NCBI GenBank assembly: GCA_964611515.1
Contig: CAZTAH010000001.1
Coordinates: 1 to 58,720 of the forward strand
Length of the DNA stretch: 58,720 nucleotides
Origin: an uncultured Candidatus Saccharibacteria bacterium
GTDB lineage: Bacteria > Patescibacteriota > Minisyncoccia > Phycocordibacterales > UBA9973
Direction: 5' to 3'
Positions 1 to 58,720 of this stretch are shown here, piece by piece; within the stretch, counting starts at the first letter, position 1, and each line of letters begins with the position of its first letter. A program made the translations under genes and the position numbers. Under the pieces are notes generated by a model. It made no database searches and was not told the DNA's origin. It saw only the letters and a program-made list of their open reading frames with translations.

Positions 1-22
1 ATTAATAATATTAAATTCAAAT

Positions 23-817
23 ATGGAATCTTTAACGAATATAATTGCTACAATAGGACCAGCTAGTAATAATAAAGAAATAATTCGCCAACTAATGAAA
101 AATCACACTAATATGTTTAGGTTGAATTTTTCTTGGAACGATCACGCTTGGCATAAAAATGTAATAGACATTATAAGGTCCTTAGAAAAAGAGATGGGAA
201 TTAAAGTTGCTATCATACAAGATCTCTCTGGACCAAGAATTCAAAAAGGAGATGAGCATTATTTTGGGGGAGTAGAAGGAGAGGGGATTATCACAGAGAA
301 GGACAAAAACGACCTAGCTTTTGGAGTCAAACAAGGTGTTGATTATATTGCTATGTCTTTTGTTTGTTGTTGCAATGATATTCTGGAATTAAGAAGGTTG
401 ATAAAAGAAGGAGGGGGAGAACAAAAAATAATAGCAAAAATTGAAAGAAAATCTGCAGTAGAAAACCTAGACTCTATAATGGAACAAACAGATGGAGTTT
501 TGGTGGCAAGAGGGGACTTGGGAAATGAATTCCCCTTAGAAGAGATACCGTTTATTCAACATCATATAATTAAAAAAGCAAAAAAAGCTGGAAAAATGGT
601 AATTGTTGCTACTCAAATGCTATTGTCTATGGAGCACAATCCTTTTCCGACTAGAGCAGAAGTCTCAGATGTGGCTTATGCAATAGTAGATGGAGCTGAT
701 GGAGTTATGTTATCAGAAGAATCTGCCAGGGGTAAATATCCAGTAGAAACAGTAGCTTTTATGGAAAAAATAGCATTGATGGCTGAAAAGTATAAAGGGG
801 AGACTTTAATAGGGTAA
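23..817 (+). CDS. pyk: pyruvate kinase, short form (catalytic barrel only)
   Basis: 264 aa. Has [35 protein letters not shown] and MLSEESA motifs of the PK barrel. No lid or C-terminal domain before the next gene. Confidence 0.8.
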
Positions 818-830
818 AATAATTAAAAAA

Positions 831-1805
831 ATGAAAAATCATATATTTATAACAAGACCAATTCCGGAAACTGGATTAGAAGAACTAAGAAACAATGGTA
901 TTACTTTTGATATAGGAAATTTTAAAAAACCTCCGACTAAAAAACAATTAATTGAGGCCTTAAAAAAGAAACCATATGTTGGGGTTATTTCTTTTTTAAC
1001 AGATAAATTAGAAGCTGATGTTTTTGATGCTTGTCCAACTGCCAAGTTTTTCTGTAATTTTTCTGTAGGTTATGACAATGTGGACATAGAAGAATGTAAA
1101 AAAAGGAAAATACAGGTCTCTAATACCCCTGGAACTTCTGCTGTTGCTGTAGCAGAGCATACAGTAGCCCTAATGCTTTGTTTAACCGCTAGAGTAGCTG
1201 AGGGAGACAGATTTGTGAGAAGTGGTAAATATAAAGGATGGGACCCAGATCTATTAGTGGGAACAGATTTAAGGGGAAAAACAATTGGGTTAATTGGAGT
1301 GGGAGAAATTGGAACTGAGGTAGCTAAAATACTACACTACGGCTTTGGTTCAAAAATTATTTATAGCGACTTAAAACCAAGCATTGAACTAGAAAGAATG
1401 GATGGAACCTTAAAATTAGATATCTCAGAGGTAATAAAACAGGCAGATATTTTATCGCTACATGTACCTCTTTTACCAAGCACAAGACACTTAATAAATA
1501 AAGACACCTTAGCCACAATGAAAAAAAATGCTTTTATAGTCAACACTTCAAGAGGGGCAGTAATAGATGAAAAAGCCCTAGTTAAAGCACTAGAAGATGA
1601 TGTTATAAAAGGAGCAGCTATTGATGTTTTTGAAAGGGAGCCTAAATTAACGAAAGGACTAACTACTCTACATGACATAGTTCTTACTCCTCACATAGCT
1701 TCTGCTAGGATATCTGCTAGAGAAAAAATGTCCTTGATTGCTGCTATGAACATTATTTCTGGAATAAAGACAGGAAGTGTTATTAATAATGTTTGTGATT
1801 ATTAA
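831..1805 (+). CDS. D-isomer-specific 2-hydroxyacid dehydrogenase (glyoxylate/hydroxypyruvate reductase-like)
   Basis: 324 aa. NAD fold GLIGVGEIG, catalytic region NTSRG..ID and TPHIAS. Confidence 0.85.
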   Translation: MKNHIFITRPIPETGLEELRNNGITFDIGNFKKPPTKKQLIEALKKKPYVGVISFLTDKLEADVFDACPTAKFFCNFSVGYDNVDIEECKKRKIQVSNTPGTSAVAVAEHTVALMLCLTARVAEGDRFVRSGKYKGWDPDLLVGTDLRGKTIGLIGVGEIGTEVAKILHYGFGSKIIYSDLKPSIELERMDGTLKLDISEVIKQADILSLHVPLLPSTRHLINKDTLATMKKNAFIVNTSRGAVIDEKALVKALEDDVIKGAAIDVFEREPKLTKGLTTLHDIVLTPHIASARISAREKMSLIAAMNIISGIKTGSVINNVCDY

Positions 1806-1837
1806 AAAATAATTATTATACTATCCATAAAATAACT

Positions 1838-2590
1838 ATGAAAAAAAACAAAAACGGTAAACTATTTATAATGATTTTAGTTCTTCTTGCTTTTTCTTTT
1901 AATCTTTCTTTGGCTAATGGAACAGATTTACTGGAAGCAAAGAATGAAGAAGGAATAACAGGGGAAGATAGTATTTATGGAATTGATAAAATAATTAATA
2001 AGGTCAGAATTAAAAGAGAGGAATTTAGACAAAAACTAGACTGGACTAATTCTAATAGCTCAAAAACAAGTTCCTCTATAGTTGGGTTTAATAAAATAAA
2101 AGACGAGGAAAAGAAAGAGGCAGTGTTAAAAATAATTAATAATATAAAAGAGTTAAATATAAAATACATAGAAACACTGTCACTAGGAGTAAATAAAATA
2201 GAAGACATATTAGCCAAAGTAGAACATAAGGTTTGTGAATTAAATGAAAACTTAGACCTGGATGAGAAAACTTTTTTTCTAGAGATTAAGTTATCGGAAA
2301 TGGGAGAAAGAATAAACTTGTTAAGAGATAGAATGATTGAACAAGCAAAAAATCAATACATTTTAATTATTAATAGCGAAGATTCACTAAGGGAAGATGT
2401 TTTGACAATAAGAAATAGTTTTGAAGAAAAGATTAATGACTTGTTCTTAAGTAGTAAAAACCTAAAAACAGAATTGAGATCTCTAGTCTTAATGCTTGGT
2501 CAAGAGTACCAAGAATACATTGAAGATGGAGAAGAAAATCAAACAAAAGAAGAAGCTGAGGAAATCATCAGCTTCTTGGATAAAGAGTAA
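1838..2590 (+). CDS. hypothetical secreted coiled-coil protein
   Basis: 250-aa ORF with N-terminal signal-like hydrophobic segment. K/E-rich helical remainder with no recognisable family. Confidence 0.5.
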   Translation: MKKNKNGKLFIMILVLLAFSFNLSLANGTDLLEAKNEEGITGEDSIYGIDKIINKVRIKREEFRQKLDWTNSNSSKTSSSIVGFNKIKDEEKKEAVLKIINNIKELNIKYIETLSLGVNKIEDILAKVEHKVCELNENLDLDEKTFFLEIKLSEMGERINLLRDRMIEQAKNQYILIINSEDSLREDVLTIRNSFEEKINDLFLSSKNLKTELRSLVLMLGQEYQEYIEDGEENQTKEEAEEIISFLDKE

Positions 2591-2592
2591 TA

Positions 2593-2814
2593 ATGAAAAA
2601 AAAGATAAATACAACTCCTCTTATTATTATAATAGTACTTATTGTTACTATTATATTATCATTTATCATAAACAAAGAATTAGATAAGCCAAGGAAAAAA
2701 GAGCTGCCTAATGAGACAGAAGACTCCTTAATTAGAGAAATAGAAACTATAAAAATAGAAAATACTCTTGAGTCTGACCTTATAGACATAGACAGAGTAC
2801 TAGATTTATTATAA
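2593..2814 (+). CDS. small membrane protein
   Basis: 73 aa with one TM segment (PLIIIIVLIVTIILSFII). Tightly packed between neighbouring genes. Confidence 0.4.
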   Translation: MKKKINTTPLIIIIVLIVTIILSFIINKELDKPRKKELPNETEDSLIREIETIKIENTLESDLIDIDRVLDLL

Positions 2815-2817
2815 AAA

Positions 2818-3993
2818 ATGGAACCACTAGCTTCAAAAATAAGACCAAAAAATCTGAAGGATTTTATTGGACAAAAACACCTAGTAGGAGAAAATAAACC
2901 CCTTCGCTTAGCAATAGAATCTAAGCATATTTTTTCTTTTATACTTTGGGGGCCTCCAGGTGTTGGAAAAACTACCTTGGCCAGAATATATGCAAATTCT
3001 ATTAATGCTGATTTTCACGAACTATCTGCTGTTTCAGCTGGAAAAGAAGATATAAGAAGAATAGTAGACAGTGAGTCGAAGAATTACACAGGAACACTCT
3101 TGGGTCCAAAGATTATCTTCCTGGATGAAATTCATCGTTTTAATAAAGCTCAGCAGGATTATCTTCTTCCTTTCGTAGAAAGTGGCAAATTAATTTTAAT
3201 TGGAGCTACTACAGAAAACCCTAGTTTTGAAGTTATCCCAGCCTTATTGTCTAGAATGAGAATTTTTGTCTTAGAGGAATTAACCGAAGAAGACATAGAA
3301 AAGATAATAAAGGGTACTAAATACAAAATAAATAAAAAAGAAATTTCTTGGTTGTATAAAATGTCCAATGGAGATGCTCGGCAAGTATTATCTATGGTAG
3401 AGAACACACTATCTCTTTATGGAAAAATTACTCTTGACAACTTAAAGAATACATTGCAAAATAAATTCATTCGCTATGACAAAAGGGGAGGAGAGCATTA
3501 TCATACTATAAGTGCTTTCATTAAAAGCATGCGAGCTAGTCAGCCAGATCCAGCTTTATACTATTTAGCTAGAATGATAGAAGGCGGAGAAGATCCCAAG
3601 TTTATAGCCCGTAGAATGATTATATTTGCTAGTGAAGACATAGGATTAGCTCAGCCAACTGCTTTAGTCGTAGCTAATGATGTCTTTAGAGCTGTAGAAA
3701 ATGTAGGAATGCCTGAATGTGCTAACAATTTAGCATTTGGAGCAACTTATCTATCTTTAGCAAAAAAGGATCGTAAGACATATGATGCATATATGAAAGC
3801 CAAGAAAGATGTCTTAAGTTATGGAAGTTTGCCAGTTCCTATGGAGATCAGAAATGCTCCTAATGATCTAATGAAAGAGCTAGGATATGGAAAAGACTAC
3901 GATATGTATTCAAAAGAAAGCTTAATGCCTAAACGACTTAAAAACAGGAGATATCTTAAAATCAGTGATTTAAGAAAAAAGGGAGAAAAATAA
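2818..3993 (+). CDS. rarA: replication-associated recombination protein A (AAA ATPase)
   Basis: 391 aa. Walker A GPPGVGKTT, FLDEIHRFNK, and C-terminal MgsA helical domain (DPALYYLARM, EDIGLA). Confidence 0.9.
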   Translation: MEPLASKIRPKNLKDFIGQKHLVGENKPLRLAIESKHIFSFILWGPPGVGKTTLARIYANSINADFHELSAVSAGKEDIRRIVDSESKNYTGTLLGPKIIFLDEIHRFNKAQQDYLLPFVESGKLILIGATTENPSFEVIPALLSRMRIFVLEELTEEDIEKIIKGTKYKINKKEISWLYKMSNGDARQVLSMVENTLSLYGKITLDNLKNTLQNKFIRYDKRGGEHYHTISAFIKSMRASQPDPALYYLARMIEGGEDPKFIARRMIIFASEDIGLAQPTALVVANDVFRAVENVGMPECANNLAFGATYLSLAKKDRKTYDAYMKAKKDVLSYGSLPVPMEIRNAPNDLMKELGYGKDYDMYSKESLMPKRLKNRRYLKISDLRKKGEK

Positions 3994-4040
3994 GAGATTA
4001 AGAGGTTGCTATAAAAACATTAAAATGCGAAAATATACTA

Positions 4041-4643
4041 ATGAAAAGATATGCTTTCATAGATGTAGCAAATACTAAAGGATCAGCCAAAGCGTTAGGC
4101 TTCCAGATTGATCCAGAAAAACTCTATAAATACTTAAAATATGACAAATGGTCTTGTGATAAGATGTTTTGGTATGATGGAAGGATAATAAATGAAAAAA
4201 ATGAGAAAAATAGAGAAAAAATAAAAAATATTGGATACGAAATGAGAGACAAAAGAACTCATTCTTTTAAAGACAAGAGAGATTTGATTATAGACGTTGA
4301 GTGTCCAAAGTGTCATGTCTCTTTCACGCATAGGCATAAAAGAAAAATAAAACCAAAAGCCAATTGTGATGTAGAGTTAACAATAGATTGCTTAGAGTTA
4401 TCAAGCCCTGGCAATGAACTATTAATATTTACAGGAGATGGTGATTTTAGAGATTTACTAGAAAAAATACACGAAAAAGGGTCTATGGTTAGATTATTCT
4501 CTACGACGAAAGAGGATAAAGACGGGAACTACAGACTATCAACCAGATTAAAGGAACTTTTTACTAAAAAAGAAAATATAGATTGGTTAATATTTACAGA
4601 ACTGAATAATCTTAAGAATAGATTAAAAAAAGAAGACAAGTAA
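4041..4643 (+). CDS. NYN/LabA-like domain protein with inserted CxxC..C zinc-ribbon-like segment
   Basis: 200 aa. Has AFIDVAN, DVELTIDCL and FTGDGDF motifs of NYN (PIN-like) nucleases. Confidence 0.6.
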   Translation: MKRYAFIDVANTKGSAKALGFQIDPEKLYKYLKYDKWSCDKMFWYDGRIINEKNEKNREKIKNIGYEMRDKRTHSFKDKRDLIIDVECPKCHVSFTHRHKRKIKPKANCDVELTIDCLELSSPGNELLIFTGDGDFRDLLEKIHEKGSMVRLFSTTKEDKDGNYRLSTRLKELFTKKENIDWLIFTELNNLKNRLKKEDK

Positions 4644-4647
4644 TAAG

Positions 4648-4686
4648 AAATAGCCACGAGGGATTGCTCCTTTAGCGTGGCTATTT
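4648..4686 (+). terminator. hairpin after NYN gene
   Basis: AAATAGCCACG..CGTGGCTATTT 11-bp stem, but only a short T run. Confidence 0.4.
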
Positions 4687-4829
4687 CGAACGATATATAA
4701 ATAATACACCACTTTGGTATAAAAATCAACAAGAGGGTTGTCCACACTTACTATGCTTGATTTAGTGTCGCAAAAGATATATTGTGCGACTATCTACCTT
4801 ATTTAAATATAGCCACCCTATTAACAAAT

Positions 4830-4854
4830 AAAGCCCTATTGGGCTTTTCTTTTG
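4830..4854 (-). terminator. rho-independent terminator of CAP-domain gene (bidirectional shape)
   Basis: AAAGCCC tatt GGGCTTT flanked by T/A runs, about 30 nt downstream of the minus-strand stop. Confidence 0.6.
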
Positions 4855-4880
4855 AATAAAAATAAAATGTCTAAATAAAA

Positions 4881-5792
4881 CTACAAAATATCTTGCAAGC
4901 AATCATTAAATAATCTCACCTGCTCATTATAAAGACTTGTTTTCTTTGATAAACTTTTTAGTAAGAAATTATATTCTTCTACTTTTTCATTATAACTATC
5001 TACCAGCCTAACTCTTTCTTCTGCTTTTTCTCTGTCTCTCTTCCCTTCTTTTGTACTATCTATTTCTTTAGACAAAAAAGAAAAATCACCGATTAGAGCA
5101 TCTAGTCTTTTTTTGCCTCTTTCTATTTCCTCTCTTAATTCTTCCTTAACTTCTGGGCAAACAGATTTTGGAGTTCCAAAGTGGACAACTATAACCCAAA
5201 TCTCTCCTGAATTAAATACCCCTCTTTCAACTGCTACCCCTGTTTCTGTATAACTGTGATTAAGAATATTTTCTCTATGACCTGTGCTTTCTATCCAAGC
5301 ATCTACTAATTCTCTAGGATTTTCAAAATCCCCCATGGCAAGATTTTCTCCTAATAAAATAAAATCATAGCCTACTTCCCTGCCCAAATCTTCAACTGAT
5401 AATCCTTCTGGAGAGATATGATCAAAGTATTGTTTTTCCAAAATATCTTTTGCTTTCTTTTTTGCACTCAAGTTTAATTTATCATTTTCAGACAGAGCAG
5501 TTATTTTATTATTTAAACGGTACTCATTGCTGTATTCTGTGACTAAATCTGCGCCTAGGGTCTTTTCAGCTAGCTTTCTTTCTCTATTAATAACTAGAGG
5601 ACCCAAATTACTTATTCCTCCTAATTTTCTTATCTCCTCTATTTTAAACTTTTTATTAAAAACAAATTTTTGCTCTAAGTAAACATTAACTTTATGATAA
5701 ATCCTAGATAAATCATTTATGCTAAAAGAAAAGAAAAACACAACTAGGAGAAATATTATTACTGCTATAATTCCCCCTGTTCTTCTTTTCAT
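4881..5792 (-). CDS. membrane-anchored CAP/SCP (YkwD-like) domain protein
   Basis: 303 aa. N-terminal TM segment; GENLAMG, AWIESTGHRENIL and YTETGVAV motifs of the CAP superfamily. Confidence 0.7.
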   Translation of the reverse strand: MKRRTGGIIAVIIFLLVVFFFSFSINDLSRIYHKVNVYLEQKFVFNKKFKIEEIRKLGGISNLGPLVINRERKLAEKTLGADLVTEYSNEYRLNNKITALSENDKLNLSAKKKAKDILEKQYFDHISPEGLSVEDLGREVGYDFILLGENLAMGDFENPRELVDAWIESTGHRENILNHSYTETGVAVERGVFNSGEIWVIVVHFGTPKSVCPEVKEELREEIERGKKRLDALIGDFSFLSKEIDSTKEGKRDREKAEERVRLVDSYNEKVEEYNFLLKSLSKKTSLYNEQVRLFNDCLQDIL

Positions 5793-5793
5793 A

Positions 5794-6162
5794 TTATTTA
5801 CAAGTAGCAGATAGCGAATACCCTAGCTTCTCTGCTTCTTCTTTACTACTAAACCAAATTTTATTTTCTTCTTTAATACGATTGCCCCCTGCACAACCTA
5901 AGGGATAATATTTTGTTCCGTTTTTAGAGGCAACATATCTCTTTTCGGGTGTATCCCTCCTTTTCTCTGGAAAACCGCTATTCTCCCCTTCTACAAGCAT
6001 TATAGGGGCATCTGACACACTAGCTGGGCCTATTCCGACTGATAGTCTACCAATACCGAAGGAGCCTAGTCCTACTCCTATTATTACAATAGAGAACAAA
6101 AATATCATTTTGTCAAGCCCTGTTGTTCTCTTGATTTTATTTAATAAATTATGTATACTCAT
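5794..6162 (-). CDS. membrane-anchored protein with C-terminal Ada-like (sunset-type) motif
   Basis: 122 aa. TM segment, then KYYPLGC....I...N..WFSS.EEAEKLGY....CK pattern. Confidence 0.4.
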   Translation of the reverse strand: MSIHNLLNKIKRTTGLDKMIFLFSIVIIGVGLGSFGIGRLSVGIGPASVSDAPIMLVEGENSGFPEKRRDTPEKRYVASKNGTKYYPLGCAGGNRIKEENKIWFSSKEEAEKLGYSLSATCK

Positions 6163-6215
6163 ATCTACTTAATTATAAATAAAAAATTAGTAATTGGCTA
6201 ATAAATAGTTAAAAT

Positions 6216-6497
6216 ATGGCACAGAGGAAAGCTGGAGGAGCAGCAAAAAATATAAGAGATTCAAATCCTAAATACTTAGGAACTAAACTTTACGACGGAG
6301 AAGTTGCTAAGGCTGGCTCTATTATTGTAAGACAAAGAGGGAGCAAGATATTAGCAGGAGAAAATGTTGGTATGGGGAAAGACCACACTCTTTTTTCCTT
6401 GATTAATGGGAAGGTAAAATTTGGAACAAAAAGAAAGAAAAGTTTTGACAATACGATAGTTAGAAAAAGTATTGTAAGCGTAGAGCCAGATAATTAA
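6216..6497 (+). CDS. rpmA: 50S ribosomal protein L27
   Basis: Has [22 protein letters not shown]....GSIIVRQRG...AGENVG.GKDHTLF. Confidence 0.95.
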
Positions 6498-6508
6498 TTT
6501 GAATAATC

Positions 6509-6538
6509 AAAAAACCCACCTCAATCGGTGGGTTTTTT
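6509..6538. terminator. bidirectional terminator between rpmA and rplI
   Basis: AAAAAACCCACC tcaatc GGTGGGTTTTTT. Confidence 0.8.
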
Positions 6539-6973
6539 CTATTCTATTGTTATGTTTATTTCTTTGACTAACTCCTGATTTTTTATTCTTATTTTATGAA
6601 TACCCACTTCCTTAATATTGCTCATTTCAATCATTTTTTCAGTCAATTGGTAGCCAGTATTTTCTTTAACTGATTTTATTATATCCTTAGGCCCAACTGC
6701 CTTGAACAAGTGACCCTTTTCATTAGACTTGGACTTTATTATTATCTCCCTATCTTTTAATTTAGCCAAAGCTTCCTTGAACGACTGAGCATCCTCATTT
6801 TTTCTTTCCCTGACCTGTTCTTTCTGATTTTTCAATTTAGCCAGTTCTGATTTAGTTGCTAAGACTGCTAGCCCTCTTGCTATTAAGACATTTTGAGCAA
6901 AACCGCTTTTCAGGTCTTTTATTTCGTGTCTATTTCCTACTCCAGGAACATCTGCAAGTAATATTACTTTCAT
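6539..6973 (-). CDS. rplI: 50S ribosomal protein L9
   Basis: MKVILLADVPGVG......DLK.GFA.N.LI..GLAV N-terminal L9 signature. Confidence 0.9.
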   Translation of the reverse strand: MKVILLADVPGVGNRHEIKDLKSGFAQNVLIARGLAVLATKSELAKLKNQKEQVRERKNEDAQSFKEALAKLKDREIIIKSKSNEKGHLFKAVGPKDIIKSVKENTGYQLTEKMIEMSNIKEVGIHKIRIKNQELVKEINITIE

Positions 6974-7007
6974 GTTTCTTTTTTTATTAAACTATTAATT
7001 TCAACCT

Positions 7008-8234
7008 TTATTTTGAAATCAAAAACTCTACTGCTTTTTCAAGTTGAGGGTCTTTGTTTTCCTCTGCGTCTTTTCTAGTATATGGAACCTCTATGTCTGG
7101 CTCTAGCCCCCCTTCTGATATTGAAACTCCTTTTGGTGTTAACCAAGATGCCACTGTGACCTTAATAGAGGTATTGTCTGTAACTTTAATAAGTTCCTGA
7201 ACGGAACCCTTTCCAAAAGTTTTAGTTCCAATTAGAGTAGCTATGCCATATTCTCTTAATGCCCCTGCTAATATCTCTGAAGCTGAAGCTGATCCTCCGT
7301 CTATTAAGACTACCATGGATAAGTTTTTATTAAATAAAGCTGGTCCCTTGCTTAAATATAACTTTGGTTTCTTTTTGCTCTTAATTTCTTCTTTTAGTAT
7401 AACCTCCCCTTCTTCAATAAACCAAGAAGCTATTCTAACAGCAGATTCTAAATACCCTCCTGGGTTTCCTCTTAAATCTAAAATTAATTTACTCTTTTTA
7501 GAGTCTATAAATTCCAATAATGCATCTCTAAATAAAGCGAGAGAGTTTTCTGAGAAGCTATAAAAACTAATAACGAAAACTTCGTCATTTTTAATTTCTG
7601 TTTCTATTGTAGGAATTTGAATTTCTTCTCTGGTAACTGTAATTGTCCTAGGCTCTTCTTCGTCTTCCCTTCTTATAATTAAATCAATACTAGTTCCGTC
7701 AGGACCCCTAATTAGATCAACAGCAGCCTCTGTGGAAAGATTGGTCGCCTCCACTTCCCCTATCTTCATTATCTTGTCTCCTGCCTTTAGTCCAGATCGC
7801 CAAGCAGGTGTGTCTTTTAAAGGAGCCACTATGGTTAGAGCATCGTCTCTTATTCCAACTTCTGCTCCTATTCCTTGAAAAGTGCCCCTTATTTCTTCAG
7901 CAAAATTTTCATTTTCTTCGGGAGGAAAAAATACTGTATAAGGGTCTCCAAAAGAAGAAGCCAGACCTGAAATTGCTCCCCAGACCCTTTCTTGATTAGT
8001 AATATCTTCCGCATAAATAGATTTTTCATTTAAAATATTCCATGCTTTCCAAAAAGTATTAAAATCAACCGTAGAGTCTAGTATGTGATTTTTGTTAATT
8101 AAAGAAGAAACTTTTTCTATTTCTGGCCTATTGTTATATCCTAAATATATACCAACTGAAAGTAGGAAAATTACTATGGCCAAAGAAAAAACTACATATC
8201 CTGTGTTTCTTAAAAATAAGTTCTTTTTATTCAT
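7008..8234 (-). CDS. ctpA: S41 carboxy-terminal processing peptidase
   Basis: PDZ region (GD.I..I.G) and S41 core (LILDLRGNPGGYL, GGSASASEI, TFGKGSVQ). Start placed at MNKKNLF, which avoids overlap with the upstream gene; the ORF extends to 8270. Confidence 0.85.
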   Translation of the reverse strand: MNKKNLFLRNTGYVVFSLAIVIFLLSVGIYLGYNNRPEIEKVSSLINKNHILDSTVDFNTFWKAWNILNEKSIYAEDITNQERVWGAISGLASSFGDPYTVFFPPEENENFAEEIRGTFQGIGAEVGIRDDALTIVAPLKDTPAWRSGLKAGDKIMKIGEVEATNLSTEAAVDLIRGPDGTSIDLIIRREDEEEPRTITVTREEIQIPTIETEIKNDEVFVISFYSFSENSLALFRDALLEFIDSKKSKLILDLRGNPGGYLESAVRIASWFIEEGEVILKEEIKSKKKPKLYLSKGPALFNKNLSMVVLIDGGSASASEILAGALREYGIATLIGTKTFGKGSVQELIKVTDNTSIKVTVASWLTPKGVSISEGGLEPDIEVPYTRKDAEENKDPQLEKAVEFLISK

Positions 8235-8253
8235 CTTGTTTATTATCTCAAAA

Positions 8254-9498
8254 TTAATAACTATTTTCAATCTCAGGCATTAGTGCATCTGGTGTGTATT
8301 TATTGCTAGGATCCCATAACATCCAAGAAGAAAGGCCTTGATCATAAGTTGCTTCTATTTGGTCCCTGACTAATTCTTTTGTATAAATAGCTCCTAAGTT
8401 AAAATCTTGTAGCCAAGGTCGAATTTTATTTATATCTTCTCCTTTTCTCTCTGTTTTAATTTTTGCATTTAATAATGCTCTTTCCACTACTTCGTAAGGA
8501 TATAAAGCTGGGTTATCATAACCATTATAAGTGGTTGGATAGTGAGAAGGATAAACCATAGGACAAATAAAATCAAAATAAGGTAGAGTTTTCTCCCATA
8601 TTTGACCAATTCCCATATCATCAGCAGCTTCAGTAGTTAGGCCGAACAAATCAGCAGAGATTGGAATATCTCCTTCTTTTTTTATTCCATCAGACAGAAA
8701 TACAAAAAAGTCCTCCATATTATCAGCTCTATTCTCCCCTTCCTTTAAATTATAATCTATATCTTTTATGTCTCCATCTGAGGGATATCTAATATAATCA
8801 AAATTTAATTCATCAAAGCCAACCTCATAAGCTCCTAATGCTACAGCCAAAGTGTAGTCCCTAACTTCTTGATTCATTGGGTCTAAAAAAGATAATCCCT
8901 TTTTGTCCTTCCATACTCCCCCATCGCTTAGTTTCTTTATTGCCCACTCAGGCTTAATACTGGTCAGATAAGCATCTTGAAAAACAGATATCCTTCCTAT
9001 GATATAAATTCCTTTGCTGTGTAATAAATTAGTTAATTCTCTAATGTTAGAAATTCTATTTTCTGCACTATTTAATTCTTTAATGAGGGGGTCGTCTATA
9101 TTAAAACTTATTTTCCCAGTGGAATCTTTTATATCTATAACAATAGAATTTAATTCACTTTCTTCTATTATGTTAATAAGTCTATCTCTTAAGTTTTTTG
9201 TCCCTGCCACCCAGCCTGATAAATAAATAGCTCTCACTATTTCAGGGGTGTCTAAGTGGCTAATTTCTATCGGAGGAATAACTAGTTCATTTTTTTTCTC
9301 TGTCTCCTCCTCTTCTTGTTCTTCCTCTAAGGTGTCTTTTTCCTCTTTCTCTAGATCTTCTTTGTCTGTTAAATCAAATTCCATCTGCCTATTAAAAAGA
9401 CTGAGAATAACTGGAGGGTAAAAATAAAGAATAACCCCACTTATTACAAAAATGAGGCCTATTAGTATTGTTTTTTGTATCTTATTGTTCTTCTTCAT
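8254..9498 (-). CDS. putative glycoside hydrolase, DUF4015/COG1306 TIM-barrel family
   Basis: 414 aa. TM anchor and acidic linker, then VRAIYLSGW..IVIDIKD..G, FDELNFDYIRYP pattern. Confidence 0.6.
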   Translation of the reverse strand: MKKNNKIQKTILIGLIFVISGVILYFYPPVILSLFNRQMEFDLTDKEDLEKEEKDTLEEEQEEEETEKKNELVIPPIEISHLDTPEIVRAIYLSGWVAGTKNLRDRLINIIEESELNSIVIDIKDSTGKISFNIDDPLIKELNSAENRISNIRELTNLLHSKGIYIIGRISVFQDAYLTSIKPEWAIKKLSDGGVWKDKKGLSFLDPMNQEVRDYTLAVALGAYEVGFDELNFDYIRYPSDGDIKDIDYNLKEGENRADNMEDFFVFLSDGIKKEGDIPISADLFGLTTEAADDMGIGQIWEKTLPYFDFICPMVYPSHYPTTYNGYDNPALYPYEVVERALLNAKIKTERKGEDINKIRPWLQDFNLGAIYTKELVRDQIEATYDQGLSSWMLWDPSNKYTPDALMPEIENSY

Positions 9499-9715
9499 TC
9501 TTATTTACACTATCTACATTGTCTATAAAAGTCTTACTCTGGTTGGTTCTTCTTAGTATCCTCGCCCGAGATTCTATGTAAAAGAGATAAGATAGGTAAA
9601 TAATTAAAACACCTGATATTGAAAATAAAATATTTTTCCAAATCAATGGAAGTCCTAAATAAGACAAAATTGCAATAAATAATCCTAATATAAATAAAGC
9701 TTTTTCCTTTCTCAT
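9482..9715 (-). CDS. small membrane protein
   Basis: 77 aa with two hydrophobic helices. Co-oriented with a 17-nt overlap onto the downstream gene. Confidence 0.4.
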   Translation of the reverse strand: MRKEKALFILGLFIAILSYLGLPLIWKNILFSISGVLIIYLSYLFYIESRARILRRTNQSKTFIDNVDSVNKNEEEQ

Positions 9716-9738
9716 ATTTCTGAATTATAACTTATTTT

Positions 9739-10437
9739 TTAAGGTTCTACAATGACAACAAATTCTCCCTTTAAGCTGTCGTTATTTTCTTCTAAATATT
9801 TAATTAGATCTTTAGCTTGCCCCTCCAAGAATTCCTCAAATTTTTTTGTCATTTCCCTAGCTATAATTATTCTCCGTTTTGGCATATATTCACTTAAAGA
9901 AATCAGGGTCTTTAGAATACGGTGAGTAGATTCATAAAAAACTATAACTTTTTTGCTTTCGGCTATCTCTTTAAAAATTTTTTCTCTTCCTTTTTTATGA
10001 GGAATAAAACCCAGAAAAATAAACTTAGCTGAAGGCACACCACTAGCAGAAAGAGCAGAAACTAAAGCACTAGGACCAGGAATAGGAGAAACTCTCACGG
10101 TGTCCTTTAATTCTTTTTTAATCCTAGAAACAAGCAAAAGACCGGGATCAGAAATACAAGGAGTTCCTGCTTCTGAAACCATGGCTAGATTTTTTCCTGC
10201 TTTTAATAAATTAATGATTTCGTCTTCTTTGTTTGAGGTGGAGTGAGAATGATAGCTAATAGTTTTAGTGTTGATGTTATATTTATTTAATAAAATCTGA
10301 GTAGTTCTTGTATCCTCACAAAGAATATAATCTACTTCTTTTAATATCTTTACAGCACGATAAGTAATATCCTCCAAGTTCCCTATTGGAGTTCCAACTA
10401 TGTATAAAGTAGAGATGATTTTATCATCGTTTTCCAT
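9739..10437 (-). CDS. rsmI: 16S rRNA (cytidine1402-2'-O)-methyltransferase
   Basis: LYIVGTPIGNLEDIT.RA...L, CEDTR.T..LL and SEAGTP.ISDPG motifs. Confidence 0.9.
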   Translation of the reverse strand: MENDDKIISTLYIVGTPIGNLEDITYRAVKILKEVDYILCEDTRTTQILLNKYNINTKTISYHSHSTSNKEDEIINLLKAGKNLAMVSEAGTPCISDPGLLLVSRIKKELKDTVRVSPIPGPSALVSALSASGVPSAKFIFLGFIPHKKGREKIFKEIAESKKVIVFYESTHRILKTLISLSEYMPKRRIIIAREMTKKFEEFLEGQAKDLIKYLEENNDSLKGEFVVIVEP

Positions 10438-10460
10438 ATAAAAATTATATCATAAATAAA

Positions 10461-10486
10461 AAAAAGCCCCGAGGGCTCATTTTTTA
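10461..10486 (-). terminator. terminator after the 80-aa membrane gene
   Basis: Minus sense reads GAGCCC tcg GGGCT followed by T8. Confidence 0.6.
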
Positions 10487-10719
10487 TAGAATTTCTTAAA
10501 ATGTATAAAATACATTAGAAAAAGAAAGACCAATGAGGGAATTCCGGTCCACAAATACGCCTTCCTGGCCTGCTCCATAAGACTTGGTTTATCTAAGTAA
10601 TAATGAAGAGCTCCAAAAAAAGCAATGACCGAAATAAAAAAAGTAACAACTATCGCTAGTTCATAGTAGCGATAACCGAGAAACTGCTTTTTCTCGGATT
10701 TTTTATTTAATTTTTTCAT
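10477..10719 (-). CDS. small membrane protein
   Basis: 80 aa with two TM helices. Confidence 0.4.
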   Translation of the reverse strand: MKKLNKKSEKKQFLGYRYYELAIVVTFFISVIAFFGALHYYLDKPSLMEQARKAYLWTGIPSLVFLFLMYFIHFKKFYKK

Positions 10720-10730
10720 ATTTTGTATAG

Positions 10731-10781
10731 TTTTTGATTAATTTAAAAAGGCAATTGTTGCCTGCTTAAATTAACCAAAAA
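10731..10781. other. long AT-rich hairpin with GC tip
   Basis: TTTTTGATTAATTTAA / TTAAATTAACCAAAAA pair at 15 of 16 positions, enclosing GGCAA ttg TTGCC. Confidence 0.5.
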
Positions 10782-10890
10782 CTAACACTACTTCGCCTAA
10801 AGACTATCATAAATAAAAAACTTTATCAACCTATGTTTGTAGCTTAAATATTTGTATTTATTCAATTTTTCTGGTATTTTATAAGAGTCC

Positions 10891-10962
10891 GGCCCCATCG
10901 TCTAGTGGTTAGGACATATCCTTCTCAAGGATAAAACCAGAGTTCGATTCTCTGTGGGGTCA
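10891..10962 (+). tRNA. tRNA-Glu(CTC)
   Basis: Acceptor GGCCCCA/TGGGGTC. Anticodon arm TATCC-TTCTCAA-GGATA. T-loop GTTCGATTC. Discriminator A; no CCA. Confidence 0.9.
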
Positions 10963-11152
10963 CAAAAGCGCGAATTCAAAAAGACTGGACTGCTCCAGTC
11001 TTTTTCGCTTTTGTGAAGACGGAAGCATGTTTTTCTAGCAAGAAAAACAGCTGAGTCCGGGGCTGGAAAATTTGCGAGCCCACCACTACCCACTTCTAAA
11101 AATAAAGAGAAGTGGGTGTGCGGACAGGCGACGGCGAGCAAATTATTGTGGC
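10963..11152 (+). repeat. tRNA-trailer structured element, Glu-linked member
   Basis: Starts AAAGCG directly after tRNA...ACA. Shares CGCTTTTGTGA(A/G)G, GTTTTNNT-AGCA-ANNAAAAC, a CCGGGG-loop hairpin and AAATT..AATTATTGTGGCC with the Arg and Leu arrays. Confidence 0.75.
10978..11005 (+). terminator. hairpin/terminator in tRNA-Glu trailer
   Basis: AAAAAGACTGGA ctgc TCCAGTCTTTTT (12-bp stem plus T run). Confidence 0.7.
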
Positions 11153-11205
11153 CCACACCACTCCTGCATGCGAAGCATTCCTTTTTAATAATCGTAAAAT
11201 AAAAA
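11153..11205 (+). repeat. direct repeat copy A (orphan tRNA-3'-like CCACACCACTCCTGCA + TGCGAAGCATTCC..)
   Basis: Near-identical to 11625-11676, 472 bp away. Confidence 0.85.
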
Positions 11206-11274
11206 ACACCGATTAGGTGTTTTTTATTTTAAAAAGCAAACTGCTTTGCTTTTGTGCGATTTGTGAGGGCGGAT

Positions 11275-11410
11275 CCCCACAAACCCATATTTCCATTGCT
11301 TTTTGTGGTTAGATTAAGTTTCTTCAGAATAAAACTGAGGAATTGTCTTTTAGTTAAATAAATATTTACTAATAATAAAAAAGCTAAAGGATGGAAATAT
11401 AGGTGTGGGG
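11275..11410 (+). repeat. MITE-like ~135-bp element, copy 1
   Basis: Termini CCCCACAAACCCATATTTCCAT.. and ..ATGGAAATATAGGTGTGGGG are imperfect inverted repeats. Homologous to 29719, 42804, 57891 and 58253. Confidence 0.8.
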
Positions 11411-11624
11411 ATTTAGCATAATTTCGCCAGCCCGCCTGCTAATGCTTAGCATTTCGGGCAGGCAGGCGAAATAGCCGAGCCGGGTGAGAAAGCGAACACT
11501 TGGAGCTTTTGCAAGACCTTGAGCGTTTTGTAATCAAAATGCGAAAGGTGTACAGATCCTGAAAGGATCGCGAGTACTTACATATTTTGCGAATACTTGG
11601 AGCAAAATATTTAGTAACTTGTGA

Positions 11625-11676
11625 CCACACCACTCCTGCATGCGAAGCATTCCTCTTAACTAATCGTAAAATAAAA
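11625..11676 (+). repeat. direct repeat copy B
   Basis: GTGACC|ACACCACTCCTGCA|TGCGAAGCATTCC.., matching 11153-11205. Confidence 0.85.
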
Positions 11677-11678
11677 TA

Positions 11679-12062
11679 TTAATAAGAAAACATGTTTATT
11701 GCCCCACTGAATGACTCTCCGAGACAATTTTCGCAATAATAACTTACATTTCTTGAGGACAGAAATTTTGTAGAGTGAATTGAAGGGTGCTTGTCCATGT
11801 AATATATAAATAATTCTCTGTTGGAGCAATGCAGGTATTCCCTTTTTAACTTATTTAAATAACTTTTTAAACTTTTTGGACTGAAATTTCTACGCACTTT
11901 ATCAACATAGGCTCTTGGTTCAAGAGAGGTATTAAAGGGGTTTTTGATTTCAGATAAGTTTTCATGACAATTAGACCCATGAGTCCTTAGGTAAGGTAAA
12001 TAATATCCCAGAGACCCAGAGAATAATATAATAATTATAGCCAATATAAGAAGTTTTTTCAC
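11679..12062 (-). CDS. hypothetical secreted Cys-containing protein
   Basis: 127 aa. Signal-like N-terminus; no recognisable family. Confidence 0.4.
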   Translation of the reverse strand: MKKLLILAIIIILFSGSLGYYLPYLRTHGSNCHENLSEIKNPFNTSLEPRAYVDKVRRNFSPKSLKSYLNKLKREYLHCSNRELFIYYMDKHPSIHSTKFLSSRNVSYYCENCLGESFSGAINMFSY

Positions 12063-12161
12063 AAGTCAATTATACCATTTTAGATTTTATATTTCCTTAA
12101 AAAAATTGACAAATGAGTAAAACTGTGGGAGTATGAGGGAAAACATCTAAAAAATTGAAGA

Positions 12162-12449
12162 ATGAAAAAACTAAGAAAGAAATTCTCAGATAAAATCTGG
12201 GAAAAGGGCAGGTCTCTTTCAAAAGGAGATCTGGTTGTTATAATTATTAAGGATGACCTTAATAATTATAAAGTCAACCTTATTAGAAGAGAATTGTTAG
12301 ATGAAAGTCATTTAACAATTCCCTGGTATGATTTGCCTGATTATGCAAAAAAATTAGGAAAATACACCGGGAGAAGAGTTTTTATTTCTAAGGAAATAAA
12401 GACAGTTCTGAAAATATCTGAGATTATTTTCAGAGATTGTGAAAAATAA
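12162..12449 (+). CDS. hypothetical protein
   Basis: 95-aa ORF followed by a terminator; no recognisable family. Confidence 0.4.
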   Translation: MKKLRKKFSDKIWEKGRSLSKGDLVVIIIKDDLNNYKVNLIRRELLDESHLTIPWYDLPDYAKKLGKYTGRRVFISKEIKTVLKISEIIFRDCEK

Positions 12450-12468
12450 GGGCTAAGCCCTTTTTTTT
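12448..12468. terminator. bidirectional terminator
   Basis: AAGGGCT a AGCCCTT followed by T8. Lies between convergent genes. Confidence 0.7.
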
Positions 12469-13744
12469 ATTTCCACTCTTTATTTTGCCTACACAAAAGT
12501 TCTGATTTTTTATCTTTTTCTAAAATTATTCTTTCAACTATTTTCTCCATTCTCATTTTTTGAGAGCCTTTTACTAAAACCACATCCCCTTCTCTTATTT
12601 CTTTTTCTACATAATTCCCTATTTTTTCTAAATCATTAAAGGAGGCAATGTCTCTTTTGTTAAACCCACTACTCAAAGCTCCTTCCATAATAAACTCAGC
12701 TCTTTGTCCAACCACTATTATCTTATCCGCTGACTCTGCTGCTTTCACTCCCACAGAAAAATGCTCCTCGTCTGTGTGTTTCCCTAATTCCAGCATGTCT
12801 CCTAATATTGCTATCTTACGAATCCCTGGGCTTTCTTTTAAGACATCTAGAGCAATTTGTTGAGCCAAAGGAGAGGAGTTGTAGCTGTCATCTATTATCA
12901 AGGAATTATTAATACCTTTTAGTAACGATAACCTTCCTGGAGGATTTTTATATTTAGAAATAATTTCTATGCTCTCTAACAAATCAAAACCCAACTCCCT
13001 AGCACAAGCTAGAGCCGAAGTGATTATTCCTGCATAATGTAATCCGAGAATATTAGACAAAGAAACAGGATAGGTGTTTCCCTCATAGTTAATTTTAAAA
13101 TTAATCCCAGGAGCTTCTTCTCTCTCTTTCTCCATATGAACTATTTGATAAGTAGAATTTGAGTCAGATCCAAAAGAAATTGTTCTGGCTTCAGAATACT
13201 GACGAAGATCATAAACCCTAGGATCATCATTGTTTAAAATTAACAAACCGTCTTTTTTCAGAGCTTGCACTAATGATTTTTTCTCACTCTCTAATTCTTC
13301 TATGTTTTCAAAAAACTCAATATGGGCTGGGCAGTCAGAAAACTTAGTAACAATTACAATGTCTGGTTTTAACCATTTAGCTATTTTGTTTTTTATGTCT
13401 CCCGCTTTCCTTAATCCAATTTCTAAAATTATATATTGTGGATATTTATGTTTCCAAAAAATTAAGCTTAGGCCATGTATCATTACCCCTATCCACATAA
13501 AAAAATCATGGCCCCCGTCATAGCAACCTAAAATAGTTAAGGGTAATCCAATTTCATTATAATAATTTTTCTCACTCATCCTTACTGCGGCACTAGAAGA
13601 GATTATTGAGTATAGTGCTTGTTTGGTAGAAGTTTTACCCACCGAACCAGTAATGGCTATTATCTTAGGCTTATATTTTAATATTACAACCTTTGATTGC
13701 CAGGTTATAATTTTAATTAAAATTTTTTTAAAAAATTTTTTCAT
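12467..13744 (-). CDS. murF: UDP-N-acetylmuramoyl-tripeptide--D-alanyl-D-alanine ligase
   Basis: Mur ligase P-loop ITGSVGKTSTK, middle and C-terminal domains (DDSYNSSP, LGDMLELG). Position in the dcw cluster. Confidence 0.85.
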   Translation of the reverse strand: MKKFFKKILIKIITWQSKVVILKYKPKIIAITGSVGKTSTKQALYSIISSSAAVRMSEKNYYNEIGLPLTILGCYDGGHDFFMWIGVMIHGLSLIFWKHKYPQYIILEIGLRKAGDIKNKIAKWLKPDIVIVTKFSDCPAHIEFFENIEELESEKKSLVQALKKDGLLILNNDDPRVYDLRQYSEARTISFGSDSNSTYQIVHMEKEREEAPGINFKINYEGNTYPVSLSNILGLHYAGIITSALACARELGFDLLESIEIISKYKNPPGRLSLLKGINNSLIIDDSYNSSPLAQQIALDVLKESPGIRKIAILGDMLELGKHTDEEHFSVGVKAAESADKIIVVGQRAEFIMEGALSSGFNKRDIASFNDLEKIGNYVEKEIREGDVVLVKGSQKMRMEKIVERIILEKDKKSELLCRQNKEWK

Positions 13745-13788
13745 TAGGTCTTAGTGTTACCTATCTACTTATATTTTATCACAAAAAG

Positions 13789-15513
13789 CTATCTATCTGG
13801 AGAAACATTATAGTACCCTAGGAGAAATTTAGCGATATTAACAAAAGGAGGAATTAGTGTTTGAGAAGCATATTTTACATTTTTAGGATTTTTTAAATAA
13901 ATAAAAACTAAAAACTTGGGATCATAAGCAGGAAAATAAGCAAAGAAGGAGTGAGTATGTCTATCCTCATAATACCCTCCTTGTTTTTCATTGGCTATTT
14001 GAGCTGTTCCTGTTTTTGCTGCGACAGTATAGTGGTCAAATTTATAAGAGCCATTATCATAACTATCAAAAACTTTAACTAACATTTTAGTTATAGTTTC
14101 TGCTGTTTCTTCTTTTATTATATTTTCAGCTACATGGGAGGGATTATTTTTTTGATTAGACCCTCCATTGTACCTAATTTCTTTCATTAAGTGTGGCACA
14201 ATTAAATTTCCCCCGTTGGCTAAAATACTCAAACTCCTAACTACACCCACTGGACTAAAGGCTATTCCTTGGCCAAAAGAAGCATTAGCGTGCTCTATGT
14301 CTCTGGGACTATCTAGTAAGTTTTTAACCAAACCAGGAGTCTCATTTGGTAAATCTATGTTAGTTTTTTCTCCTAATCCAAACAATTTAATATATTCTTT
14401 TAAGTTCTTATTTCCTAGTTTACTTTGAACAAAAACCATCCCTGTATTAAGAGACTGATTTAAAACCTCTTGCATGTCTATGTGTCCCCTGCCTTTTTTA
14501 TCAAAGTTATTAATTATCTTTTTCTCTACTACTACATATCCTTCGTCATAATAAGTTGTCTCTGGACTAATCACTCCTACATCTAATGCACTAGCCATTA
14601 CTATTGGTTTTATAATAGAGCCAAATTCTAAAACATTTTCCACTAGTGGGTTTCTATACACCTCTGGATCAGAAACATTTCTAAAATCATTTAAATCAAA
14701 ATCAGGAAAAGCAGCTAGGGCATAAATTTCACCACTTTGAGGATCAATGATAATCCCACCTGCTTCATCTGCGTTCCACTTGTTCATTACAGACAATAAT
14801 TCTGTTTCAAAAGTATAAGAAACTACTGGCTCTAAAGTAGTCACTATGTCTCCTTTTTTCTTTTCTGTATTACCTTTTTTTAAATCAGAAAAAGTTTCTG
14901 CAAAAAAATTAACATGGGGCTGATCCTGAGGCCTAGCTAAAACGGACTCATAAAAACTCTCTAATCCATATCTCCCCTTTAGTTCATTTTCTTTGTATGC
15001 TAAAAATCCAATAGAGTGAGCAGCCACATCTCCACTTGGATAACTTCGCCAGTTTTCCTTGTGAACAGATAGTCCTTTTATCTTAAGGCCAGAAATCTCA
15101 TCTGCTTCTTCTTTTGTCAATTTATTCGCTATTTCTTCATATGGATCTCCTTTTTTATTAGCACGAAAAACAAAGGTGTCGTAATCTATTTCTAAATAGG
15201 GTTCTAGTTTTTCATATAAAATATCTGGTTCTTCTTCTAGATCATCAGGCTTAATGGACACCTTGTATCCTGATGTCACAGTAGCAGCAGAAACCAAGCT
15301 TCCATCTTTCTTAGAAAAGAAAATAGATCCACGAGTAAAAATATCACCAGATGAAGAGATGTGCTGACTATTCACCTCATTTATGTAAATGTCTTTATCT
15401 ATTACCTGAAAAATAAATAGTTTTCTTAATATCAGAATAGCAACTAAAAAAAATAAAAGAATTACCACTCTTATTCTTCCTTTGTACCCTATTCTTCTAT
15501 TTTTTTTAAACAT
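13789..15513 (-). CDS. ftsI: penicillin-binding protein (FtsI-type transpeptidase)
   Basis: TM anchor, dimerisation domain, transpeptidase motifs (GSIIKP, SLNTG, KTGTA). Lies between ftsL and murF. Confidence 0.85.
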   Translation of the reverse strand: MFKKNRRIGYKGRIRVVILLFFLVAILILRKLFIFQVIDKDIYINEVNSQHISSSGDIFTRGSIFFSKKDGSLVSAATVTSGYKVSIKPDDLEEEPDILYEKLEPYLEIDYDTFVFRANKKGDPYEEIANKLTKEEADEISGLKIKGLSVHKENWRSYPSGDVAAHSIGFLAYKENELKGRYGLESFYESVLARPQDQPHVNFFAETFSDLKKGNTEKKKGDIVTTLEPVVSYTFETELLSVMNKWNADEAGGIIIDPQSGEIYALAAFPDFDLNDFRNVSDPEVYRNPLVENVLEFGSIIKPIVMASALDVGVISPETTYYDEGYVVVEKKIINNFDKKGRGHIDMQEVLNQSLNTGMVFVQSKLGNKNLKEYIKLFGLGEKTNIDLPNETPGLVKNLLDSPRDIEHANASFGQGIAFSPVGVVRSLSILANGGNLIVPHLMKEIRYNGGSNQKNNPSHVAENIIKEETAETITKMLVKVFDSYDNGSYKFDHYTVAAKTGTAQIANEKQGGYYEDRHTHSFFAYFPAYDPKFLVFIYLKNPKNVKYASQTLIPPFVNIAKFLLGYYNVSPDR

Positions 15514-15836
15514 TATCTAATCGCCATATGATTAATCCCCTTGGAAACATAGAGATTTTGCTGGTTTTCAGTAAAGCCATTAGAGAAAGCATACTCCTTA
15601 TCTAAACCCTTAATCATATTTAAATAAATTAAATCTAGCTCATTTACCTGTTCAGTTAAAACAGATATTTTATTCTCAAGAAGACCTCTTTTTACCGTAT
15701 CTGAAGTTGCTGATATGATTAAGTACCCATAAAGAGAAGAGACAACAAGAAAAAAAGACATTAGTGTGTAAAATATTTTTTTTCTTATTTTTAAAGATTT
15801 ATTATTTTCTTTTTTTTGAACTGTTCTTGTTGTCAT
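15513..15836 (-). CDS. ftsL: FtsL-like cell-division membrane protein
   Basis: 107 aa: basic N-terminus, one TM, then coiled coil. Canonical position after rsmH. Confidence 0.5.
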   Translation of the reverse strand: MTTRTVQKKENNKSLKIRKKIFYTLMSFFLVVSSLYGYLIISATSDTVKRGLLENKISVLTEQVNELDLIYLNMIKGLDKEYAFSNGFTENQQNLYVSKGINHMAIR

Positions 15837-15839
15837 TTG

Positions 15840-16736
15840 TTAAACTATTTTTTCTATTAATCTTAATTTTGAACTCCTAGAACGAGGATTTATTTTTATT
15901 TCTTCTTCGTCTGGAACATATGGTTTTTTATTTATTAAAATTGCTTGACCGTTTTTGCTTAATTCTCTAAAGCTTCTTTTTACTATACGATCTTCCAGGC
16001 TGTGAAAAGAAATTATTGCCATTCTTCCTTTTTTATTAAGCAAATTAAATCCTTTATAAATAACTTCTTCTAAGTTTTCTAGCTCCCTATTAGTTGCTAT
16101 TCTTAAGGCTTGAAAAGTTTTTGTGGCAAAGTGTATCTTTTTTCCTTTATAAAAATGACCCACTGTTTTATCAAGGATAGAAACTAAATCAAAAGTATTT
16201 TCTATCTTTTTTTCTTTTCTTGCTTCTACTATTGCTCTTGCTATTTTCCTAGAATGTTTTTCTTCTCCAAAACCGAAGATTATATCTGCTAGGCTTTCTT
16301 CAGACCAATAATTGACTATTTCTTGAGCTGTAACATCATCTTCTTTGGGATTTTTTTTCATAGTCATTAAAAGAGGTTCATTTTTAAGAAAAGAAAAACC
16401 TCTCTCCCCTTCCTCAAGCTGAAAAGAAGAAATCCCTAGATCAAGAATAATCTTGTCTACTTTTTCTATTCCTAGATTTTTGAGCTCTAAATCTATCTCT
16501 TGGAAACCACTGTTTACATAAATAATATCTGCATTTTTATCTTTAGTTATGATCTTGACTCTATTGATAGCATCTATGTCTAAGTCAAAACCTATAATTT
16601 TAACATCAGAATTAAATCTCCTGATGATCTCTAAAGAATGACCCCCGCCTCCTAATGTTCCATCGACTACTATGTCACCAGGTTTTAAATCTAGCTCATC
16701 TATCGTCTTGCTAAGCAAAACCGGTATATGTTTCAT
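15840..16736 (-). CDS. rsmH: 16S rRNA m4C1402 methyltransferase
   Basis: Has HIPVLL, VDGTLGGGGHS, DLGISS.QL and SFHSLEDR.VK. Confidence 0.95.
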   Translation of the reverse strand: MKHIPVLLSKTIDELDLKPGDIVVDGTLGGGGHSLEIIRRFNSDVKIIGFDLDIDAINRVKIITKDKNADIIYVNSGFQEIDLELKNLGIEKVDKIILDLGISSFQLEEGERGFSFLKNEPLLMTMKKNPKEDDVTAQEIVNYWSEESLADIIFGFGEEKHSRKIARAIVEARKEKKIENTFDLVSILDKTVGHFYKGKKIHFATKTFQALRIATNRELENLEEVIYKGFNLLNKKGRMAIISFHSLEDRIVKRSFRELSKNGQAILINKKPYVPDEEEIKINPRSRSSKLRLIEKIV

Positions 16737-16737
16737 A

Positions 16738-17172
16738 TTAAAGAACTCCTCCCTGCCCTAATTTATCTGCCAGGGCGTCTGCTTCATTTTCTACTTCTAG
16801 CTTGTATTCATTCCAAATTCTTTCATTCCAAATTTCTAGCCTATTTTGAACTCCAATAACTACTACCCTGTCTGATAACTCAGAACGATCTTTTAAATTT
16901 TCTGGAATTAATATCCTGCCACTTCCATCAACTTCTACAACCACAGCCTGACCAAACATAAATCTAGAAAAACTCCTATTGTCACTAGCCAACATTGAAG
17001 AATCTGATATCTTGTTAGATATTTTTTCCCACTCTTTAAGAGTATATAAAGACAAACAACGATCTAGGCCTGGAGCCAAGACCATATTTTTTCCCATTTC
17101 TTTTCTAAACCTAGCTGGTAGAGAAATTCTATTCTTGTCATCTAGTGTATGTTTGTATTCTCCAATTAGCAT
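16738..17172 (-). CDS. mraZ: transcriptional regulator MraZ
   Basis: Two SpoVT/AbrB-like repeats: DDKNRISLPARFR and DGSGRILIP. Confidence 0.95.
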   Translation of the reverse strand: MLIGEYKHTLDDKNRISLPARFRKEMGKNMVLAPGLDRCLSLYTLKEWEKISNKISDSSMLASDNRSFSRFMFGQAVVVEVDGSGRILIPENLKDRSELSDRVVVIGVQNRLEIWNERIWNEYKLEVENEADALADKLGQGGVL

Positions 17173-17197
17173 AATAACTGGTGGAATGATTAATTAT

Positions 17198-17251
17198 TCC
17201 CACTTCATCCCACTTAATAGTTATTATAGACCACTTTCCCCCACAAGACAA
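17198..17251 (-). promoter_or_regulatory. mraZ/dcw promoter with putative MraZ operator boxes
   Basis: Minus sense reads TTGTCT-17 nt-TATAAT. AAGTGGGA is repeated twice at a 10-bp period just downstream, and AAAGTGG lies in the spacer 21 bp away. Confidence 0.5.
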
Positions 17252-17283
17252 ATTATTGTTTTTTATCAAAACTGTGGATAAGT

Positions 17284-17310
17284 AAAAAAAGCCCCCTGAG
17301 GGGCTTTTTT
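17284..17310 (-). terminator. lysS terminator (bidirectional shape)
   Basis: A7 GCCCC ctga GGGGC T6. Confidence 0.8.
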
Positions 17311-17319
17311 GCTAGTTTT

Positions 17320-18807
17320 TTATTTAGGCTGAGTTATTGGAAAAAATATTACATCTCTTAGGTTCTTTTGTTCAGTTAAAATAGCCACTAAACGATCAAT
17401 CCCCATACCGAAACCAGTCATTGGAGGCATTCCATGTTCCATGGCAGTTAAAAAATCTTCATCTATTTCCATTGCTTCCTCGTCTCCTTCTTCTTTCGCC
17501 TTAGCTTGTACGGTTAACAAATCTCTTTGGACCAAAGGGTTAACCAACTCTGCATATTGATTAGTTATTTCTGCTCCTCCTATTATTAACTGGGCCACTC
17601 TGGCTGTTTTATTTTCTTCATCTTGCTGAGCTAGGGGCTTTAATTCTCCAGGAAAATCAATTACGAAAGTAGGATTGATTATCTTAGGTCTGGATGATTT
17701 TTTATAAATGAAATCTAATAAATTCCCCCTACCTGTTTTCTCTGCCTCTTCTTTCTTCATTCCCCATTTTATGGCCTCTTCTCTTGCTTCCTCCAAACTA
17801 ATTGTCTTTATGTTAATATTAGCATTTTCTTTTAATAGATCAGCAAATGATATTCTGGGCCAAGCTCCACTAAAATCTACTTTCACTTCTTTTCCCTCTC
17901 TGTTATACACTGAAAAAACATTTTTTTGCATAATGTTTTCAGCTAAAGACCTAATTAGCTCTTCAGTCCACATCATACTAGTTTCCAATGTTTGATAAGC
18001 AGCATACCATTCTATCATTGTAAATTCTTGTAAATGAGTTGGGTCTGACCCCTCATTTCTAAAGTTCTTTCCAATTTCATAAACTCTTTCATATCCCCCC
18101 ACCATTACTTTTTTATGATCTAATTCTAGGGCTATCCTTAAAACCATTGGCATATCATAATCATTGTGGTGAGTTTCAAAAACTCTTGCCATTGCTCCCC
18201 CTGCTTGATTTTGTAAAATCGGAGTTTCTATTTCCATAAAACCCTTATCGTCCAAATATTTTCTTATTGCTTGTATTACCTTAAACCGAACTTCAAACCT
18301 TTCATAGGTTTCTTCATTTGTTAATATGTCTAAATATTTTTTTCTTCTTATTTCTTCTTGATCCTGTAATCCACACCACTTATCTGGCATTGGTAAAAGA
18401 GCCTTAGAGCCCATTATCCAATCTTTTATTAAAATACTTTCTTCTCCCCTAGCCGTCACAAAAATAGAACCTGTTACTCCTATGTAATCTCCGCAGTCTA
18501 CACAATTTTTAAATAAATCAAATAAATCATTACTTATTTCTTCCTTTTTTAGAACTGCCTGAAAACGACTTCCCCCTGATTGCAAAACAACAAAAAGAAT
18601 AGACCCTTGACCTCTTATAATCATCACCCTCCCTGCTGTAGAAACATCTTTGTCTCCTAATGAATCTTTTAGTTCACTAAATTTATTTTTTACCTCTGAG
18701 ACCGAATAATCAAAAGGCACAGACACTGGATAGGCCTCCATGCCTGCTTCTTTTAATAATTCTATTTTCTTTAGTCGCACATTGCGTAATTCTCTCAAAG
18801 TAGACAT
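17320..18807 (-). CDS. lysS: lysine--tRNA ligase, class II
   Basis: OB anticodon-binding domain plus class II motifs (FRNEG, GGYERVYEIG, GMGIDRL). Confidence 0.95.
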   Translation of the reverse strand: MSTLRELRNVRLKKIELLKEAGMEAYPVSVPFDYSVSEVKNKFSELKDSLGDKDVSTAGRVMIIRGQGSILFVVLQSGGSRFQAVLKKEEISNDLFDLFKNCVDCGDYIGVTGSIFVTARGEESILIKDWIMGSKALLPMPDKWCGLQDQEEIRRKKYLDILTNEETYERFEVRFKVIQAIRKYLDDKGFMEIETPILQNQAGGAMARVFETHHNDYDMPMVLRIALELDHKKVMVGGYERVYEIGKNFRNEGSDPTHLQEFTMIEWYAAYQTLETSMMWTEELIRSLAENIMQKNVFSVYNREGKEVKVDFSGAWPRISFADLLKENANINIKTISLEEAREEAIKWGMKKEEAEKTGRGNLLDFIYKKSSRPKIINPTFVIDFPGELKPLAQQDEENKTARVAQLIIGGAEITNQYAELVNPLVQRDLLTVQAKAKEEGDEEAMEIDEDFLTAMEHGMPPMTGFGMGIDRLVAILTEQKNLRDVIFFPITQPK

Positions 18808-18811
18808 AACT

Positions 18812-19276
18812 CTATTCTATATCAATTAGAGTGTATTTGACCAGCCCCTTAGGAGTTTTTATCTCAAACTCTTCTCCTTTCTTTCTTCCCATGAGAGCTT
18901 TGCCCAAAGGAGATTTATAAGAAATTTTACTTTGACTCATGTCTGATTCTTCTGTTCCCACTATGTGATAAGTGATTTCTTTCCTTTCTCCTGCTTTTTT
19001 AACCTTAACCGAAGCACCCACCTCTACCTTAGAACTAGAATGCTTTTTAACTATTACGGCTGTCTTAAGAAGGATTTCTATTCTTCTTATGCGATCCTCT
19101 ATCCTTCCTTGCTCATCTCTAGCTTCGTGATATTCTGAATTCTCAGATAGATCACCTAAGGCCTTGGCAGCCTCTATTGCTTCTATTATTTCTTTTCTTC
19201 TAAAGGTTTTAAGAAAATCTAATTCTCCTTCTAATTCTTTTCTTTTTCCTTCTGTTATGTAATTAATTTCCTCCAT
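18812..19276 (-). CDS. greA: transcription elongation factor GreA
   Basis: Has ITEGKRKELE.EL..L, GDLSENSEY.A and C-terminal FKBP-like SP.G.AL.G. Start moved to the ATG; the ORF-track start at 19282 is TTG. Confidence 0.9.
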   Translation of the reverse strand: MEEINYITEGKRKELEGELDFLKTFRRKEIIEAIEAAKALGDLSENSEYHEARDEQGRIEDRIRRIEILLKTAVIVKKHSSSKVEVGASVKVKKAGERKEITYHIVGTEESDMSQSKISYKSPLGKALMGRKKGEEFEIKTPKGLVKYTLIDIE

Positions 19277-19303
19277 AGTCAATCCATATTATCTTATTTA
19301 TTA

Positions 19304-21001
19304 TCATAAGTCAAAATAAGCAGGAGTATTTCTTTCCATATAGTCCACAACATCTCTCATCACCCTGGTAGCATTACCCGAAGCTGACTTGGGTCCTCTT
19401 TCCATAACCAAAGCAAAAGCATATTGTGGCTTATCAAATGGGAAAAATCCTATAATCCAAGAGTTAGTATTAGTGTTGCCTAATCCCACCTGAGCAGTTC
19501 CTGACTTGGCGGCTATTTTAATATTTGGAGAATTTACTGCCAAGCAGGTTCCTTCTGTAACTGCCATCCTCATTCCTTCTAAAATAACACTTAAGTATTT
19601 TTCATTTATATTAATTTGTTGACTTGGCTTGATGTCTCTGTTCTCTTCTTTTATTAATCTAGGAGAGAAAAACTTTCCTTTATTGGCTAAACCTGCTACT
19701 GCTTTAACCATTTGAATAGGGGTCACCTGAAAACCATATTGACCAATTGCTGTGTTGTAAGTATCTCCTATCCTCCACGGATCTCCTTTGAAGATTTTTT
19801 CTTTCCACTCTGGGTCTGGTATTACTCCTTCTTTTTCTCCAGATAAGTCTACTCCTGTTTTTAATCCTATGCCAAACATCTTTGAATAATTATCTATACC
19901 AGAAATACCTAAGCCTTTTTGATTTTCATATCCTCCACCTATTTGATAAAAATAAACGTCCGAAGAAACCGAGATTGCTTCTCTCATGTCAACATTGCCA
20001 AAAACACCATGGTCCCTAAAGATGGACCTTAATTCAGGATAATAAGGATTGGGAATAGAAATAGACCCACCTGAATAAATTGTCTTCTCGGGGGTGATTA
20101 ATTCTTCAACCAATGCCCCATACCCCAAAAACGGCTTAACAATAGACCCTGGGCTATATAAACCAGAAATAGGCCTATTTAAAAATACTTTTCGGCTATC
20201 GTTTAGATAGAGATTAATTTTATCTCTATCTCTTCCGTCTGAAATAATATTGCTGTCATATTCAGGATAACTAACGATAGATAACAAATCTCCATTATTA
20301 ATGTCCATTAACAACCCAGCCCCTCCCTGAAAACCAACATTTTCTGCCATCTTTGAAATAGCCCTGTACATCTCTTTTTGAATTCCACTGTCTATTGTTA
20401 GAAATAAATCTTCTCCTTCTTTGGGTAATAAAATTTTATTCTCAGACTCTACTTTCCCTATAGCATTCATTTCTCTTATTTTTATGCCATTTTCTCCAGA
20501 GAGCCTATCATTGTAAAATTTCTCCACTCCATCTTTTCCAATAAAAGAATCCTGCCAATAAAACCCAGCAGAGTCTTTGGCTGGAGAGCTTGTGTATCCC
20601 AAAAGTAGAGAAAATCCAGGCTCTGAAATATAAGCTCTTTTTGGATCTGAGCCTTCTGAGCCATCCTCTCTCTTATTCCAAGCCAACAAAACCCCATTAC
20701 GATCATATATCAATCCCCTGTCTGCTATAATTGGCTGTCTCATTAAAGTATTATTCTCACTTTTCTCTAGATAAGCTTGTCCCTTAATTATCTGCAAGTC
20801 TACTAATTTCCAAATAAAAATAAATAGTGCCAATAAAAAAAATGAGCCCAAAAATAAAAGAGATCTCTTTGGTATTGGTTTTTCTAATCTCCCCTCAAAC
20901 TGTTGTTTATTAAAATTCGGCAAGTTCTCTGAATCTAGAAATATCTCATCTAGATTGATTTCTTTTCTTATTTTTTTTCTTTTTTTAAATCTTTTATTCA
21001 T
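19304..21001 (-). CDS. mrdA: penicillin-binding protein 2 (elongasome transpeptidase)
   Basis: TM anchor, R.PI.A.RG.IYDRNG, and SxxK (GSIVKP), SSD and KSGTA motifs. Confidence 0.85.
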   Translation of the reverse strand: MNKRFKKRKKIRKEINLDEIFLDSENLPNFNKQQFEGRLEKPIPKRSLLFLGSFFLLALFIFIWKLVDLQIIKGQAYLEKSENNTLMRQPIIADRGLIYDRNGVLLAWNKREDGSEGSDPKRAYISEPGFSLLLGYTSSPAKDSAGFYWQDSFIGKDGVEKFYNDRLSGENGIKIREMNAIGKVESENKILLPKEGEDLFLTIDSGIQKEMYRAISKMAENVGFQGGAGLLMDINNGDLLSIVSYPEYDSNIISDGRDRDKINLYLNDSRKVFLNRPISGLYSPGSIVKPFLGYGALVEELITPEKTIYSGGSISIPNPYYPELRSIFRDHGVFGNVDMREAISVSSDVYFYQIGGGYENQKGLGISGIDNYSKMFGIGLKTGVDLSGEKEGVIPDPEWKEKIFKGDPWRIGDTYNTAIGQYGFQVTPIQMVKAVAGLANKGKFFSPRLIKEENRDIKPSQQININEKYLSVILEGMRMAVTEGTCLAVNSPNIKIAAKSGTAQVGLGNTNTNSWIIGFFPFDKPQYAFALVMERGPKSASGNATRVMRDVVDYMERNTPAYFDL

Positions 21002-21264
21002 TTGTTAAAAAAAATAGTTTGTCTTTTTATGTATTCTGTAAAAACAAAAAAGGCTAAAGATGTGGATAAATAAAAGTACTCATTAGAAATTAACTGTTCG
21101 CTCTCAGGAGAATACAAAGAAAACATCATTATGGAGAAAAATAGAAATTCAAAAAAATTCTTAAAAATAAATAACCCTACTATTAGCAACAATACACTTA
21201 TCCACCAAGGGCAGATAAAAATAGAGAGAAACAACAATAGGTCAAATAATATCCTTTTAGCCAT
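20998..21264 (-). CDS. small polytopic membrane protein, possibly MreD-like
   Basis: 88 aa with three hydrophobic helices. Sits immediately upstream of mrdA with a 4-nt overlap. Assignment rests on position only. Confidence 0.3.
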   Translation of the reverse strand: MAKRILFDLLLFLSIFICPWWISVLLLIVGLFIFKNFFEFLFFSIMMFSLYSPESEQLISNEYFYLSTSLAFFVFTEYIKRQTIFFNK

Positions 21265-21299
21265 AGGGTCATTATACCACTCAGTCCCAAAAAGCTCTA

Positions 21300-22085
21300 T
21301 TATCTATATCTAAAAGACCGGTAAATAGCTCTTATTAAACCGAGGACAAGCAAGGTGAAGAAAACATAGAAAGCAGCTTGTTTATTGAATATAAAATTAA
21401 AAACTTTCCAGAAATATAATTTAGCATAATTAGAAATCAAGCCTTCTTCCTCGTTTTCTTTTTTATTATCTAATTCTTTTTGGCTTTTTTCTACATTAGA
21501 AATAATCTCATTTCCCTTTTTTTGGCGATATAATTCAAGCCAATTAAACCACTTGTATACTTTTTCCTTTGTTTCTTTGCTAACAACTTTGCCCACCTTT
21601 TCTTCTGCTTTATCTATTAAATCCTCTATAGTATCTGAAACATTTACCTCCTCTCCTTCTTCATTTCTAATTGTTACAGGCACACTTATCCTACTGCCAC
21701 CAGTGCTATTTGTTTTTATCTTTAAGTCCTCCTCTTTTCCATTTTTAATTAATTTTGGAGAGATAATTTTAGCACTCATTGTGTGAGCCCCGGCTGTTGC
21801 TTCCCAGGAAACAGAAACCTCTTTCAGCTCTTGAGGATTAATGGAAACATCACGGCTTCCTAGTATCAGACTCTTGTCGTAAAATTCAATTTTAGCCTTA
21901 ATTATCTCTCCTGTTCCATTCCAAAGAGCTGTATGTATTTTAATATTTTGTCCTTCTTTTAATTCCCCTCCTGAATACCACAATTGGTCAGGCATAAAAA
22001 CTAAATCATTAGTAGTCTTAGCTAGAACAGTTAAAGATAACGAAAAGGTCAGAATACATAGAGATAAAAAAATATATTTTTTCAT
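21300..22085 (-). CDS. hypothetical surface protein (signal peptide, beta-rich domain, C-terminal TM)
   Basis: 261 aa; no confident family. Confidence 0.4.
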   Translation of the reverse strand: MKKYIFLSLCILTFSLSLTVLAKTTNDLVFMPDQLWYSGGELKEGQNIKIHTALWNGTGEIIKAKIEFYDKSLILGSRDVSINPQELKEVSVSWEATAGAHTMSAKIISPKLIKNGKEEDLKIKTNSTGGSRISVPVTIRNEEGEEVNVSDTIEDLIDKAEEKVGKVVSKETKEKVYKWFNWLELYRQKKGNEIISNVEKSQKELDNKKENEEEGLISNYAKLYFWKVFNFIFNKQAAFYVFFTLLVLGLIRAIYRSFRYR

Positions 22086-22109
22086 TTTATTTAAAATTAT
22101 TTAATAATA

Positions 22110-22685
22110 TTAATTCCCAAGCCAATCATTGTATTTTTCTATTATTTTCTCAACAACTCCTTCTAGTGGCAAAAGAGATGTGTCCACAATTAAATCAAAA
22201 TTATTTGGATCTGTGTAGTCTCTTATGTGATACATTTCTTGATATCTCTTTCTTTCGCTCTCTTGCCTGGCCTTAATATTTCTTGCTACTCCTTCTTGGG
22301 TATCAAAATCAGAACTAGCTTCATTTAAACGATTGGGTTTTTCTTTGTCTTTTAAAATTCTACCTGCGGCTATTTCTGGATCTAATTTTAAAAATACCTT
22401 AAATGACTTTGGGATAAAATAAAAACCTAAACGAGAGTCTATGACTACCCTTTCCTTTTTTCCTACTTCCTTGTTTTTATTGTCTAGCTCTTCGTCTATG
22501 CTCCTGTCTTCTTCCGCTAATAAATTTAACTCCGCCAGAGAAATATTTTTTTCCTCTGCTAGTGATCTCATAAAATCCCCAGTTGAATAATGTTCATAAT
22601 TCAAACTTTCTGATAATTTTTTAGCCGTAGATGACTTCCCGCTTCCTAAGTTACCTGCTATTGTAATTATCTGTTTTTTGTTCAT
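22110..22685 (-). CDS. cmk: cytidylate kinase-like NMP kinase
   Basis: P-loop IAGNLGSGKSS, STGDFMR and VIDSRLG, consistent with the short (archaeal-type) CMP kinase family. Confidence 0.7.
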   Translation of the reverse strand: MNKKQIITIAGNLGSGKSSTAKKLSESLNYEHYSTGDFMRSLAEEKNISLAELNLLAEEDRSIDEELDNKNKEVGKKERVVIDSRLGFYFIPKSFKVFLKLDPEIAAGRILKDKEKPNRLNEASSDFDTQEGVARNIKARQESERKRYQEMYHIRDYTDPNNFDLIVDTSLLPLEGVVEKIIEKYNDWLGN

Positions 22686-22786
22686 ATAATTATTAGTATT
22701 ATCTATATTCTAATAATACCACAAAATGGTCAAATAATTAACAATATGCTATATTAAAGCTGTAATAATAAGGTTAAATTTTAAAA

Positions 22787-24013
22787 ATGAAAATTCTTGC
22801 CATTGAAACATCTTGTGACGAAACAGCCATTGCTTTACTTGAAATTGACAGAAAAAAAAATGTAGATCATTTCAAAATACTAAGCAATCAGATTTCTTCT
22901 CAAACCATTCATTCTCAATATGGGGGTGTTTTCCCAATGATGGCAAAAAGGGAGCATTCTAAAAATATTTTAGATATTTTTAAAAAAACATTGGAAGAGG
23001 CAGGTTTGTTAAAAGAAAAAGAAGTAAAAAAACCTCTTAGTAAAAAAACTGAAATAAAAATAAAAGAAATCTTAAACAGAGAAGATGATTTAGCTAAAAA
23101 CTTTATTGATTTTTTTGAAAAAACAGAGAAGGTAAAAATAGACGCAATAGCTGTAACTGAAGGTCCGGGATTAGAACCAGCTTTGTGGGTTGGAATTAAT
23201 TTTGCTAAAGCTCTTAGTTTGTACTTGGACGCTCCTTTAATTCCTGTTAACCATATGGAGGGGCATATTTTTTCTACTTATATTACAGGAGACGAGTCTT
23301 TTAAGATTGAAAAAGGAAAAGAAAAATTCCCCATCATCTCTTTGCTTGTTTCTGGGGGACATACAGAGTTAATTCTAATTGAAAAATGGGGAAAATATAA
23401 AAAAATTGGAAAGACAAGAGATGATGCTTCAGGGGAAGCCTTTGATAAGGTAGCAAGAATGCTTGGCCTCCCTTACCCAGGAGGTCCTCACATTTCTAAA
23501 TTAGCAGAAAAAGAACGAGAAAGTTCTAGCAAAAAAAATGAACCACTGGTGGATGTTTATTTTCCTAGGCCTATGATTAATTCTAAAGATTATGATTTTT
23601 CCTTTTCTGGACTTAAGACTTCTGTTCTTTATTTAATTAGAGACTTGGAAAAAAAAGATGAAAAAATATTAGAAAAAAGGAGAGTTAAAGAAGTAATAGC
23701 TAAAGAGTTTGAAGACTCTGTAGTTGAAGTCTTGGTCTCGAAGACTTCAAAAGCAATAAAAGAGTTTGGGGCTAAAAAACTTATAGTAGGCGGAGGAGTG
23801 TCTGCTAATAAATACTTGCGGCTAAAATTGTTAGAGAAAATAAATACACTAAACAACAAAGGAGAAAAGGAGGAAATAACCCTACACTTCCCTTCCCTGA
23901 AACATTGTGGGGACAATGCCCTAATGATAGCCATTGCTGGTTTTTATCAAAGCAAAAAAACAAGAAAAAGTAAAAAAATAGAAGCAGACGGAACAAAGGC
24001 TATGCCTTGTTAA
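22787..24013 (+). CDS. tsaD: tRNA N6-adenosine threonylcarbamoyltransferase
   Basis: Has ILAIETSCDET, HMEGH, SGGHTEL, GEAFDKVAR.LGL.YPGGP and GGGVSAN. Confidence 0.95.
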   Translation: MKILAIETSCDETAIALLEIDRKKNVDHFKILSNQISSQTIHSQYGGVFPMMAKREHSKNILDIFKKTLEEAGLLKEKEVKKPLSKKTEIKIKEILNREDDLAKNFIDFFEKTEKVKIDAIAVTEGPGLEPALWVGINFAKALSLYLDAPLIPVNHMEGHIFSTYITGDESFKIEKGKEKFPIISLLVSGGHTELILIEKWGKYKKIGKTRDDASGEAFDKVARMLGLPYPGGPHISKLAEKERESSSKKNEPLVDVYFPRPMINSKDYDFSFSGLKTSVLYLIRDLEKKDEKILEKRRVKEVIAKEFEDSVVEVLVSKTSKAIKEFGAKKLIVGGGVSANKYLRLKLLEKINTLNNKGEKEEITLHFPSLKHCGDNALMIAIAGFYQSKKTRKSKKIEADGTKAMPC

Positions 24014-24098
24014 TTTGCCCACAGATAAACAGTGTCTGTCAATGATGTTTTAGGTATTATTTTTTGGAAAAAAAACCTAAAAATGCTATATTTTAATA

Positions 24099-26291
24099 AT
24101 GGAAAAAGAAATAGATAGTAAGCTCTTGAGCCCTTATAATCCACAAGAAACAGAATCAAGAATATATGAAATTTGGGAAAAATCAGGGTTTTTTAATCCA
24201 GATAATTTACCAGAGAGACATAAGGAAAAATTTACTATTGTAATGCCTCCTCCCAATGTAACTGGGGTTCTTCATATGGGTCATGCTTTGATGGTCACCA
24301 TAGAAGACATAATGATTAGATACCAAAGAATGCAAGGAAAAAAAACCCTCTGGTTGCCAGGAACAGATCATGCTGCTATAGCCACTCAGTCTAAGGTAGA
24401 AAAAGATATTAAGAAAAAAGAAAAGAAATCCAGATACGATTTAGGAAGAGAAGAATTGCTTAAAAGAATTGAAGTCTTTGCTGAAGAGAGCCACAAGATT
24501 ATCACGTCTCAAATTAAAACATTTGGGGCTTCTTGTGATTGGTCTAGGGAGGCTTTCACTTTAGACGAAAAAAGAAATTTGGCTGTTAGAACTGTTTTTA
24601 AAAAAATGTATGATGATGGGCTTATTTACAGAGGCCACAGAATTATAAATTGGGACCCAAGAGGGCAAACAACTATTTCTGATGATGAAATAGTTCACGA
24701 AGAAAGAAAAGCCAAACTATATACCTTTAAATATTCTAAAGACTTCCCTATTCCTATCTCTACAACTAGGCCTGAGACTAAACTGGGAGACTCTGCTGTA
24801 GCTGTTCACCCTGAAGACACTCGCTATCAGAAATACATTGGAAAAACTTTTATAGTAGAAGATTTTTGTGGAGTTAAGTTAAATATAAAAATAATAGCAG
24901 ATAAAGAAGTTGATCAAGATTTTGGTACAGGGGCACTAGGAGTAACACCTGCCCACTCTATGACTGACTGGGAAATGGGCATAGAAAACGATCTTCCTGT
25001 AATTCAAGTAATAGATGAAAGAGCCAGAATGATTGTCGGAAATGAGGACATAATAGGAAAGAAAACAACAGAAGCAAGGGAAAATATTGTTAATTATCTT
25101 AAGGAAAATAACTTATTAGAAAAAGAGGAAGAAGTAGAGCAGAATGTGTCCACCGCAGAAAGAACTGGTGGTATTATAGAGCCTTTACCGAAATTACAAT
25201 GGTTTATAGCAGTTGAAAAACCTTTTGTTGTGAAAAATTCTAATATAAAAGGAATAGAAAGTGGTTCAACCACTACTCTAAAGGAAATAATGAGAAAAAC
25301 TGTTTCAGAAAAAGATATTGAGATTATCCCAGAATATTTTAATAAAACTTATTTTCATTGGATAGATAATTTGAAAGATTGGTGCATTTCTCGTCAAATA
25401 TGGTATGGGCACAGAATTCCTGTCTGGTATAAAGAAGAAAAAGTATATTGCGACATAGAAGAACCTAAAGAAGATGGTTGGGCTCAAGACGAAGACACTC
25501 TGGACACTTGGTTTTCTTCTGCTTTGTGGACTTTTTCTACTCTAGGATGGCCAAAAGAAACAGAGGATCTTTCATTTTTTCATCCGACTGATGTTTTAGA
25601 AACTGGATATGAAATTCTGTTTTTCTGGGTGGCTAGAATGATTTTAATGTCTGGATATGTCCTTGGAACTATTCCATTTAATACTGTTTATCTTCATGGA
25701 ACAGTGAGAGATCATAAGGGAAGAAAAATGTCTAAGTCGTTAAACAATGGAGTAGATCCAATAGACATAGCTAATAAATTCGGAGCTGATGCCGGAAGAA
25801 TGGCTCTAGTTGTTGGAAATACCCCAGGTACAGATATGAAATGGAGCGAGGACAGAGTTAGGGCTAATAAGAATTTTGCTAACAAGATTTGGAATATAGC
25901 CAGATTTGTTCTAGAGAGCACCAAGGGCACTCAACCTGATTTATCTTTTCAAAATTTTAGCAAAAAAGATCTTGAGCTAAAGAAAGAGAGAGATGATTTT
26001 GTTCAGGATATCACCAAGGACATGGAGAACTTTAGGTTCTATATGGCTGGAGAAAAAATATATCAATACTCTTGGCATTCTTTTGCTGATTTAATACTAG
26101 AAGAAAGTAAGGAAATATTTGCAAGTAATAATGAGGATGAGAAAAAATCTAGAAAACAATTCTTGCTTCAAACATTATCTGTTATCATTAAAGTACTCCA
26201 TCCTTTTATGCCTTTTTTAACAGAAGAACTTTGGTCTCTTTTTCCAATTAAAGAAAAGAACTTATTAATAATAGAGGAATGGCCTAGTTAA
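24099..26291 (+). CDS. valS: valine--tRNA ligase (short, no C-terminal coiled coil)
   Basis: Has PPPNVTGVLHMGHA, the editing domain (TTRPET) and KMSKSLNN. Confidence 0.95.
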   Translation: MEKEIDSKLLSPYNPQETESRIYEIWEKSGFFNPDNLPERHKEKFTIVMPPPNVTGVLHMGHALMVTIEDIMIRYQRMQGKKTLWLPGTDHAAIATQSKVEKDIKKKEKKSRYDLGREELLKRIEVFAEESHKIITSQIKTFGASCDWSREAFTLDEKRNLAVRTVFKKMYDDGLIYRGHRIINWDPRGQTTISDDEIVHEERKAKLYTFKYSKDFPIPISTTRPETKLGDSAVAVHPEDTRYQKYIGKTFIVEDFCGVKLNIKIIADKEVDQDFGTGALGVTPAHSMTDWEMGIENDLPVIQVIDERARMIVGNEDIIGKKTTEARENIVNYLKENNLLEKEEEVEQNVSTAERTGGIIEPLPKLQWFIAVEKPFVVKNSNIKGIESGSTTTLKEIMRKTVSEKDIEIIPEYFNKTYFHWIDNLKDWCISRQIWYGHRIPVWYKEEKVYCDIEEPKEDGWAQDEDTLDTWFSSALWTFSTLGWPKETEDLSFFHPTDVLETGYEILFFWVARMILMSGYVLGTIPFNTVYLHGTVRDHKGRKMSKSLNNGVDPIDIANKFGADAGRMALVVGNTPGTDMKWSEDRVRANKNFANKIWNIARFVLESTKGTQPDLSFQNFSKKDLELKKERDDFVQDITKDMENFRFYMAGEKIYQYSWHSFADLILEESKEIFASNNEDEKKSRKQFLLQTLSVIIKVLHPFMPFLTEELWSLFPIKEKNLLIIEEWPS

Positions 26292-27023
26292 ATGTTGGCT
26301 AAAATAACACAAGATCCAAAAGTTTTTATATTGGCTGTTTTAAGTGGTCTTATTCCTGCTATTTTCTGGCTTTGGTTCTGGTTAAGAAATGAAGACAAAG
26401 AAAGACCTGAACCGTTAGGCCTTATTGTTCTTTCTTTTATAGTAGGAGCGTTAGTTGTTTTTCCTACTATGGCCCTAGAAAAATATTCTCTATTTTTCTT
26501 TAGAGAAAACAGTGATCTTAAAATAGTTATATGGGCCACAATAGAAGAGCTTCTCAAGTTTTTAGCGGCCTTTTTAATTATTTACAAAAACAAATATGTA
26601 GACGAGCCAATAGATTTTCCTATGTATTTTATTGCTGTTGCATTAGGGTTTGCCGCCCTAGAAAATACTCTTTATCTATTAGGGGCCTTTGATTCTAGTG
26701 GGGCTACTGTTGGATTATTGACTGGAAATCTTAGGTTTTTAGGATCAACCCTGCTTCATGCTATAGCAAGCTCAATGATAGGAAGCTCCCTGGGAATGGC
26801 CTTCTTTTTAAAAAAAAGAAAAGGTCGCTATCTCTGGATAGGAATATCTGGAGCTATCGTATTGCATAGTGTTTTCAATTTACTTATAATGAGAGAAGGA
26901 GGCAGAAATTTTCTACCAGTCTTTGGTTTTCTGTGGGTCACAACAATTATAAATCTTCTCGTTTTTGAGAAACTTAAGCGTATGGGAAACTATCTTCCTG
27001 TACTAAAAGAAAAATCAACATGA
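26292..27023 (+). CDS. prsW: PrsW-family intramembrane protease
   Basis: Polytopic, with EELLKF and HAI.S motifs. Confidence 0.75.
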   Translation: MLAKITQDPKVFILAVLSGLIPAIFWLWFWLRNEDKERPEPLGLIVLSFIVGALVVFPTMALEKYSLFFFRENSDLKIVIWATIEELLKFLAAFLIIYKNKYVDEPIDFPMYFIAVALGFAALENTLYLLGAFDSSGATVGLLTGNLRFLGSTLLHAIASSMIGSSLGMAFFLKKRKGRYLWIGISGAIVLHSVFNLLIMREGGRNFLPVFGFLWVTTIINLLVFEKLKRMGNYLPVLKEKST

Positions 27024-27517
27024 AAAAGAAATCATTTTTAGAAAGATTAACGGGCAATTTAAGAGTAGATGAAGAAGAATTAGAGGAAGATTTTTTTGAA
27101 GAAAAATCATCTAAGAGGAACTCAAAAAGCCTAGATACAGCAAAAGGAGCAGCTGAGGAAAAAGAAGAAGGCTGGGAAGAGGAACAAGAGGCAGAATTAA
27201 CGATAGATCTTTATCAGACTCCGACAGATATAATAGTTCAGACCATGGTAGCTGGAGTTCAGCCAGATAATCTTTCTATAACGATTACGAGAGACATGAT
27301 AACAATAAAAGGAAAAAGAGAAGAAAGTCATACAGTAGAAAAAGATAATTATTTTGTTAGAGAATTATACTGGGGATCATTCTCTAGATCTATATCACTA
27401 CCAGAAGAGGTTGACCCTGAAGAAGCAGAAGCAATCGAAAAACATGGACTTTTAATTATAAAATTACCTAAATTAGATAAAAACAGAGAAACAAAACTGA
27501 AAATTAAGTCCATATAA
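27020..27517 (+). CDS. Hsp20/alpha-crystallin small heat-shock protein
   Basis: Has the alpha-crystallin core (DLYQT.., V.G....L.I......I.G.R, F.R...LP......EA....GLL.I.LPK). Confidence 0.85.
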   Translation: MKKKSFLERLTGNLRVDEEELEEDFFEEKSSKRNSKSLDTAKGAAEEKEEGWEEEQEAELTIDLYQTPTDIIVQTMVAGVQPDNLSITITRDMITIKGKREESHTVEKDNYFVRELYWGSFSRSISLPEEVDPEEAEAIEKHGLLIIKLPKLDKNRETKLKIKSI

Positions 27518-27532
27518 CAACTTAATTTAAAG

Positions 27533-27561
27533 TTGAAAGAGGTTTTTTTATATGCTATTAT
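27533..27561 (+). promoter_or_regulatory. sigma70-like promoter (TTGAAA-17-TATTAT)
   Basis: The -10 box ends 7 nt before ATG 27569, implying a leaderless or near-leaderless mRNA. Confidence 0.45.
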
Positions 27562-27568
27562 TTTACCT

Positions 27569-27823
27569 ATGGAGAAGGGAGAAAAAGAACTACTGAAGGA
27601 GATATTAGCTCTTCAAAAAGAAAATAAGGAAATATTATTATCTCTAAAGAAAAGCATAAGATGGACTTCTCTTTCTAGAGCTTTTTATTGGATCTTAATC
27701 GCCGCTATGGCACTAGGCGCTTTTCTTTATATAAAACCTTATTTGGGAGGATTTCTTAATATATATAGCGGAAATGTTTCGGGGGTAAATATATTGGAGT
27801 TAAGAAAAAGTTTAACAGAATAA
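27569..27823 (+). CDS. hypothetical membrane protein
   Basis: 84 aa from the ATG with one TM segment. The track's TTG start at 27533 coincides with the -35 box. Confidence 0.4.
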   Translation: MEKGEKELLKEILALQKENKEILLSLKKSIRWTSLSRAFYWILIAAMALGAFLYIKPYLGGFLNIYSGNVSGVNILELRKSLTE

Positions 27824-27827
27824 TAAT

Positions 27828-27900
27828 GCTTGGGTAGCTCAGTTGGTAGAGCGCTCCCCTGAAGAGGGATAGGTCGGCAGTTCAATTCTGCCCCCAAGCA
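27828..27900 (+). tRNA. tRNA-Phe(GAA)
   Basis: Acceptor GCTTGGG/CCCAAGC. D arm GCTCAGTTGGTAGAGC. Anticodon loop CTGAAGA. T arm GGCAG-TTCAATT-CTGCC. Confidence 0.9.
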
Positions 27901-27906
27901 CAGAAC

Positions 27907-27940
27907 CACAGGACCGTCCTAGACACAGGACGGTCCTGTG
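27907..27940 (+). other. perfect 14-bp GC-rich hairpin just after tRNA-Phe
   Basis: CACAGGACCGTCCT agacac AGGACGGTCCTGTG. The AGGACCGTCCTAGAC module recurs at 57829-57846. Confidence 0.7.
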
Positions 27941-27988
27941 TAATATCTCTACGCCTAATAGAGATATTGGTTTGTGGGGGGGGCCTGT

Positions 27989-28034
27989 CCCCACATCAAT
28001 ATCTCCACACCTAATGGAGATATTGGTAGTGGGG
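27989..28034. repeat. 46-bp mini-palindrome with MITE-type termini
   Basis: CCCCACATCAATATCTCCA cacctaa TGGAGATATTGGTAGTGGGG. A half-copy lies at 27942-27979. Confidence 0.75.
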
Positions 28035-28069
28035 ATAACCAAGTGTCCGGCCGGACCTCTTGTTACACC
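28033..28069. repeat. REP-like palindrome, degenerate copy a
   Basis: GGATAACCAAGTGTCCGGCCGGACCTCTTGTTACACC. Confidence 0.6.
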
Positions 28070-28093
28070 AAGAGACTTTCTGTTATTATTTCA

Positions 28094-28424
28094 TAAGGGT
28101 TATTTTTGATTTTTAGACTTAAGGTCTCCCGAGTCTTTTTTCCATTTTTACCCTTATATAGTAATGCTTATTCTATACTCAGCTTACACGATCGTACGTT
28201 TTGAGTATAAATAGGCCTTTATAAAATAAGGGTTATTTTTGATTTTTAGACTTAAAGTCTCCCGAGTCTTTTTTCCATTTTTACCCTTATATAGTAATGC
28301 TTATTCTATACTCAGCTTACACGATCGTACGTTTTGAGTATAAATAGGCCTTTATAAAATAAGGGTTATTTTTGATTTTTAGACTTAAAGTCTCCCGAGT
28401 CTTTTTTCCATTTTTACCCTTATA
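28094..28424. repeat. 132/133-bp tandem repeat, ~2.5 copies
   Basis: Unit starts at 28094, 28226 and 28359. One poly-T indel and one A/G difference. Two hairpins per unit. Confidence 0.9.
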
Positions 28425-28445
28425 ACATAAACCTAGAAATTAACA

Positions 28446-28483
28446 GGTGTAACAAGACGGACGGCCGTCCGTCTTGTTACACC
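28446..28483. repeat. REP-like palindrome, perfect 38-bp copy b
   Basis: GGTGTAACAAGACGGACGGCCGTCCGTCTTGTTACACC. Confidence 0.9.
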
Positions 28484-28485
28484 TA

Positions 28486-28946
28486 GCGAAACAGAGCAAA
28501 TAAATTTGCTATATTTTAACTCACGCTTTTGGTCACAAATAATTCCTCTGTCGTCACATCGGAATTTTCGCGACCCCGGCTCGCGGTTTTGTTTGCTAAC
28601 AAAACATCGCTCCGCCTCACAAAAGCGAAACAGAGCAAATAAATTTGCTATATTTTAACTCACGCTTTTGGTCACAAATAATTCCTCTGTCGTCACATCG
28701 GAATTTTCGCGACCCCGGCTCGCGGTTTTGTTTGCTAACAAAACATCGCTCCGCCTCACAAAAGCGAAATATAGCAAATAAATTTGCTATATTTTAACTC
28801 ACGCTTTTGGTCACAAATAATTCCTCTGTCGTCACATCGGAATTTTCGCGACCCCGGCTCGCGGTTTTGTTTGCTAACAAAACATCGCTCCGCCTCACAA
28901 AAGCGAAATATAGCAAATAAATTTGCTATATTTTAACTCACGCTTT
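28486..28946 (-). repeat. 139-bp tandem array (3.3 copies), Arg-linked tRNA-trailer family
   Basis: Unit starts at 28486, 28625, 28764 and 28903. The minus strand is in the sense of tRNA-Arg. Confidence 0.9.
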
Positions 28947-28965
28947 TGTGCCCTCGGCAGGAATC
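28947..28965 (-). repeat. displaced exact copy of tRNA-Arg 3' end (19 nt)
   Basis: Minus sense GATTCCTGCCGAGGGCACA equals the end of the gene at 29167-29185. Flanked by GTGACC and AAAGCG. Confidence 0.9.
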
Positions 28966-29096
28966 GGTCACTCTCGTGGATATTTTGTTTCTGGTTCGAC
29001 AAGCTCACCATCACAAAATATCTCACTCCATCGGCCCCCACTCGGTCGTTTCCTTTTTCCTAATCTTAATTAGGAAAAAGGGCTTTGCGCGACCTC

Positions 29097-29119
29097 GGTT
29101 CGATTCCCGCGAATTGCAC
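29097..29119 (+). other. orphan tRNA T-loop/3'-end-like fragment
   Basis: GGTTCGATTCCCGCGAATTGCAC. No matching 5' half. Confidence 0.4.
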
Positions 29120-29168
29120 TAAAATTCTAAATCCCAAGAACTCCGTTCTTGGTCTTAAGTATTTTATG

Positions 29169-29240
29169 TGCCCTCGGCAGGAATCGAACCCACATCTATT
29201 CCTTAGGACGGAACTGTTCTATCCATTGAACTACGAGGGC
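29169..29240 (-). tRNA. tRNA-Arg(CCT)
   Basis: Minus sense GCCCTCG..CGAGGGC-A. Anticodon arm GTTCC-GTCCTAA-GGAAT. T arm GTGGG-TTCGATT-CCTGC. Confidence 0.9.
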
Positions 29241-29246
29241 TTTTAT

Positions 29247-29272
29247 AAAAACACTCCCTTCGGAATGTTTTT
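29247..29272 (-). terminator. terminator after glutaredoxin-like gene
   Basis: Minus sense AAAAACATTCC gaag GGAGTGTTTTT. Confidence 0.5.
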
Positions 29273-29286
29273 ATATTCTAATTATC

Positions 29287-29526
29287 TTATTCTTCTATGT
29301 CTAGAAGTTTGCTTAGTTTTTCCTTGTCAAAACCAATAACTAAGTCATCTCCAATTACAGTTACAGGTACCCCCATTTGTCCACTTTTATCTAGCATCTC
29401 CTTTCTTTTTTCTAAATCGGTGGCCACATTAAATTCCTCATAAACAATTCCATTAGCAGTAAAAAAATCTTTTACTAGATTGCAAAAATGGCAAGAAGGG
29501 GTAGAATAAATTGTTACTTTTTTCAT
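29287..29526 (-). CDS. glutaredoxin/NrdH-like thioredoxin-fold protein
   Basis: 79 aa with a CHFC active site after beta1 (VTIYSTPSCHFC) and GVPVTVI. Confidence 0.75.
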   Translation of the reverse strand: MKKVTIYSTPSCHFCNLVKDFFTANGIVYEEFNVATDLEKRKEMLDKSGQMGVPVTVIGDDLVIGFDKEKLSKLLDIEE

Positions 29527-29607
29527 ATTTTTATTTATTAATTATTAATATTTAACTTTTTTATTATAGCATATTTTACCAAATGCTTAAATTATAAAAA
29601 TTGATGA

Positions 29608-29646
29608 GGGGGTAACAAGGTGGACGGCCGTCCGTCTTGTTACACC
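29608..29646. repeat. REP-like palindrome copy c
   Basis: GGGGGTAACAAGGTGGACGGCCGTCCGTCTTGTTACACC. Confidence 0.85.
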
Positions 29647-29673
29647 AATGAAGCATTACTAGTTAGTAATTTG

Positions 29674-29711
29674 GATTCTCGCACGCAAGCAAAAGATTGC
29701 TTGCTTACCTG
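29674..29711 (+). repeat. second copy of split tRNA-Gly-3'-like module
   Basis: GATTCTCGC-ACGCAAGCAAAAGATTGCTTGCT-TACCTG resembles 29958-30000. Confidence 0.7.
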
Positions 29712-29718
29712 AAATAAT

Positions 29719-29853
29719 CCCCACACCTATATTTCCATCCTTTAGCTTTTTTGTTATTAGTAAATATTTATTTAATTAAAAAAAACCTCTCAGTTTTGCT
29801 CTGAAGATTTTTCAACTAACCACAAAAAGCAATGGAAATATTGGTTTGTGGGG
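29719..29853 (-). repeat. MITE-like element, copy 2 (inverted)
   Basis: Runs from CCCCACACCTATATTTCCAT.. to ..ATGGAAATATTGGTTTGTGGGG. Confidence 0.8.
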
Positions 29854-30032
29854 GTGCGGGTAGCGAGACCGCGAGTACGCTTATCGATCCTTACAGGATC
29901 TGTACACTCTTCGTATTATTTGGAATTAAAAATTCCAAATAATATACTCAGAGTCTTCGATTCTCGCACGCAAGCAAAACTATTTGCTTGCTTACCCGCA
30001 TTAAAAAGCTCCACTGGAGATTTTTAATTTAG
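29854..30032 (-). repeat. Gly-linked trailer unit bounded by tRNA-Gly 3'-end copy
   Basis: Minus sense holds a weak hairpin, then TGCGGGTA-[hairpin]-GCGAGAATCG (antisense to the tRNA 3' end). After more hairpins it ends TCTCGCTACCCGCAC (29854-29868), a 15-nt direct copy of the tRNA end. Confidence 0.75.
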
Positions 30033-30103
30033 TGCGGGTAGCGAGAATCGAACTCGCGTCTCAACCTTGGGAAGGTCGCATGCTGCCACTATACCATACC
30101 CGC
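30033..30103 (-). tRNA. tRNA-Gly(CCC)
   Basis: Minus sense GCGGGTA..TACCCGC-A. Anticodon arm CGACC-TTCCCAA-GGTTG. T arm GCGAG-TTCGATT-CTCGC. Confidence 0.9.
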
Positions 30104-30108
30104 TTATT

Positions 30109-30486
30109 TTAATTTATAAAAAAACTCTTCATCTTATCTAAAAAACTTTTATTTTTTTCTGGTTCTTCTTTTTCTAGATCCTCTGGTTCTTCCTCTATGA
30201 TATTTAACACTTTTTCTCCTTCTTTTGCCACCTGATACTTAATCCTTATTATCCCTTCTTTTCCCTCCTCTGTGCCAAGATCATGAATTTCCTGATTTAA
30301 GCCTTCTATTCTTTTATTTAAATCATTAACCTCATTTTCTACCACACCTCTAATAAATTTGGCATTTTGGTATCTTTTAAATAAATCAAGAGTTTTATAA
30401 GAAAAGAGTATTAATAAACCGAATAAAAAGAGTAAAACTACAGGTGAGTACCAAAGTTTATTTTTCTTTTTCTTGTGCTTCCTCAT
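30109..30486 (-). CDS. FtsB/DivIC-like septum-formation protein
   Basis: 125 aa: basic N-terminus, one TM, then a leucine-zipper-like coiled coil. Confidence 0.5.
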   Translation of the reverse strand: MRKHKKKKNKLWYSPVVLLFLFGLLILFSYKTLDLFKRYQNAKFIRGVVENEVNDLNKRIEGLNQEIHDLGTEEGKEGIIRIKYQVAKEGEKVLNIIEEEPEDLEKEEPEKNKSFLDKMKSFFIN

Positions 30487-30507
30487 AAAGAATGCTAATA
30501 TTATAAC

Positions 30508-30618
30508 ATGTTTTTCAGTTCAAAAAATAAAAAAAAGATAGAAAAAATATTTGGGATAATATCAGTGCTGATAATAATTAGTATGATCCTTCTCTACATG
30601 CCTGGTATTTTTAAATAA
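30508..30618 (+). CDS. possible 36-aa membrane peptide
   Basis: ATG..TAA ORF MFFSSKNKKKIEKIFGIISVLIIISMILLYMPGIFK, found by eye in the gap. No other support. Confidence 0.2.
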   Translation: MFFSSKNKKKIEKIFGIISVLIIISMILLYMPGIFK

Positions 30619-30619
30619 T

Positions 30620-32440
30620 TTAAGAACCTCCTTTTCTAATCATTTTTAAAAAGACATCGTGGGAAATATTTATCTTCGCCCCTGACTGTAATCTCTTTTT
30701 TCCTTTCTTTTGTTTCTCTAATAATTTTTTCTTACGACTAACATCTCCACCTCCTACTACCTTACTGCCATGCATTAAGACATCTTTTCTAAAGGCAGAA
30801 ACTGACTCAGAGGCTATTATCCTGCCTAATGCTTTAGCTTGAATCTTAAAAGCAAATTGCTGTCTCGGCATAATTTCTTTTAGTTTTTCTACTTGAGCCC
30901 TAGCCTCTTCATTTACCTTCCTTCTTGATATAACCCTGCTGAAAGCTGGAATTAGTTCATCTGCTACTATAATATCTAGCCTAATTACATCCGCCTCTCT
31001 CAGTTCTCCTATCTCGTAAGAGATTGAGGAGTACCCAGAAGTAACACTTTTTAAATTATCAAAAAAATTTCTCATCATTTCCCTTAAGGGCATTTCTAGG
31101 TCTAGAGAAGAACGGTTGTCTCCGAAGCTATGAGTTTCTTTTACTATTGCTTCATGTTCGTAAAGAAAAGGAATTAAAGAATTGAGATAAAAAGAAGGTG
31201 TAATTATTTTTAAATTAACCCAAGGTTCAAATATTTTAACTATCTGACCATCTTCTGGAAAAAGATGAGGAGAATAAATAATTTCTTCTTTCCCCCCTTT
31301 TGTTATAACTTTATAGGTAATAGAAGGAATAGTCACTATTAACTCTATGCTAAATTCCCTACTTAGCCTCTCAGTGACTATTTCTAGATGCAACATTCCC
31401 AAAAAACCACATCTAAATCCTCTGCCTAAAGACCCAGAAGACTCTTCCTCAAAAGAAAAGGATGAGTCTGATAATTTTAATCTACTTAAGGCTTGTTTTA
31501 ACAAGGGAAAATCATCCTGACTTTCTGGGTAAACAGAAGCCCAAACTACTGGTTTTGGATTTTGGTAACCAGATAAAGCAGACATTGGTTTTCTGAGAAA
31601 GGTGATAGTGTCTCCCACTGAAGCAATTCCTGGTTTTTTTATACCTGTAACTATGTACCCTATTTCCCCACAACTAAGAAACTCAACAGGCTTTTCTTCA
31701 GGAGAAAAAATTCCAGTTTCCAAAGAGTTAAATCTTTCATTAGAAACTGCAAAAAGAAGAGAGTCTCCTTTTTTAAAAGAACCACTCATTACCCTTATGT
31801 AAACTATTACTCCTCTATGATTATCATACTCAAAATCAAAAACTAAGGACCTTCCTGAATCCTGAGAACTGTCCTCTTTTTCTGGATGGGGAATTCTTTT
31901 AACTATTTGGTCTAATAAAGAAGAAACCCCCTCCCCTGTTTTACCTGAAACAGACAGAATAGAATCTGGGTCAATATCTAATAGCAGAGCAACCTCCATC
32001 TTTACCTCGTCCACTCTGGCTAAAGGAGAGTCTATTTTTGATAAAACTGGAATAATTTCTAAGCCTGAGTCCCTTGCCATTTGTAAAGTGGTTAAAGTTT
32101 GAGCTTGTACTCCTTGGGTGGCATCTACCAACAAGATAGATCCCTCAACAGCCTTCAGGGCTCTTGAAACTTCATAAGAAAAATCAATATGCCCGGGAGT
32201 GTCTATTAGGTTTAACGCATACCTCTTCCCTTCTTTCTCATGCTCCATTCTCACAGGTTGCATTTTTATCGTTATCCCTCTTTCTCTCTCTAGTTCCATA
32301 GAGTCTAGAACTTGGTCCTTCATCTTTCTTTTTTCTATTGTCCCTGTCTCTTCTAGCATCCGATCAGCCAGGGTGCTTTTCCCGTGATCTATATGAGCTA
32401 TGATAGAAAAATTTCTAATTAAATTAATGTCTGGATTCAT
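30620..32440 (-). CDS. lepA: elongation factor 4
   Basis: GTPase motifs AHIDHGKST and DTPGH, plus the LepA-specific C-terminal domain. Confidence 0.95.
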   Translation of the reverse strand: MNPDINLIRNFSIIAHIDHGKSTLADRMLEETGTIEKRKMKDQVLDSMELERERGITIKMQPVRMEHEKEGKRYALNLIDTPGHIDFSYEVSRALKAVEGSILLVDATQGVQAQTLTTLQMARDSGLEIIPVLSKIDSPLARVDEVKMEVALLLDIDPDSILSVSGKTGEGVSSLLDQIVKRIPHPEKEDSSQDSGRSLVFDFEYDNHRGVIVYIRVMSGSFKKGDSLLFAVSNERFNSLETGIFSPEEKPVEFLSCGEIGYIVTGIKKPGIASVGDTITFLRKPMSALSGYQNPKPVVWASVYPESQDDFPLLKQALSRLKLSDSSFSFEEESSGSLGRGFRCGFLGMLHLEIVTERLSREFSIELIVTIPSITYKVITKGGKEEIIYSPHLFPEDGQIVKIFEPWVNLKIITPSFYLNSLIPFLYEHEAIVKETHSFGDNRSSLDLEMPLREMMRNFFDNLKSVTSGYSSISYEIGELREADVIRLDIIVADELIPAFSRVISRRKVNEEARAQVEKLKEIMPRQQFAFKIQAKALGRIIASESVSAFRKDVLMHGSKVVGGGDVSRKKKLLEKQKKGKKRLQSGAKINISHDVFLKMIRKGGS

Positions 32441-32477
32441 AGTCCTATCTTAGCAAAAAAGGCTTGAAAACAAAAGG

Positions 32478-34169
32478 TTATTGTAAATCATCTAATTCTG
32501 GAGCAAGAACATCTTTCTTTTTCCAGAACTTATTCCTTAAAGCCTTGATAATATTAAAGAATTCTTCATTTTTAACTAAATAAAGAACTGAAATCCCTCC
32601 TATTATTCCAATTAATCCTGAAAGTAGTCCTTGCATAAAAACACCCCACCCTGTTGTTAAATCAAAAACTTTATCAAATATATTTAAAAACACATAAGCT
32701 GTTGAGCTCATTGTTAGAGCAGACAAAAGACTATCCATTGTGGTTTTGAATATTCCTATTTTCTTATTTTTTAAGAAATCTTTTTTAAATAATACCCAAA
32801 TGAAAACTAGGTTGACAATTGATCCCAAAGCATAAGCTAAAGGCAGAGCCAGCATTATCGTCCCTGGCACATCTTTTACTCTTAAAAAAGATTCTATATG
32901 TGTGATTATTTCGGGATAAGTATTAAACAAATAAAGAAAAAATTTCGCCAAAACAATCACCAAGACAGAGGAAGAAACATTCGTTATAAAAGGCTTTTTA
33001 GTATTTCCTGCAGCATAATAACCTCTTACTAATAATAAAACTAATCCTTGGGAGACTAGGGAGATAACAAATAGAGCCACAGAGGCTGCTGTTAATCTTG
33101 TATCCATCCAGCTAAAGTGACCAGTGCCTAATATCACCCTCACTATTTGAGCTCGCAAGACAATAAGTAAACCAGTTATAGGTAGAGACCAAAAAATTAT
33201 CTGTCTGGCTGCCACAGTCAGTTGTTTTATAAAATCCCTTAAATTTCTTTGGCTAAATGACCTAACTAAAGTCGGAAAAGCTGCTACAGAATAAGAAGTT
33301 CCTACTATCCCGACTGGGACTGACTGTAAATTATAGGCAAAGGTAAAAAGAGAAATAGATCCAGACTTTAAGGTAGATGCAATAGAAATTAAAACAAGAA
33401 AAGCCAAGCTGTTACAAGATAAGGTTAAGGTTCTAGGAGCTGACAGTTTAACCACTTGTCCTATTTCTTTCCAGTTTATATTAAGAGTAAATTTTGGGAA
33501 AAAGTTATTTTTATAAACCACTATAGCCTGAATTAAGAAATGAAAAACAGCTCCTACAATCACCCCCAAAGCTAGACCATAAACTCCAAAATAAGGAAAA
33601 AGGAAGATTATCCCTAATATTATCCCTATGTTATAAAATACAGGAGACAGAGAAAAGACTAGAAACTTTTTTAATAGCTGAGTCACTGATCCTAGTAAAT
33701 TAGACAACCCAATAAAAATGGGTGATAGTAACATTATTCTACTCATTGTAATTAAAGAGGTTAGTTGGCTTTGAGAAAAACCTGGAGCAATGTAATTAAC
33801 CAATTTTGGCATCAAAATTGCAATTAAGATACTAGCAACAGCCATAAACATAGCATAGGCACTAAAGATATTATTCAAAAAAGACCTTGCCTTCTTCATT
33901 GACCTATCTTTATTTATTCTTTCCATTAAAAAAGGCATTAAAACTGTTATGGAAGCCAAAGATGCAATTGAAATATAAAGAAAATCTGGAATTCTAAATG
34001 CAGCATAGTATACATCTAAAACTGGACCAGCTCCAACAAAGTGAGCTAGAGACCTGTCTCTTAAAAGACCTAATATTTGAGAAAGAAAAGTAAAGCCGCC
34101 GAGTAATAAGGCGGCTTCGTTCACTCCCTTAAACTCCTTGTTAAGAAATCTAAATATCCTGCTAGCCAT
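32478..34169 (-). CDS. murJ: lipid II flippase MurJ
   Basis: 563 aa, polytopic. N-terminal SRI.G..RD...A..FG signature. Confidence 0.9.
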   Translation of the reverse strand: MASRIFRFLNKEFKGVNEAALLLGGFTFLSQILGLLRDRSLAHFVGAGPVLDVYYAAFRIPDFLYISIASLASITVLMPFLMERINKDRSMKKARSFLNNIFSAYAMFMAVASILIAILMPKLVNYIAPGFSQSQLTSLITMSRIMLLSPIFIGLSNLLGSVTQLLKKFLVFSLSPVFYNIGIILGIIFLFPYFGVYGLALGVIVGAVFHFLIQAIVVYKNNFFPKFTLNINWKEIGQVVKLSAPRTLTLSCNSLAFLVLISIASTLKSGSISLFTFAYNLQSVPVGIVGTSYSVAAFPTLVRSFSQRNLRDFIKQLTVAARQIIFWSLPITGLLIVLRAQIVRVILGTGHFSWMDTRLTAASVALFVISLVSQGLVLLLVRGYYAAGNTKKPFITNVSSSVLVIVLAKFFLYLFNTYPEIITHIESFLRVKDVPGTIMLALPLAYALGSIVNLVFIWVLFKKDFLKNKKIGIFKTTMDSLLSALTMSSTAYVFLNIFDKVFDLTTGWGVFMQGLLSGLIGIIGGISVLYLVKNEEFFNIIKALRNKFWKKKDVLAPELDDLQ

Positions 34170-34176
34170 TTATTTT

Positions 34177-36585
34177 TTAATTTTCTTCTTGTAAAGGAGG
34201 CTTGATTGCTTCCAGTTCTGATTTTATTACCTCTGTTTGCTCTTCCTCTTCCCCTGTTTCTCCTAATCCTTCTTCTTCCTCTTTCTCAGTCTCTGATGAC
34301 TTAACTCCTAGAGACTTAATTGCATTTTTAACCTCTTGGTTATCAGGAGCCACTTCCTTGAGAAGATTAAATTGAACTAAGGCATCGTCATTTTTACCCA
34401 TTTTCTGATAAGATAGCCCTAAGTAGTAATGAGCATTTAAATAAGAACTATTCTGTATGGCTGCCTTTTCTATTGCTGCTATAAATGACTCACTGGCCTC
34501 TTTGTAGTCTTCTTTGTTGTATCTTAATAATCCCAGCCTAAAGTAAACAGTTGGGTCCTCTGGCGACACCTGACTTGCGTATTCAGCTTGGTTTATTGCT
34601 TCTTCTAAGTTTCCTTCTGTTGTTTCTAGTTGAGCCAATAAGAATATCGCGTCTGTATAATTAGCCTTAAGGTCTAAAGCTTGCTTAATGTATTTTCTAG
34701 CCTCACTATTATTTTCATTTAAGTACTCAAGACTTGCTTTGGCTAGAAACACAGAAGGATTGTTGGGTGCGTAAATTAAAGCCTTATCATAGGCCATTGT
34801 TGCATTTTCATAACTTCCCTCTACAGGAATTAAAGATAACTCTGTATATATGTTCCCGAGGTTCATATAGTTTTGATAATACTTCGGATTTTGATCTATT
34901 GCCCCAGAAGCAGCAGTAACTAAATTGCTTATTAACTGCTCCAAACTAGTCTTTAGTGTGCTCTCTGATATGGAAGAATCTTGAATTAAGACCCCCATTT
35001 GAGCTAAATAAACCTGGGAGAGAGCTCTGTAGTAAACATCGTTTCTATCTAAGTTAATAGCTCTTAATAACATTGTTTCTGACCTAGCCAAAGACTCTAG
35101 GTTTTCTTCTACTTCTATGCCTCTTGAGTAGTAAATCAAAGAAGTGAATTTCTCTACATAAATATAAGTGAGAGAGATAGAAGCTACCATTAACACCACT
35201 AATCCCAGAATAGAGAAAAAACTGTTCCTAGGGTCTTCTAAGAATGAATATTCTTTTCTTTTGATTGCCTGCTTATAAGCAAGTATACCTATAAGCATCC
35301 CACTAGTCATAAAAGCTAACATCAACATTACAATATTAGGGTTATACAATATTACCGAAATCCAAGAGTATAAAGATAGGACCAATGTGGTAATTATGAA
35401 ATAATTAGAGGCATTTCTTTGTAGGGCCATCTTTATAGACTGAACACTTCTTACTGCATATAGAACCAAAAACCACAATAAGGCTACAAGCCCAAACAAG
35501 CCAACAGTAACTGCAAAAGTTGACAATAAGCTATACCCACTAGAGAAATCTATTCCCCAAAAAACAGTTTGGGCTAACTCCTTTGGTTGCCAAAGAGACC
35601 AATCTAAAGCAAATGTATTAGGCCCTGTTCCAAAAGCAGGATTATGCTTAAAAGACCGGAGGGCCAGCTGAGCAGTAGTAGCAAAAGAAGGCCTAATATC
35701 TGGGTTGTTAAAAACTATTTTATTAGAAATTAAGTCTACAAATAAACTATTACCAACTAAGGAGATAAAAGCAATGAACACTACAAGTAAAGACACGAAA
35801 GGAAACTTCCTTATGGGCTTAGCTTTTTCTGCTGTACTGCTAGCTGAGTGCTGAATAGATAAACTGTAAACAAATACTACTAAGGAAAAAACTCCAACCA
35901 AGACCCAGACTAATTGCATATTAACTATTATTAAGAAAAATAAACCAAGGGCTAATAGTAAATATGGTATAAACTTAAAAATCTTTTTAAACCCAGCTAG
36001 CTCTAAAGAGATAATGGACAACAGGACAATAGCGCCAACCATTAAAGCAAAGTTATTCCAACTTCCAACCAAGTTCCCTGAGGTCAAACCCTGAACCAAT
36101 TCTGGAAACCTCTGATTAAAATTAATAAAAAGATCTAGGCTTTGATACAATAAAACTATTGCCCCGGACAAGAAAAGAGACCAGATTAAGTAGTAATTTT
36201 TTCTATCTGACTGAAAATAACAAGCAGAAAGGAAAAAAACAATATACATAATAAGCATAGAGCCAAATGTTCCTACTTCAAATCCACTGCCAAATAAAGA
36301 CAAGCGCAGAGAAGAAGAAAAGAAAGAGGAGAGCAAGAAAACGAGAGGAATGGCCCCGGCAAATAATATTAGCTTATCCTTGGGGATAACAAACTTCCCT
36401 TCTCCCAACCTGGCTATAAACCAAAAAAATAGGGATAGGGTTGCTCCTACTGACAAAAGAAAACCCTTGCTTGCTTCTATGGTCACAGGAGAAAAAGGAA
36501 TAAAGAAGAAAACGCTAACTACAATAGTGAATAATAAAGTTATAAACGAAAGCTTATTAAAGAAATTAATTTTTTTTGACTCCAT
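34177..36585 (-). CDS. O-antigen ligase-like (Wzy_C) polytopic protein with C-terminal TPR repeats
   Basis: 802 aa with more than 10 TM helices. KHNPAFGTGPNTF loop motif, then TPR-like repeats and an acidic tail. Confidence 0.7.
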   Translation of the reverse strand: MESKKINFFNKLSFITLLFTIVVSVFFFIPFSPVTIEASKGFLLSVGATLSLFFWFIARLGEGKFVIPKDKLILFAGAIPLVFLLSSFFSSSLRLSLFGSGFEVGTFGSMLIMYIVFFLSACYFQSDRKNYYLIWSLFLSGAIVLLYQSLDLFINFNQRFPELVQGLTSGNLVGSWNNFALMVGAIVLLSIISLELAGFKKIFKFIPYLLLALGLFFLIIVNMQLVWVLVGVFSLVVFVYSLSIQHSASSTAEKAKPIRKFPFVSLLVVFIAFISLVGNSLFVDLISNKIVFNNPDIRPSFATTAQLALRSFKHNPAFGTGPNTFALDWSLWQPKELAQTVFWGIDFSSGYSLLSTFAVTVGLFGLVALLWFLVLYAVRSVQSIKMALQRNASNYFIITTLVLSLYSWISVILYNPNIVMLMLAFMTSGMLIGILAYKQAIKRKEYSFLEDPRNSFFSILGLVVLMVASISLTYIYVEKFTSLIYYSRGIEVEENLESLARSETMLLRAINLDRNDVYYRALSQVYLAQMGVLIQDSSISESTLKTSLEQLISNLVTAASGAIDQNPKYYQNYMNLGNIYTELSLIPVEGSYENATMAYDKALIYAPNNPSVFLAKASLEYLNENNSEARKYIKQALDLKANYTDAIFLLAQLETTEGNLEEAINQAEYASQVSPEDPTVYFRLGLLRYNKEDYKEASESFIAAIEKAAIQNSSYLNAHYYLGLSYQKMGKNDDALVQFNLLKEVAPDNQEVKNAIKSLGVKSSETEKEEEEGLGETGEEEEQTEVIKSELEAIKPPLQEEN

Positions 36586-36639
36586 TTTATTTGTTTTTTT
36601 AAATTACCAAAAACGACTTTTTATTTTTTTACACATAAA

Positions 36640-39222
36640 CTATACCACGATATTAATAATCTTGCCAGGTATGTAAATAAATCTTTTTATTTCCTTTTCC
36701 CCTATCCATTTTTTTACATTAGGAGTAGAGACAACAACATTTTTAATATCTCTTTCGTCCATGTTTTTGTCCACCTCTATCTCATCTCTTACTTTTCCGT
36801 TTACTTGTATGGCTATCCTTATCATGTCTTCTTCTAATAATTTTTCATCCCAAGATGGCCAAAAAGACTGTGTGATAGAATTTTTCTCTCCTAAGAAAGA
36901 CCAGAGTTCTTCTGTTAAATGAGGAGCAAAAGGACTTAGTATCTTTAAGAAATCCTTAAAGTCTTCTTTTCTCATCTCTTTTTCTTTATCTAACTCATTT
37001 ATAAATATCATCATGGATGAAACAGCTGTATTAAATGAAAAGCTTTCTATGTCTTGATCTGTTTTCTTTATAGTTTTATGTAACAAGGATTTCAGTTTTT
37101 GACTAGTCTCTCCGTCTTCTTTTTCTATTATTCCTAAGCCTATTCGCCAGACTTTTTCAAGAAAACGACGAGAACCAATAATGCTTTCAGTTGACCAAGG
37201 AAGCATTTGATCAAAAGGACCCATGAACATTGTGTAAACCCTTAAAGTATCTGCTCCGTATGTCTTAATGATGTCATCTGGGTTTACTACATTGCCCCAT
37301 CTTTTACTCATTTTTCTATTATCAGAACCAAGAATCATTCCTTGGTTTTTCATTTTTTTAAAAGGCTCATTAAACGGTAGGTGCCCTAAATCATATAATA
37401 AATTAGTCCAAAACCTAGAATACAATAAGTGTCCAGTTGAGTGTTCTTGACCCCCAATATACATATCAACTTGATTCCAGTACTCTAAACTCTTCTTGCT
37501 AGCAAAATCTTTGTTGTTTTTTGGATCCATGTATCTCAAGAAATACCAAGAAGACCCTGCCCATCCTGGCATAGTGTTTGTTTCATATCCTTTTTTTACC
37601 CAAGAAGAAACTAATGATAAAGGAGACTCCCCTGTTCCTGAAGGAGAATAAGACTTAATACTCGGTAGCTTGAGAGGCAAATCTTCTTCTTTTAGAGCAG
37701 TTATTGTTTGGTCTTTATTATGAATTAATGGGATTGGCTCACCCCAATATCTCTGTCTAGCAAAAATTGCATCTCTCATTTTATATTTAACTACTTCTTT
37801 TCCTAACCCTTTATACTCTAGCTCTTCAATGATTTCAAGCATTGCATCTTGGCTTAACAGGCCATTAGCCCAGGACATTTCTTCGCTATTAATAACAATT
37901 CCGTAATCAGTATATGGTTTATCTTTTGGATAGTCTTTTGGGTATTCTATTACAACTTTAATTGGTAATTTATATTTATTTGCAAAATCCCAATCTCTTT
38001 CATCATGAGCTGGAACAGCCATAACAGCCCCTGTTCCATAAGAAACTAAAACATAATCTGCAATCCAAACTGGAACTTCTTCTTTATTAGCTGGATTAAT
38101 AGCCATTATTCCTTTTAGACAAATTCCGTTTTTTTCCTTACTGACAGAAGTTCTCTCTTCTTCTGTTTTGTTTTTTACCATATCCCTAAATCTTTCTACC
38201 TCTTTCCAGTTTGAAATTTTATTTTTTAGCTCATCTACTAGCTTGTGTTCTGGGGATAAAACAACATAAGTAGCACCAAACAAAGTATCCGCCCTCGTAG
38301 TAAATACTTTTATTTTTAAATCACTATCTTTAATTAGAAAATCTATCTCTGCTCCCTCTGAGCGACCTATCCAGTTTCTTTGTATTTCTTTAATGTGATC
38401 ACTCCAGTCTAATTCCTCTAGATTATCTAGCAACCGATCTGCATAAGCTGTAATTCTCATAAACCATTGTCTCATTAGCTTCTTCTCCACTGGATGATGA
38501 CCTCTTTCAGATATTAAGTTTCCATTTTTATCATTTATAATTTCATCATTTGCTAATACAGTTCCTAGCTTCGGGCACCAATTTACCTCACTATGTCCCT
38601 CATAAGCCAAACGATATTTCATTAAAATATTCTCTTTTTCCTTTCGAGAAAATTTATTCCAATCTGTAGCTGAAAAAAGATAATCAATATCAGTGTGAGC
38701 GCTTAATTCTTCATTTCCATTTTTTGAAAAGATTTCTTCTAGCTCTTTTATTGGGCGAGCTTTATCTTCTAATAAATCAAACCAAGAATTATATATCTTT
38801 AGAAAAATCCACTGAGTCCATTTATAATAACTTGGATCTGTGGTGTTTACTTCTCTGTCCCAATCGTAAGAAAGCCCTATCATTGAAAGCTGTTTCTTAA
38901 AAGTTGCTATGTTCTCCTTGACTGCTTTTTCTGGGTGAATATTATGCTCTAGTGCATATTGCTCTGCAGGTAAACCAAAAGCATCATACCCCATAGGATG
39001 AAGAACATTAAAGCCCTCCATTCTTTTTTTTCTTGCATAAACATCACTCCCTATGTATCCGCGTGGGTGACCAACATGAAGCCCAGAACCAGAAGGATAA
39101 GGAAACATATCTAAGACATATTTTTTTGGCTTATCAAAATCAGTGGGTGTTTTATATGTTTTTTTATTCTCCCACTCTTTTTGCCATTTTTTTTCTATTT
39201 TTAAGTGTTGGTACTCTTTCAT
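36640..39222 (-). CDS. leuS: leucine--tRNA ligase
   Basis: Has PYPSGSGLHVGH, the CP1 editing domain and KMSKRWGN. Confidence 0.95.
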   Translation of the reverse strand: MKEYQHLKIEKKWQKEWENKKTYKTPTDFDKPKKYVLDMFPYPSGSGLHVGHPRGYIGSDVYARKKRMEGFNVLHPMGYDAFGLPAEQYALEHNIHPEKAVKENIATFKKQLSMIGLSYDWDREVNTTDPSYYKWTQWIFLKIYNSWFDLLEDKARPIKELEEIFSKNGNEELSAHTDIDYLFSATDWNKFSRKEKENILMKYRLAYEGHSEVNWCPKLGTVLANDEIINDKNGNLISERGHHPVEKKLMRQWFMRITAYADRLLDNLEELDWSDHIKEIQRNWIGRSEGAEIDFLIKDSDLKIKVFTTRADTLFGATYVVLSPEHKLVDELKNKISNWKEVERFRDMVKNKTEEERTSVSKEKNGICLKGIMAINPANKEEVPVWIADYVLVSYGTGAVMAVPAHDERDWDFANKYKLPIKVVIEYPKDYPKDKPYTDYGIVINSEEMSWANGLLSQDAMLEIIEELEYKGLGKEVVKYKMRDAIFARQRYWGEPIPLIHNKDQTITALKEEDLPLKLPSIKSYSPSGTGESPLSLVSSWVKKGYETNTMPGWAGSSWYFLRYMDPKNNKDFASKKSLEYWNQVDMYIGGQEHSTGHLLYSRFWTNLLYDLGHLPFNEPFKKMKNQGMILGSDNRKMSKRWGNVVNPDDIIKTYGADTLRVYTMFMGPFDQMLPWSTESIIGSRRFLEKVWRIGLGIIEKEDGETSQKLKSLLHKTIKKTDQDIESFSFNTAVSSMMIFINELDKEKEMRKEDFKDFLKILSPFAPHLTEELWSFLGEKNSITQSFWPSWDEKLLEEDMIRIAIQVNGKVRDEIEVDKNMDERDIKNVVVSTPNVKKWIGEKEIKRFIYIPGKIINIVV

Positions 39223-39346
39223 AATTTATTAAATGTAACCCTTATATTATAACAAAAAACCAGTTATAAAGGGAAAATTATCGTTAGTAAGAGCCTGAGA
39301 GCTTGGTATCAAAAACAGGCAATAGTTAGAATCGTTGGGTTCAAGA

Positions 39347-40456
39347 TTAGATTTTGAACTCAATGACATCCCCATCTTTAACTATATACTCCTTTCCTTC
39401 TGTTCTTATTTTTCCCCTAGCCCTAGCTTCCGCATAGCCCCCAGCTTGCAATAATTCTTTCCAGTTTATAATCTCCGCTCTAATAAATTTATCATGAAAA
39501 TCTGAATGGATAGCGAAACCCGCCACAGGAGCCGTACTTCCTTTTTTTATAGTCCAAGCCCTAGTTTCATCTGGGCCTGTTGTAAAAAAGGTTTCCAGTC
39601 CCAACAACTCATAGCTCTCTTTAATTAATTTATCTATTCCATCATCCTCTCCTCCCATTTCTTTTCTAAAAAGCTCTTTTTCTTCACCCTCAAACTCTTT
39701 TAATTCCTCTTCTATTTTGGCATCTATTAATACAAAAGAAGAGCCTATTCCTTTTATGTAATTTATAACCTGATTAAATAATTCTGGATTTGTTTCATCT
39801 AAGTTCCCCCCTCCTCCTCTTTTGTTTAATCCAAATATAAATGGCTTCATTGTTAATAAGTTTAGTGTTTTGATGTAGGTTAATTCTTTTTCTATAAAAT
39901 CTATAGTGTTGGCCATCTTGCCTTCATTAAAAGACTTTTCTAATTTCAATAAAATTTGATTTTCAAAAATAGACTCTTTTTCTCCTTTTTTTATATTTCT
40001 GATCAAGCTCTCTTTTCTTTTTAAGACTGTGTCTAGATCTGCTAAAATTAACTCTGAATTAATTATCTCTATGTCTCTTAGGGGGTCCACTTCTCCGTAA
40101 ATATGAACCACTTCATTCTCTTTACTCGCCTTAACTGGAAATATTCTAACTATTTCTAGTATGGCATCTACTTCTCTGATGTTTGCTAAAAACTTATTTC
40201 CTAACCCCTCCCCCTTAGAAGCACCTTTTACTAGTCCAGCTATATCAACAAACTCAATAACAGCTGGTATTGTTTTAATTGACTTTGAGAATTCTGATAA
40301 TTTAAGCAACCGAATGTCTGGAACTGGAACTATCCCTACTGATGGATCTATTGTGCAAAAAGGATAATTATCAGAAGGAACACCTTTTTTAGTTAAGGCG
40401 TTAAAGAGAGTGCTTTTCCCAACATTCGGCAATCCAACTATTCCAATTTTTAACAT
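39347..40456 (-). CDS. ychF: ribosome-binding ATPase YchF
   Basis: Has GIVGLPNVGKSTLFNALT, the coiled-coil insert and the C-terminal TGS-like domain. Confidence 0.95.
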   Translation of the reverse strand: MLKIGIVGLPNVGKSTLFNALTKKGVPSDNYPFCTIDPSVGIVPVPDIRLLKLSEFSKSIKTIPAVIEFVDIAGLVKGASKGEGLGNKFLANIREVDAILEIVRIFPVKASKENEVVHIYGEVDPLRDIEIINSELILADLDTVLKRKESLIRNIKKGEKESIFENQILLKLEKSFNEGKMANTIDFIEKELTYIKTLNLLTMKPFIFGLNKRGGGGNLDETNPELFNQVINYIKGIGSSFVLIDAKIEEELKEFEGEEKELFRKEMGGEDDGIDKLIKESYELLGLETFFTTGPDETRAWTIKKGSTAPVAGFAIHSDFHDKFIRAEIINWKELLQAGGYAEARARGKIRTEGKEYIVKDGDVIEFKI

Positions 40457-40497
40457 AAGATCAAATGTAGCATAAATTGAAGTTCAAGAAAAGAAGA

Positions 40498-41034
40498 CTA
40501 CTTGGCTATCCTTACGGTCTTTATAGCATCTATCTGTTTTGTCTGAGCTTCAAATATAATATCCTTAACCCGAATTGGGTTCCTTATTCCTCTCATTATA
40601 AATTCATTGTCTGTTCCAGCTGATTGAACCTTTATGTCCCCTATTCTCAAAATAGTATTGATTGCTCCCTTGGTCACTATGCTGACATCTTGTATTTTGT
40701 CTAACCTTAAAATAGAAACCTCTCTGGAGAAAAACCCTTTCTGATCTACACTTATAAGCCTCTTATTCGTTAAGATCCAAATATCTAAATAGTAATTAGT
40801 CCAAGCATAAAAAGCTATTGTCCAAAAAATAGAAATAAATACCAAATAGAGAAAAACTAATAAACTAAATAAGCCAGTCCCTTTTTCTGCCTTGATTAAA
40901 TCCGTGAAAAGAAAAAGAATGAGGGGTAAAATAGCAAAGACTCCTAATAAAAATATCTCAAAAATAATATAAAAACTATGCTTCTTAAAGGTATTTAATA
41001 CTTTTTCCTCTGTGTCTAAAATTTTCATATTCAA
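40498..41034 (-). CDS. membrane protein with bacterial PH (bPH_2/YdbT-like) domain
   Basis: Two TM helices, then W.LTN.RLI....G.FSR......L..IQD. Confidence 0.6.
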   Translation of the reverse strand: MNMKILDTEEKVLNTFKKHSFYIIFEIFLLGVFAILPLILFLFTDLIKAEKGTGLFSLLVFLYLVFISIFWTIAFYAWTNYYLDIWILTNKRLISVDQKGFFSREVSILRLDKIQDVSIVTKGAINTILRIGDIKVQSAGTDNEFIMRGIRNPIRVKDIIFEAQTKQIDAIKTVRIAK

Positions 41035-41312
41035 TAAAGATAGTTGATAAGAAAAGATCCCGAGAAATATAAGAGCAAAATAGTTCCCCCTATGTAGATG
41101 AACCTAGCAACTACTATAGTGGGGCTATAGGCTCTGTATCTATGCCAATGATAAAGAAGTGTTGTAGAGTAAATTAAAAATGCCACAAGAAAAATAATAT
41201 AAAAAATTGACCAGACATGGTTGGGAATTGATAAAATAAAATTGGAAAGATTTATTTCATTAAAAATATTTGTATACCCTAAATTATTTAAAGTGTCTGG
41301 ATAATATTCCAT
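41031..41312 (-). CDS. small membrane protein
   Basis: 93 aa with two TM helices. 4-nt overlap with the downstream gene. Confidence 0.4.
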   Translation of the reverse strand: MEYYPDTLNNLGYTNIFNEINLSNFILSIPNHVWSIFYIIFLVAFLIYSTTLLYHWHRYRAYSPTIVVARFIYIGGTILLLYFSGSFLINYLY

Positions 41313-41317
41313 TGTTT

Positions 41318-41620
41318 TTATTTTTGCATTAGTTGTATTAGTGGCTCAAGTTCTTCTCTGTGTTTCATTATTTCATTTTTGTATTTACTCATCACTAAGA
41401 CCCCAGCATACTGCTCATCTAATCCTTCTTTTTTCTTTTTTTCTATTTCTTTAGTAATTTTCTCAAATAACTCTTTGACTTCTTTGTTTTTATCTAAGCC
41501 TTTAATGCTATCCATTATCTCTGGGTTGTCGTCTATTTTTTTAGCGATCTCATCTGCTTGCTTGGCAGAAACCCCTTTTAGCCTTAGGGCCTTTTTAGTT
41601 ATAAATGATTTAAATCCCAT
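41318..41620 (-). CDS. hypothetical helical protein
   Basis: 100 aa, K/E-rich; no recognisable family. Confidence 0.4.
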   Translation of the reverse strand: MGFKSFITKKALRLKGVSAKQADEIAKKIDDNPEIMDSIKGLDKNKEVKELFEKITKEIEKKKKEGLDEQYAGVLVMSKYKNEIMKHREELEPLIQLMQK

Positions 41621-41695
41621 TTCTATTTTTTAGTATTTTAAAATTCTAATAGCTAAATTATAGCAAAAAAAGAATTTTTGTGCGAATATGAATAG

Positions 41696-42634
41696 GTGAA
41701 AGAAAAAGAAAAAATTATTGTTATCTTAGGACAAACTGCTACTGGAAAAAGTGATTTTGCAGTAGAAATTGCCAAAGAGTTTAATGGGGAGATTGTTTCT
41801 GCAGACTCAAGACAGGTTTACAAAGGAATGAACTTAGGGACTGGGAAAATAACTAAAAAAGAAATTAAGGGTGTCCCCCATTATTTACTAGATATTGTTT
41901 CTCCTAAAAGTAAAACATTTTCAGTTGTTGATTTTCAGAAATTAGCCCAGAAAAAGATAGAGAAAATTTTATCAAGAAATAAAATTCCTATAATCTGTGG
42001 CGGAACTGGATATTACATAGACTCTATTCTTAATAACATCATCTTTCCTAAGGTGCCTCCTAATAAAGAGCTAAGAAAAGAGCTTTCACTCAAAACTCCT
42101 GATGAAATTTTTAACATTCTAAAAAAACTAGATAAAAAAAGAGCAGATGAAATTGATAAAAATAATACCGTGAGAATCATTAGAGCCATTGAAATTGCTC
42201 AAGCTCTTGGAAAAGTTCCTATTTTGAAAAAAAATAAAACAAAATATCAGTTTGTAAAAATTGGATTAGAGTTTCCTGATGATGAATTAAAAGAAAGAAT
42301 TAAAATTAGGCTTAAAAAAAGAATTAAATTAGGAATGATAGAGGAAGTCAGAAGACTAAAAGAGAAAGGTGTTTCTTGGAAAAAATTATATTCATTTGGG
42401 CTGGAATATAGATTTGTTTCTGGTTATTTAAGAAGAACAAAAAACCTGCCTTCTTCAGAACTAAAAAAAGAAAAAGAAAAGATGGAAGAAGAATTATTTT
42501 CAGCTATTTGGAATTTTGCAAAAAGACAAAAAACTTGGTTTAAAAGAGATAAAGAGATAATATGGATAAATCCTAGCAAAAAGAAAGAAGTAGCTATCGC
42601 TAAAAGTAAGGTTAAGGATTTTTTGAAAAAATAG
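41696..42634 (+). CDS. miaA: tRNA dimethylallyltransferase
   Basis: GTG start. Has GQTATGKSD, SADSRQVYKGM..GT.K, PHYLLD and GGTGYY. Confidence 0.9.
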   Translation: MKEKEKIIVILGQTATGKSDFAVEIAKEFNGEIVSADSRQVYKGMNLGTGKITKKEIKGVPHYLLDIVSPKSKTFSVVDFQKLAQKKIEKILSRNKIPIICGGTGYYIDSILNNIIFPKVPPNKELRKELSLKTPDEIFNILKKLDKKRADEIDKNNTVRIIRAIEIAQALGKVPILKKNKTKYQFVKIGLEFPDDELKERIKIRLKKRIKLGMIEEVRRLKEKGVSWKKLYSFGLEYRFVSGYLRRTKNLPSSELKKEKEKMEEELFSAIWNFAKRQKTWFKRDKEIIWINPSKKKEVAIAKSKVKDFLKK

Positions 42635-42660
42635 ATTTTTTAATGTATACTGTTTTTTGT

Positions 42661-42731
42661 GGGCGATTAGTTTAGTGGTAGAACAGCGGTCTCCAAAACC
42701 GTTAGCGGGAGTTCGATTCTTCCATCGCCCG
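42661..42731 (+). tRNA. tRNA-Trp(CCA)
   Basis: Acceptor GGGCGAT/ATCGCCC, discriminator G. Anticodon arm GCGGT-CTCCAAA-ACCGT. T-loop TTCGATT. Confidence 0.9.
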
Positions 42732-42745
42732 CAACAAAATAATGA

Positions 42746-42777
42746 ACCCAGTGTGGAGCACTGGGTGATTATATTTT
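42746..42777 (+). terminator. terminator after tRNA-Trp
   Basis: ACCCAGTG tggag CACTGGGT followed by a T-rich tail. Confidence 0.7.
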
Positions 42778-42798
42778 GTGGGAGATGGAAGACTCGAA
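42777..42798 (-). repeat. inverted Trp-like tRNA 3'-end copy
   Basis: Minus sense TTCGAGTCTTCCATCTCCCACA matches the tRNA-Trp end TTCGATTCTTCCATCGCCCGCA at 19 of 22 positions. Confidence 0.7.
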
Positions 42799-42803
42799 CC
42801 GAT

Positions 42804-42938
42804 CCCCACAAACCCATATTTCCATTGCTTTTTGTGGCTAGCTAAAATCTCTTCAGAACAAGAGCTGAAGATCTTTTTTTAATTAAACAAAACTTTCTAA
42901 TAATAAAAAAGCTAGGGGATAGAAATATAGGTGTGGGG
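42804..42938 (+). repeat. MITE-like element, copy 3
   Basis: Runs from CCCCACAAACCCATATTTCCAT.. to ..ATAGAAATATAGGTGTGGGG. Confidence 0.8.
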
Positions 42939-43040
42939 CTTGTCCCGAGTAGCTTTAGCGAAGTGGGAATTTATCTCACAAGCTCATGTTTCCTTCAGTG
43001 CTCCAAGTACTTGTTGCTTTACTTAGAGTATTAGCTAATT

Positions 43041-43078
43041 GGTGTAACAAGACTGACGGCCGTCAACTTCGTTACCCC
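43041..43078. repeat. REP-like palindrome copy d
   Basis: GGTGTAACAAGACTGACGGCCGTCAACTTCGTTACCCC. Confidence 0.8.
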
Positions 43079-43085
43079 TTAAAAT

Positions 43086-43110
43086 AAAAAATCCTCAATT
43101 GAGGATTTTT
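43086..43110 (-). terminator. rpmG terminator (bidirectional shape)
   Basis: AAAAATCCTC aatt GAGGATTTTT. Confidence 0.8.
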
Positions 43111-43271
43111 TATTTTTTAAGCTCCTTGTGCAGTGTTCTTTTCCTGCACCATTTACAAAACTTATTAAGCTCAATCTTTCTAGTGACGAGTTTTTTGTTC
43201 TTGCTTGTCCAGTAATTAACACGATTACATTCGCTACAAGCTAATTTAAAAAGTCTATCCTGTGATGACAT
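43110..43271 (-). CDS. rpmG: 50S ribosomal protein L33
   Basis: Hand-translated 53 aa: MSSQDRLFKLACSECNRVNYWTSKNKKLVTRKIELNKFCKWCRKRTLHKELKK. CxxC..CxxC L33 pattern. Below the ORF-track length cutoff. Confidence 0.85.
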   Translation of the reverse strand: MSSQDRLFKLACSECNRVNYWTSKNKKLVTRKIELNKFCKWCRKRTLHKELKK

Positions 43272-43400
43272 AATGAAATATACTACTATAATTTAATTAT
43301 AAAAGCAATAATATGATTTTTTAGAGTTATTTGATATACTAGAACTTGAAAATATTTAATTAATGAATAAATAGAAAAATTCGGAGTATATTTTTCATTT

Positions 43401-43482
43401 GCCGGAGTGGCGGAATTGGTATACGCGCGCGACTCAAAATCGCGTCTCGCAAGAGTTGTGGGTTCAAGTCCCACCTCCGGCA
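43401..43482 (+). tRNA. tRNA-Leu(CAA)
   Basis: Acceptor GCCGGAG/CTCCGGC. Anticodon arm CGCGA-CTCAAAA-TCGCG. Long variable arm. T arm GTGGG-TTCAAGT-CCCAC. Confidence 0.9.
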
Positions 43483-44250
43483 CAAAGCGAAGCTTTGGGC
43501 AAAAACTAAGTGATGGGGTTATCACTTGGTTTTTAGGTGGTGGGACTTGAAAGCCGGAGCGCGACGGCGCGAGGCGGGGTCGCGGAAATTTTTAGTAAAA
43601 AATTATCTGTGACCAAGTCCCACCTCCGGCACAAAGCGAAGCTTTGGGCAAAAACTAAGTGATGGGGTTATCACTTGGTTTTTAGGTGGTGGGACTTGAA
43701 AGCCGGAGCGCGACGGCGCGAGGCGGGGTCGCGGAAATTTTTAGTAAAAAATTATCTGTGACCAAGTCCCACCTCCGGCACAAAGCGAAGCTTTGGGCAA
43801 AAACTAAGTGATGGGGTTATCACTTGGTTTTTAGGTGGTGGGACTTGAAAGCCGGAGCGCGACGGCGCGAGGCGGGGTCGCGGACTTTTTCAGCAGAAAA
43901 AGATCTGTGACCAAGTCCCACCTCCGGCACAAAATGAAGTTTTGGGTAAAAACTAAGTGATGGGGTTATCACTTGGTTTTTAGGTGGTGGGACTTGAAAG
44001 CCGGAGCGCGACGGCGCGAGGCGGGGTCGCGGAAATTTTTAGTAAAAAATTATCTGTGACCAAGTCCCACCTCCGGCACAAAATGAAGTTTTGGGTAAAA
44101 ACTAAGTGATGGGGTTATCACTTGGTTTTTAGGTGGTGGGACTTGAAAGCCGGAGCGCGACGGCGCGAGGCGGGGTCGCGGAAATTTTTAGTAAAAAATT
44201 ATCTGTGACCAAGTCCCACCTCCGGCACAAAATGAAGTTTTGGGTAAAAA
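43465..44250 (+). repeat. 149-bp tandem array (5.3 copies), Leu-linked tRNA-trailer family
   Basis: Unit starts at 43465, 43614, 43763, 43912, 44061 and 44210. Each carries CAAGTCCCACCTCCGGCACA, the last 20 nt of the tRNA-Leu gene region. Confidence 0.95.
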
Positions 44251-44263
44251 AGAAACGATATTG

Positions 44264-44851
44264 CTATGTCTGTTGATTAATCTTTTCTACTGCCTTTAGT
44301 ATTTTTTTAAAATCTTTCATTAAGACTTCTCTCATTGCCCCATTGTATAAAGCAGCTGCGGGATGATAGATAGGCATAAAGTAAAGTTTTTCCTCAAATT
44401 CTGGAATTTTCCTAATTAATAATTTCCCATGAACTTCAGATATTTTAGCTTCTGGAAAAAACCTGAGCATGGAATGTTTTCCTAATAGAACTATTAATTT
44501 TGGAGATATTATCTTGAGCTCACCGATAAGCCAATCATTGCAGTCTTCCTTCTCTTTTATTTCTGGGTCCCTGTTTGATGGGGGGCGATATTTAACAATG
44601 TTCGTAATATAAACATCTTTTCTTTCTAGTCCTACAGAATTTAATAATTCTGATAAAAACTTTCCAGCTGAGCCAACAAAAGGAATCCCCTCTTCGTCTT
44701 CTTTTTTTCCAGGGGCTTCTCCTATAAAGACGATTTGACTATTTGGGTTACCGTTTCCAAAAACAGCTTGAGTGGCTGTTTTTTTTAAACTACACTCACA
44801 GTTTTCTTTCCAATAACTATTAAGCTCGCCTAGTTTTTGCTTTTTGCTCAT
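44264..44851 (-). CDS. uracil-DNA glycosylase, family 4
   Basis: Has GEAPGKKEDEEGIPFVGSAG..L and C-terminal HPAA. Confidence 0.85.
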   Translation of the reverse strand: MSKKQKLGELNSYWKENCECSLKKTATQAVFGNGNPNSQIVFIGEAPGKKEDEEGIPFVGSAGKFLSELLNSVGLERKDVYITNIVKYRPPSNRDPEIKEKEDCNDWLIGELKIISPKLIVLLGKHSMLRFFPEAKISEVHGKLLIRKIPEFEEKLYFMPIYHPAAALYNGAMREVLMKDFKKILKAVEKINQQT

Positions 44852-44878
44852 AGCTCTTTTATTTTAGCAAAAAAAAAC

Positions 44879-46345
44879 TTATTCCACTAAATCAAAATCA
44901 TTTATATCAATTTTTCCTTCTGAGTCCTTTTTCTTCAATAAGAACACACTGGTAATTCCTAGAAAAATAATTACCCCCAGTCCAACTATTGGATAAATTA
45001 TTTTTGTTTTTTCTGCATCTCCCACACTAGCGCTTAATAAATTTAGATTTATCGGACCCTCTTCTTCAAAAAGATTAAGATTCTCAAGAATACTTTCTCC
45101 TTCATCAAGAACCTCCAAGGGCTCACTTCCTTCTTCTTTGTTTTCTATTATTTTTTCTACAACTAAATCTTCTATTTTTGTTTTTGGGGTTATTTGCACA
45201 GTAGGTACCGTCGTTTTTAATTCAACAGAATTAGCAAGAGAGATGTATGATGAGTTAATAGCAAAATTTGGGCTAGAAATTACTATTTTTGACAAATCTT
45301 GTCCTGTAAAGTTAGTGATTTTAGGAGAAATTTTAATTTTATTATTAGCAGAAATAATCATTCCGTCTGGTAGTGTAAAACTTCTACTCCCTCCCCTTAT
45401 GGTCCAACCAGACAAAGAAACATCATGATTTGTTCTATTCTCTATTTCTACATAAGGATCTTGTTGGTCGCCAACAGAACTAATGACAATTTCAGCGGGA
45501 ATCACCTTAATTTTAAGCGTTACACTTGAATCTGGTAGTTCTATGAATAAATTATTGTAATACGATAAAGACAACAGATAATCACCTGGGTACTCATAAG
45601 TATACTCAAATGGCTTATTGTCTTTTAGAACAAAAGAGCGACCATCTCCAAAATTCCAAACAAACTTACCAACATAATATGTTCCTCCTTTATTAGAAAC
45701 TGTTTCTGATCCTAGGGTAAAAGGAACTCCTGCCATTATTGTTTTTGGAATAATAATCCTAGAGTTTATCTTTGCGAAACCAGCATCCTCTTTCTTTTTC
45801 TCACTCTCCTCTTCTTCCCACTCCTCCACCTCATCATTTACATCCTGAGTATTCGCTTTCCTTGGCGTCGGAACACCTATTATCCAACCTCCATTTGTCC
45901 TGTTGATACTCCTTCCCTCTGGAGGATTTGCTACTGAAGATCCTGGCACATCTCCCCAGGCTATAATATCTTCTATTTCCTGGCTAGAACTTTTTAATTG
46001 GATAGTATTAGACTCGGTTAAAGTCAAATTATCCATTATGATATCGGCTTGATTAAAATTAGTTCTAGAGATAACAAAAAAGCTATTGGGTGGTATGCTC
46101 TTGTTTTCAAAATAAGTCTTAGAAACAAGAGATCCAAAGTTTTCTGCTGTAGCTGTTTTTCTTTGTATATACCAACCAGTCAAACTAACTGCATTTGGTC
46201 CAGAGTTGTATAATTCAATAAATCGCTCCTCTGTTGGTTTTATTTGAATCTCATTAATATAAACATCTGCCTCTGCTAAACTAGTAAAAAAGAGGGAAAA
46301 TAAAAAAAACAAAATACCTCCCAATAAAAACCTTATTGTTTTCAT
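44879..46345 (-). CDS. surface protein with two lamin-tail (LTD) domains, PKD-like module and C-terminal TM anchor
   Basis: Signal peptide. VYINEI......ERFIELYN.....SLTGW and DPYVEIEN.....VSLSGW motifs, plus WNFGDG. Confidence 0.65.
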   Translation of the reverse strand: MKTIRFLLGGILFFLFSLFFTSLAEADVYINEIQIKPTEERFIELYNSGPNAVSLTGWYIQRKTATAENFGSLVSKTYFENKSIPPNSFFVISRTNFNQADIIMDNLTLTESNTIQLKSSSQEIEDIIAWGDVPGSSVANPPEGRSINRTNGGWIIGVPTPRKANTQDVNDEVEEWEEEESEKKKEDAGFAKINSRIIIPKTIMAGVPFTLGSETVSNKGGTYYVGKFVWNFGDGRSFVLKDNKPFEYTYEYPGDYLLSLSYYNNLFIELPDSSVTLKIKVIPAEIVISSVGDQQDPYVEIENRTNHDVSLSGWTIRGGSRSFTLPDGMIISANNKIKISPKITNFTGQDLSKIVISSPNFAINSSYISLANSVELKTTVPTVQITPKTKIEDLVVEKIIENKEEGSEPLEVLDEGESILENLNLFEEEGPINLNLLSASVGDAEKTKIIYPIVGLGVIIFLGITSVFLLKKKDSEGKIDINDFDLVE

Positions 46346-46350
46346 TTGTC

Positions 46351-48411
46351 TTATTCTAAAATTTTACGCAAAACTTCCTCTGGGACCTCCCTTTTGGCTC
46401 TAGGTTTTTGCCAAGAGGCATCTGTTTCTTTCTTAGAATTATTATTAATAATATTAATATCTTCTTTTTCCGCTTTCTTTAGAGAACTACCAGGGGTGCT
46501 ATCTGTCTTTTGGCTATTTGGTAAAATCTTGTCTTTTGAGACGATATCTGGTTCTTTTTTTTCTGTTTCCCTTTCCTTCTTGGGTCCTGATTTCTCTCTG
46601 TCTCTGCTTGGAGCTTTCCCGTAAATAATTCCTGATCTAGCGATACTGTTAAGCAAGTCGCCCCTACTCTCTTCGCTAATCTCTTTAGTCGGCCTATCAT
46701 CTTTATTTTTTTTCTTTGTCCCACTCTTTAGCTCACTCAAAGATATAGCTTCTGTTTGTTTTTTTGCTTTAACTTTTTTTACCTCTTTGATAGTTCCCTT
46801 TTCTTCTTCTTCTTTTATTTTTTCTAATAATTCTTTTAGCCCTAATTTCTCTGGTGTCCTTGGCGAACTACTTGATTCTTTATTATTCTCCGTATACTTA
46901 ACTGTTTTTTCTCTTTCTATTTTTTTCTGACTAGCAGAAGAAGCATTTCTTTTGTCTGGCGTACTTATTTTTCCTTCTCTTGCTTTAGCTAGACAGTCCT
47001 GACAGTAGACAGGGCGACCTTTTTCTGGTTTAAAGGGAACAAAAAATGGCTTATTGCAATTTGTGCACTCTGCCTTATGTTTTTTTTCTTGCTTAGAGAC
47101 CTGCAGGGTATTACTCCATTCATCTATCTCTCTTTCTACATCCTCTCTTCTTTTTGTATAAAGCTCTCTAGAGCACTCTATAATTCTATCCTTAATTCCT
47201 TTAGTAGGGTCTACTTTCATTGGGGGTAAGGTTATAGCAGAAAAAGGACGACTAGTGACTCCGTCTATCATTAATTTTAAGTAGATATGGTAATTTGGTA
47301 AATTAACTAAATCCTGAGCAGTAAATTCTGGACTAAATTCTTTTTCTAGAAAGTCTGCGTCATCAGCTCCTACTCTAAAAATTATCATTGTCCCAACGTT
47401 GCCAAAAACTGCATCTTTCACCTTGTTGTTTTCAGCATTAGTTAATTGAGCGGTATATTGATGAGCTACAATTAAGTTCAGCCTGTATTTTCTTGCTTCT
47501 GATAAAATATCAGCAAAAGAATCAGTGGCAAAGTTTTGAAATTCATCCACATATAAATAAAAATCTCTCCTTCTGTCTTCTGGTATTCTTACTCTTTCCA
47601 TGGCTGCTAATTGTATTTTGGTAATTATCATTCCACCCAAAAGAGCAGAGTTATCCTCCCCTATTCTTCCCTTTGCGACATTAACCAGAAATATCTTTCC
47701 CTCATTCATAATGTCAAAAACATTTATAGTGGACTCAGCTTGGCCTACCACATTTCTGATGATTGAAGAAGATAAAAATTGTCCTACCTTGTTTTGAATT
47801 GGGGCAATTGCTTCATTTCTAAACTGGTCTCTCCATTGCTCATATTCATTGGTCCAAAAAGATTTAACGACTGGGTCCTTTAGATTACTAATAACCATTT
47901 GACGGTAATCTTTGTCTACTAGTAAGCGAGGAATTCCAAGAAGAGTAGAGTCTGGTGTGTCTAATAGGGCCAAGATGGTATTATTTAGAATATATTCCAT
48001 TCTAGCGCTCCAAGCATTAGCCCATATCTTAGTAAATATACCCATTAAACCAGAAGCAACTAAATGCTTGTGCTTGGGATCATTTATCTGTATTACATTA
48101 AATCCTATATGATGATCCCTGTCTGCTGGATTAAAATAAACAACATCTTTTGCCCTTTCTTCTGGGATAAAATTCAATATCTCTTCTACTAATTCTCCAT
48201 GTGGATCAACAACACAAACTCCTTCTCCGTTTTTTATATTTTGAATTATTAAATTAGACAATAGAACAGATTTACCTGTTCCTGATTTTCCCAATACATA
48301 CATATGCTGACGACGGTCTTTTCTCTTTATTCCAAAAACTGTATTAGAGTTACGAAAATCTGTTTTCGCAAAATAAGTGACTTCTTTATTTATAGGAATT
48401 TCATTATCCAT
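46351..48411 (-). CDS. TraD/VirD4-like (T4SS coupling protein family) P-loop ATPase with CxxC..CxxC zinc ribbon and long K/E/S-rich tail
   Basis: Walker A GKSGTGKS, Walker B YLYVDEFQ, ARKYRLNLIVAHQY. Zinc ribbon CTNCNKPFFVPFKPEKGRPVYCQDC. Confidence 0.7.
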   Translation of the reverse strand: MDNEIPINKEVTYFAKTDFRNSNTVFGIKRKDRRQHMYVLGKSGTGKSVLLSNLIIQNIKNGEGVCVVDPHGELVEEILNFIPEERAKDVVYFNPADRDHHIGFNVIQINDPKHKHLVASGLMGIFTKIWANAWSARMEYILNNTILALLDTPDSTLLGIPRLLVDKDYRQMVISNLKDPVVKSFWTNEYEQWRDQFRNEAIAPIQNKVGQFLSSSIIRNVVGQAESTINVFDIMNEGKIFLVNVAKGRIGEDNSALLGGMIITKIQLAAMERVRIPEDRRRDFYLYVDEFQNFATDSFADILSEARKYRLNLIVAHQYTAQLTNAENNKVKDAVFGNVGTMIIFRVGADDADFLEKEFSPEFTAQDLVNLPNYHIYLKLMIDGVTSRPFSAITLPPMKVDPTKGIKDRIIECSRELYTKRREDVEREIDEWSNTLQVSKQEKKHKAECTNCNKPFFVPFKPEKGRPVYCQDCLAKAREGKISTPDKRNASSASQKKIEREKTVKYTENNKESSSSPRTPEKLGLKELLEKIKEEEEKGTIKEVKKVKAKKQTEAISLSELKSGTKKKNKDDRPTKEISEESRGDLLNSIARSGIIYGKAPSRDREKSGPKKERETEKKEPDIVSKDKILPNSQKTDSTPGSSLKKAEKEDINIINNNSKKETDASWQKPRAKREVPEEVLRKILE

Positions 48412-48551
48412 AATCTGTTTCTATTATACATCTTTCAAGTTAAATATAAAAATAAGAAATATATTTATATCTCGTTTTCTTGTAAAAAACAGAAAAATGA
48501 GTTAATATAATTAGGATCATTTGAAATTATTTCAAATTATTTTTAAATTCT

Positions 48552-48624
48552 GGGCCCTTAGCTTAGTTGGTAGAGCGCCTCATTTGCAATGAGGAGGTCA
48601 TCGGTTCAAATCCGATAGGGTCCA
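48552..48624 (+). tRNA. tRNA-Ala(TGC)
   Basis: Acceptor GGGCCCT/AGGGTCC with G3:U70. Anticodon arm CCTCA-TTTGCAA-TGAGG. Confidence 0.9.
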
Positions 48625-48637
48625 CTAGAAAACATTA

Positions 48638-48660
48638 AATAGCACATAAGTGCTATTTTT
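48638..48660 (+). terminator. terminator after tRNA-Ala(TGC)
   Basis: AATAGCAC ataa GTGCTATT followed by a T run. Confidence 0.7.
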
Positions 48661-48686
48661 AATTTTAGAAAACATAAATTCTTCTC

Positions 48687-48715
48687 TTGACAGAAACTAT
48701 TTTATATACTATAAT
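48687..48715 (+). promoter_or_regulatory. consensus sigma70 promoter TTGACA-17-TATAAT
   Basis: Exact consensus hexamers with a 17-nt spacer. Confidence 0.65.
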
Positions 48716-48779
48716 TAAAGAGAGTCAGGAGAAAACCGAAAATCCTAAAAAGAGTAGGTGCTATTTAAAAAAACAAGAG

Positions 48780-49013
48780 ATGGCAGATGGATTTGTTAAA
48801 AACTTCAGATCCGGTGTAAGATTTACTGAAAGATTTTTTAAAAATCTTAAGATACAGACAAAGTGTATTATTAAAACCAGTAAACAAATATATACCTGGA
48901 TGAAAACAAGAAAATCAAACCCGCTGCCTATTTTTTGTGGCCTAGTTGTTTTCTTGTTTATTTGTATAGCTATTATACCAATTATATTTTGGGTAATAGT
49001 TAAATCAATATAA
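48780..49013 (+). CDS. hypothetical protein with C-terminal TM segment
   Basis: 77 aa from the ATG. The track's TTG start at 48687 is the -35 box of the promoter. Confidence 0.35.
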   Translation: MADGFVKNFRSGVRFTERFFKNLKIQTKCIIKTSKQIYTWMKTRKSNPLPIFCGLVVFLFICIAIIPIIFWVIVKSI

Positions 49014-49070
49014 CATTAGGAGAAAGCCGAAAATCCTTAAAAGAGTAGGCAAAATTAAAAATTTAAAAAA

Positions 49071-49277
49071 ATGGAAAAAATCCATGAACTCGCCTTCAAG
49101 GCGCTCCTTGAAAAATTTAGGGAGGATGGTCTGTGGCTCAGGCCTAAGACTATCAAAAGAGACCTTCACAACTTCTCAAAGAAGTTAGGAGTGGAACCAT
49201 CCCAAGCAAAGGAGTTGTTCCGGGAGATTATTCAAACTCTTCATTGTGAAGTAATGAGGGAAATTGAAGGTGTCTAG
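49071..49277 (+). CDS. hypothetical small helical protein
   Basis: 68-aa ORF preceded by the same 32-nt leader motif as the previous ORF. Confidence 0.35.
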   Translation: MEKIHELAFKALLEKFREDGLWLRPKTIKRDLHNFSKKLGVEPSQAKELFREIIQTLHCEVMREIEGV

Positions 49278-49376
49278 GTGGCAGGGTTGAGTTTAAAAAA
49301 ACTCAGTAAAAGGGTAATTCCGATTTCAGTATTTTAAGAAATCCGAGAACAAGAACCTATCCCCCCACAATTTGCA

Positions 49377-49402
49377 AGCCCCATCCCCTGTGGGGCTTTT
49401 TT
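49377..49402 (+). terminator. rho-independent terminator
   Basis: AGCCCCA tcccctg TGGGGCT followed by T6. Confidence 0.75.
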
Positions 49403-49453
49403 ATTTCCTAATAATCCTGGAAGATTAATTAAATAAAATAGGACAAAAATATC

Positions 49454-49525
49454 AGGCCATCAGCTCAATTTGGTAAAATATTCCCACGACATGGAAGAAA
49501 CGGACTGCTCAAGATCCGGTATAAT
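49454..49525 (+). pseudogene. decayed tRNA-Ala-like pseudo-tRNA
   Basis: Aligns with tRNA-Ala(GGC) at 50156 and about 35 nt of its upstream flank (roughly three quarters identical by eye). Acceptor, anticodon and T stems are disrupted. Confidence 0.55.
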
Positions 49526-49632
49526 TAACAATTTTATAAATAAATAAACCCCTATCATGACTAATAGGGGCCTTGTTTTCTCTTGGCAACGCCAATCCCT
49601 GAAGAGAAGTCAGGGTATGAATGTAGTTACAA

Positions 49633-49953
49633 CTAGCAAACCTTGATTAACGGATGATACCCAGATTCCTTGATGCCCATAATTTTTCTTTCCGTCTTGG
49701 TCAGAGTTTTCCTTACTGTGTCCATCGGCTTTATGGGTTTTCCATTAAAAATCCTTGTAGAGACAAGAAACCTCCTTTTGTCTATGCTTATTTCTTCTAT
49801 AACAGAAGAAACTTTGTCTATGCTTATTACCCTGAAGTAATAATCAGGAAGATCTTTAGAGTCAAAGATAACTGTTTCATTTTTTTTGAATATTCCAACT
49901 AAATATCCACTTAAAAGGGAAATAAAAGTTACAACTAAAATTACAAAAATCAT
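49633..49953 (-). CDS. hypothetical membrane-anchored protein
   Basis: 106 aa with an N-terminal TM segment; no recognisable family. Confidence 0.35.
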   Translation of the reverse strand: MIFVILVVTFISLLSGYLVGIFKKNETVIFDSKDLPDYYFRVISIDKVSSVIEEISIDKRRFLVSTRIFNGKPIKPMDTVRKTLTKTERKIMGIKESGYHPLIKVC

Positions 49954-50155
49954 AGTGCATAATTTTTTAGAAACAATAACAGGTCTGGCAAAGATTTAAA
50001 AAAATATTTACTTTTCTTGTAACTGTCTCTGGGTTAGAAAATAGGAATTCAAGTATGACCTTATCATGCTTTTTTAATTATATCAAGGAGCTATTAATAA
50101 TCAGTAATCGGGCTATAGTTGGCAAGATTAATTAAATAAGATAGAATAAAAATAT

Positions 50156-50228
50156 TGGGCCATTAGCTCATTTGGTAGAGCGTTCCCATGGCATGGGAGA
50201 GGCGACCGGTTCAAATCCGGTATGGTCC
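50156..50228 (+). tRNA. tRNA-Ala(GGC)
   Basis: Acceptor GGGCCAT/ATGGTCC with G3:U70. Anticodon arm TTCCC-ATGGCAT-GGGAG. T arm ACCGG-TTCAAAT-CCGGT. Confidence 0.9.
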
Positions 50229-50342
50229 ACAATTATTCCTTGATTTATTTAGGAAAAGATCTAAAATACAAATGTAAAAGAAAAACCATCTTTTGTTGTG
50301 TTTATTAATAATTAGTTTAGGTAGACATAAAATTTAAAAAAC

Positions 50343-50891
50343 ATGAAAAACATCACATTTATAACAGGCAATCAAAACAAAGCTGATTATCTCGCAAGAT
50401 ATTTGGGTTACTCAGTTGATCATATAAAACTTGATCTAGATGAAATACAATCTCTTGATCTGAAAGAAATTGTTGAACATAAGGTTCGTCAGGCACACGA
50501 AAAGATAAACAAACCAGTGATAGTCGAAGATGTCTCTTTAGAATTTAAAGCACTTGGTGGATTACCTGGACCATTTATTAAATTTTTTATTGAGAACACT
50601 CCCCTTAAAACAATTTGTTCAATGATTGATGACAAGAACAGAGAGGCTACAGCTCGTTGTGTTTTTGGATTTTTTGATGGAAAAAACTTAGAGTTATTTG
50701 AAGGAGAATTATCAGGAGAAATAGCAAAAGAACCCTCAGGAGACAGGGGTTACGGCTGGGACAAAATATTTATCCCACAAGGATATTCCAAGACCCGTGC
50801 CTCATTAAGTGAAGAAGATGATAAAAAAACCTACTTGAAAATTAAGCCATTTCAAAAACTAAAAGAATTTTTAGAAAAACAAGAAAATTAA
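50343..50891 (+). CDS. rdgB: non-canonical purine NTP pyrophosphatase (HAM1/RdgB family)
   Basis: Has ITFITGN..K, EDVSLEF.AL.G.PG and GYGWD.IF. Confidence 0.9.
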   Translation: MKNITFITGNQNKADYLARYLGYSVDHIKLDLDEIQSLDLKEIVEHKVRQAHEKINKPVIVEDVSLEFKALGGLPGPFIKFFIENTPLKTICSMIDDKNREATARCVFGFFDGKNLELFEGELSGEIAKEPSGDRGYGWDKIFIPQGYSKTRASLSEEDDKKTYLKIKPFQKLKEFLEKQEN

Positions 50892-50933
50892 AAAATCTTA
50901 TTTTTAAATAATTACAATATTCTCTTGGATTTT

Positions 50934-51962
50934 TTATCTTTTTATGACTACTGAATCTAGGGAGTGTAATAAAAATTCTTCCATGTTAGAACCAACAGCT
51001 TCTAAGGATTTATCCAGAATACCATTTTCTCTATAGTCTGGAATAGAATTAATTTCTATAATATAAATATCCTTTTTAGTCACGATAAAATCAATTTTGG
51101 AATAGTAACGGAGGCCAAGATCTTCATGAGTTAACTCTGCCACTTTTTCTATTTGACGACTTAATTCTGGCTTAAAATTTCCTGGGCAAATAATTTTCAT
51201 TTCTTCAGAGTTTTTTAACTCATTATCACAAAAAGCTCTTCCTTCTGGAATAATTATCTCAACTGGAAGAAAAGTATAAACTTCTTTATTTCTAAAATTA
51301 TTTATAGTAATGATGGATCCTTCTTGTCCTTTTATAAACTCTTCTGCCAGCAAGCTTATCCCTTTATCAGCAGCTTCTATTAAGGAAAAAACAAGAGCCT
51401 CAAAAGAGTTATTCACTCTAACACCAAGAGAGGATCCACTAGTTAGAGGTTTAGTTATCCAAGGTGGTGAAAGTTTTGCCCAGATGTCCCTAGCTTTATT
51501 TAGGGCATATTCTCTCTTTTGCTCTTCTTCCTTACTTTCATTTTGACTAGAATCCAAGTCTTTAAAATAAGCAGGGAGTAGTGCATATCTAGGTGTTTTT
51601 ATATTAAGATGAACTAGGGCTTTTTTTGTGGTCCCCTTGTCGTAACTAAAAGCAGACACAGAAGAGCTAGATCCAATATGTGGGATATCTAACTTTTCTA
51701 ATATTTTTTGTATTTTTCCATCTTCTCCAAAATCACCATAAATAGTATTGATGGCAATATCTATTTTTCCCCTTAGTCTATCTGGCTTGATCTTTACCCC
51801 ATTTAGATACCACTTCTCCCCTTCTTCTATGAAGATATCTACAGGTTTGTATTTTTCTTTTAATTTAGAATTAGACAAGAGGGAGAGGATTCTTCCACCA
51901 CTCTCTAAGCTAGCTTGAGTTTGTTTATTCAAGATCCCTCTTATTACTCCAACTTTTATCAT
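50934..51962 (-). CDS. ddl: D-alanine--D-alanine ligase
   Basis: ATP-grasp fold (GEDG.IQ..LE...IP..GS, K....GSS.GV, E.N..P). Confidence 0.9.
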   Translation of the reverse strand: MIKVGVIRGILNKQTQASLESGGRILSLLSNSKLKEKYKPVDIFIEEGEKWYLNGVKIKPDRLRGKIDIAINTIYGDFGEDGKIQKILEKLDIPHIGSSSSVSAFSYDKGTTKKALVHLNIKTPRYALLPAYFKDLDSSQNESKEEEQKREYALNKARDIWAKLSPPWITKPLTSGSSLGVRVNNSFEALVFSLIEAADKGISLLAEEFIKGQEGSIITINNFRNKEVYTFLPVEIIIPEGRAFCDNELKNSEEMKIICPGNFKPELSRQIEKVAELTHEDLGLRYYSKIDFIVTKKDIYIIEINSIPDYRENGILDKSLEAVGSNMEEFLLHSLDSVVIKR

Positions 51963-51977
51963 CTATTTAAAATTAAA

Positions 51978-52829
51978 CTAGTAATCTCTGTTGTAATCTT
52001 TGTTATTTATGATTTCTACTTCAGGCATTCCTATGGAGTAAGGACCAACCTGATATTGAGCAAAGTATATTTTTATTCCATCTGGGGTAAAAGTAAATAC
52101 CTGAAAGTTTTTTTCTTCAGGTTTCGTTCCTTCATTTATAAATTCTTTCATGTTTTCAATATAAGCTTCTATGGCAGACGGATCAGAACCCTCAGCTTCC
52201 TCTGGGTTTATTACTGCATATTTCTCCATTAGCTCTTTTCTGCTCACCTTAGATATTCTATTTAAGAAATCTGAGTCATTATAAAAAACATCTGCTAATG
52301 AGACTTCTTTCTCGTTTTTTATATCATAGTTATATGATTTTTTAATTTGATATCCATGAGCACCTCCGGTATATGCCTGATAGGTTAAGATAAAACTTAT
52401 GTAGGAGGAGTTGCTCTGTATAACATCAAAATCTGAGGAAAAATAAAACCTGTCTTCGGGTTCTGGCACTTCTGGAATATTCTCATCTGGAAACTGATTT
52501 TCATACCTAGCTTTCCAGTTTTCCTTAGAAACTAACCTGTCCCCTTCCATTTGTTCTTTAAGATAATTCTCTATGGATAAATTAAAATCTAAATCTGCGT
52601 TTTCAAAATAAGGATATCTGGCATCAAAATTAATATAGGGGTCTTCTGTGTTCAACTCCCTCGTCTTATAAGAACCTTCTATTACCAGAGGTTCATTTTG
52701 CTCATATTTTATAAGATCTCTCTTTGTCGGAGGGTTTTGCTCTTTATTAAGAAAGAAAACAAGAATACCTATAATTAATGATAAAGTTAAGAAAACTGTG
52801 GCTAAAATTATGAGTTGATATCTTTTCAT
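51978..52829 (-). CDS. DUF3298/DUF4163 (RsiV/PdaC-like) domain protein
   Basis: TM anchor, the YQAYTGGAHGY hallmark, and a C-terminal QVGPY..G pattern. Confidence 0.7.
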   Translation of the reverse strand: MKRYQLIILATVFLTLSLIIGILVFFLNKEQNPPTKRDLIKYEQNEPLVIEGSYKTRELNTEDPYINFDARYPYFENADLDFNLSIENYLKEQMEGDRLVSKENWKARYENQFPDENIPEVPEPEDRFYFSSDFDVIQSNSSYISFILTYQAYTGGAHGYQIKKSYNYDIKNEKEVSLADVFYNDSDFLNRISKVSRKELMEKYAVINPEEAEGSDPSAIEAYIENMKEFINEGTKPEEKNFQVFTFTPDGIKIYFAQYQVGPYSIGMPEVEIINNKDYNRDY

Positions 52830-52932
52830 GTTTACATTATACCCCTATTTCAAATTTTTAGAAACACTTAATATACCTTGTCAAAGATCAAGATTTTTGT
52901 TTCTTGATTCTGCTGAGAAATTATTATTTTAA

Positions 52933-52941
52933 TGATATAAT
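52933..52941 (+). promoter_or_regulatory. extended -10 element TGATATAAT
   Basis: Lies 13 nt before ATG 52955. No good -35 box. Confidence 0.35.
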
Positions 52942-52954
52942 TAACTTATATAAA

Positions 52955-53242
52955 ATGGAAAAAATAAATATAAATAAATACGATAAAATAGAAAAAGCGT
53001 CAGAGTCTCTTAGGGATAGGATGGAGTCTCCTAGTAAGTCAGAAGAATTAAAAAGTCTAATAGAGAAAATAGAAAAACTGAAAGAGGATCTTAGAAAATA
53101 TGGTATCCATGGTGTGTCCTTAGAGAATGCTAGGCCTATTCCAGATCATCTGACTCCTCAGGAAAAGAAAGAGATCTTCAGAGTCCAAAGAGATCTACAA
53201 GAAGCAAAAGTTAGATTGGAATTCTTTAAAAAATGGAAATAA
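52955..53242 (+). CDS. hypothetical coiled-coil protein
   Basis: 95 aa from the ATG; the track's start at 52904 is TTG. Confidence 0.4.
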   Translation: MEKININKYDKIEKASESLRDRMESPSKSEELKSLIEKIEKLKEDLRKYGIHGVSLENARPIPDHLTPQEKKEIFRVQRDLQEAKVRLEFFKKWK

Positions 53243-53257
53243 AGCTAGAAAAAGATA

Positions 53258-53286
53258 TTGACGAAATAATCCTTCTCTAGTAAAAT
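53258..53286 (+). promoter_or_regulatory. promoter-like TTGACG-17-TAAAAT
   Basis: Lies after the stop of the previous CDS and about 45 nt before a terminator. Confidence 0.4.
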
Positions 53287-53332
53287 AAGTGTGGTTCAAA
53301 AAATATATATTGTTTATTTGTTTTCCATCCCA

Positions 53333-53363
53333 GCCAGGGCCCTGAACCATCCCTGGCTTTTTT
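53333..53363 (+). terminator. rho-independent terminator
   Basis: GCCAGGG (11-nt loop) CCCTGGC followed by T6. Confidence 0.7.
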
Positions 53364-54597
53364 ATTTATATTTATCTAAAAATTCTTTTTTAAATTCAAA
53401 ATACCTATCATTCAATATAGACTCGCGAATATTTGATACCAACTTGTTGATAAAATAAGTATTATGAACAGAGGCTAATGTTGCTCCCAGCATCTCCTTG
53501 GCTCTAAAAAGATGGGCTATATATGCTTTAGTGTATTTTTGACAAGTATCACACTGACATTCTTTTTCTATTTTAGAAAAATCATTTTTAAATTTTTCAT
53601 TAGTAATATTTATTTTTCCGTTTTTGGTAAACAAGGTTCCATTTCTAGCTATTCTTGTTGGGGAAACACAATCAAATAAATCTACTCCATTTTCTATTCC
53701 CATAAACAAGTCTTCTGGCTCCCCTATTCCTAAAAGATGTCTAGGTTTATCTTTTGGTAAAATTTCATTAACCCATTTTACGGCAGAGGACATATCTTCT
53801 TTTGCAAAAGAGCCCCCTATCCCAAAACCATCAAAACCTCTTCCCTTAATTTTCATCTCGGATATAATTCTTGCTGATTTTTGACGCAATTCTTTTTCTC
53901 TTCCGCCTTGTACTATGCCAAACAAAAACTGAGGAAGAGAGTTTTGTTTTTCCGCCTCTAGATCAAGGTGTTTCTTGAGGCTTCTTTTTGCCCAAGAATG
54001 AGTTCTGTGTAAAGCTTCTTCCTGGTAATTAAAAGTCTCTACCGGAGAAGTGCATTCATCAAAAGCAAAAATCATATCTGCTCCTAAATTGTGTTGAATT
54101 TCTATTGATTTTTCGGGAGTGATGTAGTGCAAAGAACCATCTAAATGAGAGCGAAAAGAGACTCCATCGTTTCCTATTTTAGCCAACCTAGGGGCTCCAT
54201 CCTCTGATGAAGATCTCTCTGGAATTAATAAACTAGGGTCAGTTATAGATACAACTTTAGACAATTCTTTTCCATAAGCAACCCCTAAGGAGAAAACTTG
54301 AAATCCTCCCGAATCAGTCATTAACGGCCCTTCCCAGTTCATGAACTTATGTAATCCTCCAGCCTCTTTAACTAGTCTATCTCCTGGCTGTAGATATAAA
54401 TGATAAGTATTAGCTAGAACAACTTGTGTTTCATTTTTTTTCAAATCTTCAGGTAAAACACTCTTGACCGTTCCTTTTGTTCCGACTACTACGAAAGAGG
54501 GGGTTTTTATTTCCCCGTGTGGAGTTTTTAGTAAACCAGCTCTTGCTAATGTTCCCTTGAGTTCTTTTTCTATTTTAAAATCAAAACTTCTTTGCAT
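53362..54597 (-). CDS. tgt: tRNA-guanine transglycosylase
   Basis: Has TPHG...TP.F..VGT.G.VK, TDSGGFQV and the zinc site CQCDTC...H. Confidence 0.95.
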   Translation of the reverse strand: MQRSFDFKIEKELKGTLARAGLLKTPHGEIKTPSFVVVGTKGTVKSVLPEDLKKNETQVVLANTYHLYLQPGDRLVKEAGGLHKFMNWEGPLMTDSGGFQVFSLGVAYGKELSKVVSITDPSLLIPERSSSEDGAPRLAKIGNDGVSFRSHLDGSLHYITPEKSIEIQHNLGADMIFAFDECTSPVETFNYQEEALHRTHSWAKRSLKKHLDLEAEKQNSLPQFLFGIVQGGREKELRQKSARIISEMKIKGRGFDGFGIGGSFAKEDMSSAVKWVNEILPKDKPRHLLGIGEPEDLFMGIENGVDLFDCVSPTRIARNGTLFTKNGKINITNEKFKNDFSKIEKECQCDTCQKYTKAYIAHLFRAKEMLGATLASVHNTYFINKLVSNIRESILNDRYFEFKKEFLDKYK

Positions 54598-54630
54598 TAA
54601 TCTTTATATAACAGTCTTTTTTGTCTTATA

Positions 54631-54671
54631 AAAAACTTTCTATCTTCAAATTTTATAATTTGAAGATAGAA
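54631..54671 (-). terminator. mreC terminator
   Basis: 15-bp stem TTCTATCTTCAAATT/AATTTGAAGATAGAA followed by a T run on the minus strand. Confidence 0.75.
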
Positions 54672-54686
54672 AAATGGTTTCCGAGA

Positions 54687-55466
54687 CTAATCAGTCTCAA
54701 CCACTACCCATTTTAAGTCTTGAGTGTTAACAGGAGACCTTAGTATTATCTTTTTATGTGGCTCTGCTGGTTCTGATATTATTTCTTCTACTACCGCTAA
54801 AACTGATAAGTTTTTACTTGGTAAAAAGACACTTGTCCCACTTTCAACTGGCAGATCCATTGGCACACTAGTCTCAAAGTTTCCACCACCTCTTCCTATT
54901 AAATTAATACTAATATTTAGCCCTTCTATAAAGGCTTCAGTCTCTTGTTGTGGACTAGAGAATATGGTTACCAGAGATGTTTTTTTATAAACTTTTTCTG
55001 TTTTACCTATAGGTATTTCTCCATTTGCTAAGACCAAGCTTCCTTCTCTTAGTCCATGGTCATCTCCCACATCTATTATAAAAGTATTATAAAAAGACTG
55101 GTTGTTCTTGCTTAGTATATTTGCCAATACAAAGTTTTCTTTAGGTAAACGATTCAGGGTTTCTTTTAATTTAATATTTTCATTTTCTAATATTTGATAA
55201 TTTATATGAAATAACTTCAAGCTAAAATTCTCTTCTCTTAAATTCTGATTTTCCTTTTGTAGTGATTTTTTATCTTTAAATAAATAGGTTAAATCTTTAA
55301 TCTTTTCCGAAATAAAATTGCTAGAAAGCCATAAGGGGCGACCTAGAAAATTAAAAAAAGTTCCGGAGTAAAAAATTAATCCTAATCCTAGCAAAATAGT
55401 GACAATTATTATTATAATTTTTTTAGAGCCTCTAGGTTTTTTTTTATTTAGAAATTGTTTCTTCAT
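54687..55466 (-). CDS. mreC: rod shape-determining protein MreC
   Basis: TM anchor and coiled coil (LQKENQNLREEN), then a beta-barrel domain. Sits directly after mreB. Confidence 0.85.
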   Translation of the reverse strand: MKKQFLNKKKPRGSKKIIIIIVTILLGLGLIFYSGTFFNFLGRPLWLSSNFISEKIKDLTYLFKDKKSLQKENQNLREENFSLKLFHINYQILENENIKLKETLNRLPKENFVLANILSKNNQSFYNTFIIDVGDDHGLREGSLVLANGEIPIGKTEKVYKKTSLVTIFSSPQQETEAFIEGLNISINLIGRGGGNFETSVPMDLPVESGTSVFLPSKNLSVLAVVEEIISEPAEPHKKIILRSPVNTQDLKWVVVETD

Positions 55467-56493
55467 CTGTTTTCAATAAAACCTCCTTATATTCCTCAAA
55501 CTCATCTAGTATAACTCCTGCTCCTCTAGCAACAGCAGTAAGAGAGTCTTCGGCAATATAAACAGGTATCTTTAAAGAGCTTTCTAGAAAAGAATCTATC
55601 CCTTTTAGCATGGCCCCTCCTCCTGATAAAACCAAACCATTTTTTATTATATCGGAAAGTAACTCCGGGGGAGTTGTTTCAAGAACTTCTTTTACTCCCT
55701 CAGCCAAACTAAGTATTGATGGCATTATTGCTTCCCTGATATCAGTGTCTGTGATAATAACCTGTCTTGGTAAACCTGTTATTAAATCTCTCCCTCTAAC
55801 TTCTGCCTCTAAGGTGGTCTCATCTTCTTCTACTCCAGCGATAGCTATTTTAATATTTTCTGCTGTTCTCTCCCCTATCAATAATTTAAACTCTTCCTTT
55901 ATGTAATTAATAATATCTGATATTAATAAATCCCCTGCTATTTTAATGTTCTTAGAACAAACCACTCCGGATAAAGAAATAACTGCAACATCTGTGGTTC
56001 CTCCTCCTATGTCTACAATCACAGACCCTAGGGCTTCCTTAACCGGCAAGTGAATTCCAATAGCAGCAGACATTGGTTCTTCTACAATATAGACCTCTCT
56101 TGCTCCTGCTGACCTAGCAGCATCTTCTACCGCTCTAATTTCTACATTAGTTATTCCTGTTGGCACTCCTATTACAACTCTTGGTCTAAATAGTTTTTTT
56201 GAAATTCTTTCTGCTTTGTTTATTAAATAAGAAATCATCTCTTCTGTAATTTCAAAATCAGAAATAACTCCATCTACTATAGGCTTTACTGCTTTAACAT
56301 GGCCTGGTGTTCTTCCTAGCATTTGCTTTGCCTCAGATCCGACTGCTACTATTTGCCCTGTTTTTTTATTTACTACAACAACGGAGGGTTCATTGATTAT
56401 AATTCCTTGCCCTCTTAAATACACCAAAGTATTAGCAGACCCTAAGTCTATTCCTATATCATTAGAGAACATTTGGTATATCTTCTTAAGCAT
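55444..56493 (-). CDS. mreB: rod shape-determining protein MreB
   Basis: The start MLKKIYQMFSNDIGIDLGSANTLVY parallels the canonical MreB N-terminus. Actin-fold motifs are present throughout. The ORF extends to 56532. Confidence 0.95.
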   Translation of the reverse strand: MLKKIYQMFSNDIGIDLGSANTLVYLRGQGIIINEPSVVVVNKKTGQIVAVGSEAKQMLGRTPGHVKAVKPIVDGVISDFEITEEMISYLINKAERISKKLFRPRVVIGVPTGITNVEIRAVEDAARSAGAREVYIVEEPMSAAIGIHLPVKEALGSVIVDIGGGTTDVAVISLSGVVCSKNIKIAGDLLISDIINYIKEEFKLLIGERTAENIKIAIAGVEEDETTLEAEVRGRDLITGLPRQVIITDTDIREAIMPSILSLAEGVKEVLETTPPELLSDIIKNGLVLSGGGAMLKGIDSFLESSLKIPVYIAEDSLTAVARGAGVILDEFEEYKEVLLKTDEETISK

Positions 56494-56500
56494 AAATCTT

Positions 56501-57745
56501 TTACAGGTTAAATAATTCTTCTTTTTTAACAATGACTTCCTTTTCTTCTGTTCTCTTCTTTAACTCATATCCACCTTCTGAAATACTTCTGTCTGATACG
56601 ACCACCCTATAAGGAATTCCAATTAGATCAGAGTCTGCAAATTTTTCTCCAGCACTAAGGTCCTCTCTGTCATCAAATAATACTTCAATTCCCCTGTCAA
56701 TTAATTCCTTATACAGATCCTCTGCTTCTTTTAAAACAGACTCGTCTTTTCCAAGACTTAATAAGTGAATCTTAAAAGGAGAAATACTTTCTGGCCAAAT
56801 TATCCCCTTTTCATCAGATAAAACTTCTACTATAGTACCCATCAATCTTCCTAATCCTATTCCATAAGACCCCATTACTACTAATTTCTCCTCCCCTTTT
56901 TTATTTTTATAAGTTAAATCAAAAGGCTCAGTAAATTTTGTTCCTAGGGAAAATATATTCCCAACTTCTATGGCCTTTTTCTCCACCAATTCCTCTTTTT
57001 TTAGACCGAGCGACTCTAGTTCTTCATCATTATATATTTCTTTATTTATAGCCAATCCCTTATTTTCATCCAAGTAAATCAAATCTTCTCCTGCCCCTGT
57101 TATTGTTTGAAATTCGTGAGAATATTTTGAGAAAGTACCACCTGAAGACAAAGTCACATAAGTTAAATGTCCAATACCAACTCTCTTAAATATATTTTTA
57201 TATGCCTCTTTAGCTTTCTCATAAAAAAGATCATGACTCTCTTCGTCTTCTGAGAAAGAATATAAGGCCTTCCAGTAAAACTCTCTTCCTCTCAATAGCC
57301 CAGACTTACTTCTAGCTTCATTTCTAAAGATCTCTTTAAAATCATATGGGTAAGCGGGTAGATCTTTATAGGAACTGATGTGTTGTTTTAATATATTAGA
57401 ATAAGCTTCCTCATTGGTAAAAGATAATCCTATTTCTCCCCCATTTTTTAGCTTTGACTTAAACCATATGTCCACAACTTCATCACTCCACCTATCTGTT
57501 TTCTCCCAGATGTCTTTATTTTGAATTATTGATGTTTTCATCTCTGTTCCTCCGATCTTATTCATTTCTTCTCTGATTATTCCTTCTATTTTTTTAATTA
57601 CTCTTAACCCAAGTGGCAAATAGGAAAATACTCCTGATATTTCCTTGTGTATAAAACCTCCTCTAATTAATAATTCTGCATTAAGAGAGACCTCATCAGA
57701 TGGGTTCTCTTTTTGTGTTTTAGTAAATAAAAATGATTGTTTCAT
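56501..57745 (-). CDS. proS: proline--tRNA ligase, short INS-less form
   Basis: N-terminal F..T.KE.P.D.E..S..LL.R.GFI, class II motif 2 FRNEARSKSGLLRGREF, motif 3 GSYGIGLGR and a C-terminal anticodon-binding domain. Confidence 0.9.
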   Translation of the reverse strand: MKQSFLFTKTQKENPSDEVSLNAELLIRGGFIHKEISGVFSYLPLGLRVIKKIEGIIREEMNKIGGTEMKTSIIQNKDIWEKTDRWSDEVVDIWFKSKLKNGGEIGLSFTNEEAYSNILKQHISSYKDLPAYPYDFKEIFRNEARSKSGLLRGREFYWKALYSFSEDEESHDLFYEKAKEAYKNIFKRVGIGHLTYVTLSSGGTFSKYSHEFQTITGAGEDLIYLDENKGLAINKEIYNDEELESLGLKKEELVEKKAIEVGNIFSLGTKFTEPFDLTYKNKKGEEKLVVMGSYGIGLGRLMGTIVEVLSDEKGIIWPESISPFKIHLLSLGKDESVLKEAEDLYKELIDRGIEVLFDDREDLSAGEKFADSDLIGIPYRVVVSDRSISEGGYELKKRTEEKEVIVKKEELFNL

Positions 57746-57890
57746 ATAATTTCATATTACTCTAAAAGATACTTTTTTACAATTAGAAGATTCCTAGGCT
57801 TGTCCTGGGTTCATTTTTTTAACCTCAGCCTAGGACCGTCCTAGACTCACTAGAAACAAGCAAGGGGCCTGTCTGCGCAGGCAGGCCTGT

Positions 57891-58024
57891 CCCTAACACC
57901 AATGTTTTCATTCTAATGCTTTTTTGTTATTAGAAAGTTTAATTTAATTAAAAGACAATCTCTCACTCTTGTTCTGAAGAGATTTTAGTTGAATACAAAA
58001 AGCAATGGAAATATTGGTGTGGGG
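57891..58024 (-). repeat. MITE-like element, copy 4 (inverted, left terminus degenerate)
   Basis: Preceded by a GC palindrome at 57864-57890. The 57864-58024 block is repeated at 58226-58385. Confidence 0.75.
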
Positions 58025-58059
58025 GTAACCAAGTGGACGGCCGTCCGTTTGGTTACCCC
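58021..58059. repeat. REP-like palindrome copy e
   Basis: GGGGGTAACCAAGTGGACGGCCGTCCGTTTGGTTACCCC. Confidence 0.85.
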
Positions 58060-58100
58060 TTAGAACTTTTTTTGATTTTTATAGTTTTAGGTATTTGTTT

Positions 58101-58130
58101 GAGCCGCTTCCCAGACTTGAACTGGGGACC
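58101..58130 (-). pseudogene. tRNA-like 3' half (intact T arm + acceptor 3' strand) of a tRNA not present in the window
   Basis: Minus sense GGTC-CCCAG-TTCAAGT-CTGGG-AAGCGGC-TCA. No matching 5' acceptor strand nearby. Confidence 0.5.
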
Positions 58131-58252
58131 TTCGCTTTAGTTATGCGCCTGTTCCCACTTCGCCAAGGCTACGCGGGACAAGCTCGCACACCCACTTTTC
58201 TCAATTCTTAGAGGTGGGTTTCGTGGGGGCCTGCCTGCGCAGGCGGGCCTGT

Positions 58253-58385
58253 CCCCACACCAATGTTTTCATTCTTTTGCTTTTTTGTTATTAGAAAGTT
58301 TAATTTAATTAAAAAATAATCTCTCACTCTTGCTCTGAAGAGATTTTAGTTGAATACAAAAAGCTATGGAAATATTGGTGTGGGG
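58253..58385 (-). repeat. MITE-like element, copy 5 (inverted)
   Basis: Runs from CCCCACACCAATGTTTTCAT.. to ..ATGGAAATATTGGTGTGGGG. Confidence 0.8.
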
Positions 58386-58720
58386 ATTGACATAGCCTAG
58401 ATTGATTACTTTTCGTGAGCCGCTTCCCAGACTTAAGCTAGGATTCTTTGCTTTAGTTATGCGCCTGTCCGCACACCTACTTTTCTTGATTCTTAAAAGT
58501 GGGTGTGGGGATTGACATAACCTAGATAAGTTACAATACTTGAGCCGCTTCCCAGACTTAAGCTAGGATTCTTTGCTTTAGTTATGCGCCTGTCCGCACA
58601 CCTACTTTTCTTGATTCTTAAAAGTGGGTGTGGGGATTGACATAGCCTAGATTGATTACTTTTCGTGAGCCGCTTCCCAGACTTAAGCTAGGATTCTTTG
58701 CTTTAGTTATGCTTTGACAT
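58382..58720 (-). repeat. 125-bp tandem array (at least 2.7 copies) running into the contig end
   Basis: Unit starts at 58382, 58507 and 58632. Each unit carries CTTAAGTCTGGGAAGCGGCTCA (minus sense) and the hairpin CACACCCACTTTT..AAAAGTAGGTGTG. Confidence 0.9.

What the first reader, a model, noticed from the sequence alone, without database searches (positions are those of the whole stretch)
58090..58720. Third tRNA-3'-end-bearing tandem array (125 bp) that runs off the contig end
Seen: the 125-bp units (starts 58382, 58507, 58632) contain CTTAAGTCTGGGAAGCGGCTCA on the minus strand. A better-preserved relative at 58101-58130 has an intact T arm (CCCAG-TTCAAGT-CTGGG) plus AAGCGGC-T-CA. These are the 3' end of a tRNA not encoded in this window. 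If the Leu and Arg arrangement holds, the parent tRNA lies just beyond position 58720 on the minus strand. Units also contain the CACACCCACTTTT..AAAAGTAGGTGTG-CGGACAGGCG module shared with the tRNA-Glu trailer (11088-11130). The contig probably broke here because of the repeats.
Basis: partly seen in the sequence, partly recalled or inferred. Interest (0 to 1): 0.6.

Follow-up and report, generated by a model that had tools for sequence, protein, structure and literature searches.

The report
Dead tRNA-Thr tail copies in tandem
The repeats at the end of this window are four non-coding, broken copies of the back part of a threonine tRNA gene lined up behind the live gene (which lies on the next contig), a repeat family confined to this one tRNA in one genus of ultra-small bacteria; it resembles a 1970s E. 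coli oddity and how it first arose is unsettled.

Summary
TRF finds 125 bp x 2.7 at 58377-58712. The parent is tRNA-Thr(UGU) on contig C4 (38-111, minus). C4 overlaps the window end by 14 nt and would place the tRNA about 24 nt beyond 58720.

The basic unit is not 125 bp but a 72-77-nt unit I call T1. It has an AT-rich spacer, an invariant core TCAAAGCATAAC, and a restart of tRNA-Thr from anticodon-loop nt 36 to its 3' end. This genome has four units. Two hold a 49-nt hairpin module inside the core, which gives the 125-bp period. The farthest holds a 239-bp composite insert and a perfect 40-nt tRNA copy (58100-58139).

T1 follows tRNA-Thr(UGU) in at least 17 of 93 genus genomes and in 5 metagenome contigs, and was seen nowhere else. 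It has 0-4 copies, and the number differs between near-identical populations.

Best reading: a locus-bound array of dead tRNA-tail copies that grows, shrinks and trades its last 18 nt with the live gene by recombination between the repeated tRNA ends. How it first arose is unresolved. The closest known case is the E. coli tyrT/rtT 178-bp repeat, re-checked here.

The scan noted T1 before on another genome (e1-832339).

The parts
58100..58139 (-). Farthest (fourth) tRNA-tail copy. It is a perfect 40-nt copy of tRNA-Thr(UGU) from anticodon-loop nt 36 to the 3' end plus CA.
   Evidence: 39/39 BLAST identity to the C4 tRNA; exact 40-mer located.
58140..58146 (-). Right half of the invariant T1 core (GCATAAC), abutting the tRNA restart of unit 4.
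58147..58222 (-). Hairpin module (CCCACCTCTAAGAATTGAGAAAAGTGGGTGTG) plus a GC-rich piece. It is the longer relative of the 49-nt insert. Its CTTCGCCAAGGCTACG part recurs in the tRNA-Ser(UGA) trailer on C16.
58223..58252 (.). GC-rich palindrome ACAGGCCCGCCTGCGCAGGCAGGCCCCCAC. It is of the same type as the CCCGCC..GGCGGG hairpins that split dead tRNA pieces at nuclease cassettes.
58253..58385 (-). About 135-bp MITE-like element with CCCCACACC...GGTGTGGGG ends, lodged in the core of unit 4.
   Evidence: At least 8 copies at 77-94% identity in G000; coordinates.
58386..58415 (-). Left part of the unit 4 linker (type B: CGAAAAGTAATCAATCTAGGCTATGTCAAT).
58416..58455 (-). Decayed 40-nt tRNA part of unit 3. 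There are 7 changes in its first 21 nt, and its last 19 nt equal the matching stretch after the live tRNA (its final 18 nt plus the next base).
58456..58540 (-). Unit 3 linker: core right half (58456-58462), 49-nt hairpin insert (58462/3-58510), type A left part (58512-58540).
58541..58580 (-). Decayed 40-nt tRNA part of unit 2.
58581..58665 (-). Unit 2 linker: core right half (58581-58587), 49-nt hairpin insert (58587/8-58635), type B left part (58636-58665).
58666..58705 (-). Decayed 40-nt tRNA part of unit 1, the unit nearest the tRNA.
58706..58720 (-). Uninterrupted T1 core of unit 1 (ATGTCAAAGCATAAC), cut by the contig end. The linker continues on C4 1-37 and the live tRNA-Thr(UGU) is at C4 38-111, equivalent to window 58744-58817.
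58022..58059 (.). REP-like 38-bp GC palindrome just past the array. It is followed by a second copy of the 135-bp MITE at 57864-58024.

Best explanation
**What it is.** The region is the far end of a roughly 0.7-kb stretch without ORFs that directly follows the live tRNA-Thr(UGU) gene. It consists of four tandem dead copies of the tRNA's 3' part. The building block (T1, 72-77 nt) has three pieces:
- an AT-rich spacer;
- an invariant core, TCAAAGCATAAC;
- tRNA-Thr restarted at anticodon-loop nt 36 and running to the 3' end.

T1 is bound to this one locus and is inherited within one Patescibacteria genus.

**How it behaves (shown).**
- Units are gained and lost by recombination or slippage between the repeated tRNA 3' ends.
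- The same exchange keeps the last 18 nt of each unit identical to the live gene, with the boundary in the T loop.
- Upstream of that boundary the copies decay.
- In this genome small palindromic elements settled inside the core. Two units took a 49-nt hairpin module, giving the 125-bp period. The farthest unit took a MITE, a GC palindrome and a hairpin.

**How it arose (inferred).** The first a-b-a arrangement most likely came from an element that entered the tRNA gene at the anticodon loop and rebuilt the displaced end, carried by either an integrase or a nuclease cassette. T1 would then be its gene-less relic. It encodes no tRNA and no protein.
For: - **Anatomy and parent tRNA:**
- **Same unit in relatives:** T1 lies behind tRNA-Thr(UGU) in G016 (3 units), G066 (2 perfect 72-bp units), G027, G100, G021, G001, G061, G068, G087, G083, G112 and G074. 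Decayed copies are in G007, G032, G036 and G110. It is also in 5 metagenome contigs and 1 further MAG.
- **Locus-bound:** every strong hit that was checked abuts tRNA-Thr(UGU). None turned up elsewhere in 93 genus genomes. An order-wide search of 400 genomes gave only chance-level hits, and viral contigs gave none.
- **Copy-number change:** metagenome contigs L033 and L036 are near-identical but hold 3 and 2 units. The breakpoint lies inside GAAGCGGCTCA. Empty sites occur in G024, G010, G031 and G005.
- **Exchange with the live gene:** all 7 unit-versus-tRNA differences fall in the first 21 of 40 nt (P=0.006). The unit T stem pairs an older-type 5' strand (CCTAG) with the G000-specific 3' strand (CTGGG).
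- **Descent rather than repeated re-copying:** units in at least 6 lineages share CTCT(G/A) where the resident tRNAs have CTGAG.
- **No coding or known RNA content:** no ORF of note, no tRNA or Rfam call for the units, and weak fold z-scores.
- **Parallel design in the same genome:** live tRNA-Gln is preceded by a GIY-YIG ORF and by dead 5' copies split in the D loop by a GC hairpin. The same design sits in front of tRNA-Thr in L036 but not in its twin L033.
- **Known analogue re-checked:** E. coli tyrV-rttR has 178 bp x 3.1, each unit ending with the tRNA's last 19 nt.
Against: - **Invariant core unexplained:** the 12-29-nt core is identical across species whose other non-coding DNA cannot be aligned. 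It is also identical in all three G016 units (29/29), while their flanks are only 44-77% alike. Passive decay does not explain this. It implies selection on, or a mechanistic need for, the core.
- **Order varies:** T1 and the Leu-array-type elements occur in either order between genomes (G083 versus G087, G021 and G001). This is easier to explain if units move.
- **No source element seen:** no T1 relative with an integrase or nuclease gene between the tRNA and the dead copy was found. The proposed origin is by analogy only.
- **Far ends differ:** arrays end after the tRNA part in G066, G016 and G000, after the core in G027, and after the spacer in L043. One of these (L043) fits plain tandem duplication.
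- **Untested in this genome:** the contig join and the unit number could not be checked with reads.
Confidence: 0.55

Rival explanations
1. T1 is itself an active, gene-less, site-specific cassette. The invariant core plus the first bases of the tRNA restart would be the cis site for an enzyme supplied in trans. Candidates are the genus's roughly 320-aa tyrosine recombinase, one of the multi-copy Y1/RAYT-like proteins, or a nuclease. Units would insert and excise at tRNA-Thr(UGU) and spread between species.
For: - The core is invariant across species and in every unit while the rest decays.
- Presence and absence differ between close relatives (G001 and L035 versus G005).
- The order relative to L-type elements varies.
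- G066 has two perfect copies, which points to recent activity.
- The unit boundaries (nt 36, and nt 54-57) coincide with the anticodon-loop and T-loop subsites used by tRNA-targeting integrases (PMC4383910).
- Y1-like proteins occur in 1-7 copies per genome, and a tyrosine recombinase is present in 5 of 5 relatives tested.
Against: - A 72-nt unit is too short to form a double-stranded circle.
- It sits at a single locus in all genomes, and no copy was found on viral contigs.
- The one breakpoint seen lies in the shared tRNA end, not at the core.
- No tyrosine recombinase is found in the G000 assembly.
- Hairpin arm changes are not compensated, so there is no evidence for a folded recognition structure.
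Confidence: 0.22
2. The array is a functional RNA. The tRNA-Thr trailer would be transcribed with the tRNA, and each unit would give a small RNA or a binding site whose active part is the conserved core. The models are rtT RNA of the E. coli tyrT operon and tRNA 3' external spacers that act as sRNA sponges. Repeating the unit would raise the dose.
For: - The core is conserved as a linear sequence in every unit.
- The array has the same orientation as the tRNA and directly follows it, with a terminator only after the last unit in relatives.
- rtT RNA offers a precedent (10.1101/2024.07.17.603846).
Against: - No Rfam match and weak fold z-scores of -1 to -2.8.
- No complementary partner of 12 nt or more in the genome beyond chance.
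- Most species of the genus lack T1, and in G007, G032 and G036 the core itself has decayed.
- No expression data could be obtained.
Confidence: 0.13
3. Plain tandem duplication of the tRNA 3' part plus its native trailer by slippage at a TAA microhomology, with no element ever involved. It would then be kept uniform by concerted evolution.
For: - In L043 the array ends with the spacer followed by unique DNA. In G027 it ends after the core, followed by TAATTTTT. Both are (a-b)n-c layouts expected of simple duplication.
- The whole family sits at one locus.
Against: - G066, G016, L032, L034 and G000 end with a tRNA part followed by the ordinary terminator. That is an a-(b-a)n layout, the signature of an insertion.
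- The start at anticodon-loop nt 36 and the second boundary in the T loop match recurrent boundaries at at least 8 other tRNAs of this genome.
- Cross-species invariance of the core cannot come from concerted evolution within a genome.
Confidence: 0.08
4. Assembly artefact: a mis-joined or collapsed repeat in a metagenome-assembled genome.
For: The array runs off a contig end. The overlap with C4 is only 14 nt, whereas other joins in this assembly overlap by 55 nt.
Against: The same unit and layout recur in more than 15 independently assembled genomes and in 5 metagenome contigs. Some lie in long contigs with unique DNA on both sides.
Confidence: 0.02

Closest known systems
E. coli tyrT/tyrV trailer repeats (rttR, rtT RNA; 178 bp x 3.1)
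   Same: - Tandem non-coding units lie directly behind a tRNA gene on the same strand.
- Each unit ends with the last 18-19 nt of that tRNA, starting in the T loop.
- There are about three copies.
- I re-checked this on K-12 MG1655.
   Different: - There is no sequence or Rfam similarity.
- The T1 tRNA part originally starts in the anticodon loop (40 nt).
- T1 units are 72-125 bp, not 178 bp.
- T1 has an invariant 12-nt core and no copy of the T-arm 5' half.
- rtT is a known processed RNA, whereas T1 expression is untested.
Displaced tRNA fragments (attL/attR) of integrase-borne genomic islands and prophages (Islander principle, PMC4383910)
   Same: - An intact tRNA is followed by a direct-repeat 3' fragment.
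- The fragment starts at the anticodon-loop ('A') subsite. A second boundary lies at the T-loop or junction ('J') subsite.
- Tandem accretion at a single tRNA is known for such islands.
   Different: - The interval is 32-85 bp, not kilobases.
- There is no integrase gene in or near it, and none in the G000 assembly.
- Units are near-identical to each other rather than being different islands.
GIY-YIG nuclease cassettes in Patescibacteria tRNA genes
   Same: - A live tRNA sits next to a dead partial copy that is interrupted in a loop-coding position by a palindromic tag.
- Gene-less tandem derivatives occur.
- Presence differs between close relatives.
- I confirmed this design at tRNA-Gln in G000 and in front of tRNA-Thr in L036 and G045.
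   Different: - Those cassettes sit on the 5' side and carry a nuclease ORF. T1 is on the 3' side and has no ORF in any of about 20 loci.
- The T1 tag is a 12-nt AT-rich core, not a GC hairpin, except in G000.
- Similarity of the T1 left arm to tRNA nt 29-35 is too short to prove.
MITEs and REP/REPIN-type palindromic elements
   Same: The 49-nt hairpin insert, the 135-bp element with inverted CCCCACACC ends and the 38-bp GC palindrome are dispersed, gene-less and multi-copy. A Y1/RAYT-like protein family is present.
   Different: These are passengers inside the array, not the array unit. The Y1-like gene in G000 is not flanked by the palindromes, and its HUH motif is degenerate.

Membership tests
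rtT-type tRNA-trailer tandem repeat (E. coli tyrT) | Tandem units directly downstream of a tRNA gene, on the same strand. | tested here: met
   E. coli reference.
rtT-type tRNA-trailer tandem repeat (E. coli tyrT) | Each unit ends with the tRNA's 3'-terminal ~19 nt, starting in the T loop. | tested here: met
   18 nt exact in three units; 19 nt in E. coli.
rtT-type tRNA-trailer tandem repeat (E. coli tyrT) | Homology to rtT RNA (Rfam rtT family). | tested here: not met
   No Rfam match other than tRNA, even at E<=1.
rtT-type tRNA-trailer tandem repeat (E. coli tyrT) | A stable RNA processed from the tRNA precursor. | not testable with these tools
Integrase-borne island in a tRNA gene | Regenerated tRNA plus a displaced 3' fragment in direct orientation, starting at the anticodon-loop or T-loop subsite. 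| tested here: met
   40-nt copy from nt 36; 18-nt copies from nt 57. Subsites as in PMC4383910.
Integrase-borne island in a tRNA gene | Tyrosine integrase gene between the tRNA and the fragment. | tested here: not met
   No ORF over 39 aa in the tract. PF00589 gave no hit in G000.
tRNA-invading GIY-YIG cassette (scan-internal family) | Small GIY-YIG ORF next to the live tRNA. | tested here: not met
   None on the 3' side of tRNA-Thr at any T1 locus. Such ORFs are present at tRNA-Gln in G000 and 5' of tRNA-Thr in L036 and G045.
tRNA-invading GIY-YIG cassette (scan-internal family) | Dead tRNA piece split in a loop-coding position by a palindromic tag. | tested here: inconclusive
   The core or hairpin sits exactly before nt 36. 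The sequence left of it (GGTT(A/C/T)TG against CGCTTTTG) is too short and too diverged to prove that it is tRNA-derived.
tRNA gene or pseudogene | Cloverleaf recognised by ARAGORN or the Rfam tRNA model. | tested here: not met
   The units are not called as tRNAs. The linker shows no significant similarity to the tRNA 5' half.
MITE / REP-like element (for the inserts only) | Inverted termini and many dispersed copies. | tested here: met
   The 135-bp element has at least 8 copies in G000. The CCCCACACC end occurs 39 times and the GACGGCCGTC palindrome at 26 sites.

The most novel reading that the evidence does not exclude
The invariant core TCAAAGCATAAC, placed exactly at anticodon-loop position 35/36 of each dead copy, would be a functional mark of an undescribed system that attacks and rebuilds tRNA genes. 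It could be the cis site of a gene-less site-specific cassette. Alternatively it could be an immunity tag that keeps dead copies from being re-cut by a tRNA-gene-specific homing nuclease. T1, the Leu/Arg/Lys-type units of this genome and even the E. coli tyrT repeats would then be products of one general process acting on the D, anticodon and T loops of tRNA genes.
Probability: 0.2. Interest if true: 0.75.

Novelty: new variant of a known kind. Interest (0 to 1): 0.5.

Why it matters
- In a 0.5-Mb streamlined genome, about a third of the tRNA genes carry partial copies of their own ends. These tracts break the assembly.
- The Thr array adds a third boundary type (anticodon loop) to the T-loop and D-loop types.
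- It shows that such tracts trade sequence with the live tRNA gene.
- It gives a clean, genus-wide family with a short invariant core that can be tested at the bench.
- It links the phenomenon to the E. coli tyrT repeat, which as far as I know has never been explained.
- For annotation: tRNA-end fragments in these genomes need not mark islands, and contig ends at tRNAs can be joined by following such units.

Tried and rejected
- **Thr-tRNA mimic regulating thrS:** rejected. The gene after the array is proS.
- **Linker as a decayed tRNA 5' half:** alignment scores are no better than shuffles.
- **dif/Xer (IMEX-like) site:** the arms are in the wrong order, the XerD-arm-like 11-mer is common by chance, and no dif candidate was found.
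- **Promoter:** one consensus hit on the antisense strand (TTGACA-17-AATACT at 58512-58540) is not conserved in relatives.
- **Mini-ORF in the core (MSKHN):** the start codon and frame are not conserved.
- **Structured RNA:** no compensatory changes in the hairpin, and weak z-scores.
- **Pairing partner for the core:** only chance-level 12-mers.
- **Phage origin:** no viral contig holds the core.
- **Spacer 'ATATAGGT' as the tail of a GIY-YIG ORF:** an 8-mer of this composition is expected dozens of times by chance (my own estimate), and the next bases at the Gln locus derive from tRNA-Gln.
- **Recombinase families in G000:** tyrosine recombinase, TnpB, reverse transcriptase, IS110 and HNH gave no hit. 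One large serine recombinase and one weak Y1-like protein were found, and neither lies near the array.
Full report
**1. Check of the observation**

The window is contig C1 of a 497-kb, 37-contig, roughly 34% G+C genome that is 99% complete by marker genes. Relatives carry record titles such as Candidatus Nomurabacteria and 'uncultured Candidatus Saccharibacteria', so the organism belongs to the Patescibacteria/CPR.

- TRF finds a 125-bp x 2.7 array at 58377-58712 with 92% matches.
- BLAST of all 37 tRNAs of the genome against the genome shows three exact 18-nt copies at 58417-58434, 58542-58559 and 58667-58684. It also shows one exact 39-nt copy at 58101-58139. All match the 3' part of a single tRNA, tRNA-Thr(UGU) on contig C4, complement of 38-111.
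- None of the eight tRNAs in the window has this end.

**2. Where the parent tRNA lies**

- C4 starts TTATGCTTTGACATAACC... and the window ends ...GTTATGCTTTGACAT, an exact 14-nt end overlap. Only eight end overlaps of 12 nt or more exist in the assembly; six are 55-nt k-mer overlaps.
- The joined sequence is the reverse complement of a linker (ATAGGTTATGTCAAAGCATAAC) that is intact behind tRNA-Thr(UGU) in relatives.
- tsf (EF-Ts) lies upstream of tRNA-Thr on C4 as in every relative examined.
Extra hidden units between the contigs cannot be excluded.
- 19 of 74 contig ends lie within 300 bp of a tRNA, a tandem array or a MITE/REP motif, against 8.2% of the genome (p=6e-6).

**3. Anatomy, read in the tRNA's direction (descending coordinates)**

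Four units follow the tRNA. Each ends with a 40-nt tRNA part that starts at T36 in the anticodon loop.

| Unit | tRNA part | Linker |
|---|---|---|
| 1 | 58666-58705 | Uninterrupted 37 nt, AGTATTGTAACTTATCTAGGTTATGTCAAAGCATAAC, split by the contig end |
| 2 | 58541-58580 | 49-nt hairpin module lodged between ATGTCAA and GCATAAC |
| 3 | 58416-58455 | The same 49-nt module at the same spot |
| 4 | 58100-58139 | At that spot: the 135-bp MITE (58253-58385), a GC palindrome (58223-58252) and a longer relative of the hairpin module (58147-58222) |

- The 49-nt module reads CCCCACACCCACTTTT..AAAAGTAGGTGTGCGGACAGGC.
- The 125-bp period is thus a 76-nt unit plus a 49-nt insert.
- Two linker types alternate (type A in units 1 and 3, type B in units 2 and 4), giving a 250-bp higher order.
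- The tRNA part of unit 4 is perfect. Those of units 1-3 differ from the tRNA at 7 positions, all within the first 21 of 40 nt (P=0.006).
- The T stem of units 1-3 pairs CCTAG with CTGGG. The 5' strand keeps the T that is common in the clade. The 3' strand carries the G found in G000's own tRNA. This shows that the last 18 nt were exchanged with the live gene, with the boundary in the T loop.
- No ORF of note lies in the tract. The hairpin module is indeed related to one in the tRNA-Glu trailer. After the array come a REP-like palindrome, a second MITE copy, and then proS and mreB.

**4. The unit is a family (T1) bound to tRNA-Thr(UGU)**

- Same-genus genomes carry the same unit directly behind tRNA-Thr(UGU):
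  - G016 has three units.
  - G066 has two perfect 72-bp units.
  - G027 and G100 have arrays that also break contigs.
  - G021 and G001 have units with a slightly different linker.
- A sequence-only model of the linker plus tRNA restart finds strong hits in 13 of 93 genus genomes, plus decayed copies.
- All eleven newly fetched loci with a tRNA show the hit right after tRNA-Thr(UGU).
- Exact-pattern scans found five metagenome contigs and one further MAG, again all behind tRNA-Thr(UGU).
- Nothing was found in viral contigs. An order-wide scan of 400 genomes gave only chance-level matches: 4 hits, the same order as the handful of reversed-pattern control hits.
- Many genus members have an empty site, with a terminator straight after the tRNA.
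- Two near-identical metagenome contigs, L033 and L036, hold three and two units. The breakpoint lies inside GAAGCGGCTCA.
- Units of at least six lineages share CTCT(G/A) where the resident tRNAs have CTGAG. Units therefore descend from each other and are not re-copied each time. G066 and G000 units match their own tRNA, which shows conversion.

**5. What is conserved**

- In an alignment of 13-16 units the invariant block is TCAAAGCATAAC|TAAA(G/A)CGAAG, usually preceded by ATATAGGTTATG.
- In G016 the 29-nt block is identical in all three units, while their flanks are 44-77% alike.
- The block is identical in species whose tsf-tRNA spacers cannot be aligned.
- Changes in the left arm of the small hairpin are not compensated, and L043 lacks that arm. 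The constraint is therefore on the linear sequence next to the restart point, not on a fold.
- Fold z-scores are weak. Rfam gives nothing but tRNA. No pairing partner was found.
- This invariance is the main fact that passive models do not explain.

**6. Context in this genome**

- At least 13 of 37 tRNAs carry same-strand copies of their own ends:
  - 3' copies of 15-19 nt that start in the T loop: Arg-CCU, Gly-CCC, Leu-CAA x5, Pro, Lys x2, Gly-UCC, Arg-UCU.
  - 5' copies of 15-25 nt: Asp, Met x4, Gln x2, Arg-GCG, Glu-UUC.
- Following a lead from earlier notes of this scan, I tested for nuclease cassettes. G000 has three small GIY-YIG ORFs.
- One of them sits between live tRNA-Gln(CUG) and two dead 5' copies. 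Each dead copy is nt 1-18 + a 38-nt GC hairpin + nt 19-25.
- In front of tRNA-Thr, contig L036 has a frameshifted GIY-YIG gene and a dead piece (nt 1-13 | two GC hairpins | nt 14-24). Its twin L033 lacks both. G045 has the same design.
- 'Live tRNA plus dead copy split in a loop by a palindromic tag' is therefore a real, polymorphic design in these bacteria.
- T1 could be its 3'-side, gene-less counterpart, with the core (and in G000 the hairpin modules) as the tag at position 35/36.
- However, no T1 locus has a nuclease gene on the 3' side. G010 has only a frameshifted HNH gene in that slot. The sequence left of the core is also too diverged to prove that it is tRNA-derived.
- Recombinase scans:

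| Family | G000 | Relatives |
|---|---|---|
| Tyrosine recombinase | none in the assembly | one of about 320 aa in 5 of 5 tested |
| Large serine recombinase | one | not tested |
| Y1/RAYT-like protein | one weak match | 1-7 paralogues |
| TnpB, reverse transcriptase, IS110, HNH | none | not tested |

**7. Comparison with what is known**

- The E. coli K-12 tyrV-rttR locus, re-read here, has 178 bp x 3.1 at 95% identity. Each unit ends AATCCTTCCCCCACCACCA, the tRNA's last 19 nt from the T loop. rtT RNA is cited in 10.1101/2024.07.17.603846. This is the closest described case, but there is no homology.
- The Islander paper (PMC4383910) states the rule that integrating islands split a tRNA gene, restore it and leave a displaced fragment. 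It gives crossover subsites at the anticodon loop, the T loop and the T/acceptor junction. T1's two boundaries match the first two, but there is no integrase and no island.

**8. Verdict**

- Shown:
  - the array and its parent tRNA;
  - the composite unit;
  - the family and its restriction to one locus;
  - copy-number change between near-identical populations;
  - exchange of the last 18 nt with the live gene.
- Inferred: an origin from an element that entered at the anticodon loop and rebuilt the tRNA end.
- Open: why the core is invariant.
- I rate it a new variant of a known kind (tRNA-end trailer repeats and displaced tRNA fragments), of moderate interest. It is noteworthy mainly as one face of a genome-wide phenomenon.
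- The same T1 family was already noted by this scan on another genome (e1-832339), with a similar reading.

Noticed in passing
window 28948-29168; G000 C18:7113-7562; C32:116-491; C12 start / C14 start: The ~190-215-bp units behind tRNA-Arg(CCU), Lys, Gly(UCC) and Arg(UCU) share one build. Each holds a copy of the T-stem 5' strand plus the first part of the T loop, then a ~150-nt GC-rich insert (..CCACGAGAGTGACC), then the last 19 nt of the tRNA. The arm 'complementary to the tRNA end' may therefore simply be the other half of a T arm split in its loop.
   Followed up: partly
L037 (E. coli K-12 NC_000913 1286300-1288000), units at 405-963: The E. coli rttR 178-bp unit has that same build..CCAAGGTTCGA | 72-nt GC-rich insert | AATCCTTCCCCCACCACCA. 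It is a T arm split in its loop, like the CPR Lys/Arg/Gly units.
   Followed up: partly
G000 C15:4958-5600 (minus strand): An 80-aa GIY-YIG ORF (5136-5375) lies between live tRNA-Gln(CUG) and two dead 5' copies. Each dead copy is nt 1-18 + a 38-nt GC hairpin + nt 19-25. The gene-less units keep the last codons of the ORF.
   Followed up: partly
L036 700-1220 versus L033 1950-2110 (metagenome contigs): Near-identical backgrounds differ by a frameshifted GIY-YIG cassette plus a hairpin-split dead tRNA-Thr 5' piece in front of live tRNA-Thr. G045 (L011) has an intact version whose stop codon abuts the tRNA.
   Followed up: partly
G000 C16:1-480: tRNA-Ser(UGA) continues from contig C36. It is followed by three ~43-bp repeats (TTCGCCAAGGCTACGGCGAGACACGTCCGC) and a 102-aa GIY-YIG frame. 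The repeat motif recurs antisense inside the Thr unit 4 insert at window 58147-58222.
   Followed up: no
L003 (G021), L007 (G001), L046 (G087), L047 (G083), L009 (G014): Leu-array-type elements sit behind tRNA-Thr or behind T1 units, in either order. Their 'AAAG(A/C)CGGAG' segment is the same at every target, so only the first arm (xGACTTGAA) tracks the target sequence. This weakens the two-guide reading in earlier notes.
   Followed up: partly
G000 C16:2496-3320 (minus strand): A Y1_Tnp/RAYT-like protein (25 bits) has a degenerate HUH motif (RFH). Relatives hold 1-7 divergent paralogues (34-46% identity), which is many for 0.5-0.8-Mb genomes.
   Followed up: partly
G000 C9:7459-9006 (minus strand): A large serine recombinase (516-aa frame) overlaps or abuts the region just after tRNA-Glu(UUC) (7422-7496). 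That tRNA has a 15-nt copy of its 5' end about 100 nt upstream.
   Followed up: no
L004 (G010), 165-592 after the tRNA-Thr start: A frameshifted HNH endonuclease gene (..EINHIDGN..LLCPNCH) lies between tRNA-Thr(UGU) and the convergent thioredoxin-like gene. This is the slot where other species have T1 units.
   Followed up: no
G000 whole assembly: No tyrosine recombinase (PF00589) is found in G000, although 5 of 5 relatives tested have a ~320-aa one. This is either an assembly gap or a real loss of Xer.
   Followed up: no
window 48726-48760 and 49017-49051: Two DUF805b RNA motif matches lie above the Rfam gathering score, next to tRNA-Ala(UGC).
   Followed up: no
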